A stretch of 64,000 nt of DNA, taken from NCBI GenBank assembly GCA_963664705.1, contig OY761556.1:4576001-4640000 (forward strand), in the 5' to 3' direction. The DNA comes from Acidobacteriota bacterium. GTDB lineage: Bacteria > Acidobacteriota > UBA6911. The notes beneath the pieces were generated by a model, which did no database searches, was not told where the DNA came from, and worked only from the letters and a program-made list of their open reading frames with translations. Of the stretch, positions 1-64,000 are shown piece by piece. Made by a program: the position numbers and the translations under genes. Each line of letters starts with the position of its first letter. The first letter of the stretch is position 1.

Positions 1-488
1 TAGATTTGCTCATGATCCTTCCCCGTGAGGCGGAAGAGGGAAAGGATTCCGAAAACGCCGGCAAGAATAAGCGCCACCTGGCCGAGGATATCGGAGCTTC
101 GCATTTCCCAGAACACCTGTTGAAATGAACCGGTCTGCGGAGGAACGCCGCCGGGCAGAATCGAGCGAGCCATCCACTGCATAACAAAAACATCGATGCC
201 GATGAAGATCAGCACAAACAGGGGGATGAAATACATCGGCAGCCGCGTCTCGGTTTTCATATCGGAGTCTTTGGTCAGGCTGACCGTTGCAATGAAAAGA
301 ACGGTAATCAGTCCGGCGCAGACGCTCAGCTCAAATACGCCAGCGATATTGGCATCGAAGTGGAACAGCACTATCGACAGGATTGCAGAACTGGCCGCAA
401 GCGCAACCGCGACATACAGCAGGTCCTTGAATACGCAACAGCCAATCGAGAGAAGGACAAGCAGTCCAAGAAAAACCCAAAGCAGCAT
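1..488 (-). CDS. NuoJ-like membrane subunit of a complex-I/Mrp-related complex (stop codon at the window edge)
   Basis: Not in the ORF track. Read by hand from ATG at 488: MLLWVFLGLLVLLSIGCCVFKDLLYVAVALAASSAILSIVLFHFDANIAGVFELSVCAGLITVLFIATVSLTK...FWEMRSSDILGQVALILAGVFG...DHEQI, then TA at 2-1. Multi-TM NuoJ pattern. An overlapping ATG at 13 (MSKS..) probably starts the next subunit. Confidence 0.75.
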   Translation of the reverse strand, partial: MLLWVFLGLLVLLSIGCCVFKDLLYVAVALAASSAILSIVLFHFDANIAGVFELSVCAGLITVLFIATVSLTKDSDMKTETRLPMYFIPLFVLIFIGIDVFVMQWMARSILPGGVPPQTGSFQQVFWEMRSSDILGQVALILAGVFGILSLFRLTGKDHEQI

Positions 489-489
489 C

Positions 490-1932
490 TTATTTGCCTC
501 CCAGTAAAATCATGGCCGCCGGTTCCACAATGCCGCTGGTCACGGAGTGGAAGAACACTCCGCTCAAAATACAGGCAGCAGCCAGGAGAATGACCGCACA
601 CGACATGGCAAATGGAGCTTCGCTGATATCCTGCCACTTTCCGTTGAGCTTCCCGAAAAACACTTTGCGCTGGATGATGAGGAAATACCCAAGGGTGAAA
701 ATGCTGACCAGGATGGCAAGCACGGCAATGGCGTACTTCCCGGCCGCGAGGGCTCCCATGATAATAAACAGCTTGCTCCAGAATCCGTTAAAAGGCGGCA
801 CGCCGGCGATTGAGAGCGTCCCGAAAACACTGGTGATGCTGGTTACAGGCATCCGGTTTTCCAGCCCTCCCATCTCCTCGATATCGCGGGTATGAAGCCG
901 ATACTGGACGGAACCGCTGTTTAAGAAGAGAAGCGATTTAAAGAGCGCATGATTGAACACGTGGAAAAGCGCGCCGACAAATCCCAAAAGGTTCCCGAGC
1001 CCGAATCCGATCATGATGTAGCCGATCTGGCTGATGCTCGAATAGGCCAATATGCGCTTGAAGTCACGTTGGAAGTAAGCGAGTACCGCTCCTGCAATCA
1101 TGGAAAGGGTTCCCAGGATCAGGAACACGTTCCGGACCTGGCCAATGGGCGGCAAAATATAGAAGAAGATGCGCGCCATGGCATAAACGCCCGCCACCTT
1201 AATCACGACGCCGCTCAGCATGGCAGAAATCGGGGCGGGTGCCGACGGGTGGGCGTCAGGGAGCCAGGCATGGAAGGGCATCAACGCAGCCTTCAAGCCA
1301 AAGCCGGCAATGAAAAGAGCGGCACAAAGCAGGAAGATCGGCGGCAGCTGCCCTGCCTGCGCGGCCAGTAATCCTCTCAGAACATCGAACTCGAGAGTGC
1401 CGGTATTCAGATATATCAGAGCGATTCCCAACAAAATCATCGATGTCGCGACCGCGGACAACAGCAGGTACTTGATCGCCGACTCAATCCCATCGTACCC
1501 GAGCCCGAACGCCACCAGCACGTAGGATGCTATCGACGCAACCTCCAGGAAGACATAAAGGCTGAAAAGATCGCGCGTCAGCAGCATTGCATTCAGTCCA
1601 AGTACCATGATCAGCAGCAGTGCAAAGAACTTGCCCCGGCCGCCAAGGTAGGCGACGTAGGCTGTCGAATAGATCATGCACGCAAACGCGACTGCGTTAA
1701 CGACCACAAGAAACAGAAGACTGACGCTGTCGAGTGCAAACCGGGCTCCAAACATCTCAAATTTCAATCCGGTCCCGATCACGGGAATCAGCCGGAGAGT
1801 AAAGAGAAGCAGCAGCCCTGTGGCCACGGTCGCCAGCGTGTTCGCCGCCCACTTGCCGGCCCGCGATGCCCAAGGCATGAGCAGAACCGCAATTGGCGGT
1901 AACAGCAGGATCCAGCCTAAGTATGATTCCAT
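490..1932 (-). CDS. Proton-conducting antiporter-like subunit (MrpD/NuoN/NuoM family)
   Basis: About 14 TM helices; LEVASIASY, GLKAALMPFHAWLPDAHPSAPAPISAMLSG, KRILAYSSISQIGY, PPFNGFWSK motifs. Start moved to ATG 1932 (GAGG RBS). Confidence 0.9.
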   Translation of the reverse strand: MESYLGWILLLPPIAVLLMPWASRAGKWAANTLATVATGLLLLFTLRLIPVIGTGLKFEMFGARFALDSVSLLFLVVVNAVAFACMIYSTAYVAYLGGRGKFFALLLIMVLGLNAMLLTRDLFSLYVFLEVASIASYVLVAFGLGYDGIESAIKYLLLSAVATSMILLGIALIYLNTGTLEFDVLRGLLAAQAGQLPPIFLLCAALFIAGFGLKAALMPFHAWLPDAHPSAPAPISAMLSGVVIKVAGVYAMARIFFYILPPIGQVRNVFLILGTLSMIAGAVLAYFQRDFKRILAYSSISQIGYIMIGFGLGNLLGFVGALFHVFNHALFKSLLFLNSGSVQYRLHTRDIEEMGGLENRMPVTSITSVFGTLSIAGVPPFNGFWSKLFIIMGALAAGKYAIAVLAILVSIFTLGYFLIIQRKVFFGKLNGKWQDISEAPFAMSCAVILLAAACILSGVFFHSVTSGIVEPAAMILLGGK

Positions 1933-1952
1933 TATCGACCTCAGAATCAGAG

Positions 1953-2033
1953 GAATTGCGAATGACAAACCACGAATGACGAATTGAACCGCACGGAATG
2001 TTTCATTCGCAATTCGTCATTCATAATTCGTAA
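1953..2033. repeat. Inverted array of degenerate heptamers (GAATGAC/GAATTGC vs TCATTCG/CAATTCG) forming an intergenic hairpin
   Basis: gaattgc-gaatgac-aaaccac-gaatgac-gaattga ... tcattcg-caattcg-tcattca-taattcg. GAATTGCGAATGA pairs perfectly with TCATTCGCAATTC. Confidence 0.75.
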
Positions 2034-2045
2034 CCAGTTCAATGA

Positions 2046-3872
2046 TCAACCCAGCAGGGCCGATCCAAACAGGAAGAACAAAACAACAATGAATCCCAAA
2101 ACAGCCCAGCACAGATAATTGCCGTAAATACCGTTATGAGCGCCGCTCAGGGCAGGCCGCAACAGCCAGCGGCCTCCGCCGATGATACCGTCGCCCACCA
2201 CATCGATCAGTCGCTCCACATACCGGAACACCAGGCCGGTGATGAACTCGACTACTTTCACGCCGATCTCATAAGCATCGAATTTTTTTTCATCGGCCAT
2301 ACGAAGCGCAGGGCCAAGCACCGGCGAAATGACCAGAGGGCTGAAGGCCTCCGCCGCCGTCTTCCGACCGCTGCGGGCTGCAGCATACATCATGAATCCG
2401 AGCGTATAAATGGCAAGCGACACCACTGTCAGCCGCGAAAAATGCCAGACGTTCCCAAGCAGGCCCGCCTCGTGCGCTCCGGTCACCGCGCTGAAAAGCC
2501 CATCGGCACGCTGGAAAATAACTCCGCCTGCAAACGCGGCAATACCGAGCAGAAGCGCCGGCACCATGCATACTCCCTTTGCTTCATTTTTATTGCTGAA
2601 ACCGGGAGCCCAGAGCACCGCAATAACCTTCGAGAATACAGCCACATTCAGAATCGCTCCGAGGGCAAGCAGCACCAGCACAATGACATGGCCACCTTCC
2701 AGCGCCCCCTCAAATATCAATTCTTTGGCCATAAACCCGCCGGTAGGCGGCAGTGAAATGGCAGCCACAAATGCGAGGAAAAAGGCCGCGGCCGACATCG
2801 GCATACTGCGCGCGATTCCGAGCAGCCGCTCCAGCGTAGTGCTTCCCGCCTTTTCCTCAAAATTCCCAAGCGCGAAAAACATCGCGGACTTATAAGTCGC
2901 ATGAGTCAGCATATACAGCAGCGCGCCGGCAAAACCTGCGGCTTCCGAAACGGCCATGCCGCATACCATGAATCCGACCGGGGAGATCGCTGTCAAAGCC
3001 AGGACCTTCCTCAAATCCTTTTCCACGAGTGCCGGGACGATGGCAACAAAGACGGTTGCAAGCCCGAAAACAAACATGCAGCTCCGCGCCGCAGGACTCA
3101 GGACGAACATCTGATTCGTCAGCACGAACAGGAAGTAGATGCCCAGAACTTTTTCGAGCGACGCCGGCATTGCCGCAAAGCCCGATGCAGGCATTACCTG
3201 AGCAGCATCCGGAATCCAGGTATGAAACGGAAACATTCCGGCCTTGGCGCCCGCGCCCAGGAAAATCAGCAGGAACGACCAGAAAGCCATCGGATTGGAC
3301 GCGATCTCTATCCGCGCAGTCATGGAATGATCCGGTGCCAGCGCAAAGAAGAACATCAACCCGAGGATCATCAGGAAGTCGCTTGCGCCGCCGATTATCA
3401 GGGCTTTGCGCGCCACCGGCTCAGCCTTATCGCCGCTGCTGTGAATCATCATATACAGCGCCACCAGGAAGAGTTCCCATCCGACAAGAAGGATCAGCAG
3501 GCTGTCGGTAAGAAGAACCGCGCAGGATGAAGCGAAGGCAATCAGCAGTGCAAACAGGTACAGGTAGGGCCGTGCCGGAAGGGCGGCGCCCAAGGAATAA
3601 ACCGCCGTCATCAACTGGAAGAAGAACACAAATCCGAGCAGGAAGGTTTTCCAGCTGTTCAGGCTGAAACTCAGGGTAAATATCTCAACCCAGGAATACT
3701 CGACCTTGGGCGCTGAACCCGAAGCCGCCCAGAAAGCCAACCCGGACACAATCACGGAGAGGAGAACCAGCCCAGCTCCGATTTTGGTGTTCCTGCGGAA
3801 GAGAGGCAGGACGAACACTGCGAGCAGCAAGGGCAAAATGACGGGCACAAATAAAAGCATCGACGCGTTCAT
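2046..3872 (-). CDS. Antiporter-like subunit (NuoL/MrpA/HyfB family) with C-terminal extension
   Basis: GWELF, GAKAGMFPFHTWIPDA, HATYKSAMFF, LPPTGGFMAKE motifs; 608 aa, with a C-terminal lateral-helix/TM region. Confidence 0.88.
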   Translation of the reverse strand: MNASMLLFVPVILPLLLAVFVLPLFRRNTKIGAGLVLLSVIVSGLAFWAASGSAPKVEYSWVEIFTLSFSLNSWKTFLLGFVFFFQLMTAVYSLGAALPARPYLYLFALLIAFASSCAVLLTDSLLILLVGWELFLVALYMMIHSSGDKAEPVARKALIIGGASDFLMILGLMFFFALAPDHSMTARIEIASNPMAFWSFLLIFLGAGAKAGMFPFHTWIPDAAQVMPASGFAAMPASLEKVLGIYFLFVLTNQMFVLSPAARSCMFVFGLATVFVAIVPALVEKDLRKVLALTAISPVGFMVCGMAVSEAAGFAGALLYMLTHATYKSAMFFALGNFEEKAGSTTLERLLGIARSMPMSAAAFFLAFVAAISLPPTGGFMAKELIFEGALEGGHVIVLVLLALGAILNVAVFSKVIAVLWAPGFSNKNEAKGVCMVPALLLGIAAFAGGVIFQRADGLFSAVTGAHEAGLLGNVWHFSRLTVVSLAIYTLGFMMYAAARSGRKTAAEAFSPLVISPVLGPALRMADEKKFDAYEIGVKVVEFITGLVFRYVERLIDVVGDGIIGGGRWLLRPALSGAHNGIYGNYLCWAVLGFIVVLFFLFGSALLG

Positions 3873-3875
3873 AAC

Positions 3876-5327
3876 CTATCTCCACAGAAGGCTGACGACG
3901 TTGGCCAGGCGCTGTCCATCGGCAACTTTGACCAGGCTGTATGGAAACTGCAGCAGAAAGCCGCTGACAACAGTCAAGACGGCAAGCACGGCAACAACAC
4001 CCACCATGATGGGGCTGCCTTCGTGATGAGCTTCGCCGCGGGACTGGCCAAGGAAAACGACGTGAAAGCTCTTGAGCATATAAAGGAGTGTGACGACGGC
4101 GGTCAGGATAGCGAGCGTAGCAATGACAAAATGGCCGCCTTCCACAAGGCCGTTAATCACAAAATATTTGCTGAAGAAACCCACCATAGGAGGAATGCCG
4201 GCAATGCTCAGGGCACAGATCAAATAGGAGACTGCCGTGATCGGCATCTTCTTGAACAGGCCTCCCATCTTGGTCATATCTTTGGTGTGCGTCCCGTGCT
4301 CGATAATACCGGCGCAAAGGAAAAGCCCACCCTTGGCAAATCCGTGGGCCATGATATAGAGCAACGCCCCGATATATCCATAATGTGTAAAGACGATCAG
4401 CCCCAGAAATGTGTACCCGATCTGGCTCACGGTCGAATAGGCGAGCAGGCGCTTGATATTGGTCTCGTGCAGAGCGGCGCTGGCTGAAACAAAGGCGCTC
4501 ATGAGCGCAAAGCCGAGCAGCCAGGTTTGCGCCTTCGGCTGAATGACCATGCCGTTGCAGAACAGGCGTGCAAACGCATACAGACCGATTTTCACCAGGA
4601 TGGCGGCGTGGAGCAGTGAGGTGATGGTGGAAGGGGCAACCCCGGCATCCGGCAGCCATGTGTGCAACGGAACCGTGGCGCTTTTGCTGAAAACACCCGC
4701 CATAATAAGGATAAGAGCGACGCCGCTGATTTCCTTTCCGCGCAGTTCGCTGATGTCCAGAGTTCCGTACTGGGTGAAGATCAAAGCAAAGCCGAGCAGC
4801 ATAAGGACCGCGCCGCCAAAGGTAATGAGAAAGGCTTTGTCTGCTTTCCAGATGTATTCCGGATCGCGAAAGTAGCCGATCAGGCGCCAGCAGGCGAGCG
4901 CGGAGATTTCCCAGAACATATACAGAAAAATGAGATTCCTTGAAAAGACCAATCCCATCATCGCACCGACAAACAGCGTCACGATGAAGTAGTATTCCGG
5001 TTCGTGGTCGCCATGCTCGATGTACCCGAGAGAGTAGACGGCGATCAGAGTGGCAAGCAGGGAAGCGGTGAAAGCCATGAATACCGCAAGCGCGTCAATA
5101 TTGAGCGAAAACGCGATCTTGCCGTAAAGAGGAAAAGACAATGAGCTGACCCGGCCGCCAACAGCCGGCCCCAGCAATGGCCACGTAAGAAGATGAGTGG
5201 AGCCTATAAGTAGAACCGCGAGCCAACCGGTTGCCTTGCGCTGCCCGGCCCAGCCTGTGAGCGGGATAAGCAACGAGCCGAGCAAAGGAACCAGGATGAC
5301 CGCCAAAGTCTGCGACTCAATTCCCAT
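3876..5327 (-). CDS. Antiporter-like subunit (NuoL/MrpA/MrpD family)
   Basis: FWEISAL, KSATVPLHTWLPDAGVAPSTITSLLHAA, KRLLAYSTVSQIGY, HGFAKGGLFL. ATG 5327 preceded by GGAG. Confidence 0.9.
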   Translation of the reverse strand: MGIESQTLAVILVPLLGSLLIPLTGWAGQRKATGWLAVLLIGSTHLLTWPLLGPAVGGRVSSLSFPLYGKIAFSLNIDALAVFMAFTASLLATLIAVYSLGYIEHGDHEPEYYFIVTLFVGAMMGLVFSRNLIFLYMFWEISALACWRLIGYFRDPEYIWKADKAFLITFGGAVLMLLGFALIFTQYGTLDISELRGKEISGVALILIMAGVFSKSATVPLHTWLPDAGVAPSTITSLLHAAILVKIGLYAFARLFCNGMVIQPKAQTWLLGFALMSAFVSASAALHETNIKRLLAYSTVSQIGYTFLGLIVFTHYGYIGALLYIMAHGFAKGGLFLCAGIIEHGTHTKDMTKMGGLFKKMPITAVSYLICALSIAGIPPMVGFFSKYFVINGLVEGGHFVIATLAILTAVVTLLYMLKSFHVVFLGQSRGEAHHEGSPIMVGVVAVLAVLTVVSGFLLQFPYSLVKVADGQRLANVVSLLWR

Positions 5328-5585
5328 TCTTTTCACTCCAAAGGCCAATTTGGCCAAAATGATTACGTTGGAAACGCCCGATTATAGGGGAAATCGAACA
5401 TGCATTCCATCAGAATCTTATAAAACCTAATCGGACACAGACATGTGATTAGTTTTATTAACTGAGGCGGCCACGGGGATCCGCGGTGCAATGCGGGCGG
5501 TTAGCCGAGCACACTTCAGCCGGATTCTTCCGGGAAACAACGACGTCTTTGGTTATTTGGGTCTTTGAGGTATAGGAACTTGCAT

Positions 5586-5631
5586 AAAACAAAAACGCCA
5601 CGAACCGCACCTTTTAATGCGATTCGTGGCG
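5586..5631 (-). terminator. Intrinsic terminator of the rRNA operon, directly after 16S
   Basis: Minus strand CGCCACGAATCGCA-ttaaaagg-TGCGGTTCGTGGCG followed by TTTTTGTTTT. Confidence 0.85.
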
Positions 5632-5691
5632 ATGATCAAGAGATCTTTGACAACTAGACAGGCGTGCTGAAAATCTTCCAGTGGATTACTT

Positions 5692-7236
<1,545 letters not shown>

Positions 7237-7392
7237 TCTTTAAGAGAGTCTTGAACTTAGTTCAAGATCTACTGGTTTTGTTTTGGTAACCAAGATTCGA
7301 AATAAATTCCGAACCCAAGTTATATGTGTAATCTCAAAGGTTTAATGAGATTTCCGCACACACTATCTAGTTGTCAAAGATCTCTAGTCTGG

Positions 7393-7522
7393 CTTCAAGT
7401 TCCAGGTTATAGGCTCCAGGTTTGTGAAGCCCATAACTTGAAACTTGTTTGGTAGCCAGTATCCAGTAGTCGGTAGTCAATTTAGATTTTACTCTGACTA
7501 CTGGCTACTGAATACTGACTAC
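7393..7522. repeat. Two heptamer-repeat hairpins in the 5S-16S spacer
   Basis: ttcaagt-tccaggt-tataggc-tccaggt...acttgaa-acttg, and gtagcca-gtatcca-gtagtcg-gtagtca / tgactac-tggctac-tgaatac-tgactac. Confidence 0.75.
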
Positions 7523-7532
7523 TTATAATTTA

Positions 7533-7650
<118 letters not shown>

Positions 7651-7737
7651 ACTCTGGTCTGCAGCCTTCGCTGCTTCCCTTTTTTCCGTTCTATCGTCAG
7701 ATAACGACAGGCTTGAGATTTTCAAGCAGGGCAAATC

Positions 7738-10757
<3,020 letters not shown>

Positions 10758-10843
10758 CACTCAAAATCTCTTCCAAGACCTCAAGTTCAGAGCACTATCA
10801 TGGCCCCTTGTTCCTTGATTCTTTTTTACCCGTCGTTATCTGA

Positions 10844-10855
10844 TTGTCAAAGATC
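10844..10855 (-). promoter_or_regulatory. boxA-like element in the 23S leader (identical copy at 7371-7382 before 16S)
   Basis: Minus-strand GATCTTTGACAA resembles rrn boxA (GCTCTTTAACAA) and occurs upstream of both 23S and 16S. Confidence 0.7.
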
Positions 10856-11098
10856 AATCCGGCTTATGCCGGAGACCAAAAACTCACCTATGAGTCCTTG
10901 GCTTCAGGCACCCCGCCTCCACTACATTTCGACGGGCTCGCCAGCCGAGATAAGAGTATTAATGTTTAATTCTCTTCCCGGCTATTTTCTTGATTGCTAG
11001 TTCAAAGATGAACGGCCTGCCTAAAATCCCAGGAGACCGTTTTGCTGAAGGTTGCTGATCCCGGCTTCAACTGAAGGCCATTTGCAGCAGGAACTTTT

Positions 11099-11127
11099 AG
11101 AATAGCAACCGGTGTTTATTTTGACAA
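11099..11127 (-). promoter_or_regulatory. rrn P2-like sigma70 promoter
   Basis: TTGTCA-N17-TATTCT with extended -10 TG and an A-rich upstream tract. Confidence 0.75.
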
Positions 11128-11205
11128 GCACTTTTTTACCAAATTGCTATTTATTTTGTTCTCCCGTCGCCGTCCTCACTGGGAAGCCGCTCAACAGGAG
11201 TGCAG

Positions 11206-11234
11206 AAGATAGCAACCCATCATTGCTTTGGCAA
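11206..11234 (-). promoter_or_regulatory. rrn P1-like sigma70 promoter
   Basis: TTGCCA-N17-TATCTT with extended -10 TG and an A-rich UP element. Lies 107 bp upstream of P2 and shares GGTTGCTAT with it. Confidence 0.75.
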
Positions 11235-11389
11235 GCATCTTTTTCATTTTTTTATTCTTTTCTAACGAAATGCCCCCGGGCAGCCCCGAACAGGAGAAAC
11301 TTGAAACAAATAGTTTGAGCCTTCGAGTCTTGGATGTTCCTGTTGTACAATGCCGCGTTCACATGACTCAATGAATGGGAGGATTTCCG

Positions 11390-11959
11390 ATGGAGGATAG
11401 CGATCCGCTTATCATCAAGGGCATCCGCATCAGCCCTGAAGTGCTGAAAAAAGATTCTATTCAGCCATGCGCAGACTCGCGCTGCGGCGCCAGGTGCTGC
11501 TCAGGAGGTGTGTGGTGCAGAGACGACGAACCGCCGCGCATTCTGGAATGGAAGGATGCCATCAAGGCCCGGATTCCTGCCGAACGGCACGATGAATCCA
11601 TATGGTTTGAACAGGGTGACGGCGAACTGGGCACCAACAGCGTTGACGATCCAGACCGCCCGGGACAAACGTGCTGCGTTTTCCTGCAATCGGACAAGAA
11701 ATGCGCCCTGCAGGTTGTTTCCAACGCAAACAATCTCGGCTGGCCCGGAATAAAGCCGTTTTACTGTTGCGTCTATCCCCTGCTGATCGAGGATGACGTA
11801 TTGATGATCGACGATGAAACGCCGCTCCTCTACGAAGGCGGCCTATGCCGGCAGCCGTGCAGCAACGGACAGGCTCCCTACGAGTTATTTCGCGCCGAGG
11901 CGATCCTGCTTCTCGGTGAAGACGGCTATCGGGAATTGCTGGAAAAAGTTAAAAAGTAA
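11390..11959 (+). CDS. DUF3109 / YkgJ-like Cys-rich putative Fe-S or Zn protein
   Basis: CxxxxCxxxCC...CCVFL...CALQ...IKPFYCCVYP pattern; GGAGG RBS before ATG 11390. Confidence 0.75.
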   Translation: MEDSDPLIIKGIRISPEVLKKDSIQPCADSRCGARCCSGGVWCRDDEPPRILEWKDAIKARIPAERHDESIWFEQGDGELGTNSVDDPDRPGQTCCVFLQSDKKCALQVVSNANNLGWPGIKPFYCCVYPLLIEDDVLMIDDETPLLYEGGLCRQPCSNGQAPYELFRAEAILLLGEDGYRELLEKVKK

Positions 11960-11977
11960 CCGATCCTTTGAGCCGCA

Positions 11978-12016
11978 GAAAGAGCAGAGCCGGGAATTTT
12001 CCGGCTCTGCTCTTTT
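11978..12016 (+). terminator. Intrinsic (possibly bidirectional) terminator
   Basis: AAAGAGCAGAGCCGG-gaatttt-CCGGCTCTGCTCTTTT. Confidence 0.7.
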
Positions 12017-12035
12017 AGGGTATCAAGAGAACCAG

Positions 12036-12908
12036 ATGACAGCAGCACGCATCCTCATTACCGGGATTACGTCCATCCACGGTTGGCCCATCTACCGAAA
12101 ATTCCAGACCGTCATCCCGTCCGACCGGCTATTCGGAATACGCCCCCCCAATATGACGATACCGGACGACCGAAATACATCCTCTCTTTGTGTGACCGAC
12201 GCTGCGGAGCTTGCCCGGATCCGCGATGACTTTCAGCCTACACACGTGCTGCATGCGGCCGGCGTCTGCGATCTCGATGCGTGCGAGGCCAAGCCGCAAT
12301 TCGCCCACAACATCAATGTAAACGGCGCAAGAACCATTGCGTCGGTGTTCTCGGAATCAAGTTACATCATGTATTTGAGCGCCGACCTCGTATTCTCTGG
12401 CAATAACGCCTCGCTGCAGGGATATTCCGAAAACGACAGCCCGGACCCGGTCAGCGTGGTCGGAAAAACCTATATGCTGGCCGAAAAGGAAATTGCAAAT
12501 GCAGCACGCCATGCCATCGTCCGGATCGGCCTTCCCATGGGAGATTCCATTCAGGGAAAAAAAGGCGCAATCGACTTCATTGAAGGAAGACTCAAACGAG
12601 GACTTCCCATGTCTCTTTTTCACGATGAATACAGAAGCTGCATCGGATGCCTCGATCTTGCCGAGGCGATAGTTTCTTTGTTTTTCATGGAAGTCGAGGG
12701 GCTGTTCCACGTTGGCGGCCCGCATCCCGTGAGCCTGTACGAGATCGGCGAACGAATCCTGAGACGTGGCAACTACAGGAAGGAAGCCCTTCGGAAGCTG
12801 TCCCGCAGAGAGGAGCTCAACGGCCCGCCTCGCATCGGCAATGTCCATCTGAATTCACGCAAAGCCGAAAACCTTCTGGGCCGACAATTCAAGCCCTGGA
12901 CCTGCTGA
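12036..12908 (+). CDS. RfbD (dTDP-4-dehydrorhamnose reductase)-like extended SDR, atypical
   Basis: ILITG, VLHAAG..DLDACE..P..A..INVNGA, YLSADLVFSG, YSENDSPDP, GLFHVGG motifs. Start reassigned to MTAARIL. Confidence 0.75.
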   Translation: MTAARILITGITSIHGWPIYRKFQTVIPSDRLFGIRPPNMTIPDDRNTSSLCVTDAAELARIRDDFQPTHVLHAAGVCDLDACEAKPQFAHNINVNGARTIASVFSESSYIMYLSADLVFSGNNASLQGYSENDSPDPVSVVGKTYMLAEKEIANAARHAIVRIGLPMGDSIQGKKGAIDFIEGRLKRGLPMSLFHDEYRSCIGCLDLAEAIVSLFFMEVEGLFHVGGPHPVSLYEIGERILRRGNYRKEALRKLSRREELNGPPRIGNVHLNSRKAENLLGRQFKPWTC

Positions 12909-13089
12909 CGGCAAATCGCCCGGGCAAAAGCAATGTCCCGAATTTTGCGGATTATCGCGAACGCTTTTTGATGGTCCGTGAAATTAGTGGCATTTTGCAA
13001 GGGGGCTTCGAATCTTTGCGTCTCAGAGGTCCGCGCGGTAAACTCAAATTTTTACGGTCCGCATCTGAATTGAGGAGGAACAGATCCGC

Positions 13090-14430
13090 ATGAAAGTCAT
13101 TCTCTTTCTGGTCCTGATAATCGGGCTGGCGGCGGTCTCTACCGCACTGCCTTCAAAAGGAAAGATCTTTCCTTTTGACTACAAACTGGTAACCCTGCCG
13201 AACGGCTTTAAAGCCTATCTGATTAAAACAGGTTCAGCGGGACAGATCGCTTATGTCACGGTTGTGCGCGCCGGCTCGCGCGAGGAATGGGAACCGGGCA
13301 AGTCCGGATATGCTCATTTCTTCGAGCACATCATGTTCAAAGGAACCGAGAAATATCCCGACTATGACGCGATCACAACCCGCATTGGCGCCGCACGGAA
13401 TGCGTCCACTGGAAACGATGTAACGCAATACTACCTTGTTGCCGCCAGCAATTCACTCGAGCAGATCATAGACGTCGAATCGGACCGGTTCATGAATCTC
13501 CGCTATACGGAGCCGGTGTTCCGCACGGAGGCGGGCGCCATCCTGGGCGAGTTCAGCCAGGGACGGGCAAATCCAAGGCTTTATCTGTATGAAAAGCTGA
13601 TGGACACCGCCTTTGATGTTCACACCTATAAGCATTTGACGATCGGTTTCGAAAAGGACGTCCGGTCAATGCCCGAGGGATATTCATACAGCATCAGTTT
13701 CCACAATCGCTATTACCGGCCTGAGAACTGCGTGCTCCTTCTCGCAGGCGATTTCGATGTGAACCGGGCGGAACAGTTGATCCGGAAATACTACTCCCCC
13801 TGGAAACCGGGCTATGTAAAACCCGAAATCAAGCCTGAACCGCCGCAAACCGCGCCTCGGGAAGCAACGGTGGAATTCCCGGGACGCACCCTTCCGACCG
13901 TGGCGGTCGCCTATAAGGGACCCGCATGGAGTGCAACCGACCGGCTCGCAGTCGCTTCGGAAATCCTCGGACTGGTCGCTTTCGGACCGAATTCGGAAAT
14001 TCACCGGCGCCTGGTTATCCAGGATCAGAAAGCGCAATCTCTCTCGGGCAGTTTCGGCCTGAGCCGGGACCCTGAACTGCTCATGATTAGCGCCACGATC
14101 AACAACGCGGCAGACTTGCCGGCCATCAGGGAGCAAATCAGCAAAACGGTCGAGACCTTCCGCACAACACTCTGCGATGCCAAGCTTCTTGCCGATTCTA
14201 AAAGCGCCATGAAATACAGCTTCCTGATGCAACTGGAAACACCACAGGGAATTGACTTCGCACTCAGGGATTTCGCCGTCTACACCGGCGGAATCGAATC
14301 GGTTGAAGACTATTTCCATACGCTCGAATCAATCACCGCCGAAGATGTCAAGGCTGCAGCCAACAAATTCCTCGTCGAAACCGGCCGGACGACAGTAACA
14401 CTGCTTCCCGCAAAAGGAGGTGCCCAATGA
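13090..14430 (+). CDS. M16 family zinc peptidase, catalytic subunit, with signal peptide
   Basis: AHFFEHIMFKGT (inverted HxxEH), NASTGND, E-x-D-R-F motif. Confidence 0.93.
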   Translation: MKVILFLVLIIGLAAVSTALPSKGKIFPFDYKLVTLPNGFKAYLIKTGSAGQIAYVTVVRAGSREEWEPGKSGYAHFFEHIMFKGTEKYPDYDAITTRIGAARNASTGNDVTQYYLVAASNSLEQIIDVESDRFMNLRYTEPVFRTEAGAILGEFSQGRANPRLYLYEKLMDTAFDVHTYKHLTIGFEKDVRSMPEGYSYSISFHNRYYRPENCVLLLAGDFDVNRAEQLIRKYYSPWKPGYVKPEIKPEPPQTAPREATVEFPGRTLPTVAVAYKGPAWSATDRLAVASEILGLVAFGPNSEIHRRLVIQDQKAQSLSGSFGLSRDPELLMISATINNAADLPAIREQISKTVETFRTTLCDAKLLADSKSAMKYSFLMQLETPQGIDFALRDFAVYTGGIESVEDYFHTLESITAEDVKAAANKFLVETGRTTVTLLPAKGGAQ

Positions 14431-15959
14431 AAACCATCGCACTTTTCATCACCGTTGTCCTCTGCCTGCTCATTGCGGGTTGTGCCAGGATCGGTAAAGG
14501 CGAAACACTGCGCAACACCATTACCCTGAGCGAGCCTGATTCGCCATTCATCGCACTTAACATCTGGATCAAGGCCGGTTCGCAAAATGATCCGAAGGGG
14601 AAGGAGGGGCTGGCAGCCCTTACCGCGGCCTTATTGTCCGAAGGCTCCACGCAACAGGACAGCTATCCGCAGATCCTCTCGAAGCTGTACCCGATCGCCG
14701 CGGAATATGACGGCACCGTCGACAAGGAGATGACGTCCTTCAAAGGCAAAATCCACCGGGACAACCTGGAAACCTACTACACCCTTTTCAAGAACGCGAT
14801 TGTCTCTCCCGGTTTCAGCGAGGAGGATTTCAAGCGCATCAAGACCCAGACCCTGAATTATGTAAAACAGTCCAGGAGATTCTCGAACGACGAGGAACTC
14901 AGCAAAGAACTCCTGTACTGGCAGATCTTCAAAGGCACCGCGTACGAACATCCGGAAGAGGGTTATGTCAAATCGGTCGAGGCGATTACTCTGGATGACG
15001 TGAAGGCGTTCTATACAAAATACTATACGCGGGACAATACCATCGTCGGCATTGCGGGCGGTTATAAAGCCGATTTTGCGGCACGGGTGCGACGGGATTT
15101 TGATGCGCTCCGCGCCGGAAACGTCGAAACAGTCCCAAAGCCGTCGCCCGCTCCAGCCAACGGAATCAAGGTGCTGATCGTCGAAAAGAATGTGGCATCC
15201 ACTCCGGTATCCTTCGGGTTCCCGATAACATTGCATCGATCTGACCCCGATTTTTACGCCATGATGCTGGCAGACTCCTGGCTGGGAGAGCACCGGACAT
15301 CCGTCAGCCATCTGTACCAGGTGATCCGTGAAAAACGGGGAATGAATTATGGGGATTACAGCTATATCGAAGCCTATCCACGGGGATACGCCACCCAGGT
15401 ACCGCCCGTAAATGTCAGCCGACGGTCGCAGATATTTGAAGTGTGGCTGCGGCCAGTAGCCATGACGGCACCCGGAACACTTCACGACCGCGTGCTGTTT
15501 GCCTTTCGCGCTGCCTTGCGTGAAGTGGCCAGCCTCACGGAAAAGGGGCTGACCGCGGAGTCTTTCGAAACCCAGCGTGGGTATTTGAAAAATTATTATG
15601 TAAATTTCGGCAATACCGTCAGCCGACGACTCGCCTATCGGATGGACGACGCCTTCTACGGAATCCCGGACCCCGGATTCCTAGCATCCACACCCAAAGG
15701 GATGGATGCACTAACCCGCGACCAGGTGAATACCACTATTAAAAAGTACCTGCGGTCCAACGGCTTTTGGGCGGTCTTTATTACCAAGGATGCCGAGGCT
15801 TTCAAACAAAAGCTCCTCGCCGGCACGCCGACAAACATCAGCTACGCCGGCAAACAGCCCCAGGAGATTCTGGATGAAGACAAGATAATCGCCTCATGGC
15901 CGATCCCCATCAAAGCCGAAGATATCACTATAATGAACATCAACGATGTATTGGAATAG
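14427..15959 (+). CDS. M16 family peptidase, non-catalytic partner subunit (probable lipoprotein)
   Basis: GS..DP.GKEGLA without HxxEH; REKRGMNY; lipobox-like LIAGC; ATGA overlap with the upstream gene. Confidence 0.88.
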   Translation: MKTIALFITVVLCLLIAGCARIGKGETLRNTITLSEPDSPFIALNIWIKAGSQNDPKGKEGLAALTAALLSEGSTQQDSYPQILSKLYPIAAEYDGTVDKEMTSFKGKIHRDNLETYYTLFKNAIVSPGFSEEDFKRIKTQTLNYVKQSRRFSNDEELSKELLYWQIFKGTAYEHPEEGYVKSVEAITLDDVKAFYTKYYTRDNTIVGIAGGYKADFAARVRRDFDALRAGNVETVPKPSPAPANGIKVLIVEKNVASTPVSFGFPITLHRSDPDFYAMMLADSWLGEHRTSVSHLYQVIREKRGMNYGDYSYIEAYPRGYATQVPPVNVSRRSQIFEVWLRPVAMTAPGTLHDRVLFAFRAALREVASLTEKGLTAESFETQRGYLKNYYVNFGNTVSRRLAYRMDDAFYGIPDPGFLASTPKGMDALTRDQVNTTIKKYLRSNGFWAVFITKDAEAFKQKLLAGTPTNISYAGKQPQEILDEDKIIASWPIPIKAEDITIMNINDVLE

Positions 15960-15981
15960 CTCCGTTCGCTCCATTGCCCGG

Positions 15982-16022
15982 CGCGAAGGCTCATCCTGGA
16001 AATGTATGAGCCTTCGCGTCTT
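15982..16022 (+). terminator. Stem-loop after the M16 pair
   Basis: CGCGAAGGCTCAT-N11-ATGAGCCTTCGCG followed by TCTT. Confidence 0.55.
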
Positions 16023-16611
16023 CCGGCTTTCGATCCCGCTTCCGCTTGATTCTGAAACTGTCTTCCAAAACAATTAACTATAGTTATCTCCCAACCCTGA
16101 CGAAATCATAAGGTTGTCCCAGGGTTATTCGTTTTGATTTGCCGGCTGCTGAGATCCGGGATTCAAAACTTTTGGAAGGGGATATGGGGAAGCGGCCCGT
16201 TTTCGCAATCAGGGTGCTGGAGAGGATTATTCCACTATCTGGTATTAGTTATTCTTTTGTTTTTTTGGCTTGCATTAGTGAATCTTTAGGACGAAAATAC
16301 TATGCTCTTTTTGGAGCAGCGTCGTACCGATGCAAGGAAGTGGGGCCGGGTCGGTAGACTTCCTGACTTCCGCATGCAGGCTACGATGAGTACAAACAGA
16401 GGAGTTGCATCAGAATTCGCTATGGAATGCCGATCAATAGTAAATGCATCACGCCCGCTCCCAGAGACCATGCCTTCGTTCAGATCGGATGAGGGCTGGG
16501 TGAACCCTCCTGTAGACCCGCGGTCAACACAAGGAGTTCCACCATTTCCCATCCTCTCTGTTTAGTTTTGAGAGAAATGGGGCAAACGCTTTTTATGAGA
16601 GAGAACCGGAC

Positions 16612-18114
16612 ATGCCCAAAACAATAGATATCACTGAACTGATTCTCCGCGATGCGCACCAGAGCGTCATGGCGACGCGCATGTCAATTGATGACATGAT
16701 CCCCGCGTGTGCGGATCTGGACCAGGCAGGATTCTGGTCCCTTGAATGCTGGGGAGGCGCAACCTTCGACTCCTGCATTCGATATTTAAACGAAGATCCG
16801 TGGGAACGCCTGCGCACTTTCCGCAAGCTTTTACCCAACACCCGGCTGCAGATGCTGCTGCGCGGGCAGAACCTGCTGGGCTATCGCCACTACGAAGACA
16901 CGGTCGTGGATCGCTTCGTTGACAAGGCAGCTGCGAATGGAATTGACGTATTCAGGGTATTCGATGCCTTGAACGATCCTCGCAACCTTCAGCGCGCCAT
17001 CGCCGCGGTCAAGCGGACCGGGAAGCATGCACAGGGAGCCATTTCCTACACGGTCAGCCCTCTGCATACGATCAAAGGCTTCGTGGATCTGGCGGAAAGA
17101 CTGGTCGAGATGGGATGCGATTCCATCTGTATCAAGGATATGGCTGCCCTGCTGAAACCTCAGCCCGCCTACGACCTTGTCAAAGCCATCAAAGACACTT
17201 GCGGACAGAACGTGCGGGTACAGGTTCACGTGCATGCCACCACCGGCGTCACCATGGTCAGTCTGATGAAGGCGATCGAAGCGGGCGCGGACGGCGTGGA
17301 TACGGCCATCAGTTCGCTCAGCCTGGGCCCCGGCCACAACCCGACGGAAAGCCTGGTTGAAATGCTGGAAGGAACCGGTTACGAGGCAAAGATCGACAAG
17401 CAGGTGCTGTTGCGCATCAAGAAGTACTTCAACAAGATCCGCCCGCGCTATCAGGAATTCCTGTCAAACGTCACCGGCGTGGAGACAGAGATCTTCGATA
17501 GCCAGATCCCAGGCGGCATGCTTTCCAATATGGAAAGCCAACTGAAGCAGCAGAAGGCGGCGGAACACATGGAAGCCGTGCTGACAGAGGTCCCGAAGGT
17601 TCGCAAAGATTCAGGGTACCCGCCGCTGGTTACGCCATCCAGCCAGATCGTGGGAACGCAAGCTGTCTTTAACATTCTCATGGGGCACTACAAGGTGATG
17701 ACCGGTGAGTTCACCGATCTGATGCTGGGCTACTACGGAGAAACGATTGGCCCGCGTGATCCGGAGGTCATCGAGCTCGCAGCCAAGCAAGCCGGCAAAC
17801 AGGCGATCACCTGCCGACCGGCGGATCTTCTGAAACCGGAATGGCACGAGCTGCGCGAAGCGGCATTGGCGCTTCCGGGCTGCAACGGTTCCGACGAAGA
17901 CGTTCTCACCTACGCGATGTTCCCGCAGGTGGCACCAAAGTTCTTCTCGACTCGCGCCGAAGGTCCCAAGAACCTGGGTAAAGATCCCAATGCACCGGTG
18001 GCGGCACCAGCCGCACCCGTGCAGGAAAACGGCAAGGGCCCGGTTCGAACCACCATAACTTACGATGTGAAGCTCAAAGACAACACGCATCGCGTAACAG
18101 TAACGCCGGCCTAG
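16612..18114 (+). CDS. Methylmalonyl-CoA carboxytransferase (transcarboxylase) 5S subunit
   Basis: LRDAHQS, ECWGGATFD, IKDMA, HVHATTG, GHNPTES, PPLVTPSSQIVG; no biotinyl domain; 500 aa. Confidence 0.9.
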   Translation: MPKTIDITELILRDAHQSVMATRMSIDDMIPACADLDQAGFWSLECWGGATFDSCIRYLNEDPWERLRTFRKLLPNTRLQMLLRGQNLLGYRHYEDTVVDRFVDKAAANGIDVFRVFDALNDPRNLQRAIAAVKRTGKHAQGAISYTVSPLHTIKGFVDLAERLVEMGCDSICIKDMAALLKPQPAYDLVKAIKDTCGQNVRVQVHVHATTGVTMVSLMKAIEAGADGVDTAISSLSLGPGHNPTESLVEMLEGTGYEAKIDKQVLLRIKKYFNKIRPRYQEFLSNVTGVETEIFDSQIPGGMLSNMESQLKQQKAAEHMEAVLTEVPKVRKDSGYPPLVTPSSQIVGTQAVFNILMGHYKVMTGEFTDLMLGYYGETIGPRDPEVIELAAKQAGKQAITCRPADLLKPEWHELREAALALPGCNGSDEDVLTYAMFPQVAPKFFSTRAEGPKNLGKDPNAPVAAPAAPVQENGKGPVRTTITYDVKLKDNTHRVTVTPA

Positions 18115-18138
18115 GCCGCCAACGGGAGTCACGCAAAC

Positions 18139-19692
18139 ATGTCCAACGAAACAATGCAGAAGAAAGTTGAAGAATTGCGTAAACGGCGCGCTAAGGCCAT
18201 GCAGGGTGGCGGCGCCGACAAACTGGAGAAGCAGCGCAAGCAGGGGAAGTTGACTGCAAGAGAGCGCATTCAAACTCTTGTGGATCCGAACAGCTTCGAG
18301 GAAAGCGGTCTGTTCGCCGAGCATCGTGCCACGCTTTTCGGCATGGCCGGAAAAAGCTTTCCTGCGGACGGGGTCATCACCGGAGCTGCGTCTGTGGGCG
18401 GCCGTTTGATTCACCTGGCCAGCCAAGATTTCACGGTCTCCGGCGGTTCAGCCGGCGAAGTCCATTCCATCAAAGTAGCCGAAATCATGGAACAGTCGCT
18501 GAAAACCGGTTCGCCCTTTATCTTCATAAATGATTCCGGCGGCGCTCGTGTGCAGGAAGGGATTGATTCCCTTTCCGGATACGGCAAAGTTTTCTATACC
18601 AACGTGATGCTCTCCGGTGCGGTGCCGCAGATTTCGCTGATTTGCGGGCCGTGCGCGGGCGGGGCAGCCTATAGCCCGGCTCTGACAGACTTCATTATCC
18701 AGACCCGCCAGGCACAGATGTTCATCACCGGCCCCAGCGTTATCAAGAGCGTGACGGGCGAAAGTGTCACGCAGGAAGAGTTGGGCGGACCTGATGCCCA
18801 CATGACCAATTCCGGCGTAATTCATTTTATTGCCGAAGATGACAATCACGCCGTAATGCTCTGCCAGAAGCTCCTCAGCTTCCTGCCGCCGAACAATATG
18901 GAAGATCCGCCGCAGGTTGAAGGCGATCAGAACATCGACGCCAACTCCGAGCTGGATACCATCGTTCCGACAGATGGGAAAAAGGGTTATGACGTGCGCG
19001 AAGTCATTCAGCGCGTTGTAGACTTCGGCGATTTCCTTGAGGTGCAGGAAGGTTACGCCAAAAATATGGTAGTCGGCTTTGCCCGCATCGTCGGCCGGAC
19101 AATCGGCATTATCGCGAACCAACCTTGCGCGCAGGCAGGCGTACTTGACATTAACGCCTCCAACAAGGCTTCGCGTTTCATCCGCTTCTGCAACGCCTTT
19201 AATGTACCCCTGGTGACCTTTGTGGATGTTCCAGGCTTCCTGCCCGGAGTACAGCAGGAATACGGCGGGATCATCCGCCACGGCGCCAAGATGCTGTTCG
19301 CATACTCCGCCGCAACGGTGCCCAAGATCACCGTGATCCTGCGCAAGAGCTACGGCGGCGCGTATCTCGCCATGTGCGGCAAGGATTTGGGCGCGGACCG
19401 CGTGTATGCGTGGCCTACCGCCGAGGTCGCGGTCATGGGCGCTGAAGGTGCAGCCGAAATAGTTTTCCGCAAGGAGATCGACGAGGCAAAAGACAAGGCA
19501 GCGAAGCGAAAAGAGCTGATCGAAAAATACCGTGAAGCCTTCTCCAATCCGTACGTAGCAGCCGGACGCCGGCTTGTGGACTCTATCATCGAGCCCTCGA
19601 TGACACGGCAGCACATCGCGCAGGCAATGGAATATCTGCACACCAAACGCGAATTGCGGCCGGCCAAAAAACACGGATTAATTCCGCTATAG
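18139..19692 (+). CDS. Transcarboxylase 12S subunit / acyl-CoA carboxyltransferase
   Basis: DSGGARVQEG, GPCAGGAAYSPALTDF, DVPGFLPG, KKHGLIPL. Confidence 0.92.
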   Translation: MSNETMQKKVEELRKRRAKAMQGGGADKLEKQRKQGKLTARERIQTLVDPNSFEESGLFAEHRATLFGMAGKSFPADGVITGAASVGGRLIHLASQDFTVSGGSAGEVHSIKVAEIMEQSLKTGSPFIFINDSGGARVQEGIDSLSGYGKVFYTNVMLSGAVPQISLICGPCAGGAAYSPALTDFIIQTRQAQMFITGPSVIKSVTGESVTQEELGGPDAHMTNSGVIHFIAEDDNHAVMLCQKLLSFLPPNNMEDPPQVEGDQNIDANSELDTIVPTDGKKGYDVREVIQRVVDFGDFLEVQEGYAKNMVVGFARIVGRTIGIIANQPCAQAGVLDINASNKASRFIRFCNAFNVPLVTFVDVPGFLPGVQQEYGGIIRHGAKMLFAYSAATVPKITVILRKSYGGAYLAMCGKDLGADRVYAWPTAEVAVMGAEGAAEIVFRKEIDEAKDKAAKRKELIEKYREAFSNPYVAAGRRLVDSIIEPSMTRQHIAQAMEYLHTKRELRPAKKHGLIPL

Positions 19693-19704
19693 AGCCGAGG
19701 TGAA

Positions 19705-20055
19705 ATGATGGCAAAGACAACAATGAAGCAACTGGCGGAACTCCTGGAGCAGGTCCAGGCGCAGCTCACCGCGCTTTCCGAACGCGTACAGCAGTTGGAA
19801 TCGGCGGGAGTCGAAGTCCCTGCCGCTCCGGCTGCTCCGGTTGAACAGGCCGCAGCGCCCGTGGTTCAGGAAACGCCGCCGCCGGAACCGGCAAAGCCGG
19901 AAATCACAGAAGAAGAGCTGCTTGCCATATCGGCTGCGCTGGCTGCGTATCTCGGAGTGCGAGTTCACATCCGTCAGATACGCTTGCTCAGCTCGCGGGC
20001 ATGGTCACAACAGGGGCGTGTTTCGATTCAGGCGTCCCATAACGTACACATTTAG
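19705..20055 (+). CDS. Small transcarboxylase-associated protein
   Basis: Coiled-coil N-terminus, Ala/Pro linker, 'AISAALAAYLG...WSQQGR' C-terminus; GAGG RBS; lies between the 12S and 1.3S genes. Confidence 0.7.
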   Translation: MMAKTTMKQLAELLEQVQAQLTALSERVQQLESAGVEVPAAPAAPVEQAAAPVVQETPPPEPAKPEITEEELLAISAALAAYLGVRVHIRQIRLLSSRAWSQQGRVSIQASHNVHI

Positions 20056-20063
20056 GAGTCGCC

Positions 20064-20450
20064 GTGAAACTGAACGTTACGATTGATGGGAAAACATACG
20101 AAGTTGATGTTGAAGCTGTAGAACCGGATGCCCCCGCCCCGCTCATGCGGAATCTGGCCATGGGGCCGCCGCCGGTACGTGTTCCTGCCGCTCCGGCGCC
20201 AAAGGCGCCTGCCGCCGCAGACAAACCGGTCAATGAGGATAAGGTTTGCCGCAGCCCTGTATCCGGTATCGTGATACGCGTTGCGGCCCAGGTAGGTCAA
20301 AGCCTGCAGACCGGCGATGTACTACTGGTCCTGGAAGCGATGAAAATGGAGACGAATATTACGGCCCCCGGCCCCGGCAAGATCGCCGCAATCCCAGTAA
20401 AAGAGGGAGAGAGTGTTCAGTCCGGCCAGGTGGTAGTGGAGTTCGAATGA
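20064..20450 (+). CDS. Biotin carboxyl carrier (transcarboxylase 1.3S subunit)
   Basis: LEAMKM biotinylation motif; MKLNVTIDGKTYEVDVE N-terminus; AGGAG RBS with GTG start. Confidence 0.93.
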   Translation: MKLNVTIDGKTYEVDVEAVEPDAPAPLMRNLAMGPPPVRVPAAPAPKAPAAADKPVNEDKVCRSPVSGIVIRVAAQVGQSLQTGDVLLVLEAMKMETNITAPGPGKIAAIPVKEGESVQSGQVVVEFE

Positions 20451-20917
20451 TGACTTCTGAATTACAGCAAATACCCGGATTTCTTTTTTTTGATCATGTG
20501 GCATTTTCGGTAAAGCCCGGCGAACTGGAAGCCCAGGTTCAAGCCTATAAGACTATGGGCTTCAAAGAACTGCATCGCGAAGACGTGCTTGGCACAGACC
20601 AGGTTCGAGAGGTCCTGCTTCGCGTTGGCGACGGCCCCAACCTGGTCCAACTGATTGAGCCCTTGAATGCCGAATCTCCCGTGGCCAAGCAGATCGAGAA
20701 AAATGGCGGCAAGGGCGGGTTTGCTCATGTCGCCCTGCGCGTTGCCAATATTCAAGTGGCCTTCGATCACCTGAAACAGAACGGCTTCAAACTGATCGAC
20801 AAAGCTCCCCGCCCGGGATCCCGTGGAACGATGGTATTCTTCGTCCATCCCAAAACCACGGAAGCAGCCGCATTCGGTTACCTTCTGGAAGTTGTGCAGG
20901 AGGGCTCCCATGCCTGA
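20447..20917 (+). CDS. mce: Methylmalonyl-CoA epimerase (VOC family)
   Basis: DHVAF, QLIEPL..SPVAK.IEK, HVALRV, PRPGSRG..VFFVHPK; pathway context. Confidence 0.88.
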   Translation: MMTSELQQIPGFLFFDHVAFSVKPGELEAQVQAYKTMGFKELHREDVLGTDQVREVLLRVGDGPNLVQLIEPLNAESPVAKQIEKNGGKGGFAHVALRVANIQVAFDHLKQNGFKLIDKAPRPGSRGTMVFFVHPKTTEAAAFGYLLEVVQEGSHA

Positions 20918-22377
20918 TGCACCAAAACCGGAATCACTGAATGTCGCCCAGGAATTCCCCGCGGTTTCGACAGCCGAGTGGGAACAGGTCATTACCAAGG
21001 ACCTCAAGGGCGGCGATTACGACAAGAAGCTGGTATGGCGGACGGAAGAGGGTATTGCCGTCCGCCCCTACTACCGCAAGGAAAATCTCGCGGGCCTGGA
21101 AGACCAGCTCGAGATGCGCTGCACAAAATCCGATTGGGAATTCGGCCAGGATGCTCAGCCAAAGGCCGACGCCATCCGTGCCGACTTTTTCTATGAAGCG
21201 GGAGCTCACTCCGTGCAGCAGCTCGGATATGCCGTTGCCGCGGGTGTTGAGCGCCTCGCGGACCTAGCCGCAGCCAGCCGGTGCCGTTGCCGCGGGTGTT
21301 GAGCGCCTCGCGGACCTAGCCGCAGCCAAGCCGGTCGAAGCCGCGGCCCGCGAAATCGAATTCGTTTTCGCGGTCGGTTCAAGCTATTTCATGGAAATCG
21401 CCAAACTCCGCGCCGCCCGTCTGCTCTGGGCGCAAGCCGTATCCGCATTCGGATCCAAGGACACGGATGCCTGCACAATGCAGATGCTCGTCCGTACGGC
21501 ACGACGGAACAAAAGCGTCTATGACCGGTACACCAACCTGCTGCGCGTGACCACGGAAGCGCTCTCCGCAGTAATCGGAGGGTGCAGCCGGTTGACCATC
21601 GAGCCATTCGGTTTTGACGATCATATCGCGTTGAACATCCAGCGGATTCTGAAGGAAGAATCCCATATGGATGCAGTCGCTGACCCTGCAGGCGGTTCCT
21701 ATTATATCGAGGCTCTTACCGATTCCCTCGCCCGTGCGGCCTGGAAGCTGTTCCAGGAAACAGAGGCTGCCGGCGGCTACACCAAGGTGCTGAAATCGGG
21801 TGCCATCGACAAAGCTCTTGCCGAGACGCGCGGTTCGCGTGAAAAGGTGCTGAGCGGTCGCCGTCGATCCATGGTTGGAGTAAACAACTTTCCGAATCTG
21901 ATGGAAAAGACTCCAGGGATGGAGGCACCGGCCTCCATGAACAGTCCGCTTCCCCAGTACCGGATTGCGGAGCCATTTGAAAACATCCGGCAGCAGACAG
22001 AGGCATATGCCCGTACTAAGGGCCGCTATCCGAAAGTTCTCCTGCTCAAGCGCGGCGATGTCAAGATGAAGGGAGCCCGCGCGACCTTCTGCTTGAATTT
22101 CTTTGGTTGTGCGGGGTTTGAAATGGCCGAATCCGAAGACTACACGGGGACAGATGCCAACTTGATCATTCTGTGCAGCTCCGATCCCGAGTATCTTCCA
22201 TTCGCGCTGGAAGTCTGTTCCAAGGTAAAGGTTCCGGTCCTGGTGGCCGGCAACCCGAAGGAACAGATTGCGGAATTGAAGGCAGCAGGCGTGCAAGGTT
22301 TCGTCCACGTGTTAAGCGACATGGTTGAAACCCTGACTGAATGGCAGAACAAACTTGGAATGAGGAGCGGGCAATGA
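20910..22377 (+). pseudogene. mutA: Methylmalonyl-CoA mutase small subunit, frameshifted by a 52-nt tandem duplication (possible assembly artefact)
   Basis: N-part EFPAVSTAEWE..I.KDLKG..YDKKLVWRTEEGI; C-part EIAKLRAARLLW, NLLRVTTE, DPAGGSYYIE. Removing 52 nt gives 1416 nt, one 471-aa ORF. Confidence 0.85.
21231..21335 (+). repeat. Direct tandem duplication, period 52 nt
   Basis: GCCGTTGCCGCGGGTGTTGAGCGCCTCGCGGACCTAGCCGCAGCCA(A)GCCGGT at 21231 and 21283; the first copy lacks one A. Confidence 0.95.
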
Positions 22378-24503
22378 AACCGGACTTTACAAAAATCGAC
22401 TATAAGATTCGCCCGCAAACTGCAGCCGTAGCTTCGGAAAACAGGCAACCCTGGATGACGGCAGAGCGGATTCCCGTGAAGCCGATCTACACAGCCGAAG
22501 ACCTCGCCGGCATGGAACACCTGGAGTATGCAGCCGGGATCCCGCCATTCCTGCGCGGCCCGTACTCGACTATGTATTCCATGCAGCCCTGGACAATCCG
22601 TCAGTACGCGGGCTTTTCAACTGCAGAAGAATCCAATGCTTTCTACCGGCGCAATCTCGCCGCCGGTCAGAAAGGCCTCTCGGTGGCATTTGACCTGGCC
22701 ACGCATCGTGGCTATGACTCGGATAATGAGCGCGTGATCGGGGATGTCGGCAAAGCCGGCGTCGCCATCGACTCAATCGAAGATATGAAAATCCTCTTCG
22801 ATCAGATTCCGCTCGGTCAGATGTCGGTTTCGATGACCATGAATGGCGCAGTTCTTCCCGTGATGGCGTTCTATATCGTCGCCGCGGAAGAACAGGGAGT
22901 CAGCACACAGCAGCTGAACGGCACTATTCAGAACGACATTCTGAAAGAGTTCATGGTACGGAACACATACATCTATCCGCCGCTGCCATCGATGAAGATC
23001 ATCGGAGATATTTTCCAATATTGCTCGGCGAATATGCCGAAGTTCAATTGCATATCGATCAGCGGATACCACATCCAGGAAGCCGGCGCGACCGCAGATA
23101 TTGAGCTCGGCTATACGCTGGCGGATGGATTGGAATATATCCGAACGGGAATCAACGCAGGGTTGGATATCGACAGCTTCGCGCCCCGTTTGAGCTTCTT
23201 CTGGGGCATCGGCATGAATCACTTCATGGAGATTGCCAAGATGCGCGCGGCACGCGTCCTCTGGGCAAAACTCATCAAGGGATTCAATCCGAAGAATTCC
23301 AAATCCATGGCGCTGCGCACACACTCCCAAACGTCGGGCTGGAGCCTGGCGGCACAGGATGTGTTTAATAACGTAACCCGGACCTGCGTTGAAGCGCTCG
23401 CGGCAGCACTCGGCCACACGCAATCGCTGCATACCAATGCGCTGGACGAAGCCATTGCGCTGCCGACCGATTTCTCGGCCCGTATTGCCCGCAACACCCA
23501 GATTTACCTGCAGGAAGAAGCGGACATCACGAAAGTGGTCGATCCGTGGGCAGGCAGCTACTACGTGGAATTCCTCACCCGGGAACTGATGCATAAAGCC
23601 TGGCATCACATCCAGGAAATCGAGGCGCTCGGCGGAATGGCCAAAGCCATTGAGACCGGCATCCCCAAGATGCGGATCGAAGAGGCGGCAGCCCGCCGGC
23701 AGGCACTGATCGATTCCGGCAGGGAAACCATCGTGGGCGTGAACAAATACCGGCTGGAAAAAGAAGAGCAGCTTGACGTGTTGATCGTAGACAACCAGGC
23801 GGTCCGCGAATCCCAGCTGCGCCGCCTCGCACAGACAAAGGCTGCCCGCAACCAGTCGGCTGTTGAAGCGGCGCTGGCGGCTCTGACCAAATGCGCCGAA
23901 ACGGGAGAAGGCAACCTGCTGGAACTCTCGATTGACGCGGCAAGAAAACGGGCCACCCTTGGGGAGATTTCCTCCTCACTCGAAAAGGTGTACGGCCGGT
24001 ATCAGGCGGTCAACCGGACCATTTCCGGCGTGTACTCCTCTGAAAGCAAGGGCGATCCTGAATTCCAGAAGGCGCTCGCGATGGCCGATGAGTTTGCCAA
24101 GGCGGAAGGGCGCCGTCCTCGAATCCTGATTGCCAAAATGGGCCAGGACGGGCACGACCGCGGAGCCAAGGTCATCGCTACCGCATTCGCGGATCTCGGG
24201 TTTGACGTCGATGTAGGCCCGCTCTTCCAGACTCCTCGCGAGGCAGCCCGTATGGCCGTGGAAAATGATGTTCACGTACTCGGAGCTTCCAGCCTTGCCG
24301 GCGGACACGCCACGCTGGTGCCCGAAGTGATTTCCGAACTGAAGAAGCTTGGACGCGAAGACATTCTCGTCTTCGTCGGCGGAGTGATTCCTCCCCAGGC
24401 TTACGAAGACCTGTTCAAAGCAGGGGTAACGGATGTATTTGGGCCGGGTTCGGTAATCCCGAAATGCGCCCAGAAAATCCTGACCGCTCTGCTTCAGGCC
24501 TAG
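22374..24503 (+). CDS. scpA: Methylmalonyl-CoA mutase large subunit (AdoCbl-dependent)
   Basis: [18 protein letters not shown]12-binding GQDGHDRG...SSLAGGH...GGVIP. Confidence 0.97.
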
Positions 24504-24513
24504 CCAACGACAT

Positions 24514-24560
24514 AATTCGCGGAATTCGCGGCAAAAAAACCGCCACGAATTCCGCGAATT
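24514..24560. repeat. REP-like palindrome (nonamer AATTCGCGG family), copy 1
   Basis: AATTCGCGGAATTCGCGGC-aaaaaaacc-GCCACGAATTCCGCGAATT (18/19 complementary). Confidence 0.8.
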
Positions 24561-24578
24561 GCACTAACATTCAAACCT

Positions 24579-25607
24579 GTGAGCGAACACCTGAAGAAAA
24601 GCCCCAAACCATCCCCCTCAAGCCGAAGACGATTATCGCTCAATCACTATGTTGATGGCGTTCTCAGCGGCGACCGAATGGTCCTCGCAAGAGCGATTAC
24701 GGTAGTCGAAAGCGAGCTCTCCTCCGACGGCGAGCTTGCGGCGCACTTGCTGGACAGGGTACTGCCGTACTCCGGCAAATCGCGCCGCGTCGGAATCACC
24801 GGCGTCCCCGGCGTCGGCAAAAGCACTTTTATCGACGCACTCGGCATGCACCTGATCCGGGATCTCGGCGAGAATGTGGCCGTCCTCAGCGTCGATCCCT
24901 CCAGCCCGATCTCCCATGGCAGTATTCTTGGCGATAAAACCAGGATGGAACGCCTGTCCGCCGAGGAAAATGCGTTTATTCGCCCGTCTCCCTCCCGCGG
25001 CCATCTGGGCGGCGTAGCGAGGCGTACGCGCGAAACAATCCTTCTGTGTGAAGCTGCCGGCTATCAGAACATCCTCGTGGAAACCGTTGGTGTCGGCCAG
25101 TCGGAAACCGCCGTGCGCTCCATGACAGACTTTTTCCTTCTGCTGATGCTTGCCGGAGCCGGAGATGAACTGCAGGGGATGAAGCGCGGCATCATCGAAA
25201 TGCTGGACGGGATGACCATCAACAAAGCCGACGGTGATAATAAAGCCAAAGCGGAAAGAGCACGCATCGAATATGCAAACGCACTTCACCTGTTCCCTGC
25301 CTCCGCCGATGGCTGGACCCCCTCTGTACTAACCTGTTCGGCGCTCGCCGGAGAAGGTATCGCGGAAGTTTGGCGGACGATACTGGCACACCGCAGCTTG
25401 GTGGAGGGAAACGGATTCCTGCTGCAGCGACGCAGTCACCAGGCACTCGAATGGATGCAGGAACTGGTGATGATCGGCCTTCAAGAGTCATTTGCCGCAG
25501 ATAGCGGCGTGGCATCCCGGCTGCCAATGCTGCAGGAAGAAGTGGAGAAGGGCCAGGTAACCCCGTTTGCCGCAAGCCGCGAACTGCTGAGGATCTTCAG
25601 GAAGTAA
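24579..25607 (+). CDS. meaB: MeaB/ArgK GTPase chaperone of methylmalonyl-CoA mutase
   Basis: GITGVPGVGKST, VDPSS, GDKTRM, ETVGVGQSE, NKADG. Confidence 0.96.
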   Translation: MSEHLKKSPKPSPSSRRRLSLNHYVDGVLSGDRMVLARAITVVESELSSDGELAAHLLDRVLPYSGKSRRVGITGVPGVGKSTFIDALGMHLIRDLGENVAVLSVDPSSPISHGSILGDKTRMERLSAEENAFIRPSPSRGHLGGVARRTRETILLCEAAGYQNILVETVGVGQSETAVRSMTDFFLLLMLAGAGDELQGMKRGIIEMLDGMTINKADGDNKAKAERARIEYANALHLFPASADGWTPSVLTCSALAGEGIAEVWRTILAHRSLVEGNGFLLQRRSHQALEWMQELVMIGLQESFAADSGVASRLPMLQEEVEKGQVTPFAASRELLRIFRK

Positions 25608-25630
25608 TCTGTTTTGCAGCCTAAAACAAC

Positions 25631-25675
25631 AAAGACGCAAAGAGCTGGAAGAAAGGCTTCCAGTCTTTACGTCTT
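25631..25675. terminator. Hairpin between convergent genes
   Basis: AAAGACGCAAAGA-GCTGGAAG-aaagg-CTTCCAG-TCTTTACGTCTT. Confidence 0.55.
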
Positions 25676-25698
25676 CGAACTCCATAAACCGCAAATAG

Positions 25699-26049
25699 CT
25701 ACGGAAAAACGACAGTGACATCCTTATCGCTGAAAAGAAGTCCCTTGATCGCATCGCGACCGGAGCCGTCTTTTCCGACTGTCAGCGAATTGTAGTCGCT
25801 TTTCTTTTTGAGCTGCTCGATTTTGCCGTCTACAGTCGCCACCACTCTGCCCTTGGACTTGAAAACAACTTTGGCATCAGTGCCGGTGGCTTCCCACTTT
25901 ACTTCGTACTCACCGGCCGGAATTTCGGTTCCGGTTACGTACATCGGCTTTGAAATCGAATAATTAACGGTTCCACCAGCCGCCAGAATCGGGGCAGCCA
26001 CAAGAATCAGAAACAAAACAAACAAAATCGAATTTCTACCGTTGAACAT
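25699..26049 (-). CDS. Small secreted beta-rich hypothetical protein
   Basis: Signal peptide; G.EIPAGEYEVKW motif; GAGGAG RBS. Confidence 0.75.
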   Translation of the reverse strand: MFNGRNSILFVLFLILVAAPILAAGGTVNYSISKPMYVTGTEIPAGEYEVKWEATGTDAKVVFKSKGRVVATVDGKIEQLKKKSDYNSLTVGKDGSGRDAIKGLLFSDKDVTVVFP

Positions 26050-26420
26050 GTTCTCCTCTTCCTTTCGAATGGTTCAATGAATCCAAAATACACTTCTAAA
26101 ATGGTTGTTCAGCTTTGATTCCGGAATGCCTGGGGTCATCTTCCGCGCGGGCCAGAGCCGAGGGAGATGGGGACTAGCGGTGAAACTAAAACAGCAGAAC
26201 CTCTTTCAGCAACTTATGACCATCGATCGCGTTTATGGCAACCAGATGGTTCAATGATCCCCTCAACCAGTTCGAAATCCAGATCAACAAGCCGTTTTAT
26301 AATTTCATCCAACCTCTTACACATCGACAAACGGCCGGAAATATCTTAACTGAACTTATAAGATACGCAAAGCGAAACTCCGTTGTTTCAGAGATCCCTT
26401 TCGGACTCTGCCACGACTCC

Positions 26421-26475
26421 GGCAATTCGTGAGATCAGCGGCAGGAAAAAACTGCCGCCAATTCCACGAATTGCC
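26421..26475. repeat. REP-like palindrome, copy 2
   Basis: GGCAATTCGTGAGATCAGCGGCAG-gaaaaaa-CTGCCGCCAATTCCACGAATTGCC. Confidence 0.7.
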
Positions 26476-26491
26476 CTTAATTGTCGCAGAT

Positions 26492-26878
26492 CTATTTGAT
26501 CGGAACATCGATGACCTGATGCTCATGCTTCACCTTTGTGTTGTGCATGTCATACCCGTCCTGATCCGGAAACCATATTTCCGAAAGAAAATACTGTTCT
26601 CCCACTTTGTCAAATACAACGTGGGCATCTTTGGGAGTCGTGTGGATTGCGGCTGCCAGCCGCGTAATCACCACTGCGAATCCCCGGTGATTTTCAGGAC
26701 CGTCAATCCGAATGCTCCGGTCGCCTGTGGCAGGTGATAGCTTGTAGTGCCCTGCCGGATATTTATCGCCTGATGCCGAAAATGCAAAAGGCACTTCAAC
26801 GCTCAAAGTTTGTGCATGGACGGCCGATGCGGCCAGCAAAGCAAAGACACCGGAAAAAATCAGTAACCTGATTTTCAT
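26492..26878 (-). CDS. Small secreted hypothetical protein (VPFAF...PAGxY...VVFDKVGEQYFLSEIW family)
   Basis: Signal peptide ending AVHA; AAGGAG RBS; motif pattern typical of a family I associate with Acidobacteria. Confidence 0.78.
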   Translation of the reverse strand: MKIRLLIFSGVFALLAASAVHAQTLSVEVPFAFSASGDKYPAGHYKLSPATGDRSIRIDGPENHRGFAVVITRLAAAIHTTPKDAHVVFDKVGEQYFLSEIWFPDQDGYDMHNTKVKHEHQVIDVPIK

Positions 26879-27214
26879 TGGGGCTCCTTTCGCACCTGGT
26901 GGCTTCTACCTCATTGACACGATTTCCAAAATCAATGGCTGCATGCGGGGGGCGAGAGGTAATCGGAAGGCCTCCTCAGGATTCGAGGCTCGATGGGAAC
27001 CGTGCTGGATCGCAGGTGATTCCCTTTGGATTGATCCGCGACACTATTCACGGTGCGACCCAGCCGGGCTCATACAACACTTGAGACTAAATGTAACATC
27101 ATTCCCGGCTAGTGCAAATATTTTAGTACATATTCCCTATTCTTTGGATCTATGGAGATACCGGTGAGCCAAAATCCAGGAATCAAGAAGACAACTCCTG
27201 TCTCCTGCCATTGG

Positions 27215-27832
27215 CTATTTTTTCCGAATCATGTAGATGGGGTGGTCGCAGCTTACCATGACGTTGCCGGTCAGTCGGCACCAGGAGGGCAAGTCCTCCC
27301 TGGCACCGGGGTTTGTGGCCAACAATCGCATAATCTGCCCCGACGGCATTTCTTTCATCCGGTTGCGGAGTTCCAGCACAAGATCTCCACAGCCCATATC
27401 GCCGGCATCCCATTCGGCGCTACAAACAAGGTGGGCGGGCGCTGCAGTATTGCTTCTATTTTGAGGTTCTGTCGTCTGTATCTGTAAATCCGCCTCCGGG
27501 ATGGATAGCGGCCAGAGGCATTGGGGCAGAGCGCCCGGAGCGACGCCTTCATCATTGTTTGCCCAGAGCCACCCCTCATTGTAACAGTTCCGGCTGGTGA
27601 TAAAAGAAGACAGGCGGTCCCGCAAAGTCTCTCTGGAGTGGCCCAGTGAAGTCGAAAGGCACTCGGCGCATTGCGGCGCATTCTTGAAGCCCATGGTCAG
27701 ACTCATGAGCGCTTCATGCCCGCAGATTGCCTGCCCGCATACCCCGCATTGCCTTTCACGTATCTGCCGGAGGTCGCGCAGAAGGGCTTCCGTAACCAGC
27801 TCATCGTCCTGTGGATCGAGTTCATCGTTCAT
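27215..27832 (-). CDS. Cys-rich (CxxC...CxxC) domain fused to a TusA/SirA sulfur-carrier domain
   Basis: CGVCGQAIC...CAEC N-terminus; C-terminal WDAGDMGCG...DLPSWCRLTG TusA-like motifs. Confidence 0.8.
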   Translation of the reverse strand: MNDELDPQDDELVTEALLRDLRQIRERQCGVCGQAICGHEALMSLTMGFKNAPQCAECLSTSLGHSRETLRDRLSSFITSRNCYNEGWLWANNDEGVAPGALPQCLWPLSIPEADLQIQTTEPQNRSNTAAPAHLVCSAEWDAGDMGCGDLVLELRNRMKEMPSGQIMRLLATNPGAREDLPSWCRLTGNVMVSCDHPIYMIRKK

Positions 27833-27870
27833 GTACGTTTGGGCTGCCGGGCAGGGATGCTCCGCTGCTC

Positions 27871-29022
27871 TTATGAATACTTCTCTCGAAGGATGCGCGC
27901 TGCCTTCACAATATTTCCGATTTTGAGGGCGGCACTCTTCTCGTCATTAACACATCGATTTGCAAAGCAGCCAAAGCCGCAATCAGGGTTCAGGAATACC
28001 TGTTCCGGGCGGTAATATTGCAGAGCCCGTTCGGCATTGCGGATAATGGTATCCACGCTTTCCGCCTCATCGGTTCTCGGATTGACGACTCCAAGCCCGA
28101 TTTCGCGATCTGCCAGGGCTTTGCCCACCACCTCCACATCTCCGGCTCGCGGAGTGGCATATTCGAGTACAAACTGTTTCACACCCATTTCCTTGAAGCA
28201 TGGAATCAGCGGCTCATAATCCCCCGACAACAAAACTTCCTCAGAGCGGCTCCAGTTACCGCGGCAGACGTGAAGACCCGTTCGAACACCGGGGATTCCC
28301 TGGACGACCTGATTTAGCAGCTCCGCAGCATATTTTAGTTCGGACCCCGCATCACGGCGGGTTGCCAGGGTCGCTCACATGAAGGTCCGTCGCTGATTTT
28401 CCTGGGAGAAAACAATTTCCGTCAGCACAGGTTCATCAAACTGAACGAATTCGCATCCCTCCTTCGCCAGGTCCTGTAGCTCTTCACGGAGGATCTTCAC
28501 GACATCATTCCCCATTTCCAGCTTGTCGTCATAAACCTTGGAGGTAAAGGCACCCACCCACATGGAGCGCGTAAGCAGGTAGGGTCCCGGCAGTGTCATT
28601 TTTACCGGCTTATCTGTGAGTTGACGGAGGAATCTCAGTTCCTGAACGGCCAGCGGTTCCCGCCGCGACAGCCTGTCGATGCAGGTGGGGTTTCGGATCG
28701 CGGAGGCGGGGACGTCCAGAGTGGAAAGCATTTCCTCAAAACCCGCTTTGTCCTCCACGGTATCCAGCATCTCGGCCAGCGACATCAGGCGCGTTCCGTC
28801 GACCTTGTCCGTAATGAATGAATAAAAATTGTCACGCCGCTGCTCTCCATCCACGACAATGTCCACGCCGGCGTCCAGCTGAGCCTTTACGCATCGCCGT
28901 ACTTCCTCATCCGCAATGACATTAAATGCCTCCCGCGTGATTTCATTCTTCTGTTTTGCCCGCAGGGCTTTGAGCAGATCCCTTGAGCGGGGCCAGCTTC
29001 CAACCTGAGTCACTTCAAACAT
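27871..29022 (-). CDS. Cobalamin-independent methionine synthase II (MetE C-terminal/core) family protein with in-frame UGA, probable selenoprotein (383 aa)
   Basis: ORFs 28375-29022 and 27871-28233 share a frame and are separated only by TGA at 28377-28375 (RRTFM*ATLATRRD). VGSWPR, DGEQRR, QFDEP lie before it; Zn ligands LHVCRGN, LEYA, NPDCGF lie after it. A SECIS-like hairpin follows. Confidence 0.85.
28343..28374 (-). promoter_or_regulatory. Candidate bacterial SECIS element
   Basis: UGA-GCGACCCUGGCAA-CCCGC-CGUGAU-GCGGG-GUC: apical loop 18 nt after UGA with G-U at loop positions 2-3. Confidence 0.7.
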
Positions 29023-29053
29023 TGGTTCGCCACACTTATGAAATCGATCGGAT

Positions 29054-29797
29054 TCAGACGATCGAAAGTTTGTATTTGATATCCACAGCCTTTTTTAGGG
29101 TAGAGGCAAGCGGCGAACGCTGTACAGTTCGGCCCCAAGCCTCGCGCACTTTCCCTTCATCCGCAAATGAGGAAACAAAACACTTCATTTCAATGGAGGA
29201 TACGGAAGGATCCCCTTCCTCGAGACCAAGATGTGCCAACACATTGTAGAGTTTTCCGCTGACTGTCATCTCAATATCGTCCACCTCGATCCGGCTCCTG
29301 GAACACTCGGTAGCAAAACCGGTCGTTAGATCGCCCACAAGTGCGGCCAACAGATACTCGATTGCACATGGATGTTTGTCGGTCGTTTCAAAACTGGCCG
29401 GCTGGCCCACCTCAATGGAAAAATTGCGGCAATAGACGGTGCTTTTCAGTTTCCCGGTGGAACGAGCGCGTGCTTTCCACTCGTAGTCTTTCGCTCTTCC
29501 CTTATCTTTCTCGAGGCTCTCGTTCTGTTCAGCGGCACGGACTGTCTTGCGAATAAAGTAACGGCTCATTCCTTCCGCTTCAATAAAGCCCAGATATTCC
29601 AACCCCACCATGCGGCACCAGGGCGGCAGATCTCCTCTTACCGTCGGTTCCGAACTGCGCATTTCAAAGATACCCCGTTCCGGAACGCGTAGCATATTCT
29701 CCCGGATCAGAAGAATAAGTCCGGAGCCGCAATCCAGATCCCCCCCGTCAAACATATGATCGGGAGTGATCGATGCAAGATCGACTTTTTCGCTCAT
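29054..29797 (-). CDS. TusA-like sulfur carrier fused to an OsmC-like domain
   Basis: FDGGDLDCGSG and DLPPWCRMVG (TusA); HPCAIEYLLAAL...RSPLASTL (OsmC fold). ATG 29797 after GGTAGGGG. Confidence 0.8.
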   Translation of the reverse strand: MSEKVDLASITPDHMFDGGDLDCGSGLILLIRENMLRVPERGIFEMRSSEPTVRGDLPPWCRMVGLEYLGFIEAEGMSRYFIRKTVRAAEQNESLEKDKGRAKDYEWKARARSTGKLKSTVYCRNFSIEVGQPASFETTDKHPCAIEYLLAALVGDLTTGFATECSRSRIEVDDIEMTVSGKLYNVLAHLGLEEGDPSVSSIEMKCFVSSFADEGKVREAWGRTVQRSPLASTLKKAVDIKYKLSIV

Positions 29798-29831
29798 TTC
29801 CCCTACCTGTCGGATGTTCCCGTGCGAAGGA

Positions 29832-29860
29832 AGATTATGCAATAAAGGCTCTTGCGTCAA
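29832..29860 (-). promoter_or_regulatory. Candidate sigma70 promoter for the TusA-OsmC/MetE/TusA unit
   Basis: TTGACG-N17-TAATCT; the inverted repeat TGCGT-N8-ACGCA (29853-29870) overlaps the -35. Confidence 0.5.
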
Positions 29861-29915
29861 TACATACGCATGGCAACAAAAAGGGCCTGAAGGCTGGTTG
29901 ACAGTGTACGACTAT

Positions 29916-30800
29916 CTATTGGGGCGGTTTGATCATGGTGCCGTCGGGACCATATTCGTAAAAACCTCTGCCCGTCTTCCGCCCGAGGTATCCGGCATCC
30001 ACATATTGCTTCAAAAGCGGACAGGGTCGGTATTTCGAATCTCCAAACCCTCTGTAGAGCACATTCAGAATGCTCAGGCATGTATCGAGTCCGATGAAAT
30101 CCGCCAGCGCCAGGGGACCCATGGGATGACGCATCCCCAAAACCATGACTTGGTCAATCGCATGCGCCGTTCCCACCCCTTCATACAGGGCATAAACAGC
30201 TTCGTTTATCATGGGCATCAGGATCCGATTCGAGATAAACCCGGGAAAATCCTTGCTTTCAACCGGGGTCTTGCCGAATTTCAAGGTCAGTTCTTTGGTA
30301 AGATAAAACGTTGGCGACGATGTCGCCAACCCTCGGATAATTTCCACGATCCCCATGACCGGCACGGGATAAAAAAAATGCATGCCGATGACCTTTCCGG
30401 GACGTTGAGTGGCAGCACCCATTCGCGTAATCGAGATTGACGATGTATTGGAGGCCAAAACAGTATCCGGCCGACAGATCTCATCCAACTTCCGGAACAG
30501 ATCGATTTTGACATTTTCGATTTCGACCACCGCTTCAACAACAAAATCGGCGGCGCTCATGGATGGAAGCTCTGTCGTTACCTGGATGCGATCCAGGCAT
30601 ACTTGCTTTTCATCCGGCGTCAGCTTCCCTTTATCCACCAGCCTTTCCAGGTTTTTCGCAATATTGTCGAGCCCCTTCCGAAGAAGATTCTCTGAAATAT
30701 CGTAGAGGATTACGTTGAGAGAGCCCGCATGCGCGGCCGTCTGAGCAATGCCATGGCCCATCTGCCCCGCGCCAATTATGCCGAGAGTTTTGATTCCCAT
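29916..30800 (-). CDS. hbd: 3-hydroxybutyryl-CoA dehydrogenase
   Basis: GIIGAGQMGHGIA, VEAVVE, LASNTSSISIT, GMHF, PGFISNRIL, HPMGPL.LAD.IGLD; AGGAGG RBS. Confidence 0.93.
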   Translation of the reverse strand: MGIKTLGIIGAGQMGHGIAQTAAHAGSLNVILYDISENLLRKGLDNIAKNLERLVDKGKLTPDEKQVCLDRIQVTTELPSMSAADFVVEAVVEIENVKIDLFRKLDEICRPDTVLASNTSSISITRMGAATQRPGKVIGMHFFYPVPVMGIVEIIRGLATSSPTFYLTKELTLKFGKTPVESKDFPGFISNRILMPMINEAVYALYEGVGTAHAIDQVMVLGMRHPMGPLALADFIGLDTCLSILNVLYRGFGDSKYRPCPLLKQYVDAGYLGRKTGRGFYEYGPDGTMIKPPQ

Positions 30801-30921
30801 GATAATCCTCCTTGAAGGTTCTGAGAGGCACTTCAAATCTTGAATCCATATTCCTACGCAAATCGGACAGGTTCAATACCTGTTTTGGCCAAGTAGAAAC
30901 ATCATTTTTATTGCGGGTCAT

Positions 30922-30950
30922 TTGACAACTACCTATCCGAACCTTATAAA
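30922..30950 (+). promoter_or_regulatory. Near-consensus sigma70 promoter with no adjacent ORF
   Basis: TTGACA-N17-TATAAA. Confidence 0.65.
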
Positions 30951-31319
30951 AAAATCAGAACTCAGAAACACCGAGTTCCGTTGAAGCAAAAGCAGAACAA
31001 GTCGGAGTTAGTCAGTCTGAATTGTGATTTAGCCGGATATCCCCTGTGCCTGGCAGAAGCACCGTCGGACACAGGGGAGGCTAACAAATCGGAGGGTGCG
31101 GTTAAATAGCACTTCTATTTGGCGGTTTCGTTAATTGGGCCGCTCCCGCCGTAAAGCCTGCAATAACGCTGCAGAACAAGCAAAGGGCTTCGGATCCAAA
31201 CCCGAAGCCCTTGTAATTTTCAGCCACAGAATTGCAGGAATCCCAAATTCGGGATCTCTCTCATACGAAGCCTTTCCGATATCGTCTCAAGCCCGGGAAT
31301 CTGCCCCGACACTAATCAT

Positions 31320-31347
31320 TTGACAATGAGACCAAATTCCATAGAAT
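31320..31347 (+). promoter_or_regulatory. sigma70 promoter of the HTH-PtsN/Ehr operon
   Basis: TTGACA-N16-TAGAAT, followed by TGTCCA direct repeats. Confidence 0.65.
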
Positions 31348-31395
31348 GTCCATCTTTGTCCATTGCCATTCCCATATGGCTTGGAGGTGTCATTC

Positions 31396-32070
31396 GTGAA
31401 GATGACTGTCAGGGAAGCATCTAAGCTGTTTAATGTCTCCGAAAAAACGATTTATCGTTGGATTGAGCAGAAAGGACTTCCCGCCTATCGCATCAACAAG
31501 CAGTTCCGTTTCAACCAGACCGAGCTGTTGGAATGGGCGGCTGCCGGTCGAACCAGCTTCTCGCCAGCTCTTCTGGGCGAGCCTGATTCCAATGCCGCGC
31601 CGCTCCCGGATTTGGTTCAGGCGTTGGCAGCCGGGGGCATACACTACAGAGTGGCCGGCCACGACCGGGATTCCGTACTTCGCAGCGTAGTCGAATTGCT
31701 ACGGCTGCCGGATCATGTCGATCGGGAGTTTCTGCTGGAAGTTCTGTTGGCCCGGGAGGCGCTGGGATCCACAGGAATCGGGGATGGAATCGCTCTCCCG
31801 CATGCACGAAACCCGATTGTCCTGAATGTTGAGCGGCCCACTGTCACCTTGTGTTTTCTTGAGAGCCCCGTGGATTTCGCGGCTCTGGATGGCCAGCCTG
31901 TCACAGTGCTGTTCACGTTGATCAGCCAAACAGTCCGCACGCATCTCCACCTCCTCTCCCGCCTGGCCTTCCTTCTCAACAATAAAGATTTCCGAGAGGT
32001 TCTGAGACGGCAGGAATCCCGGAATGAAATTTTTGATGCAGCCCGTCATGCTATTCAAGGACTACCCTAG
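31396..32070 (+). CDS. Excisionase-type HTH fused to a PTS EIIA (PtsN/fructose-mannitol type) domain
   Basis: MTVREASKLFNVSEKTIYRWI..KGLPAYRI; REALGSTGIGDGIALPHAR (phospho-His); GGAGG RBS with GTG start. Confidence 0.9.
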   Translation: MKMTVREASKLFNVSEKTIYRWIEQKGLPAYRINKQFRFNQTELLEWAAAGRTSFSPALLGEPDSNAAPLPDLVQALAAGGIHYRVAGHDRDSVLRSVVELLRLPDHVDREFLLEVLLAREALGSTGIGDGIALPHARNPIVLNVERPTVTLCFLESPVDFAALDGQPVTVLFTLISQTVRTHLHLLSRLAFLLNNKDFREVLRRQESRNEIFDAARHAIQGLP

Positions 32071-32091
32071 TGCCCTTTCCAAGAGAATGAG

Positions 32092-34071
32092 ATGTCCCTG
32101 ATCTTACTGGCGGTTTTGATACAGCTTCTTTGCGGATCCGCAGCATTTCTGATCCGCCGCAGCGATCGCATGTCCTCCGGTCTTGGAGCCGCGGGACCGG
32201 TGATCGGGTTGCTGCTGGTGTTGTCTCCCGCGTTGAACGCCCTGCGGGGGACTCAGATTCCCGCTATCCGCGCACCCTGGAACATGCCTCTTGGCTCGAT
32301 TGTCCTCGGGCTGGATGGACTTTCCGCAATATTCCTGATTCCGATCCTCGGCTTGGGCGCCTTCGCAGCTATCTATGGGTATGGCTATCTTCGACCCTAC
32401 CGGGAAACCAGATTTCTCGGCACTGCCTGGTTTTTCTTTAACACGCTGATTGCCAGCATGGCGCTGCTGGTACTCGCACGCAGCGTCCTGCTCTTTCTCC
32501 TGGCCTGGGAAGTCATGTCGCTTTCCTCCTTCTTCCTGGTAGCCTTTGAAAGTGAGAAGAGCCAGGCACGGCAGGCAGCCTGGACATACCTGGTCGCAAC
32601 GCATCTGGGAACGGCCTTTCTGCTCGCCATGTTTCTTCTGCTGGGAGCTCATTCGGAGACTCTTGATTTTTCCCAGTTGGGTGGACTGTCTCCTCATCTG
32701 GCCGGATTGTGTTTTGTGCTTGCGGTGATCGGATTTGGCACCAAGGCGGGCATTCTGCCCTTTCATGTGTGGCTGCCCGAGGCGCACCCGGCTGCCCCAA
32801 GCCACGTGTCTGCACTCATGTCCGGCGTGATGATCAAAACCGGGATTTATGGGATTCTGCGCATACTCACCTTTCTCGGACCGCCTCCTGCATGGTGGGG
32901 TCTCGCGCTGATTGCCCTGGGATTGATATCGGGCATTGTTGGCGTGCTGTTTGCCATGGCGCAGCACGATTTGAAGAGACTTCTCGCCTACAGCAGCGTA
33001 GAGAATATCGGCATCATCGTAACGGGCATAGGGGCAGGGCTCTTCGGCATCAGTATTGGATCCCCGGTCCTGTCCATCCTCGGTTTTGCCGGCAGCCTGG
33101 TTCATATCGTCAATCACTCCATATTCAAAGGCCTCCTCTTTATGGGCGCAGGTTCTGTACTGCACAGAACTCATACGCTTGAAATCGACCATCTTGGCGG
33201 GCTAATCAAAAAAATGCCCTGGACCGCCGCCACCTTTTGCATTGGAGCGGTAGCCATCTCGGGGTTGCCTCCGCTGAACGGCTTTGTCAGCGAATTCCTC
33301 ATTTACATGGGCGCATTCAAAGGCGCAACACTGCTCAAAGGCGGATCCACGGTTGCACTCCTTGCGATTATTGCGGGACTCTCTCTGATCGGGGGATTGG
33401 CAACGGCTTGTTTTACAAAGGCATTCGGGATCGTGTTTCTTGGGGAACCGCGCTCCGAGCATACGGCACATGCAGTGGAGTCTGAGAAAAGCCTCCTCCT
33501 GCCCATGGTTCTCCTGTCCGCCGGGTGTCTTGCAGTCGGCTTGACCGGTTTTCAGATTGTCCGGTCGCTGCCATTTGTTCTCAAGGATCTTGTGCCCTAT
33601 GAAGCCGCCGCCATCAGCGCGCAGCTGTCCCTGGCTTCCGGCGCTCTCATTTCTTTTGCAGTTGGCGCTTTGATTTTACTCGCGTTGATTGCCCTGATTG
33701 TGTTTTCCCGTTCCGCGCTTCTGTCCGGCCGCACGGTACGCAGGGCGGGTGTTTGGGATTGCGGCTACATCAAACCAACCGCTCGGATGCAATATACGGC
33801 CTCTTCCTTTTCCCAGCCGCTGATCGATCTGTTCAACGTCTTCCAGCATGGACGCAAGCGGTTCAAGGCACCCAAAGGCTATTTCCCCGCGGCGGCATCC
33901 TTTGAAACCGCTACGTTGGACACATCGAGGGAAAATGTCTACCGGCCCCTGTTTAAAGGTGTCGAAGGAATGCTGGCAAAAATGAAAGTAATGCAGCACG
34001 GACGGATTCAGCTTTACGTTCTGTATATCGTTTTTACTCTGGCCGTCCTGTTGTTTTGGAAACTGCGATGA
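32092..34071 (+). CDS. hyfB: HyfB-like antiporter subunit of Ehr complex
   Basis: WEVMSL, PFHVWLPEAHPAAPSHVSALMSG, WDCGY, MQYTASSF. Confidence 0.9.
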   Translation: MSLILLAVLIQLLCGSAAFLIRRSDRMSSGLGAAGPVIGLLLVLSPALNALRGTQIPAIRAPWNMPLGSIVLGLDGLSAIFLIPILGLGAFAAIYGYGYLRPYRETRFLGTAWFFFNTLIASMALLVLARSVLLFLLAWEVMSLSSFFLVAFESEKSQARQAAWTYLVATHLGTAFLLAMFLLLGAHSETLDFSQLGGLSPHLAGLCFVLAVIGFGTKAGILPFHVWLPEAHPAAPSHVSALMSGVMIKTGIYGILRILTFLGPPPAWWGLALIALGLISGIVGVLFAMAQHDLKRLLAYSSVENIGIIVTGIGAGLFGISIGSPVLSILGFAGSLVHIVNHSIFKGLLFMGAGSVLHRTHTLEIDHLGGLIKKMPWTAATFCIGAVAISGLPPLNGFVSEFLIYMGAFKGATLLKGGSTVALLAIIAGLSLIGGLATACFTKAFGIVFLGEPRSEHTAHAVESEKSLLLPMVLLSAGCLAVGLTGFQIVRSLPFVLKDLVPYEAAAISAQLSLASGALISFAVGALILLALIALIVFSRSALLSGRTVRRAGVWDCGYIKPTARMQYTASSFSQPLIDLFNVFQHGRKRFKAPKGYFPAAASFETATLDTSRENVYRPLFKGVEGMLAKMKVMQHGRIQLYVLYIVFTLAVLLFWKLR

Positions 34072-34085
34072 AACGGGTTTCATAA

Positions 34086-34997
34086 ATGAGCTTACAGTCC
34101 GTAATCCACCCTGCTTTAGCATTGCTGATGGCACCCCTGCTCCTTGGCGTGATCAATCGCGTCAAAGCTGTCTTTGCAGGAAGGACTGGACAGCCGCTGC
34201 TTCAGGCTTATCGCGATATTGTCAAACTCCTTCGCAAGAGCGCCGTCTATAGCCATACGAGTTCATGGGTTTTTAAGGCAGGTCCAACGGTTGGACTTGC
34301 CTCCGTTCTGCTGGCGCTTGCAGTCACACCATTGGGCGGCGCCCAGGCGCTGCTGAATTTTCAGGGAGATCTCCTGCTGCTCGCCTATGTGCTGGGATTA
34401 ATGCGCTTCTTTACGGTGGCAGCCGCATTGGATACGGGATCTGCTTTTGAAGGAATGGGGGCCAGCCGCGAAGTTCAATTTTCTGCCCTGGCGGAACCCT
34501 GCCTGTTTTTATGTATGGCGGCCATCGCATGCAAGATGCAGAGTATTTCGCTCTCCACCATGATCCCTGGAATGAATCTCGGAACATGGCTCCAGGAGGG
34601 TCCTGCGCTGGCCATGATCGCGGTGGCAATGATGACGGTCCTCCTTGCGGAAAACGCCCGTATTCCGGTCGATGATCCCAATACACATCTTGAACTGACG
34701 ATGATTCACGAAGTCATGGTCTTGGACCATTCCGGGCCCGATCTGGCATTTATCCTGTATTCCTCCGCACTGAAACTCTGGGTCCTGGGAGCGCTGCTGG
34801 TCGGAATCATTCTTCCGGTTCGCACAGGAAATCTGCTGATCGACATTCCTGCGGCACTGGCGGGAATGTTGTTTATAGCAATCGTGATTGGAGTCATCGA
34901 ATCCACAACGGCCAGGCTCCGCTTACTCCATATTCCCCAGCTCCTGGTGGGAGCCGCGGTCATTGCCGTGATCGCGCTCATTCTTATCCTGAGGTGA
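34086..34997 (+). CDS. hyfC: HyfC/NuoH-like membrane subunit
   Basis: GRTGQPLLQAYRDIVKL, ENARIPVDDPNTHLELTMIHE. Confidence 0.9.
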   Translation: MSLQSVIHPALALLMAPLLLGVINRVKAVFAGRTGQPLLQAYRDIVKLLRKSAVYSHTSSWVFKAGPTVGLASVLLALAVTPLGGAQALLNFQGDLLLLAYVLGLMRFFTVAAALDTGSAFEGMGASREVQFSALAEPCLFLCMAAIACKMQSISLSTMIPGMNLGTWLQEGPALAMIAVAMMTVLLAENARIPVDDPNTHLELTMIHEVMVLDHSGPDLAFILYSSALKLWVLGALLVGIILPVRTGNLLIDIPAALAGMLFIAIVIGVIESTTARLRLLHIPQLLVGAAVIAVIALILILR

Positions 34998-35647
34998 TGA
35001 ATATGCATGAATGGCTGGAACTTGTAACAGTGCTGCTCTTCCTCACCAACCTGGCCATGCTCGGTCTGAGCGAATTGGGGGCCTGTGTACGCACGGTTGC
35101 CATTCAAGGAATCCTTCTGGGTGTTTTCACGCTGATTGCCCGGGAAGACGGCCTGTCTGCACGATTGCTTATCCTCAGCCTATTGAGCATTGGACTCAAA
35201 GGTTTTGTCTTCCCGTTCCTGCTGCTGCGAAGCATTCGCGAGGCCGGCGTGCGTCGCGAAGTCGAGCCATTCGTGGGTTATGTCACTTCCATCATTGCCG
35301 GCCTGGGCATGCTGGCCGCCGCAATCTGGCTATCCGGGTACATCCCGGTGCCCTTGACGGGAATGTCCTCTTTTCAGATACCGGTCGCCCTTTCGACTAT
35401 TTTCACCGGGTTGTTTCTCGTCATTAGTCGAAGAAAAGCCCTGAATCAGGTCATCGGGTATCTTGTCTTTGAAAGCGGGATCTACCTGTTCGGCATCACC
35501 GCAGTAGGAGAAATACCTTTTCTCGTCGAGTTTGGAGTTCTGCTGGACGTGTTCGTGGCGGTATTCGTAATGGGGATTGCGATGAATCATATCAATCGCG
35601 AATTTGATCATATTGATGCCGATCAGCTCAGCTCATTGAAAGGTTAG
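34994..35647 (+). CDS. hyfE: HyfE-like membrane subunit
   Basis: RRKALNQVIGYLVFE, VEFGVLLD. Confidence 0.88.
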   Translation: MMNMHEWLELVTVLLFLTNLAMLGLSELGACVRTVAIQGILLGVFTLIAREDGLSARLLILSLLSIGLKGFVFPFLLLRSIREAGVRREVEPFVGYVTSIIAGLGMLAAAIWLSGYIPVPLTGMSSFQIPVALSTIFTGLFLVISRRKALNQVIGYLVFESGIYLFGITAVGEIPFLVEFGVLLDVFVAVFVMGIAMNHINREFDHIDADQLSSLKG

Positions 35648-35655
35648 CTCTGGAT

Positions 35656-37134
35656 ATGGATAACGCCCTGCTGATCGGATTACTGCTTGTTGTCCCCTGC
35701 GCCGGCGGAGCCATCAGTGCATCCATGCGCAAGCCCCGTGGTATTCTCGCGGCGATGTGTACCGCCGTTGGCCTCTGGGCATTGGTGGCCGGCACCGTCA
35801 GCGGGCGCGCATTCCTTGGAGGTCCTTTCCAGGCCGCCGACGGTGCAGTCTATGTCGATGCGCTGTCTGCCTATCACCTTGGCGTAATGATAGTGGTCTT
35901 CGTCGCTGCTTCCCTGTTTGCCATCGGCTACTTCAACCGGGAACTCGATGCCGGACACATCTCCCCCAGAGGGCTGCGCCAGTTTGCCGGATTATGGTGC
36001 GGTTCTCTCGCTGCCATGACCCTGTCGCTGATTTCCAACAACCTCGGGATCATGTGGGTCGGGATTGAGGCAACAACACTGCTTACGGCTTTCCTGATCT
36101 GCATACCCCGGAAGCGGGCATCCCTGGAAGCGATGTGGAAATACCTGATGATTTGCTCGATCGGAGTGGCATTTGCCTTTCTCGGCACGCTGATCATTGC
36201 CATGTCTTCGAGTGGTATCCACATGGGGCTATCCAAAGCGCTCCTCTGGACCGAGTTACTGAATAGCGCCTCCATTCTGAATCCGAAGCTTTTGAAGCTG
36301 GGGTTCCTATGCCTTCTCGTCGGCTATGGTACAAAGGCGGGATTGGCGCCCATGCACAGCTGGTTGCCGGATGCCCACAGCCAGGCACCGGCCCCCGTTT
36401 CCGCCATGTTCTCCGGATTCATGTTGAATGCAGCGCTTTACTGCATCCTGCGGTATGTTCCGATTGTTGAAAAGGCGACGGGTCGAGTGGGCTGGAGCCT
36501 CGAGCTGCTCGCGTTGTTCGGTATCATCTCCATTCTTGTTGCTGCAGCCTTCATTGTCTTTCAGCGCGATGCAAAAAGGCTGCTCGCATATTCCAGCGTG
36601 GAACACATCGGGATCATCACCCTTGCTTTCGGACTGGGAGGCATTGGGACTTTCGCGGCGCTATTCCATACCCTGAATCACTCCATCTGTAAATCACTGG
36701 CCTTCTTCGCGACGGGAAGACTGGGACAGACCTACGGCTCTTACGACATGACGAAGATGTCCGGATCGGTTGCGGGGGCTCCCGTGTGGGGGCGCGGATT
36801 ATTCGGAAGCCTGCTCACGCTGATCGGCGTGGCACCCTTTGCAATTTTCATGAGCGAATTCCAGGTTTTGAAAGCAGCCATGGATAAACACTGGACACTC
36901 GGAGTCCTTTTGTTTTTGGGCGGAAGCGGAGTGGTGTTTGTCGGTGCGCTCCGGCACGCGATCGCAATGGCCTGGGGCAAGCCCAGCCCGGTTGCAGCAC
37001 AGGAACAGGCCGGAGTCATTGAAAAGGCCCTTGCGTTTGTGCCTTTGCTGATTCTGCTTGGCCTTGGCCTCTGGATACCCGGGCCGCTCCTTCATTTGCT
37101 GAAGCAGGCTGCATCCATCCTGGGGACATACTGA
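35656..37134 (+). CDS. hyfF: HyfF-like antiporter subunit
   Basis: EATTL, EAMWKY, PMHSWLPDAHSQAP, YSSVEH. Confidence 0.9.
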   Translation: MDNALLIGLLLVVPCAGGAISASMRKPRGILAAMCTAVGLWALVAGTVSGRAFLGGPFQAADGAVYVDALSAYHLGVMIVVFVAASLFAIGYFNRELDAGHISPRGLRQFAGLWCGSLAAMTLSLISNNLGIMWVGIEATTLLTAFLICIPRKRASLEAMWKYLMICSIGVAFAFLGTLIIAMSSSGIHMGLSKALLWTELLNSASILNPKLLKLGFLCLLVGYGTKAGLAPMHSWLPDAHSQAPAPVSAMFSGFMLNAALYCILRYVPIVEKATGRVGWSLELLALFGIISILVAAAFIVFQRDAKRLLAYSSVEHIGIITLAFGLGGIGTFAALFHTLNHSICKSLAFFATGRLGQTYGSYDMTKMSGSVAGAPVWGRGLFGSLLTLIGVAPFAIFMSEFQVLKAAMDKHWTLGVLLFLGGSGVVFVGALRHAIAMAWGKPSPVAAQEQAGVIEKALAFVPLLILLGLGLWIPGPLLHLLKQAASILGTY

Positions 37135-38642
37135 TGAACGAGCGCGCCCTTTGTGTAATTCGAAATTGTGACACGGTTCCGATCTCGAGAATCCCTGTGC
37201 TCTCCATGTCGGAGTTCAGCCGCACCGTGAAGGAAAAGATCCAGGCCGGAGAGCGGCTGTCTGCCCTTTTCGGCAGGCCCATGGAAAAAATGGGCATTCG
37301 GCTGATTGCCGTCATCGCCCGGGACGAATCCTCGACCTTATCGCTACTCTCAACCGACGCTGAGAATTCCTACCCATCCCTGACGCCCGATTGCCCCCAG
37401 GCACACTGGTTTGAACGGGAAATTGCCGAACAATGGGGCCTCATTCCGGCCGGGCATCCGTGGCTTAAGCCGATCCGTTTCCACGCACCCTACCAATCCG
37501 GATTGGCAACGGGTGCAACCGCACCTATCGGCCTGACCGATTTTTTCCAGGTCAGTGGCGCTGAAGTACATGAGGTGGCCGTTGGACCCGTTCACGCGGG
37601 AGTCATCGAGCCGGGACATTTTCGCTTTCAGTGCCATGGCGAGAATGTGTATCACCTGGAAATTTCGCTCGGCTACCAGCATCGCGGCATAGAAAAAGCT
37701 CTGATCGAAAAACCGGAAAAGCGCAGGATTCATCTGATCGAAACCACGGCCGGCGATACAACGGTAGGACATACAACCGCCTACTGCCACGCCATGGAAT
37801 CGCTGTCAGGCAACCGCGCACCCGCCAGGCCCGCTTTTCTGAGAGGCATCGCGCTCGAACTCGAGCGGCTGGCAAACCACACCGGCGATCTCGGAGCGCT
37901 TGCCGGAGACGTGGGTTATCTGCCCTCCATGTCGTACTGCGGCAGGATTCGCGGCGATTTTTTAAACATGACGGCTCTCTTTTGCGGGAATCGATTTGGT
38001 CGCGGATTGATTCGCCCTGGCGGCATCAGTGTGGAAATTGAGGAATCCCGAATTGAGGAGCTGTTGAGCCGGATCGAAAAAGCATCGGAAGACCTGTCCG
38101 GCGCGGTCGAGCTGATGTTCGAATCTCCATCGGTGCTCGCGAGATTCGAGGGAACCGGCGAGATCACGCAACAGGTCTGCAAAGAACTCGGTCTGGTGGG
38201 CCCCATGGCCCGGGCCTGCGGCGAGCGTCTGGATGTCCGACACGATTTCCCGATCTCGGTTTTCCGTTTTGCCCAAATCCCGGTTTCCACCTGGCACACG
38301 GGGGATGTCTTTTCACGGGCACTTGTTCGCTGGCTTGAGATTCAGCGATCCATTCAGTTTATTCGCGACCAACTGACCGCGATCCCGGAAGGCGCCGCCC
38401 GTATCGAAACGGGATCTCTGTCGCCGGCATCGATGGTCGTTTCGCTGGTGGAAGGCTGGCGCGGGGAGATTTGCCACATAGCGACAACGGACGATACCGG
38501 CAAACTCGTCCACTACAAGATTGTGGACCCCTCATTCCATAACTGGTTCGGGCTCGCCTTCGCGCTGCGAAACCAGCAAATCTCGGACTTCCCCCTGTGC
38601 AATAAAAGCGCAAACCTGTCGTATTGCGGACACGATCTCTGA
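37134..38642 (+). CDS. Ehr large subunit (HyfG/HycE-like, lacking the Ni-binding CxxC motifs)
   Basis: VGPVHAGVIEPGHFRF, GYQHRG. L1 site reads ETTAGDTTVGH (no RxCGxC) and the C-terminus DFPLCNKSANLSYCGHDL (no DPCxxC). Confidence 0.9.
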   Translation: MNERALCVIRNCDTVPISRIPVLSMSEFSRTVKEKIQAGERLSALFGRPMEKMGIRLIAVIARDESSTLSLLSTDAENSYPSLTPDCPQAHWFEREIAEQWGLIPAGHPWLKPIRFHAPYQSGLATGATAPIGLTDFFQVSGAEVHEVAVGPVHAGVIEPGHFRFQCHGENVYHLEISLGYQHRGIEKALIEKPEKRRIHLIETTAGDTTVGHTTAYCHAMESLSGNRAPARPAFLRGIALELERLANHTGDLGALAGDVGYLPSMSYCGRIRGDFLNMTALFCGNRFGRGLIRPGGISVEIEESRIEELLSRIEKASEDLSGAVELMFESPSVLARFEGTGEITQQVCKELGLVGPMARACGERLDVRHDFPISVFRFAQIPVSTWHTGDVFSRALVRWLEIQRSIQFIRDQLTAIPEGAARIETGSLSPASMVVSLVEGWRGEICHIATTDDTGKLVHYKIVDPSFHNWFGLAFALRNQQISDFPLCNKSANLSYCGHDL

Positions 38643-38647
38643 GGTGA

Positions 38648-39409
38648 ATGATGACCAATATCCTGAATGTGCGCGCGCACCAGAAAAAGCGCACCATCGC
38701 CTATCCCGATGCGGAACCTCAGATGCCGGATCGTTTTCGCGGCCGACCGCAGATTGAAAGATCCAGGTGCGCCGACGGCTGCTTACGATGCTCCGGAGCA
38801 TGCCCGACGGATGCCATCGCATTGGGAGCAGATGGACTGACGCTGGATCTTGGACGATGCCTTTTCTGCGGGGAATGCGCAACCGTGTGTCCGTCCGAAG
38901 CCATCACCTATACCGGGGACTATCGCCTGTCGGCGCGAAAACGCGAGGATCTGATTCTAAATAGCCGGGAAATGCCGCTGGCCGCGGCTCTTCAGCGCGA
39001 ATCGCAACGGCTGTTTGGTCGCTCGCTCAAACTGCGTGAGGTCAGCGCGGCGGGCTGCAATGCCTGTGAAGCCGATGTCAACGTGCTGAGCACTGTTGTA
39101 TTTGACCTAGGCCGTTTTGGAATTCAATTTGTAGCATCGCCTCGCCATGCGGACGGGATCCTGGTTACAGGTTGCGTAAGCCACAACATGCTCCTTGGAC
39201 TGCAGAAAACCTACGAGGCTGTTCCCGATCCGAAAATTGTAATAGCCGTCGGCGCTTGCGCGATTTCCGGGGGACCATTTATAGATCATCCCGAGATACA
39301 CAACGGCGTTGAATCCATGATTCCCGTTGATCTTTATATTCCCGGCTGCCCGCCGCACCCGATCACCATTCTGGATGGGCTGCTCCGGCTTCTCGGAAGA
39401 ATCCGATAA
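38648..39409 (+). CDS. Ehr small subunit (2x[4Fe-4S] ferredoxin fused to NuoB/HyfI)
   Basis: CADGCLRCSGACP, CLFCGECATVCP, GCNACE, GACA, PGCPP. Confidence 0.9.
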   Translation: MMTNILNVRAHQKKRTIAYPDAEPQMPDRFRGRPQIERSRCADGCLRCSGACPTDAIALGADGLTLDLGRCLFCGECATVCPSEAITYTGDYRLSARKREDLILNSREMPLAAALQRESQRLFGRSLKLREVSAAGCNACEADVNVLSTVVFDLGRFGIQFVASPRHADGILVTGCVSHNMLLGLQKTYEAVPDPKIVIAVGACAISGGPFIDHPEIHNGVESMIPVDLYIPGCPPHPITILDGLLRLLGRIR

Positions 39410-39434
39410 CTCCGCTCTCCCCGAAATGGCGATG

Positions 39435-41039
39435 CTACGCACCGCGCGCCTGGAAGGATTGAGGGTCAATCCCATATTTGGTAATGCGCAGCCGCATCAG
39501 CTTCTTGGTGATTCCGAGGGCTTGCGCAGCGCAGGCCACATTTCCACCCGCCGACCTCAGGGCATCCACGATCAGTTCCGATTCAAGCGCGGCAAGTGAG
39601 ACCTGCAGATTCCCACCATGCCTTGTATTGGTGGATTCGGCAGTCTGAATTGATGGAGGAAGCAGATGCGCATGAATGACACCGTCCGTGCTTAGAAGCA
39701 CCGCCTGGTCAATACAGCCTTCCAGTTCTCTGATATTTCCAGGCCAGTTGTAGCTCATCAACATGTCTATGGCTGACGAGGAAATCCGGCTGACGGATTT
39801 GCCGAACTTGTCGCTGGCGCGCTTGATGAAATGGTTCGCCAACTGCAGGATATCGGTTTTGCGCTCGCGCAAGGGCGGGACAAAAATGGGAAATACATTG
39901 AGTCGATAATACAGATCTTGCCTGAATTGAAAACTCCGAGTCAGGTCTTCAAGATTTTTGTCTGTCGCGGAAATAATTCTCGTGTCCGCGCGAATCGCGG
40001 TACTGCCGCCGGACCTTTCAAATTCCTTTTCCTGTAGAAATCGTAAAAGGCGGACTTGCGCAGACATCGGCAATCGGTCGACTTCATTTAGAAATAAGGT
40101 ACCCCCATCCGCCATCTCGAGCTGGCCCTTGCGTTCCCTCGCGCCAGGATGGATGCCGGACGACTGCCCGAAAAGCTCTCTTTCAATCGCGCCTTCGGAC
40201 AATGCCGCCAGGCTGATAGTGAGAAACTGTTTTGCCGCCCGAGGACTGTTCACGTGAATGGCTTCTGCCACAAGCTCCTTGCCCGCTCCGCTTTCTCCCG
40301 TAATGAACACGCTTGCCTGGCTCGAAGCGACCTGGTTCACGAGACGGCAAACTTGTCGGATTACGTGTGAATTGCCTACAATATTGGCGGGATTGAAATG
40401 ACTCAGAGCTTCGCTCCGTAATCGCGAGTTTTCTTCCTGAAGCATCCGCTCACGCTCGTTCGCTTCACGCCGTATCTCAATCGCCTGCGCAAGCAAGGGA
40501 GCAACGGTCCCCAGCAAACGCACATCGTCATCGAGGGAAGAGCCGTCCAAAAGAGAACAACCTGCGCTTACCGCGCCAATCACACCATTCCTTCCGCAGA
40601 TCGGCACGGAAATGTATGAAACGGCATCTCGCCTGTCACAGGAACCGCTTGGCGGAGCGGTCGGTTTGCCTTGAATGAGCGCCTCTTTTAAAACGCTGGC
40701 AACAATCGCGGGGACTCCGGTTTCGACAACCTTGCGCGCAATCGCGGCAGCCCACCGGTTGCCCATTCTCGATGAATCTTCCCGGGAAAATCCGTAGGTC
40801 AGATCCACCTCGATTTCACCGGTATCCGGCGTCATCAGGGTGATGGAACTGCATACCTGCCCGAAATAGTCGAAGAGCAGTGTCAGCACCGGCTGCATCA
40901 TCTCTTCCAGATTCAGGCTTCTGTTCAAAGCCTGCGAGATGTCGAACAAAAGTTGAACAAAGCGGAGCTCACGATGAATGCGAGACAGTCCGCCTTCTTT
41001 GCCGCCAAAAGTCAGATCCCCGGATATCGGTCCAGTCAT
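39435..41039 (-). CDS. NifA-like GAF-AAA+-HTH sigma54 activator with degenerate motifs
   Basis: GESGAGKE, FRQDLYYRLNV, WPGNIREL and Fis-HTH present, but GAFTGA reads GIHPGA and Walker B reads LFLNE. Confidence 0.85.
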   Translation of the reverse strand: MTGPISGDLTFGGKEGGLSRIHRELRFVQLLFDISQALNRSLNLEEMMQPVLTLLFDYFGQVCSSITLMTPDTGEIEVDLTYGFSREDSSRMGNRWAAAIARKVVETGVPAIVASVLKEALIQGKPTAPPSGSCDRRDAVSYISVPICGRNGVIGAVSAGCSLLDGSSLDDDVRLLGTVAPLLAQAIEIRREANERERMLQEENSRLRSEALSHFNPANIVGNSHVIRQVCRLVNQVASSQASVFITGESGAGKELVAEAIHVNSPRAAKQFLTISLAALSEGAIERELFGQSSGIHPGARERKGQLEMADGGTLFLNEVDRLPMSAQVRLLRFLQEKEFERSGGSTAIRADTRIISATDKNLEDLTRSFQFRQDLYYRLNVFPIFVPPLRERKTDILQLANHFIKRASDKFGKSVSRISSSAIDMLMSYNWPGNIRELEGCIDQAVLLSTDGVIHAHLLPPSIQTAESTNTRHGGNLQVSLAALESELIVDALRSAGGNVACAAQALGITKKLMRLRITKYGIDPQSFQARGA

Positions 41040-41372
41040 ATGTTCCCGTGCCGCATTCGGTTGTTTTTCACACCGATCTCCCCCGAATTCTCCTGCCCGG
41101 CATTTATCATTGCAAAGTCCGTACCAATATTGAATATTCGAATCCCTATCCCAACCGGATCAACGCATCCTGTTGATAAATATGATGAAATCCATCGCAA
41201 TCCCAGTACGGTATCTGGCAGGGTCCCGCTGCGCTGGATGACTATTTTGTATTTCATTGGGCTTGAAGGATACGGATTTGTAGGAGTGTCGCAGGAAAAG
41301 CCTTCTCTGGGAAACTGAGATAAACCGCTATCCGATCAGGGGATCTGAACAATAATCCTACCGGCTTTCCCT

Positions 41373-41389
41373 TTGGCACACATCGTGCT
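41373..41389 (+). promoter_or_regulatory. sigma54 (-24/-12) promoter
   Basis: TTGGCACACATCGTGCT (GG-N10-GC), about 100 bp before the antiporter gene. Confidence 0.65.
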
Positions 41390-41486
41390 ATGGGATAGAG
41401 TGAGCGTTTGAGTCCGTAATATGAGGAAGCGGATCGGGTGGAATTCAGACCAAAGCTTTTCCGCCGGATACAGCAGGAGGCATTGA

Positions 41487-42776
41487 ATGAATGAAACAGC
41501 ATTTTTTCCCACCTGGAGCCTTGCGCCGTTTGTCGCTATGCTGCTTTCGATGGCCATTCTCCCGATGGTAATTCCCGGCTGGTGGAACAGCAATCGAAAC
41601 AAGGCAATCGCAAGCGTGGTGATATCGATCCCGGTCTTGGTATTGGTCCTCAGGCAAAAGCCGTCTTTGCTTGGACATGCCATGCTGGACTACCTGTCCT
41701 TCATCATCCTGCTCGGATCTCTGTTTGTAATCTCAGGCGGCATTCATATCCGTGGCGCATGGGCGGGAACGCCGATCGTAAATACCACTTTTCTTGCGGT
41801 GGGCGCGGTATTTGCAAACCTGATCGGGACAACCGGCGCCTCCATGCTGCTGATCCGCCCGTATATGCGAGCCAACCACCGTCGGCAGAAAAGATCGCAC
41901 CTCATTCTTTTCTTCATCTTCATCGTCAGCAATATCGGAGGTCTATTGACACCGCTCGGAGATCCGCCGCTGTTTTTGGGATTTCTGCGCGGAGTCCCAT
42001 TTTTCTGGACTCTGAAGCTGTTTCCCCAATGGGCCTGCGCCGTTGGAATATTGCTGGTTGTGTTCAATTTCATTGATCAGTACATTTTCAATAAAGAGGA
42101 TCTTGAAACCCCGGGCCCATTGGTTGAGGATGTGATGCCCCGTAGACATGTCCACATCGATGGAGCGCAAAACCTGCTGTATCTTCTGGGAGTCATGGCG
42201 GCCGCGCCGCTTAGCAGTTATTTCGGCTGGCCTCGAGGTATTCAGGAAGTCATCATGATCGCCATGGCGCTGTTCTGCTGGTTTGGAACCTCCGACGCCA
42301 TCCATAAGGCGAATCACTTTCATTTTGACCCGATCACGGAAGTCGCGGCTCTGTTTCTCGGCATTTTCATCACCATGGTCCCCGCGCTGGAAGTTCTGAG
42401 CCAGAAAGCCGCCGGATGGAATCTCCATTATTCCTGGCAGTATTTCTGGCTGACGGGAGCGCTCTCCAGCGTGCTGGACAACGCTCCGACATATCTCACC
42501 TTTGCCGCTATCGCGACCGGAGCTTTTGGCGGGAGCATTGAAAACCTGGGCGCGCTTGCCACATCTATCGCCGGACAGAAATTCCTTTATGCCATTTCCT
42601 GCGGAGCCGTGTTCATGGGGGCCAATACCTATATAGGAAACGGGCCGAATCTGATGGTGCGAAGCATTGCCGAACACTCTGGAATCAAAATGCCCTCCTT
42701 TGCCGGTTACCTGCTTTATTCATGCCTGATACTGATTCCGCTGTTCCTGCTGATTTCTCTGCTGTTTTTCCGGTGA
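41487..42776 (+). CDS. Putative Na+/H+ antiporter (IT superfamily, DUF1646-like)
   Basis: GTTGASMLLIRP, SNIGGLLTPLGDPPLFLG, LDNAPTY, TYIGNGPN. Confidence 0.85.
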   Translation: MNETAFFPTWSLAPFVAMLLSMAILPMVIPGWWNSNRNKAIASVVISIPVLVLVLRQKPSLLGHAMLDYLSFIILLGSLFVISGGIHIRGAWAGTPIVNTTFLAVGAVFANLIGTTGASMLLIRPYMRANHRRQKRSHLILFFIFIVSNIGGLLTPLGDPPLFLGFLRGVPFFWTLKLFPQWACAVGILLVVFNFIDQYIFNKEDLETPGPLVEDVMPRRHVHIDGAQNLLYLLGVMAAAPLSSYFGWPRGIQEVIMIAMALFCWFGTSDAIHKANHFHFDPITEVAALFLGIFITMVPALEVLSQKAAGWNLHYSWQYFWLTGALSSVLDNAPTYLTFAAIATGAFGGSIENLGALATSIAGQKFLYAISCGAVFMGANTYIGNGPNLMVRSIAEHSGIKMPSFAGYLLYSCLILIPLFLLISLLFFR

Positions 42777-42790
42777 TGATGGTTTGGTCA

Positions 42791-42827
42791 GTGGGATTCA
42801 CGGCATATAGCCTGCCGCGAATCCCAC
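42791..42827. repeat. REP-like palindrome, copy 3, between convergent genes
   Basis: GTGGGATTCACGGCA-tatagcc-TGCCGCGAATCCCAC. Confidence 0.7.
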
Positions 42828-42848
42828 GAAAAATGTTGCGGAAGTCTG

Positions 42849-43616
42849 CTAGAAGGTCACTCCGTAATAGAGGAAGAGATAGCGATTCCGTGATGCATTG
42901 CTGTCCGCATAGCTGTCATTACCGATGCTGTAGCCTGCATTCAACAAGCCGTTCTTCGGAAGTGTGATCGAAACTCCCGGAGTAAAATATCCGAGGTTGT
43001 TCTTTCCGCTGAACCAGTCGGCTACAAAACTGATACGTTTGGACAAAGGCTGCTCGTACCCCAAGATCGCGCCGGCGCGTCTGCCGACAAAGCTGACCGG
43101 ACCACTGCCAACATCCTGATTGGCTGACACAACTCCAAAAATACCTCCGTGAAAACGCGGACCATAATCGCTGCTCTTGACCTTTTTGCTGACCAATCCA
43201 TAGAGCATACCCCAGGAATCCTGCGAACTGCGATTGTTCAGAGGTGTATTCAGCAGCGCTCCGGCAGCCACTCCTATGCCAGCCTTCTCATTGTCGTAAA
43301 ACTTCCACTTAATGTTGGGCTGAAAATATCCATTGCTTGCCGAATCCCCGGAAGCTCTGACGTTCGTTATAGGAAAGTTCACTCCCACCTCCACATTGCC
43401 TGGAAGTCCAACCACCAGGCGTGGATTGTAAAGATAGATCCGTGAGGAGTCTGCTCCGGGTATCTGCGGCAGGAAATCGAATTCGGCATAGGCCTTGCCC
43501 TTCGACACCGTATCCGTTGTCGGAATATTGAAAATGGTCGACTGCGCCAGCACCTGACTGCTGCATGCCACCAGTATCAGAAAAATAAATTGCGCCAGCA
43601 CTCTGTATTTTTTCAC
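42849..43616 (-). CDS. Putative outer-membrane beta-barrel protein
   Basis: Signal peptide (VLA-Q), alternating amphipathic strands, C-terminal YYGVTF. Confidence 0.65.
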   Translation of the reverse strand: MKKYRVLAQFIFLILVACSSQVLAQSTIFNIPTTDTVSKGKAYAEFDFLPQIPGADSSRIYLYNPRLVVGLPGNVEVGVNFPITNVRASGDSASNGYFQPNIKWKFYDNEKAGIGVAAGALLNTPLNNRSSQDSWGMLYGLVSKKVKSSDYGPRFHGGIFGVVSANQDVGSGPVSFVGRRAGAILGYEQPLSKRISFVADWFSGKNNLGYFTPGVSITLPKNGLLNAGYSIGNDSYADSNASRNRYLFLYYGVTF

Positions 43617-43755
43617 CGCTGAACCCGCCTTTCTCCTATTGTTTTGAAATGCAGTCACGCTCCCAGTTGCCTGAAGGAGCAACAAATTTTCTATCGGGCA
43701 AACACCCACCCGCCACCCATGATGAATCTCCCGTTCGGTGGCTGGCTATTCCCTT

Positions 43756-43772
43756 TGCAAACTGCGTTCCAA
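43756..43772 (-). promoter_or_regulatory. sigma54 promoter of the beta-barrel gene
   Basis: Minus strand TTGGAACGCAGTTTGCA. Confidence 0.6.
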
Positions 43773-44268
43773 AAGTGATGACTTCGCGGAATTTAGCGCT
43801 ATCTCCATATGACAAAGCACTTTACTCATGGCAATTTCCATCCGATCAACATGGAGGGCAACCGTGGATTCATTCCTATATGTATAAAATGTGGAGACAA
43901 TATACATTTTTGTATTATCTGGCATCTGGAGATATTTGGGAGTTCAAGGAAAATTCGAAGAGGCACCGGAACCCGTCCCGAATCGCGTCACAAGGCAGGC
44001 AACGAAGCAAAAACTCGGGCATTGCCAGGCCGGGAAATTGGTTGCACCGGCAATCCCTGCTCATAATGACACGCACAAGCCCGACATTGGCCGCATTGCC
44101 GGCGCGGAGCAGGCGCCACACTATTACAATTATGTATTTATTTTTCTTATTATATACTATTACGTATCAATTCACTTTCCCGCTCTCGATCACATCGAAG
44201 CGCTACACAGCACCAAATAGCGGGGCAATTTCGAACGATTCCGAGTTAATCCTCTCAATTTGAAGGTA

Positions 44269-44284
44269 TGGCATAGCATTTGCA
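44269..44284 (+). promoter_or_regulatory. sigma54 promoter of the APC transporter
   Basis: TGGCATAGCATTTGCA. Confidence 0.7.
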
Positions 44285-44348
44285 CTAATTCCTTCTTTTG
44301 AAAGAAATCGATTCAGTTGCGCGCAGTCTATTCCCGGAGTTCCTATTC

Positions 44349-46583
44349 ATGTCTAGTGTTTACTCTTCAAAGACAACAAAAGTCGTTGTTGCAACCACTG
44401 TAATGCTGGCCTTCATATCCTTTTGGCGGGCAGCGGCCATCGTTCTCTGTGATCTTGCGTCGTCAGCCTATTACGCGGGAGGCTTGGCAGAGGGATTCAT
44501 CGGCAAGTCTGCACCATGGTTTATCCTTGCAATTATGGTGTTTTCCACGGCAGTCAGAGCTGTCTATGTGGAAAGTTGCAGTATGTTTGTGCGCGGAGGC
44601 GTGTATCGTGTGGTCCGAGAGGCCCTGGGCCCTTCTCTCGCAAAGTTCTCCGTTTCCGCCCTTATGTTTGACTATATCCTTACCGGTCCGATCAGCGGGG
44701 TGAGCGCCGGCCTTTATCTTGCAGGACTCATTAATGAAACCGCCGATTTGATTCACACGCCCGGCATCAAGGTTTACCCCCCGTATTTTGCAGCTCTATT
44801 TACGGTCCTCATCCTTCTCTATTTCTGGCGGAAAAACATTATTGGCATGCATGAATCAAGTCAGAAAGCGTTGAGAATCATGCAGGCAACCACAATAATG
44901 GTGATCATCCTGATTTTCTGGTGCCTCGCCACCATCATCCACCGAGGGTACAATCCGGTTCCCTTTCCAAGCCTATCGACGATTCGCTTCAGCCATGATG
45001 CCGTCGGCTGGCTGAAAGGTACGATTCTGCCCAATATAACCGCCATTGCAGTCCTGATCGGATTAGGGCACGCCGTTCTCGCGATGAGCGGAGAGGAAAG
45101 CCTTGCGCAGGTAAATCGTGAGATCGCATCGCCAAAATTGAAAAATCTCAAACGCGCCGCAGTCGTCATTTTCGTATACAGCATGATGTTCACCGCACTG
45201 GTTTCCTTTTTTGCGGTCATGTTGATTCCCGATTCCGAGCGGATTGACAAATACCTGGACAATCTTATCGGCGGGCTGGCAATGAACGTCGTCGGGCCTC
45301 TTCCCCTTCGCCTGCTCTTCCACGCGTTTGTGGTTGTTATGGGAACCATCCTGCTATCCGGCGCGGTCAATACAGCCATTATCGGATCGAATGGAGTTCT
45401 GAATCGGATCGCCGAGGACAAGGTTCTACCCGACTGGTTTCGCAAACCACATCGGCAATATGGAACATCGGCCCGCATCATTACAATGATTGTCGGGTTT
45501 CAAATTGTAACGATTCTTCTCACCCGTGGAGACATTCAACTCCTTGGCGATGCATATGCCTTCGGAATAGTCTGGAGTTTTGCCATGCAAGGCCTTTCCG
45601 TTCTCGTGCTGCGCTTTAAGAAGCCCGAAGAGCCGGGATGGAAAGTTCCGCTGAATCTGAGGATCAGAGGAAGAGAATGGCCCCTGGGCTTGGGATTCAT
45701 TACATTAATTCTATTTTCCATTGCACTCGTGAATCTGGTAACCAAAAAGGTGGCCACCATCTGGGGAACGGTATTTACAGTGGGCATTTTTCTTGTCTTC
45801 GTCATCAGCGAACGCATTAACAAACGCGGCGCAGCGGGACGGCAACCCGAGCTTGAGAAATTCCGGCTTGTAACCGGCGAAACTCTGGCGCAGGAATCCA
45901 TCAACGCCCGCTCCGGCAATGTGCTCGTTGCGATCCGTAATCCCAACCAACTGGATCACCTCGAAAAAGTGCTGGTACGAACAGACACAAGGAAGATAGA
46001 TATCGTCGTCCTCACCGTGAAGAGGCTTTCAAGCCAGGGTTCGGGTGGATATGACTTGCATGCGGATCAGATTTTTTCGGACCAGGTCGCCACTCTTTTC
46101 AGCAGGGTCGTTGCGGTGGCGGAGAAAGCCGGCAAGCATGTAGAATTGTTGGTCGTGCCCGGACGAGAATACAATCGAGCCACCCTGGAAGTGGCGCAAC
46201 AATTGCAGTCAAACCTGGTGGTCATGGGGTTGTCTGCCAAAATGAGCCCGTCCGAACAGGCAAAAGCCTTTGGAGATGCATGGGAGTTGCTCCCTCCGCC
46301 ACGCCCACAACTTTCTCTTGAGATTCTCGATCAGCAAACGCAAAAGCAGCTCTTCTTTAACCTGGGACCTCATCCACCTCGACTCTGGCCTGAGGACGTT
46401 GAATTTCTGCACAGGTTATGGCGAGACATTTCCGCTTCGGGGCCTGGCCACAGGCTTCATCACAGAGATGTTGTACGCGTAGCCTTGAGGCGACTCGAGG
46501 TTGCGCTGAATTCATCCGACCGCAAGAGTATTATGGAAGAAATTGAAATGGAGACGTTTCACGAAAAAGCGGCAACAGAGTGA
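44349..46583 (+). CDS. APC-superfamily permease with cytoplasmic USP-like C-terminal domain (KimA-like architecture)
   Basis: DLASSAYY, GGVY.V...LG, DYILT, SGEES, YAFGI motifs; about 12 TM plus a soluble tail. Confidence 0.8.
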   Translation: MSSVYSSKTTKVVVATTVMLAFISFWRAAAIVLCDLASSAYYAGGLAEGFIGKSAPWFILAIMVFSTAVRAVYVESCSMFVRGGVYRVVREALGPSLAKFSVSALMFDYILTGPISGVSAGLYLAGLINETADLIHTPGIKVYPPYFAALFTVLILLYFWRKNIIGMHESSQKALRIMQATTIMVIILIFWCLATIIHRGYNPVPFPSLSTIRFSHDAVGWLKGTILPNITAIAVLIGLGHAVLAMSGEESLAQVNREIASPKLKNLKRAAVVIFVYSMMFTALVSFFAVMLIPDSERIDKYLDNLIGGLAMNVVGPLPLRLLFHAFVVVMGTILLSGAVNTAIIGSNGVLNRIAEDKVLPDWFRKPHRQYGTSARIITMIVGFQIVTILLTRGDIQLLGDAYAFGIVWSFAMQGLSVLVLRFKKPEEPGWKVPLNLRIRGREWPLGLGFITLILFSIALVNLVTKKVATIWGTVFTVGIFLVFVISERINKRGAAGRQPELEKFRLVTGETLAQESINARSGNVLVAIRNPNQLDHLEKVLVRTDTRKIDIVVLTVKRLSSQGSGGYDLHADQIFSDQVATLFSRVVAVAEKAGKHVELLVVPGREYNRATLEVAQQLQSNLVVMGLSAKMSPSEQAKAFGDAWELLPPPRPQLSLEILDQQTQKQLFFNLGPHPPRLWPEDVEFLHRLWRDISASGPGHRLHHRDVVRVALRRLEVALNSSDRKSIMEEIEMETFHEKAATE

Positions 46584-46718
46584 ACTGCATCCTTGCAGGG
46601 TGAGCATTCCGGGCTGTTCCTCGACCTCCAGTAGTCTGAGCGCTAACCTCAAAGACTCCTGGAATCGAGGAATCAGCCCGCTTTCTTTGGAGGCAAAGCG
46701 GAGCACATTGTGTTACCA

Positions 46719-47057
46719 CTATAGGGATTCATCTCCCGATTCGCCGGTCCGAATTCGAATAGTGTCGGCAAGCTCATAAATAAAGATCTTGCCATCGCCA
46801 ACTTCGCCGGTATGCGCCGCCTTCTGAATTGCTTTGGCCGCCTCTTCATACTGACTATCCGAAACACCCACCTCAAGCTTGATCTTTGAGATTAAATCCA
46901 GGTTATATTCCGAACCTCGGTACCTCTCAACCTGCCCTTTTTGCCGTCCGGCGCCGCGCACGTCGGTGATTGTCAGCCCGGCAACTCCGACATCTGCGAG
47001 AGCCTTTTTAACCTCCTCAAGCTTATGCGGCCGAATCATAGCGCAAATCATCTTCAT
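46719..47057 (-). CDS. P-II nitrogen regulatory protein (GlnB/GlnK type)
   Basis: IRPHKLEEVK, GRQKG..ERYRGSEY (T-loop Tyr51), TGEVGDGKIF, RIRTGE; 112 aa. Confidence 0.96.
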   Translation of the reverse strand: MKMICAMIRPHKLEEVKKALADVGVAGLTITDVRGAGRQKGQVERYRGSEYNLDLISKIKLEVGVSDSQYEEAAKAIQKAAHTGEVGDGKIFIYELADTIRIRTGESGDESL

Positions 47058-47184
47058 CGCTCATAGTCCTTTCTCCGAGTTATCAATTTAAAAGGAATTG
47101 TTCAACACTTTCTACTGGCGACATCCTTCGCCACCTTCTGCAAGGCGCGCGCCCACTGAGGCTCCCCTAGGGCTCCGGATTGAT

Positions 47185-48312
47185 TTATGCGGCATTCTTC
47201 CCCAGACGAATCACGATGCGACAGAATTCGTCATCGGTTAAGGCCCGTTTGTATGCTGCCGCCTGGGCCCTTACTTCGGTCAACAAGCTGGGAAGAAGCC
47301 GCTTGGAAAGCCGGAGGTTGCGCTGCCTTATTGCATATTCCAATTGCCTTGTGCCCGAATGGCGCCCTATAAAAATTGCCGAGCTGGAATTGCCGACATC
47401 TTCCGGTGGAAACGGCTCGTAAGTGCGTCTATCCACGGCCAGACCTGCACAGTGAATCCCCGACTCATGGTGAAAAGCAGCGGGACCCACAATCGGCTTG
47501 TTCTCCGGCACAGATCTGCCTGAGGCATGGGCCACCAGGCTGCTCAGCATGGAAAGCCGCCGCCTATCGATCCCGCAGTCTTGCCGAAGGGAGACATGCA
47601 GAGCCATAACCACTTCTTCCAGCGCTGCATTTCCCGCCCGCTCACCGATACCGTTCACTGTTACGCTAATGGCCTGGCCTCCTGCAGACAGGGCTGCAAT
47701 GCTGTTGCCAACTGCCATCCCAAGATCGTTATGGGCATGAAACTCCAAAGGCAAGTCTGATGTGGCAGCCCGAACCTCTCTTACCAGGGCATACGACTGC
47801 ATGGGATTGAGCACGCCAACCGTATCCGTAATCCGCAGCCGGCTCATTCCTGCTTCCTGAGCGGCCACCGCAAATTCCCGGAGGAACGCCATGTCGGCGC
47901 GAGACGCATCCTGTGCTCCGATCGTCATGTATCCAAATGAATCCCGGAACTCTCGCACGAGATGTTTCAGAGTACTCAGAACCCATCCCCGGCTCTTCTG
48001 CCATGCCCTCAGATGAATATCCGAAACAGGGAATGAGATATGCACGCCATGCACCCTGCAGCATTTCGCTGCCTTCAGATCTGACCTCGTTGCACGGCAC
48101 CACGCAAGCAGACGAGTCGGCAATCCCAGATCGGCAATAGCGTTGATGTTGTCGATCTCCTCCTGTCCCATGGAAGGAATTCCGACTTCCAGTTCCGGTA
48201 CTCCGGCAAGCGCCAGTTCCTTTGCCATTGCCACCTTTTCAGCACGGGAAAAGACAACCCCTGCTGCCTGTTCTCCATCACGCAGCGTTGTATCGATTAA
48301 CCATGGTTTCAT
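47185..48312 (-). CDS. nifV: Homocitrate synthase
   Basis: [30 protein letters not shown]; nif context. Alternative GTG start at 48357. Confidence 0.92.
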
Positions 48313-48353
48313 ACAAGATCCATCTATACGATCTTCACCGTACGCGGCGCAAT

Positions 48354-48656
48354 TCACGCCAGAATGTTCTTTTCGCAAATAGAGTCGTTTTCAAGAGCGT
48401 CAAGGATTTCACTCGCCAAATGCTCATCTACTTTCCCGTACCAGACATTATGCGGGTATAGGATCACCACCGGGCCCTCATCACAGGCTTTAAGACAGCC
48501 GGTGCTTGAGACCATAATGTCGTCGAGGCCCCGATCGCTAATCTCCTCCTCAAAGTATTGAAGCAGCTGAGCGGAATCCTTTTTGTGGCAGATTCCCTGG
48601 GGAGTTCCTCGCCGATAGCTGCCGCATACCAGTATGTGTTTTGAAGGCTTATTCAT
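48354..48656 (-). CDS. Thioredoxin-like [2Fe-2S] ferredoxin
   Basis: HILVC...GIC...[11 protein letters not shown]....YP..VWYG.V. Confidence 0.9.
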
Positions 48657-48682
48657 CTTTTCTCCTTTATTGGGGGTAGTCC

Positions 48683-49966
48683 CTAACCACAACCGGTTCC
48701 ATTGCCGCGGCAACTGATCCCCTGCAAACAGCCGGCGAAACGCCGCATCATGGTTTTCGGGATGTTCTTTTTTGAATAGATCGCGGCCAAAGCCTCCTCA
48801 ATGAAACCTTCCATTTCAATTACTTTTAAGCCGTGCGATGACAGGATCTTCTTCGGGTTCGGCCCCGCAGCTTTAACCAGCAACACCCGGCAGTCGACGA
48901 GCATCTTTGCAAGCTCAATCCATCTCTCATCTCCGCTGCCCGATTCAGGCGTGACCCGGTGTTCTTTCAGGTCAAAAACCTCGGGATTTTCAGGATTCTG
49001 CCCAAAGATCAGGACCGATGCCGCTTCACCCAGATGTTGATTGACAAGCGTGCCTTCGCAGGAAGCAACCGCAACATACGGCCGATTTCCCACACCATCC
49101 TGCCGGCCGGATTCATGCGCGTAAGCCTGAATTCGATGAAGCATCTCTGTTGTTACCGGCTCAGTCAGGAGTCCTGCCGCATCAGCGCGGCAACGGGTAC
49201 AATGATTCATCTGCGGCAGTATCTCTTTACAGGATTGCCGGATGCTTTCCGTTAGGGTGTGTTCCGGCGATGATATTCCTTGAAAGACCGCGCCTTCGAC
49301 CGGTGCCATCGGCATGCAATTCATCAAATCAACACCTAATTTTGAAACCGTCCTGGCTATTTCGATAATGTGCCCGTCGTTGATTCCCGGAATAATGATG
49401 CTGTTGACTTTCACTGTTATCCCGTGCCGTTTGAGCGCACAAATGGCTTCCAGTTGTCTTCGAAGCAGCAGGGCCCCGGCCATTTCTCCCCGCATTGGAC
49501 GCTTTCCGTCTCGAATCCAGGAATAGATTTTGGAGGCAATGATCGGATCAACCGCATTAATGGTGATCGTAACGTGACTAACCTGAAGCGATGCCAGCTC
49601 CTCGATGTAGGGTCCGATAGCCAGTCCATTGGTGGCAACACAAAGGATCATCTCCGGGAACTCGCGCCGGACCAGCCGCAGGGTCTGCATCGTCTCCTCT
49701 GGATTAGCGAAAGGATCGCCCGGCCCGGCAAGCCCAACCACCGTCAATCGGGGTTGCCGCACAACAGTTTCGCGAAGATAACGCAGAGCCTGATCGGGAG
49801 TGAGCACGGCGCTGGTAACGCCAGGATGACTCTCGTTCAGACAATCATATTTCCGATTACAGAAGTTGCATTGCATATTGCACCGAGGTGCAACCGGAAG
49901 ATGAATCCTGCCGGAACTGTGCTTGGCTGCTTCGCTAAAGCAAGGGTGTTTTGAATGGTCTATCAT
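48683..49966 (-). CDS. nifB: FeMo-cofactor biosynthesis radical SAM protein NifB with NifX-like C-domain
   Basis: HPC, CNMQCNFC, GPGDP, CTRCRADA, VNQHLG. Confidence 0.96.
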   Translation of the reverse strand: MIDHSKHPCFSEAAKHSSGRIHLPVAPRCNMQCNFCNRKYDCLNESHPGVTSAVLTPDQALRYLRETVVRQPRLTVVGLAGPGDPFANPEETMQTLRLVRREFPEMILCVATNGLAIGPYIEELASLQVSHVTITINAVDPIIASKIYSWIRDGKRPMRGEMAGALLLRRQLEAICALKRHGITVKVNSIIIPGINDGHIIEIARTVSKLGVDLMNCMPMAPVEGAVFQGISSPEHTLTESIRQSCKEILPQMNHCTRCRADAAGLLTEPVTTEMLHRIQAYAHESGRQDGVGNRPYVAVASCEGTLVNQHLGEAASVLIFGQNPENPEVFDLKEHRVTPESGSGDERWIELAKMLVDCRVLLVKAAGPNPKKILSSHGLKVIEMEGFIEEALAAIYSKKNIPKTMMRRFAGCLQGISCRGNGTGCG

Positions 49967-51312
49967 AAGTAGCTATACCCGACGTTTGAGTGGTCCTGCT
50001 TTCTTTCCAGTAGTGCATTGACCAGGCGATCATATAATTCCTGGGCTCCCTGATAGCCCAGGTGGAGGATTCGCTGTCCGCCTATCCGATCGTGGATAGG
50101 AAAGCCCGCGCGTATCAATGGAATATCCAGCTTTCGGGCCAGGTGATACCCTTTACTCGATCCGATCAGGAGGTCCGGACGACAATCGGCTGCAATTTCA
50201 GCCATGTCGGCAAAATCGCAATCGCCCCGGATCATTGTTTCTGCTGGAAGATCCGGCACAGCCTTTTTCAGGGTTGGTGAGAAGATTCCACTTTTTCCAC
50301 CGCTGGCACAAAGAACGGGAACCACGCCGATCTCGCACAGGAAGGCTGTCAGGCCGATCACAAGATCTTCTTCTCCGTACACGATGGCTCGTTTTTCAAA
50401 AACATATTTGTGTCCATCGATGTAGGAATCCAATAGCCGTCCCCGTTGCTTTGCATATTTGGCCGGCATGGAACGGTCGGACACCTTCTCCAGAATTCCC
50501 ATAAACCTATCGGTCTCTTTCATTCCGATGGGCAAGCCAATCAAGTGCCGGGGAACTCCAAATTTTTCGTCGAGCACACGGCCGGCAGTGAGAACAGATT
50601 CCGTGGTCAAACCAAACTCAACCGTGGCCCGACTCTGTCCCGCGAGCACAATATCTTTCACGGGCGTGCCGCCCGGCTGAAGTTTTTCATATTTATCCCA
50701 GGTTTCCCCATCCATGCTTTCGGAATAATCCGGCAAGATCGTGAGGGGGAACTCAAAGTCCGAGAGTATCTCCTTCAATAGACGCAGATCGGCCGACGAA
50801 ACCATCCCTGGAAACAGGTTCAACCGGTTGGTTCTGATTCCTCCAGCCGCAAACCGATTTACAACCGCGCTCACTGCGGCGTGAAACCCGTCGATATGGG
50901 TGCCCCGATAGCTCGCCGTCGAAACAGAAACCAGGGGCGCCTTATCCCCATGCCGTGTGGCATAATCGAGAAGCAGCCGGGGCATATCCTCGCCAATGGT
51001 TTCGGCAAGACAGGTTGTGGCAATACCGACCATTTCCGGCCGGTATTGCCGGATCACATTGGCAACGCCCTGCTGAAAAATGTCAGAACCGCCGAAAACG
51101 GCACTCTCTTCGTGGAAGTTGGAAGAGGCAATATCGATCGGCTCACGAAAGTGGCTGATGAGATATCGCCGGATATAGGTCGCACAACCCTGTGATCCAT
51201 GAAGGAAAGGGATACAACCTTCGATTCCCCTGAACACAAGGCATGCACCAAGCGGTGTGCATAGCTTGCACGCATTCTGCGTGACGGGCATGGAAGTACG
51301 TGCCCCGGTCAT
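49963..51312 (-). CDS. nifN: Nitrogenase FeMo-cofactor scaffold NifN
   Basis: NACKLCTPLGA, HGSQGCATY, TTCLAE, GFPIHDRIG; ATGA overlap with nifE. Confidence 0.93.
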   Translation of the reverse strand: MTGARTSMPVTQNACKLCTPLGACLVFRGIEGCIPFLHGSQGCATYIRRYLISHFREPIDIASSNFHEESAVFGGSDIFQQGVANVIRQYRPEMVGIATTCLAETIGEDMPRLLLDYATRHGDKAPLVSVSTASYRGTHIDGFHAAVSAVVNRFAAGGIRTNRLNLFPGMVSSADLRLLKEILSDFEFPLTILPDYSESMDGETWDKYEKLQPGGTPVKDIVLAGQSRATVEFGLTTESVLTAGRVLDEKFGVPRHLIGLPIGMKETDRFMGILEKVSDRSMPAKYAKQRGRLLDSYIDGHKYVFEKRAIVYGEEDLVIGLTAFLCEIGVVPVLCASGGKSGIFSPTLKKAVPDLPAETMIRGDCDFADMAEIAADCRPDLLIGSSKGYHLARKLDIPLIRAGFPIHDRIGGQRILHLGYQGAQELYDRLVNALLERKQDHSNVGYSYL

Positions 51313-52676
51313 GACGCCACCTCCCGATAGACCGAAGCGCGTCTTGGGACCAGTTTCCATACGGGGCTTGCAACCGATGCATAGACTTCACGAGCAAAAT
51401 TCAGCATGCCGACAAAGCCGGCAAGCGGTTCTTTGCGTTCATGATTGTGATCGCAGAAACCTATCCCGAGCTTATAGGCAATCGGCCGCTCTTTGACGCC
51501 GCCAATAAACAGATCCACATCTTTTTCCAGGCAGAATTTGGCCAATTCAAGAGGATTGGAATCGTCGACGATGATTGTACCGGGATCAGAAATCTCATGG
51601 AGTTGTCGATAATCATTCCTATCCCCCGTCTGCGATCCTACTACTGCTGTTTGCATACCCAGAAGGCGCAGCGCTCGGATCAGCGAGAAGGCTTTGAAAG
51701 CGCCTCCCACATAAATGGCAGCCTTTTTGCCGGCCAGTTTTTGGCGATAGCGTTTCAACTCGGGATAAACCGTGCCGCATTCCTCGCTCACCACAGCCTG
51801 CGCGCGCTTCATCAATACCGGTTGCTTAAAAAAGCGAACCGTTTCATAAAGGGCATCGGCCATATCTTCAATGCCAAAAAACGAAACGCGCTTGAATGGG
51901 ATGCCGTAATCGCGCTCCATCATGCGGGCGAGATACATCATGGATCCGGAGCATTGAACCAGGTTCAGTCGTGCACCATGACAGCGCGCAATATCAGCTA
52001 CGCGAGCATCTCCGGTAATGCAGGAGACAACTTCAATCCCGATACGCTTGAAGTAATCGCGAATGATCCAGGTTTCACCCGCGAGATTAAAATCTCCGAG
52101 TATATTGATGCTGCAATCGCCGATTTCGGTACAATCACCGGTTCCTACAATCCGGTGCAAAGCTTCACAGGCGGCCCTGTATCCATCCTTTTTGGTCCCT
52201 TTAAAACCCTCGGAATCAACCGGGAGAACTGGAATGCCCGTTTTCCGGGACACGCGATGGCACACTGCCGCGACATCATCCCCAATAAGCCCCACGATGC
52301 AGGTTGAATACACAAAAGCAGCTTTCGGATCGTATCGGCCGATCAAATCGTAAAGGGCTGCCTCGAGTTTTCTTTCTCCGCCATAAATAATGTCGAGTTC
52401 CTGAAGGTCCGTGGAGAAGCTGTTGCGATGTAATTGGGGACCGCTGGAGAGTGCGCCCCGAATATCCCAGGTATATGCGGCACATCCGATGGGCCCATGC
52501 ACCAGGTGTATTGCATCTGCGACCGGGTAAAGTACGACGCGGGAACCGCAGAAAACACATGCGCGTTGACTGACGGAACCGGAAAGGCTTACCTTGTCGC
52601 AAGCTATTGCATCAATGCGATCCGTACCATCCTTGCAAATGACCTGTCCTTCACGCTCTCTCAGCAGTTCTATCAT
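51309..52676 (-). CDS. nifE: Nitrogenase FeMo-cofactor scaffold NifE
   Basis: QRACVFCG, HGPIGC, STCIVG, VQCS. Confidence 0.94.
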   Translation of the reverse strand: MIELLREREGQVICKDGTDRIDAIACDKVSLSGSVSQRACVFCGSRVVLYPVADAIHLVHGPIGCAAYTWDIRGALSSGPQLHRNSFSTDLQELDIIYGGERKLEAALYDLIGRYDPKAAFVYSTCIVGLIGDDVAAVCHRVSRKTGIPVLPVDSEGFKGTKKDGYRAACEALHRIVGTGDCTEIGDCSINILGDFNLAGETWIIRDYFKRIGIEVVSCITGDARVADIARCHGARLNLVQCSGSMMYLARMMERDYGIPFKRVSFFGIEDMADALYETVRFFKQPVLMKRAQAVVSEECGTVYPELKRYRQKLAGKKAAIYVGGAFKAFSLIRALRLLGMQTAVVGSQTGDRNDYRQLHEISDPGTIIVDDSNPLELAKFCLEKDVDLFIGGVKERPIAYKLGIGFCDHNHERKEPLAGFVGMLNFAREVYASVASPVWKLVPRRASVYREVAS

Positions 52677-52755
52677 GATTGCCCCGTACGATTCTGTGGA
52701 GCACTCCAGGCTCCCGTTCTCCCGGCGATGACTCGGTGTCCATTCTGATCATTGT

Positions 52756-54129
52756 TTATTGCACCAACTCAAAGCGCTCCTCTGGACACTCGCGATCCGC
52801 TTTATCCAAAAGTGCATCGAGCATCTTTTCCATCAGTCTCATAGCGCCTCGATAGCCGACGGTTGGAAACATCCGATGTCCAACCCTGTCGAGTATTGGA
52901 AATCCGAAACGCACAAACGGCACGTTTTCCGCACGGGCAATGTATTTGCAATAGGTGTTTCCTATAAGCAGATCAACCGGGTCGTTTTTCATCCATTGAT
53001 GCAGTTCAAACAAATCCGCATTTTGTTTTACCGCCGCGTGTTCGGCCTGGTTCCCGAGTATTGCATTCACACGTGTCTCAAAATGCTGCCCATGGGAACC
53101 CGTAATGACATGAACAGGCTTCATGTCCAAATCCATAAGGAACTGCACAAGAGCGATTACATGATCAGGGTCCCCTGCGATCGCAACGCGTCGGCCATGA
53201 AGGTACTGTTGCATATCGCTCATGAGATCGAGCAGCCGACCGCGTTCGAGAGTTACCGATTCGGGGACAACTACTTCCGCACACGAACGCAGCGCATCTA
53301 CAAATTGATCGGTATGGGTAATCCCGATAGGCAGTTCAAGCGAAGCCGAAGGGACAGAGCACTTGCCTTCCAGATGCACACCTGCCGCATTGGATGCAAA
53401 AAAGCCAAGGGCCAGAGTTGCAATGCTGTCGCCTGACGACTTCAGCGCCTCCATCGTAACGCCGCCTCGCGGGTACATGGAGTAGAGTCCGGTTTGCGGT
53501 TGATCCAGAACATCGGTGGTATCCGGGAACATCAGCAAACTCACACCAAGTTCGCCGGCAACTCTTTTCATCTCACGCATGTCGCTGGGATCAACAAATC
53601 CCGGCACAAGGTTTATTTGTCTTTTGGTGTTTCCCGTCCGCTCGCACAGGTACTGAACAATGGCTTTTGTCATGTTACTGAAACCGGTAACATGCGACCC
53701 CACAAAACTTGGAGTATTCGCATGAATCACAGTTTTGCCGGCTGGAATGATTTTTTCGTCCTGCGCCTTTCGAATCATCATTGGAATGTCATCGCCAATC
53801 ACCTCCGAAAGGCAGGTCGTATGCACAGCCACAATATCCGGGTTGTAGATATTGAAGATGTTGTTTAGCGCCTGAATCATGTTTGTCAGGCCTCCAAATA
53901 CGGAAGCGCCCTCGGTAAAAGAACTGCTGGTTGCAACCACCGGTTCTTTGAAGTGCCGGGTCAGGTGGCTGCGATGATAGGCGCAGCATCCCTGGGAACC
54001 GTGGCTGTGCGGCATGCAGCCATGAATACCCAGGGAGGCGTACATGGCGCCGATTGGCTGACATGTCTTTGCGGGGTTTATTCGCAGGGCTTCCCGGTCT
54101 TTTATTTGCCTAGGTGTAGCATCAAGCAT
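52756..54129 (-). CDS. nifK: Nitrogenase MoFe protein beta chain
   Basis: INPAKTCQPIGA, HGSQGC, TTCLSE, PSFVGSH. Confidence 0.96.
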   Translation of the reverse strand: MLDATPRQIKDREALRINPAKTCQPIGAMYASLGIHGCMPHSHGSQGCCAYHRSHLTRHFKEPVVATSSSFTEGASVFGGLTNMIQALNNIFNIYNPDIVAVHTTCLSEVIGDDIPMMIRKAQDEKIIPAGKTVIHANTPSFVGSHVTGFSNMTKAIVQYLCERTGNTKRQINLVPGFVDPSDMREMKRVAGELGVSLLMFPDTTDVLDQPQTGLYSMYPRGGVTMEALKSSGDSIATLALGFFASNAAGVHLEGKCSVPSASLELPIGITHTDQFVDALRSCAEVVVPESVTLERGRLLDLMSDMQQYLHGRRVAIAGDPDHVIALVQFLMDLDMKPVHVITGSHGQHFETRVNAILGNQAEHAAVKQNADLFELHQWMKNDPVDLLIGNTYCKYIARAENVPFVRFGFPILDRVGHRMFPTVGYRGAMRLMEKMLDALLDKADRECPEERFELVQ

Positions 54130-54198
54130 ACGTATCCCTTCTTCTCTGGAATTGCATCAATTGTTCGGTGATTTAGAATGCGACCAGTCCGGATGGAA

Positions 54199-55848
54199 TC
54201 ACTGGTTCTGCTGTGGTATGGACCGGGAAGCGTTCTCAGCAGGCTGTGAGCCGGCAATCCATGGAGGTACGACAAATTTCCATATCTTTGAGCTCAGCAT
54301 GCGGTCGATTTCGCGATAAAAATTGGCGGCACCGGTGAATCCGGCATAGGGTCCCCCGTAGTCATAGCTGTGGAGCTGCTTGCAGGGAATTCCCATTTTT
54401 TCAATTACAAACTTATCTTTGATTCCAGAACAGATAATATCCGGCCTATATATTTCGATGAGCTTCTCCATCTCATAGTGACTGATGTCATCAATGACAA
54501 GTACGTTCTTTTTCATTTCCGCCATCATTCCTTCGTAATCCGAGAAACTGAATCCGCTCGCCTCGAGAGCCCCCTTTTGTCCAGCTGTGATCCGTTGCCT
54601 GTAGAGGGCGGGATCGGGCTCGACGTGCAATTCCTCAATATTCCGACTGTCGGCATCCACCCTAATGCCAGGCAACACACGCCGCCCTTCATAGTCATCC
54701 CGGTGGGCAAACTCGTACCCTGCCGCCACAATCTCCATTCCGATATCCTTGAACAGGTCCTGGTAATGATGGGCACGCGAACCGCCGACAAACAACGCCA
54801 CCTTTTTGCCCTTGCATCGCGATGTGACTCCATCGCGTACCTGCTTCAGGGCGGCCATTCCCCTCGCGATCACCGACTCAACACGCTCGGACAGCGCTGG
54901 ATTGTCAAAATAGCGTGCTATTTTGCGCAGTGACTTTGCCGTCGATTCAGCGCCGATAAAGTTGACTTTGGTCCAGGGTATTCCGAATTTTTTCTCCATC
55001 ATCTCTGCAATGTAATTGATTGAGCGGTGGCACATGACGGTGTTCAGTTGTGCCGTGTGCGCGCGAGCGACCTGTGAATAGTTCACATCGCCGCTCAGTG
55101 TTGCGGTCACGCGGATACCGCACTCGCGCAGAAGCTCATCGATCTCCCACGCGTCCCCGCCTATGTTGTATTCACCCAGAATATTGATGGCAAATTCCGC
55201 ATCATCCGTGGAATCGTCCAGCCCAATAATGTTCTTAAAAACGCCGTTATTTGCAATATGATGCCCGGCGGACTGGCTGACGCCCTTATATCCTTCACAG
55301 CTGAAAGCGATCACATTAATGCCAAGCTTCTCTTTCATCTGCCTGGCGATGGTATGGATATCATCCCCAATCAGGCCGACCGGGCAGGTGGCCAGAATGG
55401 CAATAGCCTTCGGCTTGAATATGTCGTAAGCCTCTTCGATTGCGCGCGCCAGTTTTTTTTCGCCGCCGAACACAATCTGATCTTCCTGCATATCTGTTGT
55501 CATGCAGTATTGAAGGAAGTTATGCTCCCCTTTTTGGGGCCTTGCGAGATTACGCCGGGATTGCCAGGCATAGAAACCGCAACCCACGGGTCCGTGCGTA
55601 ATCTGGAGAAGATCATAGATTGGGCCCATAACTACTCCGCGGCATCCCGCATAGGTACAACCGCGCTGCGTGACAATGCCCGGAACCGTACGGCTATTGG
55701 CTCCGATTTCAGGCGGGTTTTCCGGATCATTGACTATAATCTGCTTTGCGCGCTTTCTTCTCGTCTTGACGGGATAAGGCTTGAGCATTTCATCCCGCAC
55801 CGCTTCTGGATTCTCCATCAACCTCTTTGCTGAAAAATCGTCCATCAT
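54199..55848 (-). CDS. nifD: Nitrogenase MoFe protein alpha chain (group II type, with internal insertion)
   Basis: P-cluster RGCTYAG, GPVGC, TCPVG; FeMoco ligands VMCHRS and QLHSYDYGGPY; insertion after HRDDYEGR. Confidence 0.97.
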   Translation of the reverse strand: MMDDFSAKRLMENPEAVRDEMLKPYPVKTRRKRAKQIIVNDPENPPEIGANSRTVPGIVTQRGCTYAGCRGVVMGPIYDLLQITHGPVGCGFYAWQSRRNLARPQKGEHNFLQYCMTTDMQEDQIVFGGEKKLARAIEEAYDIFKPKAIAILATCPVGLIGDDIHTIARQMKEKLGINVIAFSCEGYKGVSQSAGHHIANNGVFKNIIGLDDSTDDAEFAINILGEYNIGGDAWEIDELLRECGIRVTATLSGDVNYSQVARAHTAQLNTVMCHRSINYIAEMMEKKFGIPWTKVNFIGAESTAKSLRKIARYFDNPALSERVESVIARGMAALKQVRDGVTSRCKGKKVALFVGGSRAHHYQDLFKDIGMEIVAAGYEFAHRDDYEGRRVLPGIRVDADSRNIEELHVEPDPALYRQRITAGQKGALEASGFSFSDYEGMMAEMKKNVLVIDDISHYEMEKLIEIYRPDIICSGIKDKFVIEKMGIPCKQLHSYDYGGPYAGFTGAANFYREIDRMLSSKIWKFVVPPWIAGSQPAENASRSIPQQNQ

Positions 55849-55904
55849 GCACCTCTGAGACCGAATTGAACAATCCGGTTTTTTTCACATATGATCCGGC
55901 CCAA

Positions 55905-56762
<858 letters not shown>

Positions 56763-56780
56763 TTACACGCTCGTGAATAA

Positions 56781-56797
56781 TGCACGCAGCATGCCAA
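56781..56797 (-). promoter_or_regulatory. sigma54 promoter of nifH
   Basis: Minus strand TTGGCATGCTGCGTGCA, about 50 bp upstream of nifH. Confidence 0.8.
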
Positions 56798-57069
56798 AGC
56801 CTATCCAACAGACATTGAATCTGCCGAAACTGAGGGCGAGTATTTCTTGATCACTGTTTAAGCGTGGTTGAGCGGCCTCGTAGCATTGCTATGGCAAATT
56901 TCGAGGCAAATGCTGGCTTTCATTCTCGCAAGCCGCGCTGACATATTTGTCACGCTCAAAAGGCGGAGGGCAGATCAAAAGAGCGTCGAGTCGATAAAAC
57001 CGCTGGAAGAGGCGCTGTAACCGGAAGTGACAATTTTGGAAGATGAATACGGCTAAAGTGAAATTTTTG

Positions 57070-58662
57070 TCATTCGGCACTATCCGCCATGGGCTCGATA
57101 CGGCTGAAGAACTTTCGATAATCGATTCCCAGTTTCTGAATCTTATATCGGACCATTCGTGCGGTGAGGCCCAGATCGCGAGCCGCCGCAGCCACATTGC
57201 CTTCAGATCGTTTGAGCGCGTCAATGATCGCATCCTTCTCCAGAATATGGATGCGTGCTTTCAGCGCGGAGGCCGCGGGTTCATGGGCAGCATCAGGAAT
57301 CTGCAGCGTCGGAGGCAAGTGGTGACCATGGATCACGCCATCGGTGCTCAACAAAACTGCATACTCCAGACAATTCTCCAATTCGCGAACATTGCCGGGC
57401 CAGTGGTATGCAAGCATCATATTGATGGCCATGGTGGAAATGCGACGAACCGGCCGCCCCATCTTCTTGCCATATTTCTGAACGAGATGATCTGCCAAAA
57501 GCAGCAAATCATCCTTCCTCTCTCTGAGCGCAGGGAGAAAAATCGGAAAAACATTGATACGGTAAAACAGATCCTGCCTGAATTGCGCGGCAGCCACCGC
57601 TGCCTCGAGATCGCGATTTGTGGCAGCAATGATGCGCACATCCGCTTTTTGCGTATGATTGCTCCCCACGCGTTGGAACTCTCTTTCCTGAATGACTCTC
57701 AAAAGCATGACTTGCACACTTGGAGAGAAATCGCCAATCTCATCCAGAAAAAGCGTCCCGCCTTCAGCTTCCTCGATGCGTCCAATGCGCTCCCGCAATG
57801 CGCCTGTGAATGAACCCTTTTCATGCCCAAACAGCTCGCTCTCAATTAATGTCTCACTGAGAGCCGCACAATTTACCTTCACCAAGGCCTGCTTGGCACG
57901 TGAGCCATTGTAGTGAATTGCAGACGCAACCAGTTCCTTCCCTGTACCACTCTCACCCCGAATCAGAACCGTCGTATCCGATGCTGCCACCTGCGAGATC
58001 CGTTCATAGACAACCCGCATGGCATGTGAATTCCCCAATATATTTTCGGGACGGAACTGATCAGCGACAACGCTCCGCAACCTTCTGTTCTCCGCTTCCA
58101 GCGCAAGGCGTGCCGTGTTCGCTTCCCGACGCACGCGTGTATCATTTGCAATCATGCTGGCAACAATCTGAAGTATCTGCCGCGTGTCTTCCAGCGCATC
58201 CGGTATCGGAGAGGTCAAATCCACCGACAGCGTTCCGATTACTTCCTGGCCAAGCAGGATCGGTACGCAAATGAAACCGTCTTGGTCTGATCCTGCCATC
58301 CTGCGCTGATAGATGCGGTCACAGAATTCCGGTTCCCTGGAAATGCACGGAATCACGGCCGGGACTCCGGTCTTTAAAACTCTGCCTACAATGCCTTCCC
58401 CTCTGCGATACCGAATGGCTTCCTGTTCCGGAAGGACCGGATCGCTGAGTGCCTCGACCGATAACTCACTCCCATCAGGCGAGAGCAGCAGAACCGTGCC
58501 ACGCCTCATGCCGAAGTGAAGCTCCAGAGCCCCCAGAACAGCATTCAATGAGTGGTGGTTTCCCTGCTGGCCGTTTAGCAAACTGGCCACGGCACAAAGG
58601 CCCTTGATGATTTGTTCTCTCGTCAGATATCCCCGAAGTTGGCATTCCCCTGCATTCAGCAT
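57070..58662 (-). CDS. nifA: NifA-type sigma54 activator (GAF-AAA+-HTH)
   Basis: [36 protein letters not shown]; directly upstream of nifH. Start uncertain (58662 or 58713). Confidence 0.85.
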
Positions 58663-58873
58663 CTTTCCACACCCTAACCAAACGGCCGGAATCCAGATGG
58701 CCATGAAAGACAATGCAACTGCCGCGCCAATCTTCAGGATTGTTTGGGCTAAAATCCTATCTTCTGCTAAAGGCCTTTTTACAAGGACATGAGGAGGGCG
58801 GTGCAGCGAATGCGCAGAACAATCGAGTGCGCCTGTTATTCATTTATGTATTTATCTTACCTATGTAAGACAT

Positions 58874-59455
58874 TTATGTAGAGATGGATTCGTAGCAGGT
58901 TGAGGCTGCCGGCGCTACCGCGATGTCGGGTTGTTCGGGAAAGAGCCGCTCGATTCCAGTCACTTCGTCGACAACCACTTTGACAAACTCAATGCGGCTG
59001 AATGCGGAGATGAGAAAGCGCAGTCTCTGATCAAACCGGTCCAGGCAGGCGGGAATATTCAGCAGATCCATCTGTTTGACTCGAGCCTGAGTAAATGTCT
59101 GCCGGATGGTGCAGGTGCCGCAGTGGATGGTATGGCCACATCCCTCCGGAAGACAGGCGTGGCGGCATTGTAAAAGCTCTCCACCCAACAGCCCCAAAGA
59201 CTGATCTCTTGTCGTCTGCAGGAACCCCGTCATTGCGCTGTTAATGCCAATGACGCGCCCCTCCTCATCCACCATGATCACAGGCACCGCATACTGTTCC
59301 AGGTGATCACTGAGATTCATTTCCGTGATCTTGGGCATGTGAAAGTCCAGGCAGGCCTCACAAATCCCATGGCTGATTGCTTTGTTTTCATAGGGCGCTT
59401 TTTCGCCTATAACCTGTCGACAGTAGGAACAGATGGATATCACGTTAGCCCTCAA
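58874..59455 (-). CDS. Cys-rich PAS-domain signalling protein
   Basis: CSYC...SHGICEAC N-terminal motif; PAS (VIMVDEEGRV...N) with GCG...C..C. Start uncertain. Confidence 0.7.
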   Translation of the reverse strand: MRANVISICSYCRQVIGEKAPYENKAISHGICEACLDFHMPKITEMNLSDHLEQYAVPVIMVDEEGRVIGINSAMTGFLQTTRDQSLGLLGGELLQCRHACLPEGCGHTIHCGTCTIRQTFTQARVKQMDLLNIPACLDRFDQRLRFLISAFSRIEFVKVVVDEVTGIERLFPEQPDIAVAPAASTCYESIST

Positions 59456-59545
59456 GGTAAAACTTATTGCTCCTCAGGTTCCTTTTCGACCTTTTTGTCC
59501 ATTTTGATAAGTGCAAGGGAGGATTTTTTTGCTGCGGGCGAAGAA

Positions 59546-60757
59546 TTACAGGTTTGCAGAGACGCAATGGCCTTCTGCCGGAAGTGCAATGGTAAATGCG
59601 GTGCCCTTTCCTATTTCGCTTCTGGCACTGATACCCCCGCCCATCAGCTGGGCGAGCTTCAGGCTGATCGCGAGGCCCAATCCCGTTCCGCCATATTTGC
59701 GCTCCGTGCCGGCATCCGCCTGGATGAAAGGACTGAAAACCCTCTGCAACTGGCTTTCACTCATTCCGATTCCGCTGTCCATGACATTGAAGTGGATCCA
59801 CGCGCGGCCGCAATCCTGAACGCGGCGGGCCTGGAGGCAGATCGTCCCATTCTCGGTAAATTTTGCGGCATTCCCGAGAATATTGACCAGAATCTGGCGA
59901 ACCTTTACCGGATCCGCGATCATCCTGCCCGGATTGCCTTCGCACTCCAGAGTCAGAGCATTATTATTTTTTTCAACAACAGGCTTCACCGTCCCAAGCA
60001 CTTCATTGGCCAGGGCCTGCACATCAAATTCCTCGAGTGAAAGAGTGGTCTTTCCCGCTTCGATTTTGGAAAGGTCGAGGATATTGCTGACGAGGTTCTG
60101 CAAATGCCTGGCGGCGTTGCAGATCTTCTGCAGATCCGGGATAAACCGGGCAAGTTCCGATGACTCCTCATCGACGGCTTCTTCCTGAAGCATCTCACTG
60201 TACCCGATGATGGCATTCAAGGGAGTTCGCAGTTCATGGCTGATATTGGCGACAAATTCGCTCTTGGCCCGGTTGGCCGCTTCCGCCTTCTCGGCCGCGA
60301 TCCGTGAATCTTCCAGCTCGATGCGCGAGCGCAGGTCAATCACCGTTTCAATCAACAGCTTCCGCCCATCCTTGACGAACGGAACGACTGTCTTGAGAAC
60401 CGGGATCCTCACTCCGCCGCAGGCAAGAAGCGCTCTTTCCGAATGATCCAGCTTTTTGCCCAGATCGGTGATCGGGCATTTGCCGACCTCGGCAGGGCAA
60501 ACCACACCATGACAAACGCTGCCGATCAAATCGTCTTTCTTCCGGCCTATCAACTGCAGCGCAAAGGAGTTGAGATCAACAATCGTATGCGTTTCGGGGT
60601 CCATGACGATGATTCCGACAGGAATCGCATTCAAAAGAGCCGTCAGATAGAACACGTTAGACTTCAATTCCCCCGAATCGGCCGAAAGCCCTTCATATAA
60701 AAAGGCTTCCATTGCTTTCACATCGGCCCCTGCTTCATTCTGATGGTACAGCAACAT
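59546..60757 (-). CDS. PAS-domain sensor histidine kinase
   Basis: [36 protein letters not shown]. Confidence 0.93.
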
Positions 60758-61070
60758 CGTACGAAAACTCCCCTATTCCAACATTTGTTGCCCGAGCCGC
60801 CGGCACACAGAGTCTGCCCGAGCTCCCCCTTGACTATCGGAAGATATCTGACGGCACATCAGTATAATTTTGCCTCGAAATGGTATTTTTTAACCATATG
60901 GATCCTTCATCTGGCAGTTGGGCGGAACAAAGCGGTTTCTTCAATATTTTTCAACAAGTTACGACAGATACACCGATGAATTATCGATGCGTTCAGAGGA
61001 TCGCCATGGAGCAAGAAAACTGGGCGTCGCGGGGCGGCTAATGCTACACGCTTTTTGTCGAAGGCACAGA

Positions 61071-61235
61071 ACCGCGAAGACCTCGAAGACCGCAAAGTAA
61101 GGTTTTTGGGCTCATCTTGCTGCCGGTGGCAATCCATACAGCGCCCGGCCAGGATTGTTTGAGTCCAGCGTATGCTCTGGCGAGAACGATAGGCCGCAAA
61201 GCCTAGAAAAATATTTTCTTCGCGGTCTTTGCGGT
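61071..61235. repeat. Nonamer inverted repeats flanking about 120 bp
   Basis: ACCGCGAAG-ACCTCGAAG-ACCGCAAAG ... CTTCGCGGT-CTTTGCGGT. Confidence 0.6.
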
Positions 61236-61422
61236 TATCGAAAGCCCTTTCATAGCGTTTCGGCTTTTATTGATTTTCAAAGGCGGAAGCAGGACGATGG
61301 CATTCCCGGTGGAGGAACCGGGGATTAATCCTTGCTATAATGTTGTCCGACACTTCGGTATGAATTCCACGCCCTGGTTTCTCCCCGAGACAGGGGCTCT
61401 ATTAAAGAAATGGAGAACTCCC

Positions 61423-62937
61423 GTGACCGATATCCTGGAAAATGCTTATGGCCGACGCCGGTTCATCAAAGATGTTGCGGTGATGTCCGCAGGGCTCTCG
61501 ATCGGACCCTTCTTCACTTTTGGCAAAGACCCGGATTTCAAGCCACTGAAACGCCCGATGGGCAGACTTGGTTTTGAAGCCACAACCCTCGGGCTCGGCG
61601 GGCAAGGTTCGCTGCAGTGGACTCCTGCCGATGTCGATGCCATGAAGATCATCCTGAAGGCATTTGATCTGGGAGTGAATTACTTCGACACATCCAACGT
61701 GTATGGCCCGAGCCAGTCCTACTACGGCAAAGCCTTTCGTGAGTTGCATCTGATTCCCGGCCAACCCGGATATCAGGAATCCCGGCGGCGATCCTTTTTC
61801 CTGACAAGCAAGACCATGCTGCGTTTTGGAAAGGGGGGTTGGAAAAAGGATGACATGTTCAACTGGAGTGACGGAGCGCCAGGATCGCACGCCGTCGATG
61901 ATATCAAGCGCACCCTGTCACTGATTTTCGGAGATGGCAAGGGCTCTTATCCTTCCGGCGCCTATCTGGATATGGTCCTTATTCATGGAATCGGCAGCCA
62001 GGCGGATGTAGATGCTGTTTACGAAGGATACGATAGGCCGGATCCCAAGGCCGAACATATTGGCGCACTGGCAATGCTGATTGATTATCGCGATGGCACC
62101 AACCTCACGGGGCTCAATCCGAAAGAAGAAAAGCTGATTCGCCATATCGGGTTCTCGGGCCATGATTCGCCTGCCGTGATGATGGACATGATACAGCGCG
62201 ATACGCGCGGCGTCCTCGACGGGATGCTGGTAGCTATTAACGCGAACGATCGTCTGCACTTCAACATGCAGTACAACGTTATCCCGGTAGCCGCCGCAAA
62301 TAACATGGGAATCATCGCGATGAAGGTCTTTGCGGACGGCGCCATGTATACCAAGGAAGCCACCTGGACAAAAGGTCCGGAAATGGTGGTGCGAAAGGTG
62401 GGAAGCGCAGCCCTGCCCAGCCGCAAACTCGTCGAGTACACCCTGACGACGCCTGGCATCCATACGGCCATTATCGGAACTGGACACATTGATTCTGATC
62501 CGGCGCTTTGCCAGCTGAAACAGAATTTTGCCGCGGCTCAAATCGCCCCGAACGGTCTCCGTGTCTCTGACCGGAGGGAGATCGAAAAATTGGCCCTCAC
62601 AGCCAAACAGGGGAAGACCAACTACTTCCAGGCTGCCGCAAAAGCGCTTGGAGCCGCCCGCACCCCTGCCGTCACGCAGGAAATGCGTGGGCAGAAGCGA
62701 TCCGTCATGCTGAAGTGGCAAACCGCCTACGCGGGCGATGAGCCGATCGTCCGATACGAGATATTGCGCGATCACAATAAAGCCGGACAGATAATCCACA
62801 AACCGCAAAGAACCCGTGCTCCGTTCCAGTTTGAAGAAACGCTTTCCGATAAGGCTGTCCACACATACCAGATCGTGACAGTAGATGGAGCCGGGCGTAC
62901 CGCGAAAACGGAGGAGATGACGATTCCCGCAGTTTAG
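61423..62937 (+). CDS. Aldo/keto reductase with Tat-like signal and C-terminal Fn3-like domain
   Basis: GRRRFIK; LGLGG, GVNYFDTSNVY, LTSK, LIH, IGFSGH, IAMKVF; C-terminal 'LKWQ...YEILRD...F.E....YQIVTVD..G'; GGAG with GTG start. Confidence 0.85.
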   Translation: MTDILENAYGRRRFIKDVAVMSAGLSIGPFFTFGKDPDFKPLKRPMGRLGFEATTLGLGGQGSLQWTPADVDAMKIILKAFDLGVNYFDTSNVYGPSQSYYGKAFRELHLIPGQPGYQESRRRSFFLTSKTMLRFGKGGWKKDDMFNWSDGAPGSHAVDDIKRTLSLIFGDGKGSYPSGAYLDMVLIHGIGSQADVDAVYEGYDRPDPKAEHIGALAMLIDYRDGTNLTGLNPKEEKLIRHIGFSGHDSPAVMMDMIQRDTRGVLDGMLVAINANDRLHFNMQYNVIPVAAANNMGIIAMKVFADGAMYTKEATWTKGPEMVVRKVGSAALPSRKLVEYTLTTPGIHTAIIGTGHIDSDPALCQLKQNFAAAQIAPNGLRVSDRREIEKLALTAKQGKTNYFQAAAKALGAARTPAVTQEMRGQKRSVMLKWQTAYAGDEPIVRYEILRDHNKAGQIIHKPQRTRAPFQFEETLSDKAVHTYQIVTVDGAGRTAKTEEMTIPAV

Positions 62938-63137
62938 CAGTCAGTGGCGCGGTCGTCGCCGAAAAGGGTTGGAAGGAAGTTCCGTACACGCTACACTCTT
63001 GTTCTGAAACAATGTTTCAGCTTCCATAGCGTCACGGGAGTGTGCGGGTTATTCTGCGCTCCGGGGACGTCGCCGCTATTGGAGAGGCTGCAAAGCTCAG
63101 GCGTCCCAGGTACGCACGATATAAAAGGAGAATTGCC

Positions 63138-64000
63138 GTGGCTGATCTTCTGGACAATATGTTTTCCCGACGCCGTTTCATCCAAAGTGTTGCGCTGACT
63201 TCTGCCAGCCTGTCAATGGGGCCCTTTTTTACTTTCGGTAAACCTGCGGCTCTGAAGCCGGTAAAGCGCGTCATGGGGCGCCTCGGATTTGAAACCACGA
63301 CGCTCGGCCTGGGCGGGCAGGCATCCTTGGAATGGACACCGGCGGGGGTTGATCCGACCAAAATCATCCTGAAGGCTTTTGACTTGGGAGTAAATTATTA
63401 CGACACTTCCAATGTATACGACGGAAGCCAGGAGAATTACGGAAAGGCATTTCGTGAATTGCATCTGATTCCCGACCAGCCGGGATACAATGAACGGCTC
63501 CGCAGCTCGATCTTCCTGACCAGCAAAACCGCACTTCGCTTCGGCAAAGGTGGTTGGAACAAACAGGGGTTGATCAATGTAACCAACGGAGCGCCCGGCT
63601 CGCATGCGGCGGACGACCTCCGACGGACACTTTCACAGATATTTGGTGACGGTCGAGGCTCTTACCCCAAAGGGGCCTACCTCAATATGGTCTTGCTCCA
63701 TAGCGTTTCGAGTACGGCAGACATCGATGCTCTTTATGAGGGGTACAACAATACCGATGCCAAGGCGGAGACGATCGGCACGCTGGCCACGTTGATTGAT
63801 TACCGTGACGGCACCAACCTGACGGGGCTCAATCCCAGGGAAGAAAAGCTGATCCGGCATATTGGATTTTCGGGACACGCGACTCCTGCGGTCATGATGG
63901 AAATGATTCAACGGGACACGCGCGGCGCGCTGGAAGGCATGCTGGTGGCGATCAACGCCAATGATCGTCTCAATTTCAGCATGCAATACAATGTCATCCC
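63138..64000 (+). CDS. Second, paralogous Tat-type aldo/keto reductase (runs off the window end)
   Basis: Not in the ORF track. AAGGAG with GTG 63138: MADLLDNMFSRRRFIQS...GFETTTLGLGGQASL...GVNYYDTSNVY; colinear with 61423-62937. Confidence 0.88.
   Translation, partial: MADLLDNMFSRRRFIQSVALTSASLSMGPFFTFGKPAALKPVKRVMGRLGFETTTLGLGGQASLEWTPAGVDPTKIILKAFDLGVNYYDTSNVYDGSQENYGKAFRELHLIPDQPGYNERLRSSIFLTSKTALRFGKGGWNKQGLINVTNGAPGSHAADDLRRTLSQIFGDGRGSYPKGAYLNMVLLHSVSSTADIDALYEGYNNTDAKAETIGTLATLIDYRDGTNLTGLNPREEKLIRHIGFSGHATPAVMMEMIQRDTRGALEGMLVAINANDRLNFSMQYNVI

Follow-up and report, generated by a model that had tools for sequence, protein, structure and literature searches.

A probable MetE-fold selenoprotein family with two alternative sets of partner genes

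Closest described systems and the gene in the window

Among the described proteins of the MetE fold, the closest to the gene considered here is MesD (3RPD), a lone MetE catalytic barrel that needs a partner gene and whose Ser, Glu and Asp are named as homocysteine-binding residues in the accessible text of Price et al. (2021; PMC7857596). The C-terminal barrel of Thermotoga maritima MetE (1XDJ/1T7L) has the same fold and catalytic residues. As far as the consulted parts of two sources go, selenocysteine (Sec) serves redox or thiol chemistry in most selenoproteins (PMC13188914; PMC1976440). The selenoprotein lists checked show no counterpart on this fold: Table 1 of a 2026 review gives 119 prokaryotic selenoprotein families without a PF01717/MetE family, and the families that this review credits to Haft and Tolstoy (2025), as given by those credits, include no MetE-like one (PMC13188914). 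The terms methionine synthase, MetE and homocysteine do not occur in the main text and four supplements of deep-Sep (PMC12013277), in the main text of BSepDB (PMC13326102, the supplement being a genome list) or in the accessible text of SelCysML (PMC13745706), the Olavius paper (PMC1976440) and the GOS paper (PMC2398784). Likewise, a term search of the accessible text of PMC7857596 did not return the word selenocysteine, and the NCBIfam selenoprotein models include no MetE-like family. Literature searches, whose scope did not extend to subscription journals, bioRxiv supplements and RefSeq annotation, gave no relevant match.

The window, as we call the whole stretch of DNA analysed, comprises 64,000 nucleotides of an Acidobacteriota bacterium (GCA_963664705.1, contig OY761556.1, positions 4,576,001 to 4,640,000). 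An earlier note, made from its letters alone, had proposed a gene hidden as two ORFs, split by one TGA (28377-28375) in an otherwise open frame. This was borne out: the frame at 27871-29022 on the minus strand encodes 383 residues with a single in-frame TGA in the context RRTFM-U-ATLATRRD, and calling with translation table 11 cuts it into ORFs of 215 and 120 aa. Because standard gene calling splits the Sec-form gene in this way, such genes are missing from protein-level surveys. The features discussed below are as follows.

27871..29022, minus strand: predicted Sec-type MetE-fold gene, 383 aa, catalytic domain only, with Sec at 216 (PF01717, structure match, invariant residues)
28375..28377, minus strand: in-frame TGA, codon 216, very probably read as selenocysteine (codon column of the homologues)
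28346..28361, minus strand: CCCGC-CGUGAU-GCGGG hairpin, a putative bacterial SECIS element whose loop starts 18 nt past the UGA (SECIS model criteria, silent-site constraint)
29054..29797, minus strand: TusA-like domain (C23, C61) fused to an OsmC-fold domain, the conserved upstream partner (ORF caller start TTG 29860)
27215..27832, minus strand: Cys-rich N-terminal domain fused to a TusA-like domain, replacing the stand-alone TusA gene of close relatives

The full-length protein matches PF01717 with 110.9 bits against a cut-off of 21, and its AlphaFold model has a mean pLDDT of 89.8. The structure it resembles most is MesD 3RPD (23% identity; Z 38.9, with an rmsd of 2.2 Å across 319 residues), followed by T. 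maritima MetE. Seven residues, S9, E60, D196, H251, C253, E287 and C348, are invariant in every covering locus (161-170 rows); the first three correspond to the Ser/Glu/Asp pocket and the other four are the Zn ligands. As the earlier note had predicted, all four ligands lie 3' of the TGA. With pocket and Zn site intact, the enzyme is likely to bind an amino acid of the homocysteine type. All NCBIfam methionine-synthase models score below cut-off (best 189.7 vs 406 bits), the full-length MetE model TIGR01371 scores 97 bits against a cut-off of 929.95, and none of the NCBIfam selenoprotein models matches. At 383 aa the protein has no N-terminal folate-binding barrel, and the only two longer matches in the family bear other extensions.

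Profile alignment to 3RPD reveals about 20 extra residues after FDEP, which carry U216, and a second insert near residues 79-105. Aligned to MesD and MetE, and with the four canonical ligands invariant, position 216 is thus an extra residue in an inserted loop and not a canonical Zn ligand, in agreement with the earlier note. In a TIM barrel, the loop after a barrel strand faces the catalytic side. The U216 loop has a mean pLDDT of 53, with residues 217-219 below 50; it is the least certain region of the model, so that its nearness to Zn is only inferred. Sec216 may be a catalytic nucleophile or redox residue, as the earlier note suggested. The same genome also encodes a second lone MetE-like gene (G000:C1:2864394-2865428; 24-25% identity) with all Zn and pocket residues and no Cys or Sec at 216. 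Elsewhere in the window, an HTH-PTS IIA regulator, identified by profile scanning, starts a plus-strand stretch at 31363-37134 whose following genes we take to be a hydrogenase-4/Ech-type membrane operon, and the genes at 20823-25607 are presumably methylmalonyl-CoA mutase-like.

Codon 216, its hairpin and the selenocysteine machinery

Codon 216 was compared across 170 loci. Besides the window itself, these are 80 retained from the 120 genome loci that a search with the window protein gave, 9 loci out of a 400-genome sample from the phylum to which the window belongs, and 80 retained from the 95 metagenome loci that matched a Cys-form query. The codon is TGA in 99 loci, TGC in 55 and TGT in 16 (71 Cys loci) and no other codon occurs, these counts not being natural frequencies because the loci were seeded by chosen queries. 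The 99 TGA loci contain 96 distinct 60-nt contexts. Among the best 120 of 7,995 protein matches, 119 have Cys at this position and the remaining one (P0002) has a 6-residue gap spanning the codon; the TFM-x position is therefore held by Cys in the alignable homologues and not by Trp or a variable residue. Among the matches listed in the protein search, every complete homologue is a Cys form. Over the matched stretch, the 89 genome loci have no additional stop, with one locus (L074) lying in two pieces. Two contig sets covering the gene show no TGG, TGC or TGT at codon 216 and zero letter differences across the gene; possibly drawn from the window DNA's own source sample, they are not independent support.

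At least 98 other loci carry the TGA, including those of the cultured strains Desulfopila aestuarii DSM 18488 and Fundidesulfovibrio agrisoli SG106. By record title they span at least nine phyla: Acidobacteriota, Armatimonadota, Planctomycetota, Chloroflexota, Calditrichota, Bacteroidota, Eisenbacteria, Thermodesulfobacteriota and Pseudomonadota. The nearest relatives of the window gene (81-85%) are from Acidobacteriota, and in the unbiased phylum sample the family is present in 10 of 401 genomes, two of them with TGA. Furthermore, in a quick tree of 129 rows (midpoint root; L069 excluded as too short) a long branch (SH-aLRT 100) sets off a side with all 72 TGA rows, and 13 rows labelled Cys, one of them wrongly, are nested within that side; P0002 is labelled Cys in this tree despite the gap over its codon. 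With the TGA rows together and Cys rows nested among them, the topology fits a single gain of Sec followed by later reversions to Cys.

The earlier note had also described a SECIS-like hairpin with its loop 18 nt past the UGA and G at loop position 2, and both the geometry and the constraint on silent sites in relatives agree with this. According to the accessible text of PMC13188914, bacterial SECIS elements have a loop of 3-9 nt, a stem of 4-16 bp, G in the first two loop positions, a spacing of 16-37 nt and a minimum free energy of at most -7.5 kcal/mol. The window hairpin, with a 5-bp stem, a 6-nt loop, G at loop position 2 and a local fold of -9.4 kcal/mol, falls within all these limits. 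A formate dehydrogenase-type TGA in the window genome is likewise followed by a hairpin loop at 18 nt. In single-sequence folding the hairpin was not above chance relative to shuffled sequences (z between +0.20 and -0.60 in four folding windows, the two shorter of which favoured a rival GACCC/GGGUC stem), so that support for the hairpin comes from comparing relatives. Third-position entropy is 0.16-0.94 bits at the five four-fold codons of the hairpin, compared with 1.40-1.97 at 13 flanking four-fold codons. Thr+5 is encoded by ACC in 96 of the 99 TGA loci, and Arg+7 only by CGT or CGG (90/90). A fold of -6 kcal/mol or below forms from the segment in 91 of the 99 TGA loci; among Cys loci, this holds for 12 of the 65 distant ones and none of the six close ones. 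One stem pair is G-C in 82 loci and G-U in 17, and another shows a compensatory change from C-G to A-U in one locus, these substitutions not being independent events since the rows share ancestry. In addition, position +9 is Pro in 105 of 120 Cys proteins, so that the 3' arm of the hairpin cannot be supplied there, and Ala, Val or Ser in Sec forms. Judged by this pattern of constraint, the hairpin is under selection. Eight Bacteroidales-type TGA loci (L015, L018, L019, L024, L026, L056, L060 and L074) break the standard stem and carry a CCGGUC-AGAUGCA-GAC type of sequence after the UGA, which may represent another SECIS class. A promoter and terminator scan remained at chance level.

The machinery for Sec insertion, whose genes the earlier note had proposed looking for, is present twice in the window genome: selA, selB, selD (a TGA in one copy) and tRNA-Sec each occur in two copies (over cut-off or with a TCA anticodon). 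One set is clustered at G000:C1:3072605-3079058, together with an ArsM-like methyltransferase that has its own in-frame TGA (WST-U-IAGA), and the second is scattered elsewhere. ARAGORN reports a third tRNA with a TCA anticodon at G000:C1:1625651-1625722 (minus strand); it is only 72 nt long and lies outside the RF01852 matches, and may be either spurious or an unusual reader of UGA. Of the 71 genomes with TGA loci, 41 were tested and 39 have selA; one of the two selA-negative genomes has sel-gene matches within its own locus. The presence of selA is by itself weak evidence because of the high phylum baseline of 296 in 401 genomes, a tally that, like the family count of 10/401, includes three unpublished genomes (G048, G146 and G023) whose sequences were not used. 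Genomes with Cys forms have selA in 7 of 8 cases in the window's phylum and in 8 of 9 Poribacteria. Since they are not enriched over the baseline, the idea that the whole family tracks selenium use is unsupported, and a selenium-specific role is weakened.

Selenium genes also occur beside the Sec loci (selA in 6, selB in 7, selD in 5 and yedF in 5 of 99). Near the enzyme, 5 of the 99 Sec loci have ArsM-like proteins with an in-frame TGA of their own, and L017 has a Sec-lyase-like gene. The enzyme gene adjoins sel genes in five loci (L017, L019, L024, L062 and L063; genomes G412, G414, G417, G432 and G433). None of 13 formate-dehydrogenase-like matches in those five genomes has an in-frame stop, and two of the SelD neighbours read Cys; the Sec MetE-fold enzyme may therefore be a main client of their Sec machinery, to judge from gene content. 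A SenA/EgtB-type gene follows the Cys-form cassette in L095, L122, L123 and L150, and the L123 protein passes the cut-off for the selenoneine synthase SenA.

Altogether, the same TGA and the same hairpin recur in at least nine phyla and relatives have Cys at the position, which makes a selenium-containing enzyme very likely. Codon 216 is almost certainly read as selenocysteine, which would yield a full-length MetE-fold selenoprotein.

Partner genes and candidate chemistries

The earlier note did not mention partner genes; at most Sec loci the gene order is TusA, DsrE, TusA-OsmC and enzyme. DsrE is found in at least 81 of the 99 Sec loci and an OsmC-like domain in at least 84, as well as in at least 39 of the 71 Cys loci, all partner counts being lower bounds because the flanks vary from 1.5 to 6 kb. 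Seven proteobacterial Sec loci have no TusA-OsmC within 6 kb. In the window, TusA-OsmC lies upstream and the Cys-rich-TusA fusion downstream. The Cys-rich domain (27470-27832, minus strand) contains CxxC-x4-CGHE, CxxC and two further Cys; it had no Pfam match, only unnamed clusters were returned from a protein atlas, and it occurs in 10 of 99 Sec loci and none of the 71 Cys loci. The DsrE orthologue of the window genome lies about 330 kb away (G000:C1:4933010-4933372; 89% to that of L008), just downstream of a 348-aa unannotated ORF. C23 and C61 of the TusA domain are invariant in 40 of 40 rows, and this domain is fused to the enzyme itself in L101 and P0122. The OsmC-fold domain has the PF02566 fold, with OsmC-like top matches in Foldseek; its S228-P229 is nearly invariant, Cys at the first catalytic site occurs in only 5 of 40 rows, and the other site is mostly Ala, Asp or Ser.

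The Cys forms keep different company. TusA and DsrE are rare near them (5-6 of 71) and are thus not universal partners. Instead, 39 of 71 Cys loci have an OsmC-like protein alone, without cysteines. An acyl-CoA-dehydrogenase-like gene accompanies 35 of 71 Cys loci against 0 of 99 Sec loci, and a binding-protein-like gene with an invariant Cys accompanies 50 of 71 against 2 of 99. The best models for these two genes are the Rv1679 family NF049984 (373.6/600) and the Rv1680 family NF049985 (255/400), both below cut-off, and a literature search found no paper naming both families. No corrinoid, folate-binding or MesX gene was found among the recurring neighbours examined; for DUF1852 (MesX), this extends to 93 scanned neighbour ORFs. 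These data very likely describe a real MetE-fold selenoprotein family, absent from the selenoprotein lists checked and served by two alternative partner sets.

The intact Zn site and pocket, the absence of a methyl-donor domain or recurring gene, the strict Sec/Cys at 216 and the Cys-pair or flavin partners together point to a covalent sulfur or selenium intermediate on residue 216. In the reading that we prefer, and to which we assign a probability of roughly 0.45, Sec216 would be a covalent catalyst in S/Se transfer between a homocysteine-type substrate and the cysteine pairs of the TusA-like and DsrE proteins. SelB would, with near certainty, recode the UGA on this hairpin. Zn would then grip the substrate thiolate or selenolate, as in MetE, and the flexible insert would swing U216 over the Zn site to form a selenenyl-sulfide or diselenide. 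In Sec forms the TusA C23/C61 pair and the CxPC of DsrE would resolve this intermediate and carry the S/Se group, a job that the flavoprotein and the cysteine-bearing binding-protein-like partner would take in Cys forms, and the cysteine-less OsmC-fold protein would act as a standing subunit. Several observations count against S/Se transfer: methyl transfer is what the fold is known for and all the residues that it requires are retained, DsrE is about 330 kb off in the window genome, TusA and DsrE are rare near Cys forms, and the pLDDT of the loop is low.

Methyl chemistry is the subject of the main alternative, which we regard as rather unlikely. Here Sec216 would stand in for a corrinoid and carry the methyl group transiently, and the enzyme would act as a methyltransferase or demethylase, converting homocysteine to methionine with an unknown donor or demethylating methionine, selenomethionine or methylated selenium. 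The closest folds are all methionine synthases, and the invariant homocysteine and Zn residues suit it as well. ArsM-like selenoprotein methyltransferases near 5 of 99 Sec loci, an SAH hydrolase and a homocysteine S-methyltransferase upstream in L067, and a window genome with pieces but no full metH over cut-off point the same way. The recurring partners, however, are cysteine-pair and flavin proteins and not methyl donors, and metH is over cut-off in 21 of 41 TGA genomes (30 of 41 match at 1e-60). Moreover, methylation of Sec or Cys usually leads to a dead end.

An ordinary core methionine synthase of the Mes type, with Sec/Cys216 only a protective redox switch or spare Zn ligand that the partners keep reduced, appears improbable. 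All Mes-family functional residues are present and MesD is the best structural match, but the scores are far under every methionine-synthase cut-off, all 170 loci have C or U at residue 216, which makes it as strict as the Zn ligands, and retention of a costly Sec codon over nine phyla would better suit a catalytic role. Still less probable is a metal(loid) enzyme in which arsenic or mercury compounds are bound or cleaved by Sec216 together with the metal site and the TusA-like domains shuttle the metal. ArsM-like and ArsR-rhodanese genes lie nearby in 5-6 loci each, and several selenoproteins in Table 1 of PMC13188914 act on metals; against this, the amino-acid pocket is intact and the examined recurring neighbours included no ars or mer efflux or reductase genes. 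A pseudogene, a sequencing error or a TGA read as Trp, which the two table 11 ORFs and a hairpin that alone is not above shuffles might suggest, is refuted by the codon column of 170 loci (the same TGA in 98 others, never Trp, no other stops) and by the fully conserved C-terminal half, and the upstream TusA-OsmC gene itself terminates at TGA.

Returning to S/Se transfer, it may form part of a wider picture, which we offer tentatively: an undescribed, widespread selenium-dependent pathway in which a MetE barrel has been recruited for Sec-catalysed S/Se transfer or demethylation acting on amino acids of the homocysteine/methionine type, with two interchangeable service modules (TusA/DsrE with Sec; flavoprotein and binding protein with Cys). 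In some Bacteroidales and Proteobacteria it might be a main reason for keeping the whole Sec machinery. The selenoprotein lists checked would gain both a family and a fold, and with at least 98 further TGA loci the MetE-fold Sec family is not rare. Within a large, uncharacterised subfamily of MetE-like proteins that by default bear the label 'methionine synthase', the Sec/Cys swap points to residue 216 as the likely catalytic handle, and the natural Cys forms make the role of lone MetE barrels directly testable.

Comparison with described systems

The partner proteins resemble TusA (PF01206), DsrE and OsmC/Ohr (PF02566) in fold. The usual TusA motif is CPxP, whereas the partner TusA domains read CGSG and keep a second Cys. 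OsmC/Ohr peroxidases have a canonical motif with two catalytic Cys, whereas the partner OsmC domain has Ser-Pro and mostly Ala, Asp or Ser at these two sites. The Rv1679-family acyl-CoA dehydrogenase and the Rv1680-family SBP-like protein, the best matches of the Cys-form partner genes, accompany Sec forms in 0 and 2 of 99 loci, respectively.

Like the Sec/Cys-pair selenoproteins described in the accessible parts of PMC13188914, the family has an in-frame UGA where homologues conserve Cys, together with a bSECIS hairpin and Sec machinery; it differs in its motif, which is TFMU and not of the UxxC/CxxU type, and in its fold, a Zn barrel. Compared with T. maritima MetE, the window protein has 383 aa against about 760, has no folate-binding barrel at its N terminus and carries the extra Sec/Cys. 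MesA, MesB and MesC are marked by close similarity to the characterised enzymes and by methanogen or Wood-Ljungdahl hosts; compared through NCBIfam models and hosts, the present family scores below all methionine-synthase cut-offs and has a broad host range. The likeness is greatest to MesD, with the same lone barrel, Zn ligands, Ser/Glu/Asp pocket and need for a partner gene in the accessible text of Price et al. (2021). The 23% identity to 3RPD is below the MesD criterion of about 55%, and the recurring neighbours are without MesX. The window family is further set apart from MesD by the insert of about 20 residues that bears C/U216, by the second insert near 79-105 and by its many anaerobic hosts.
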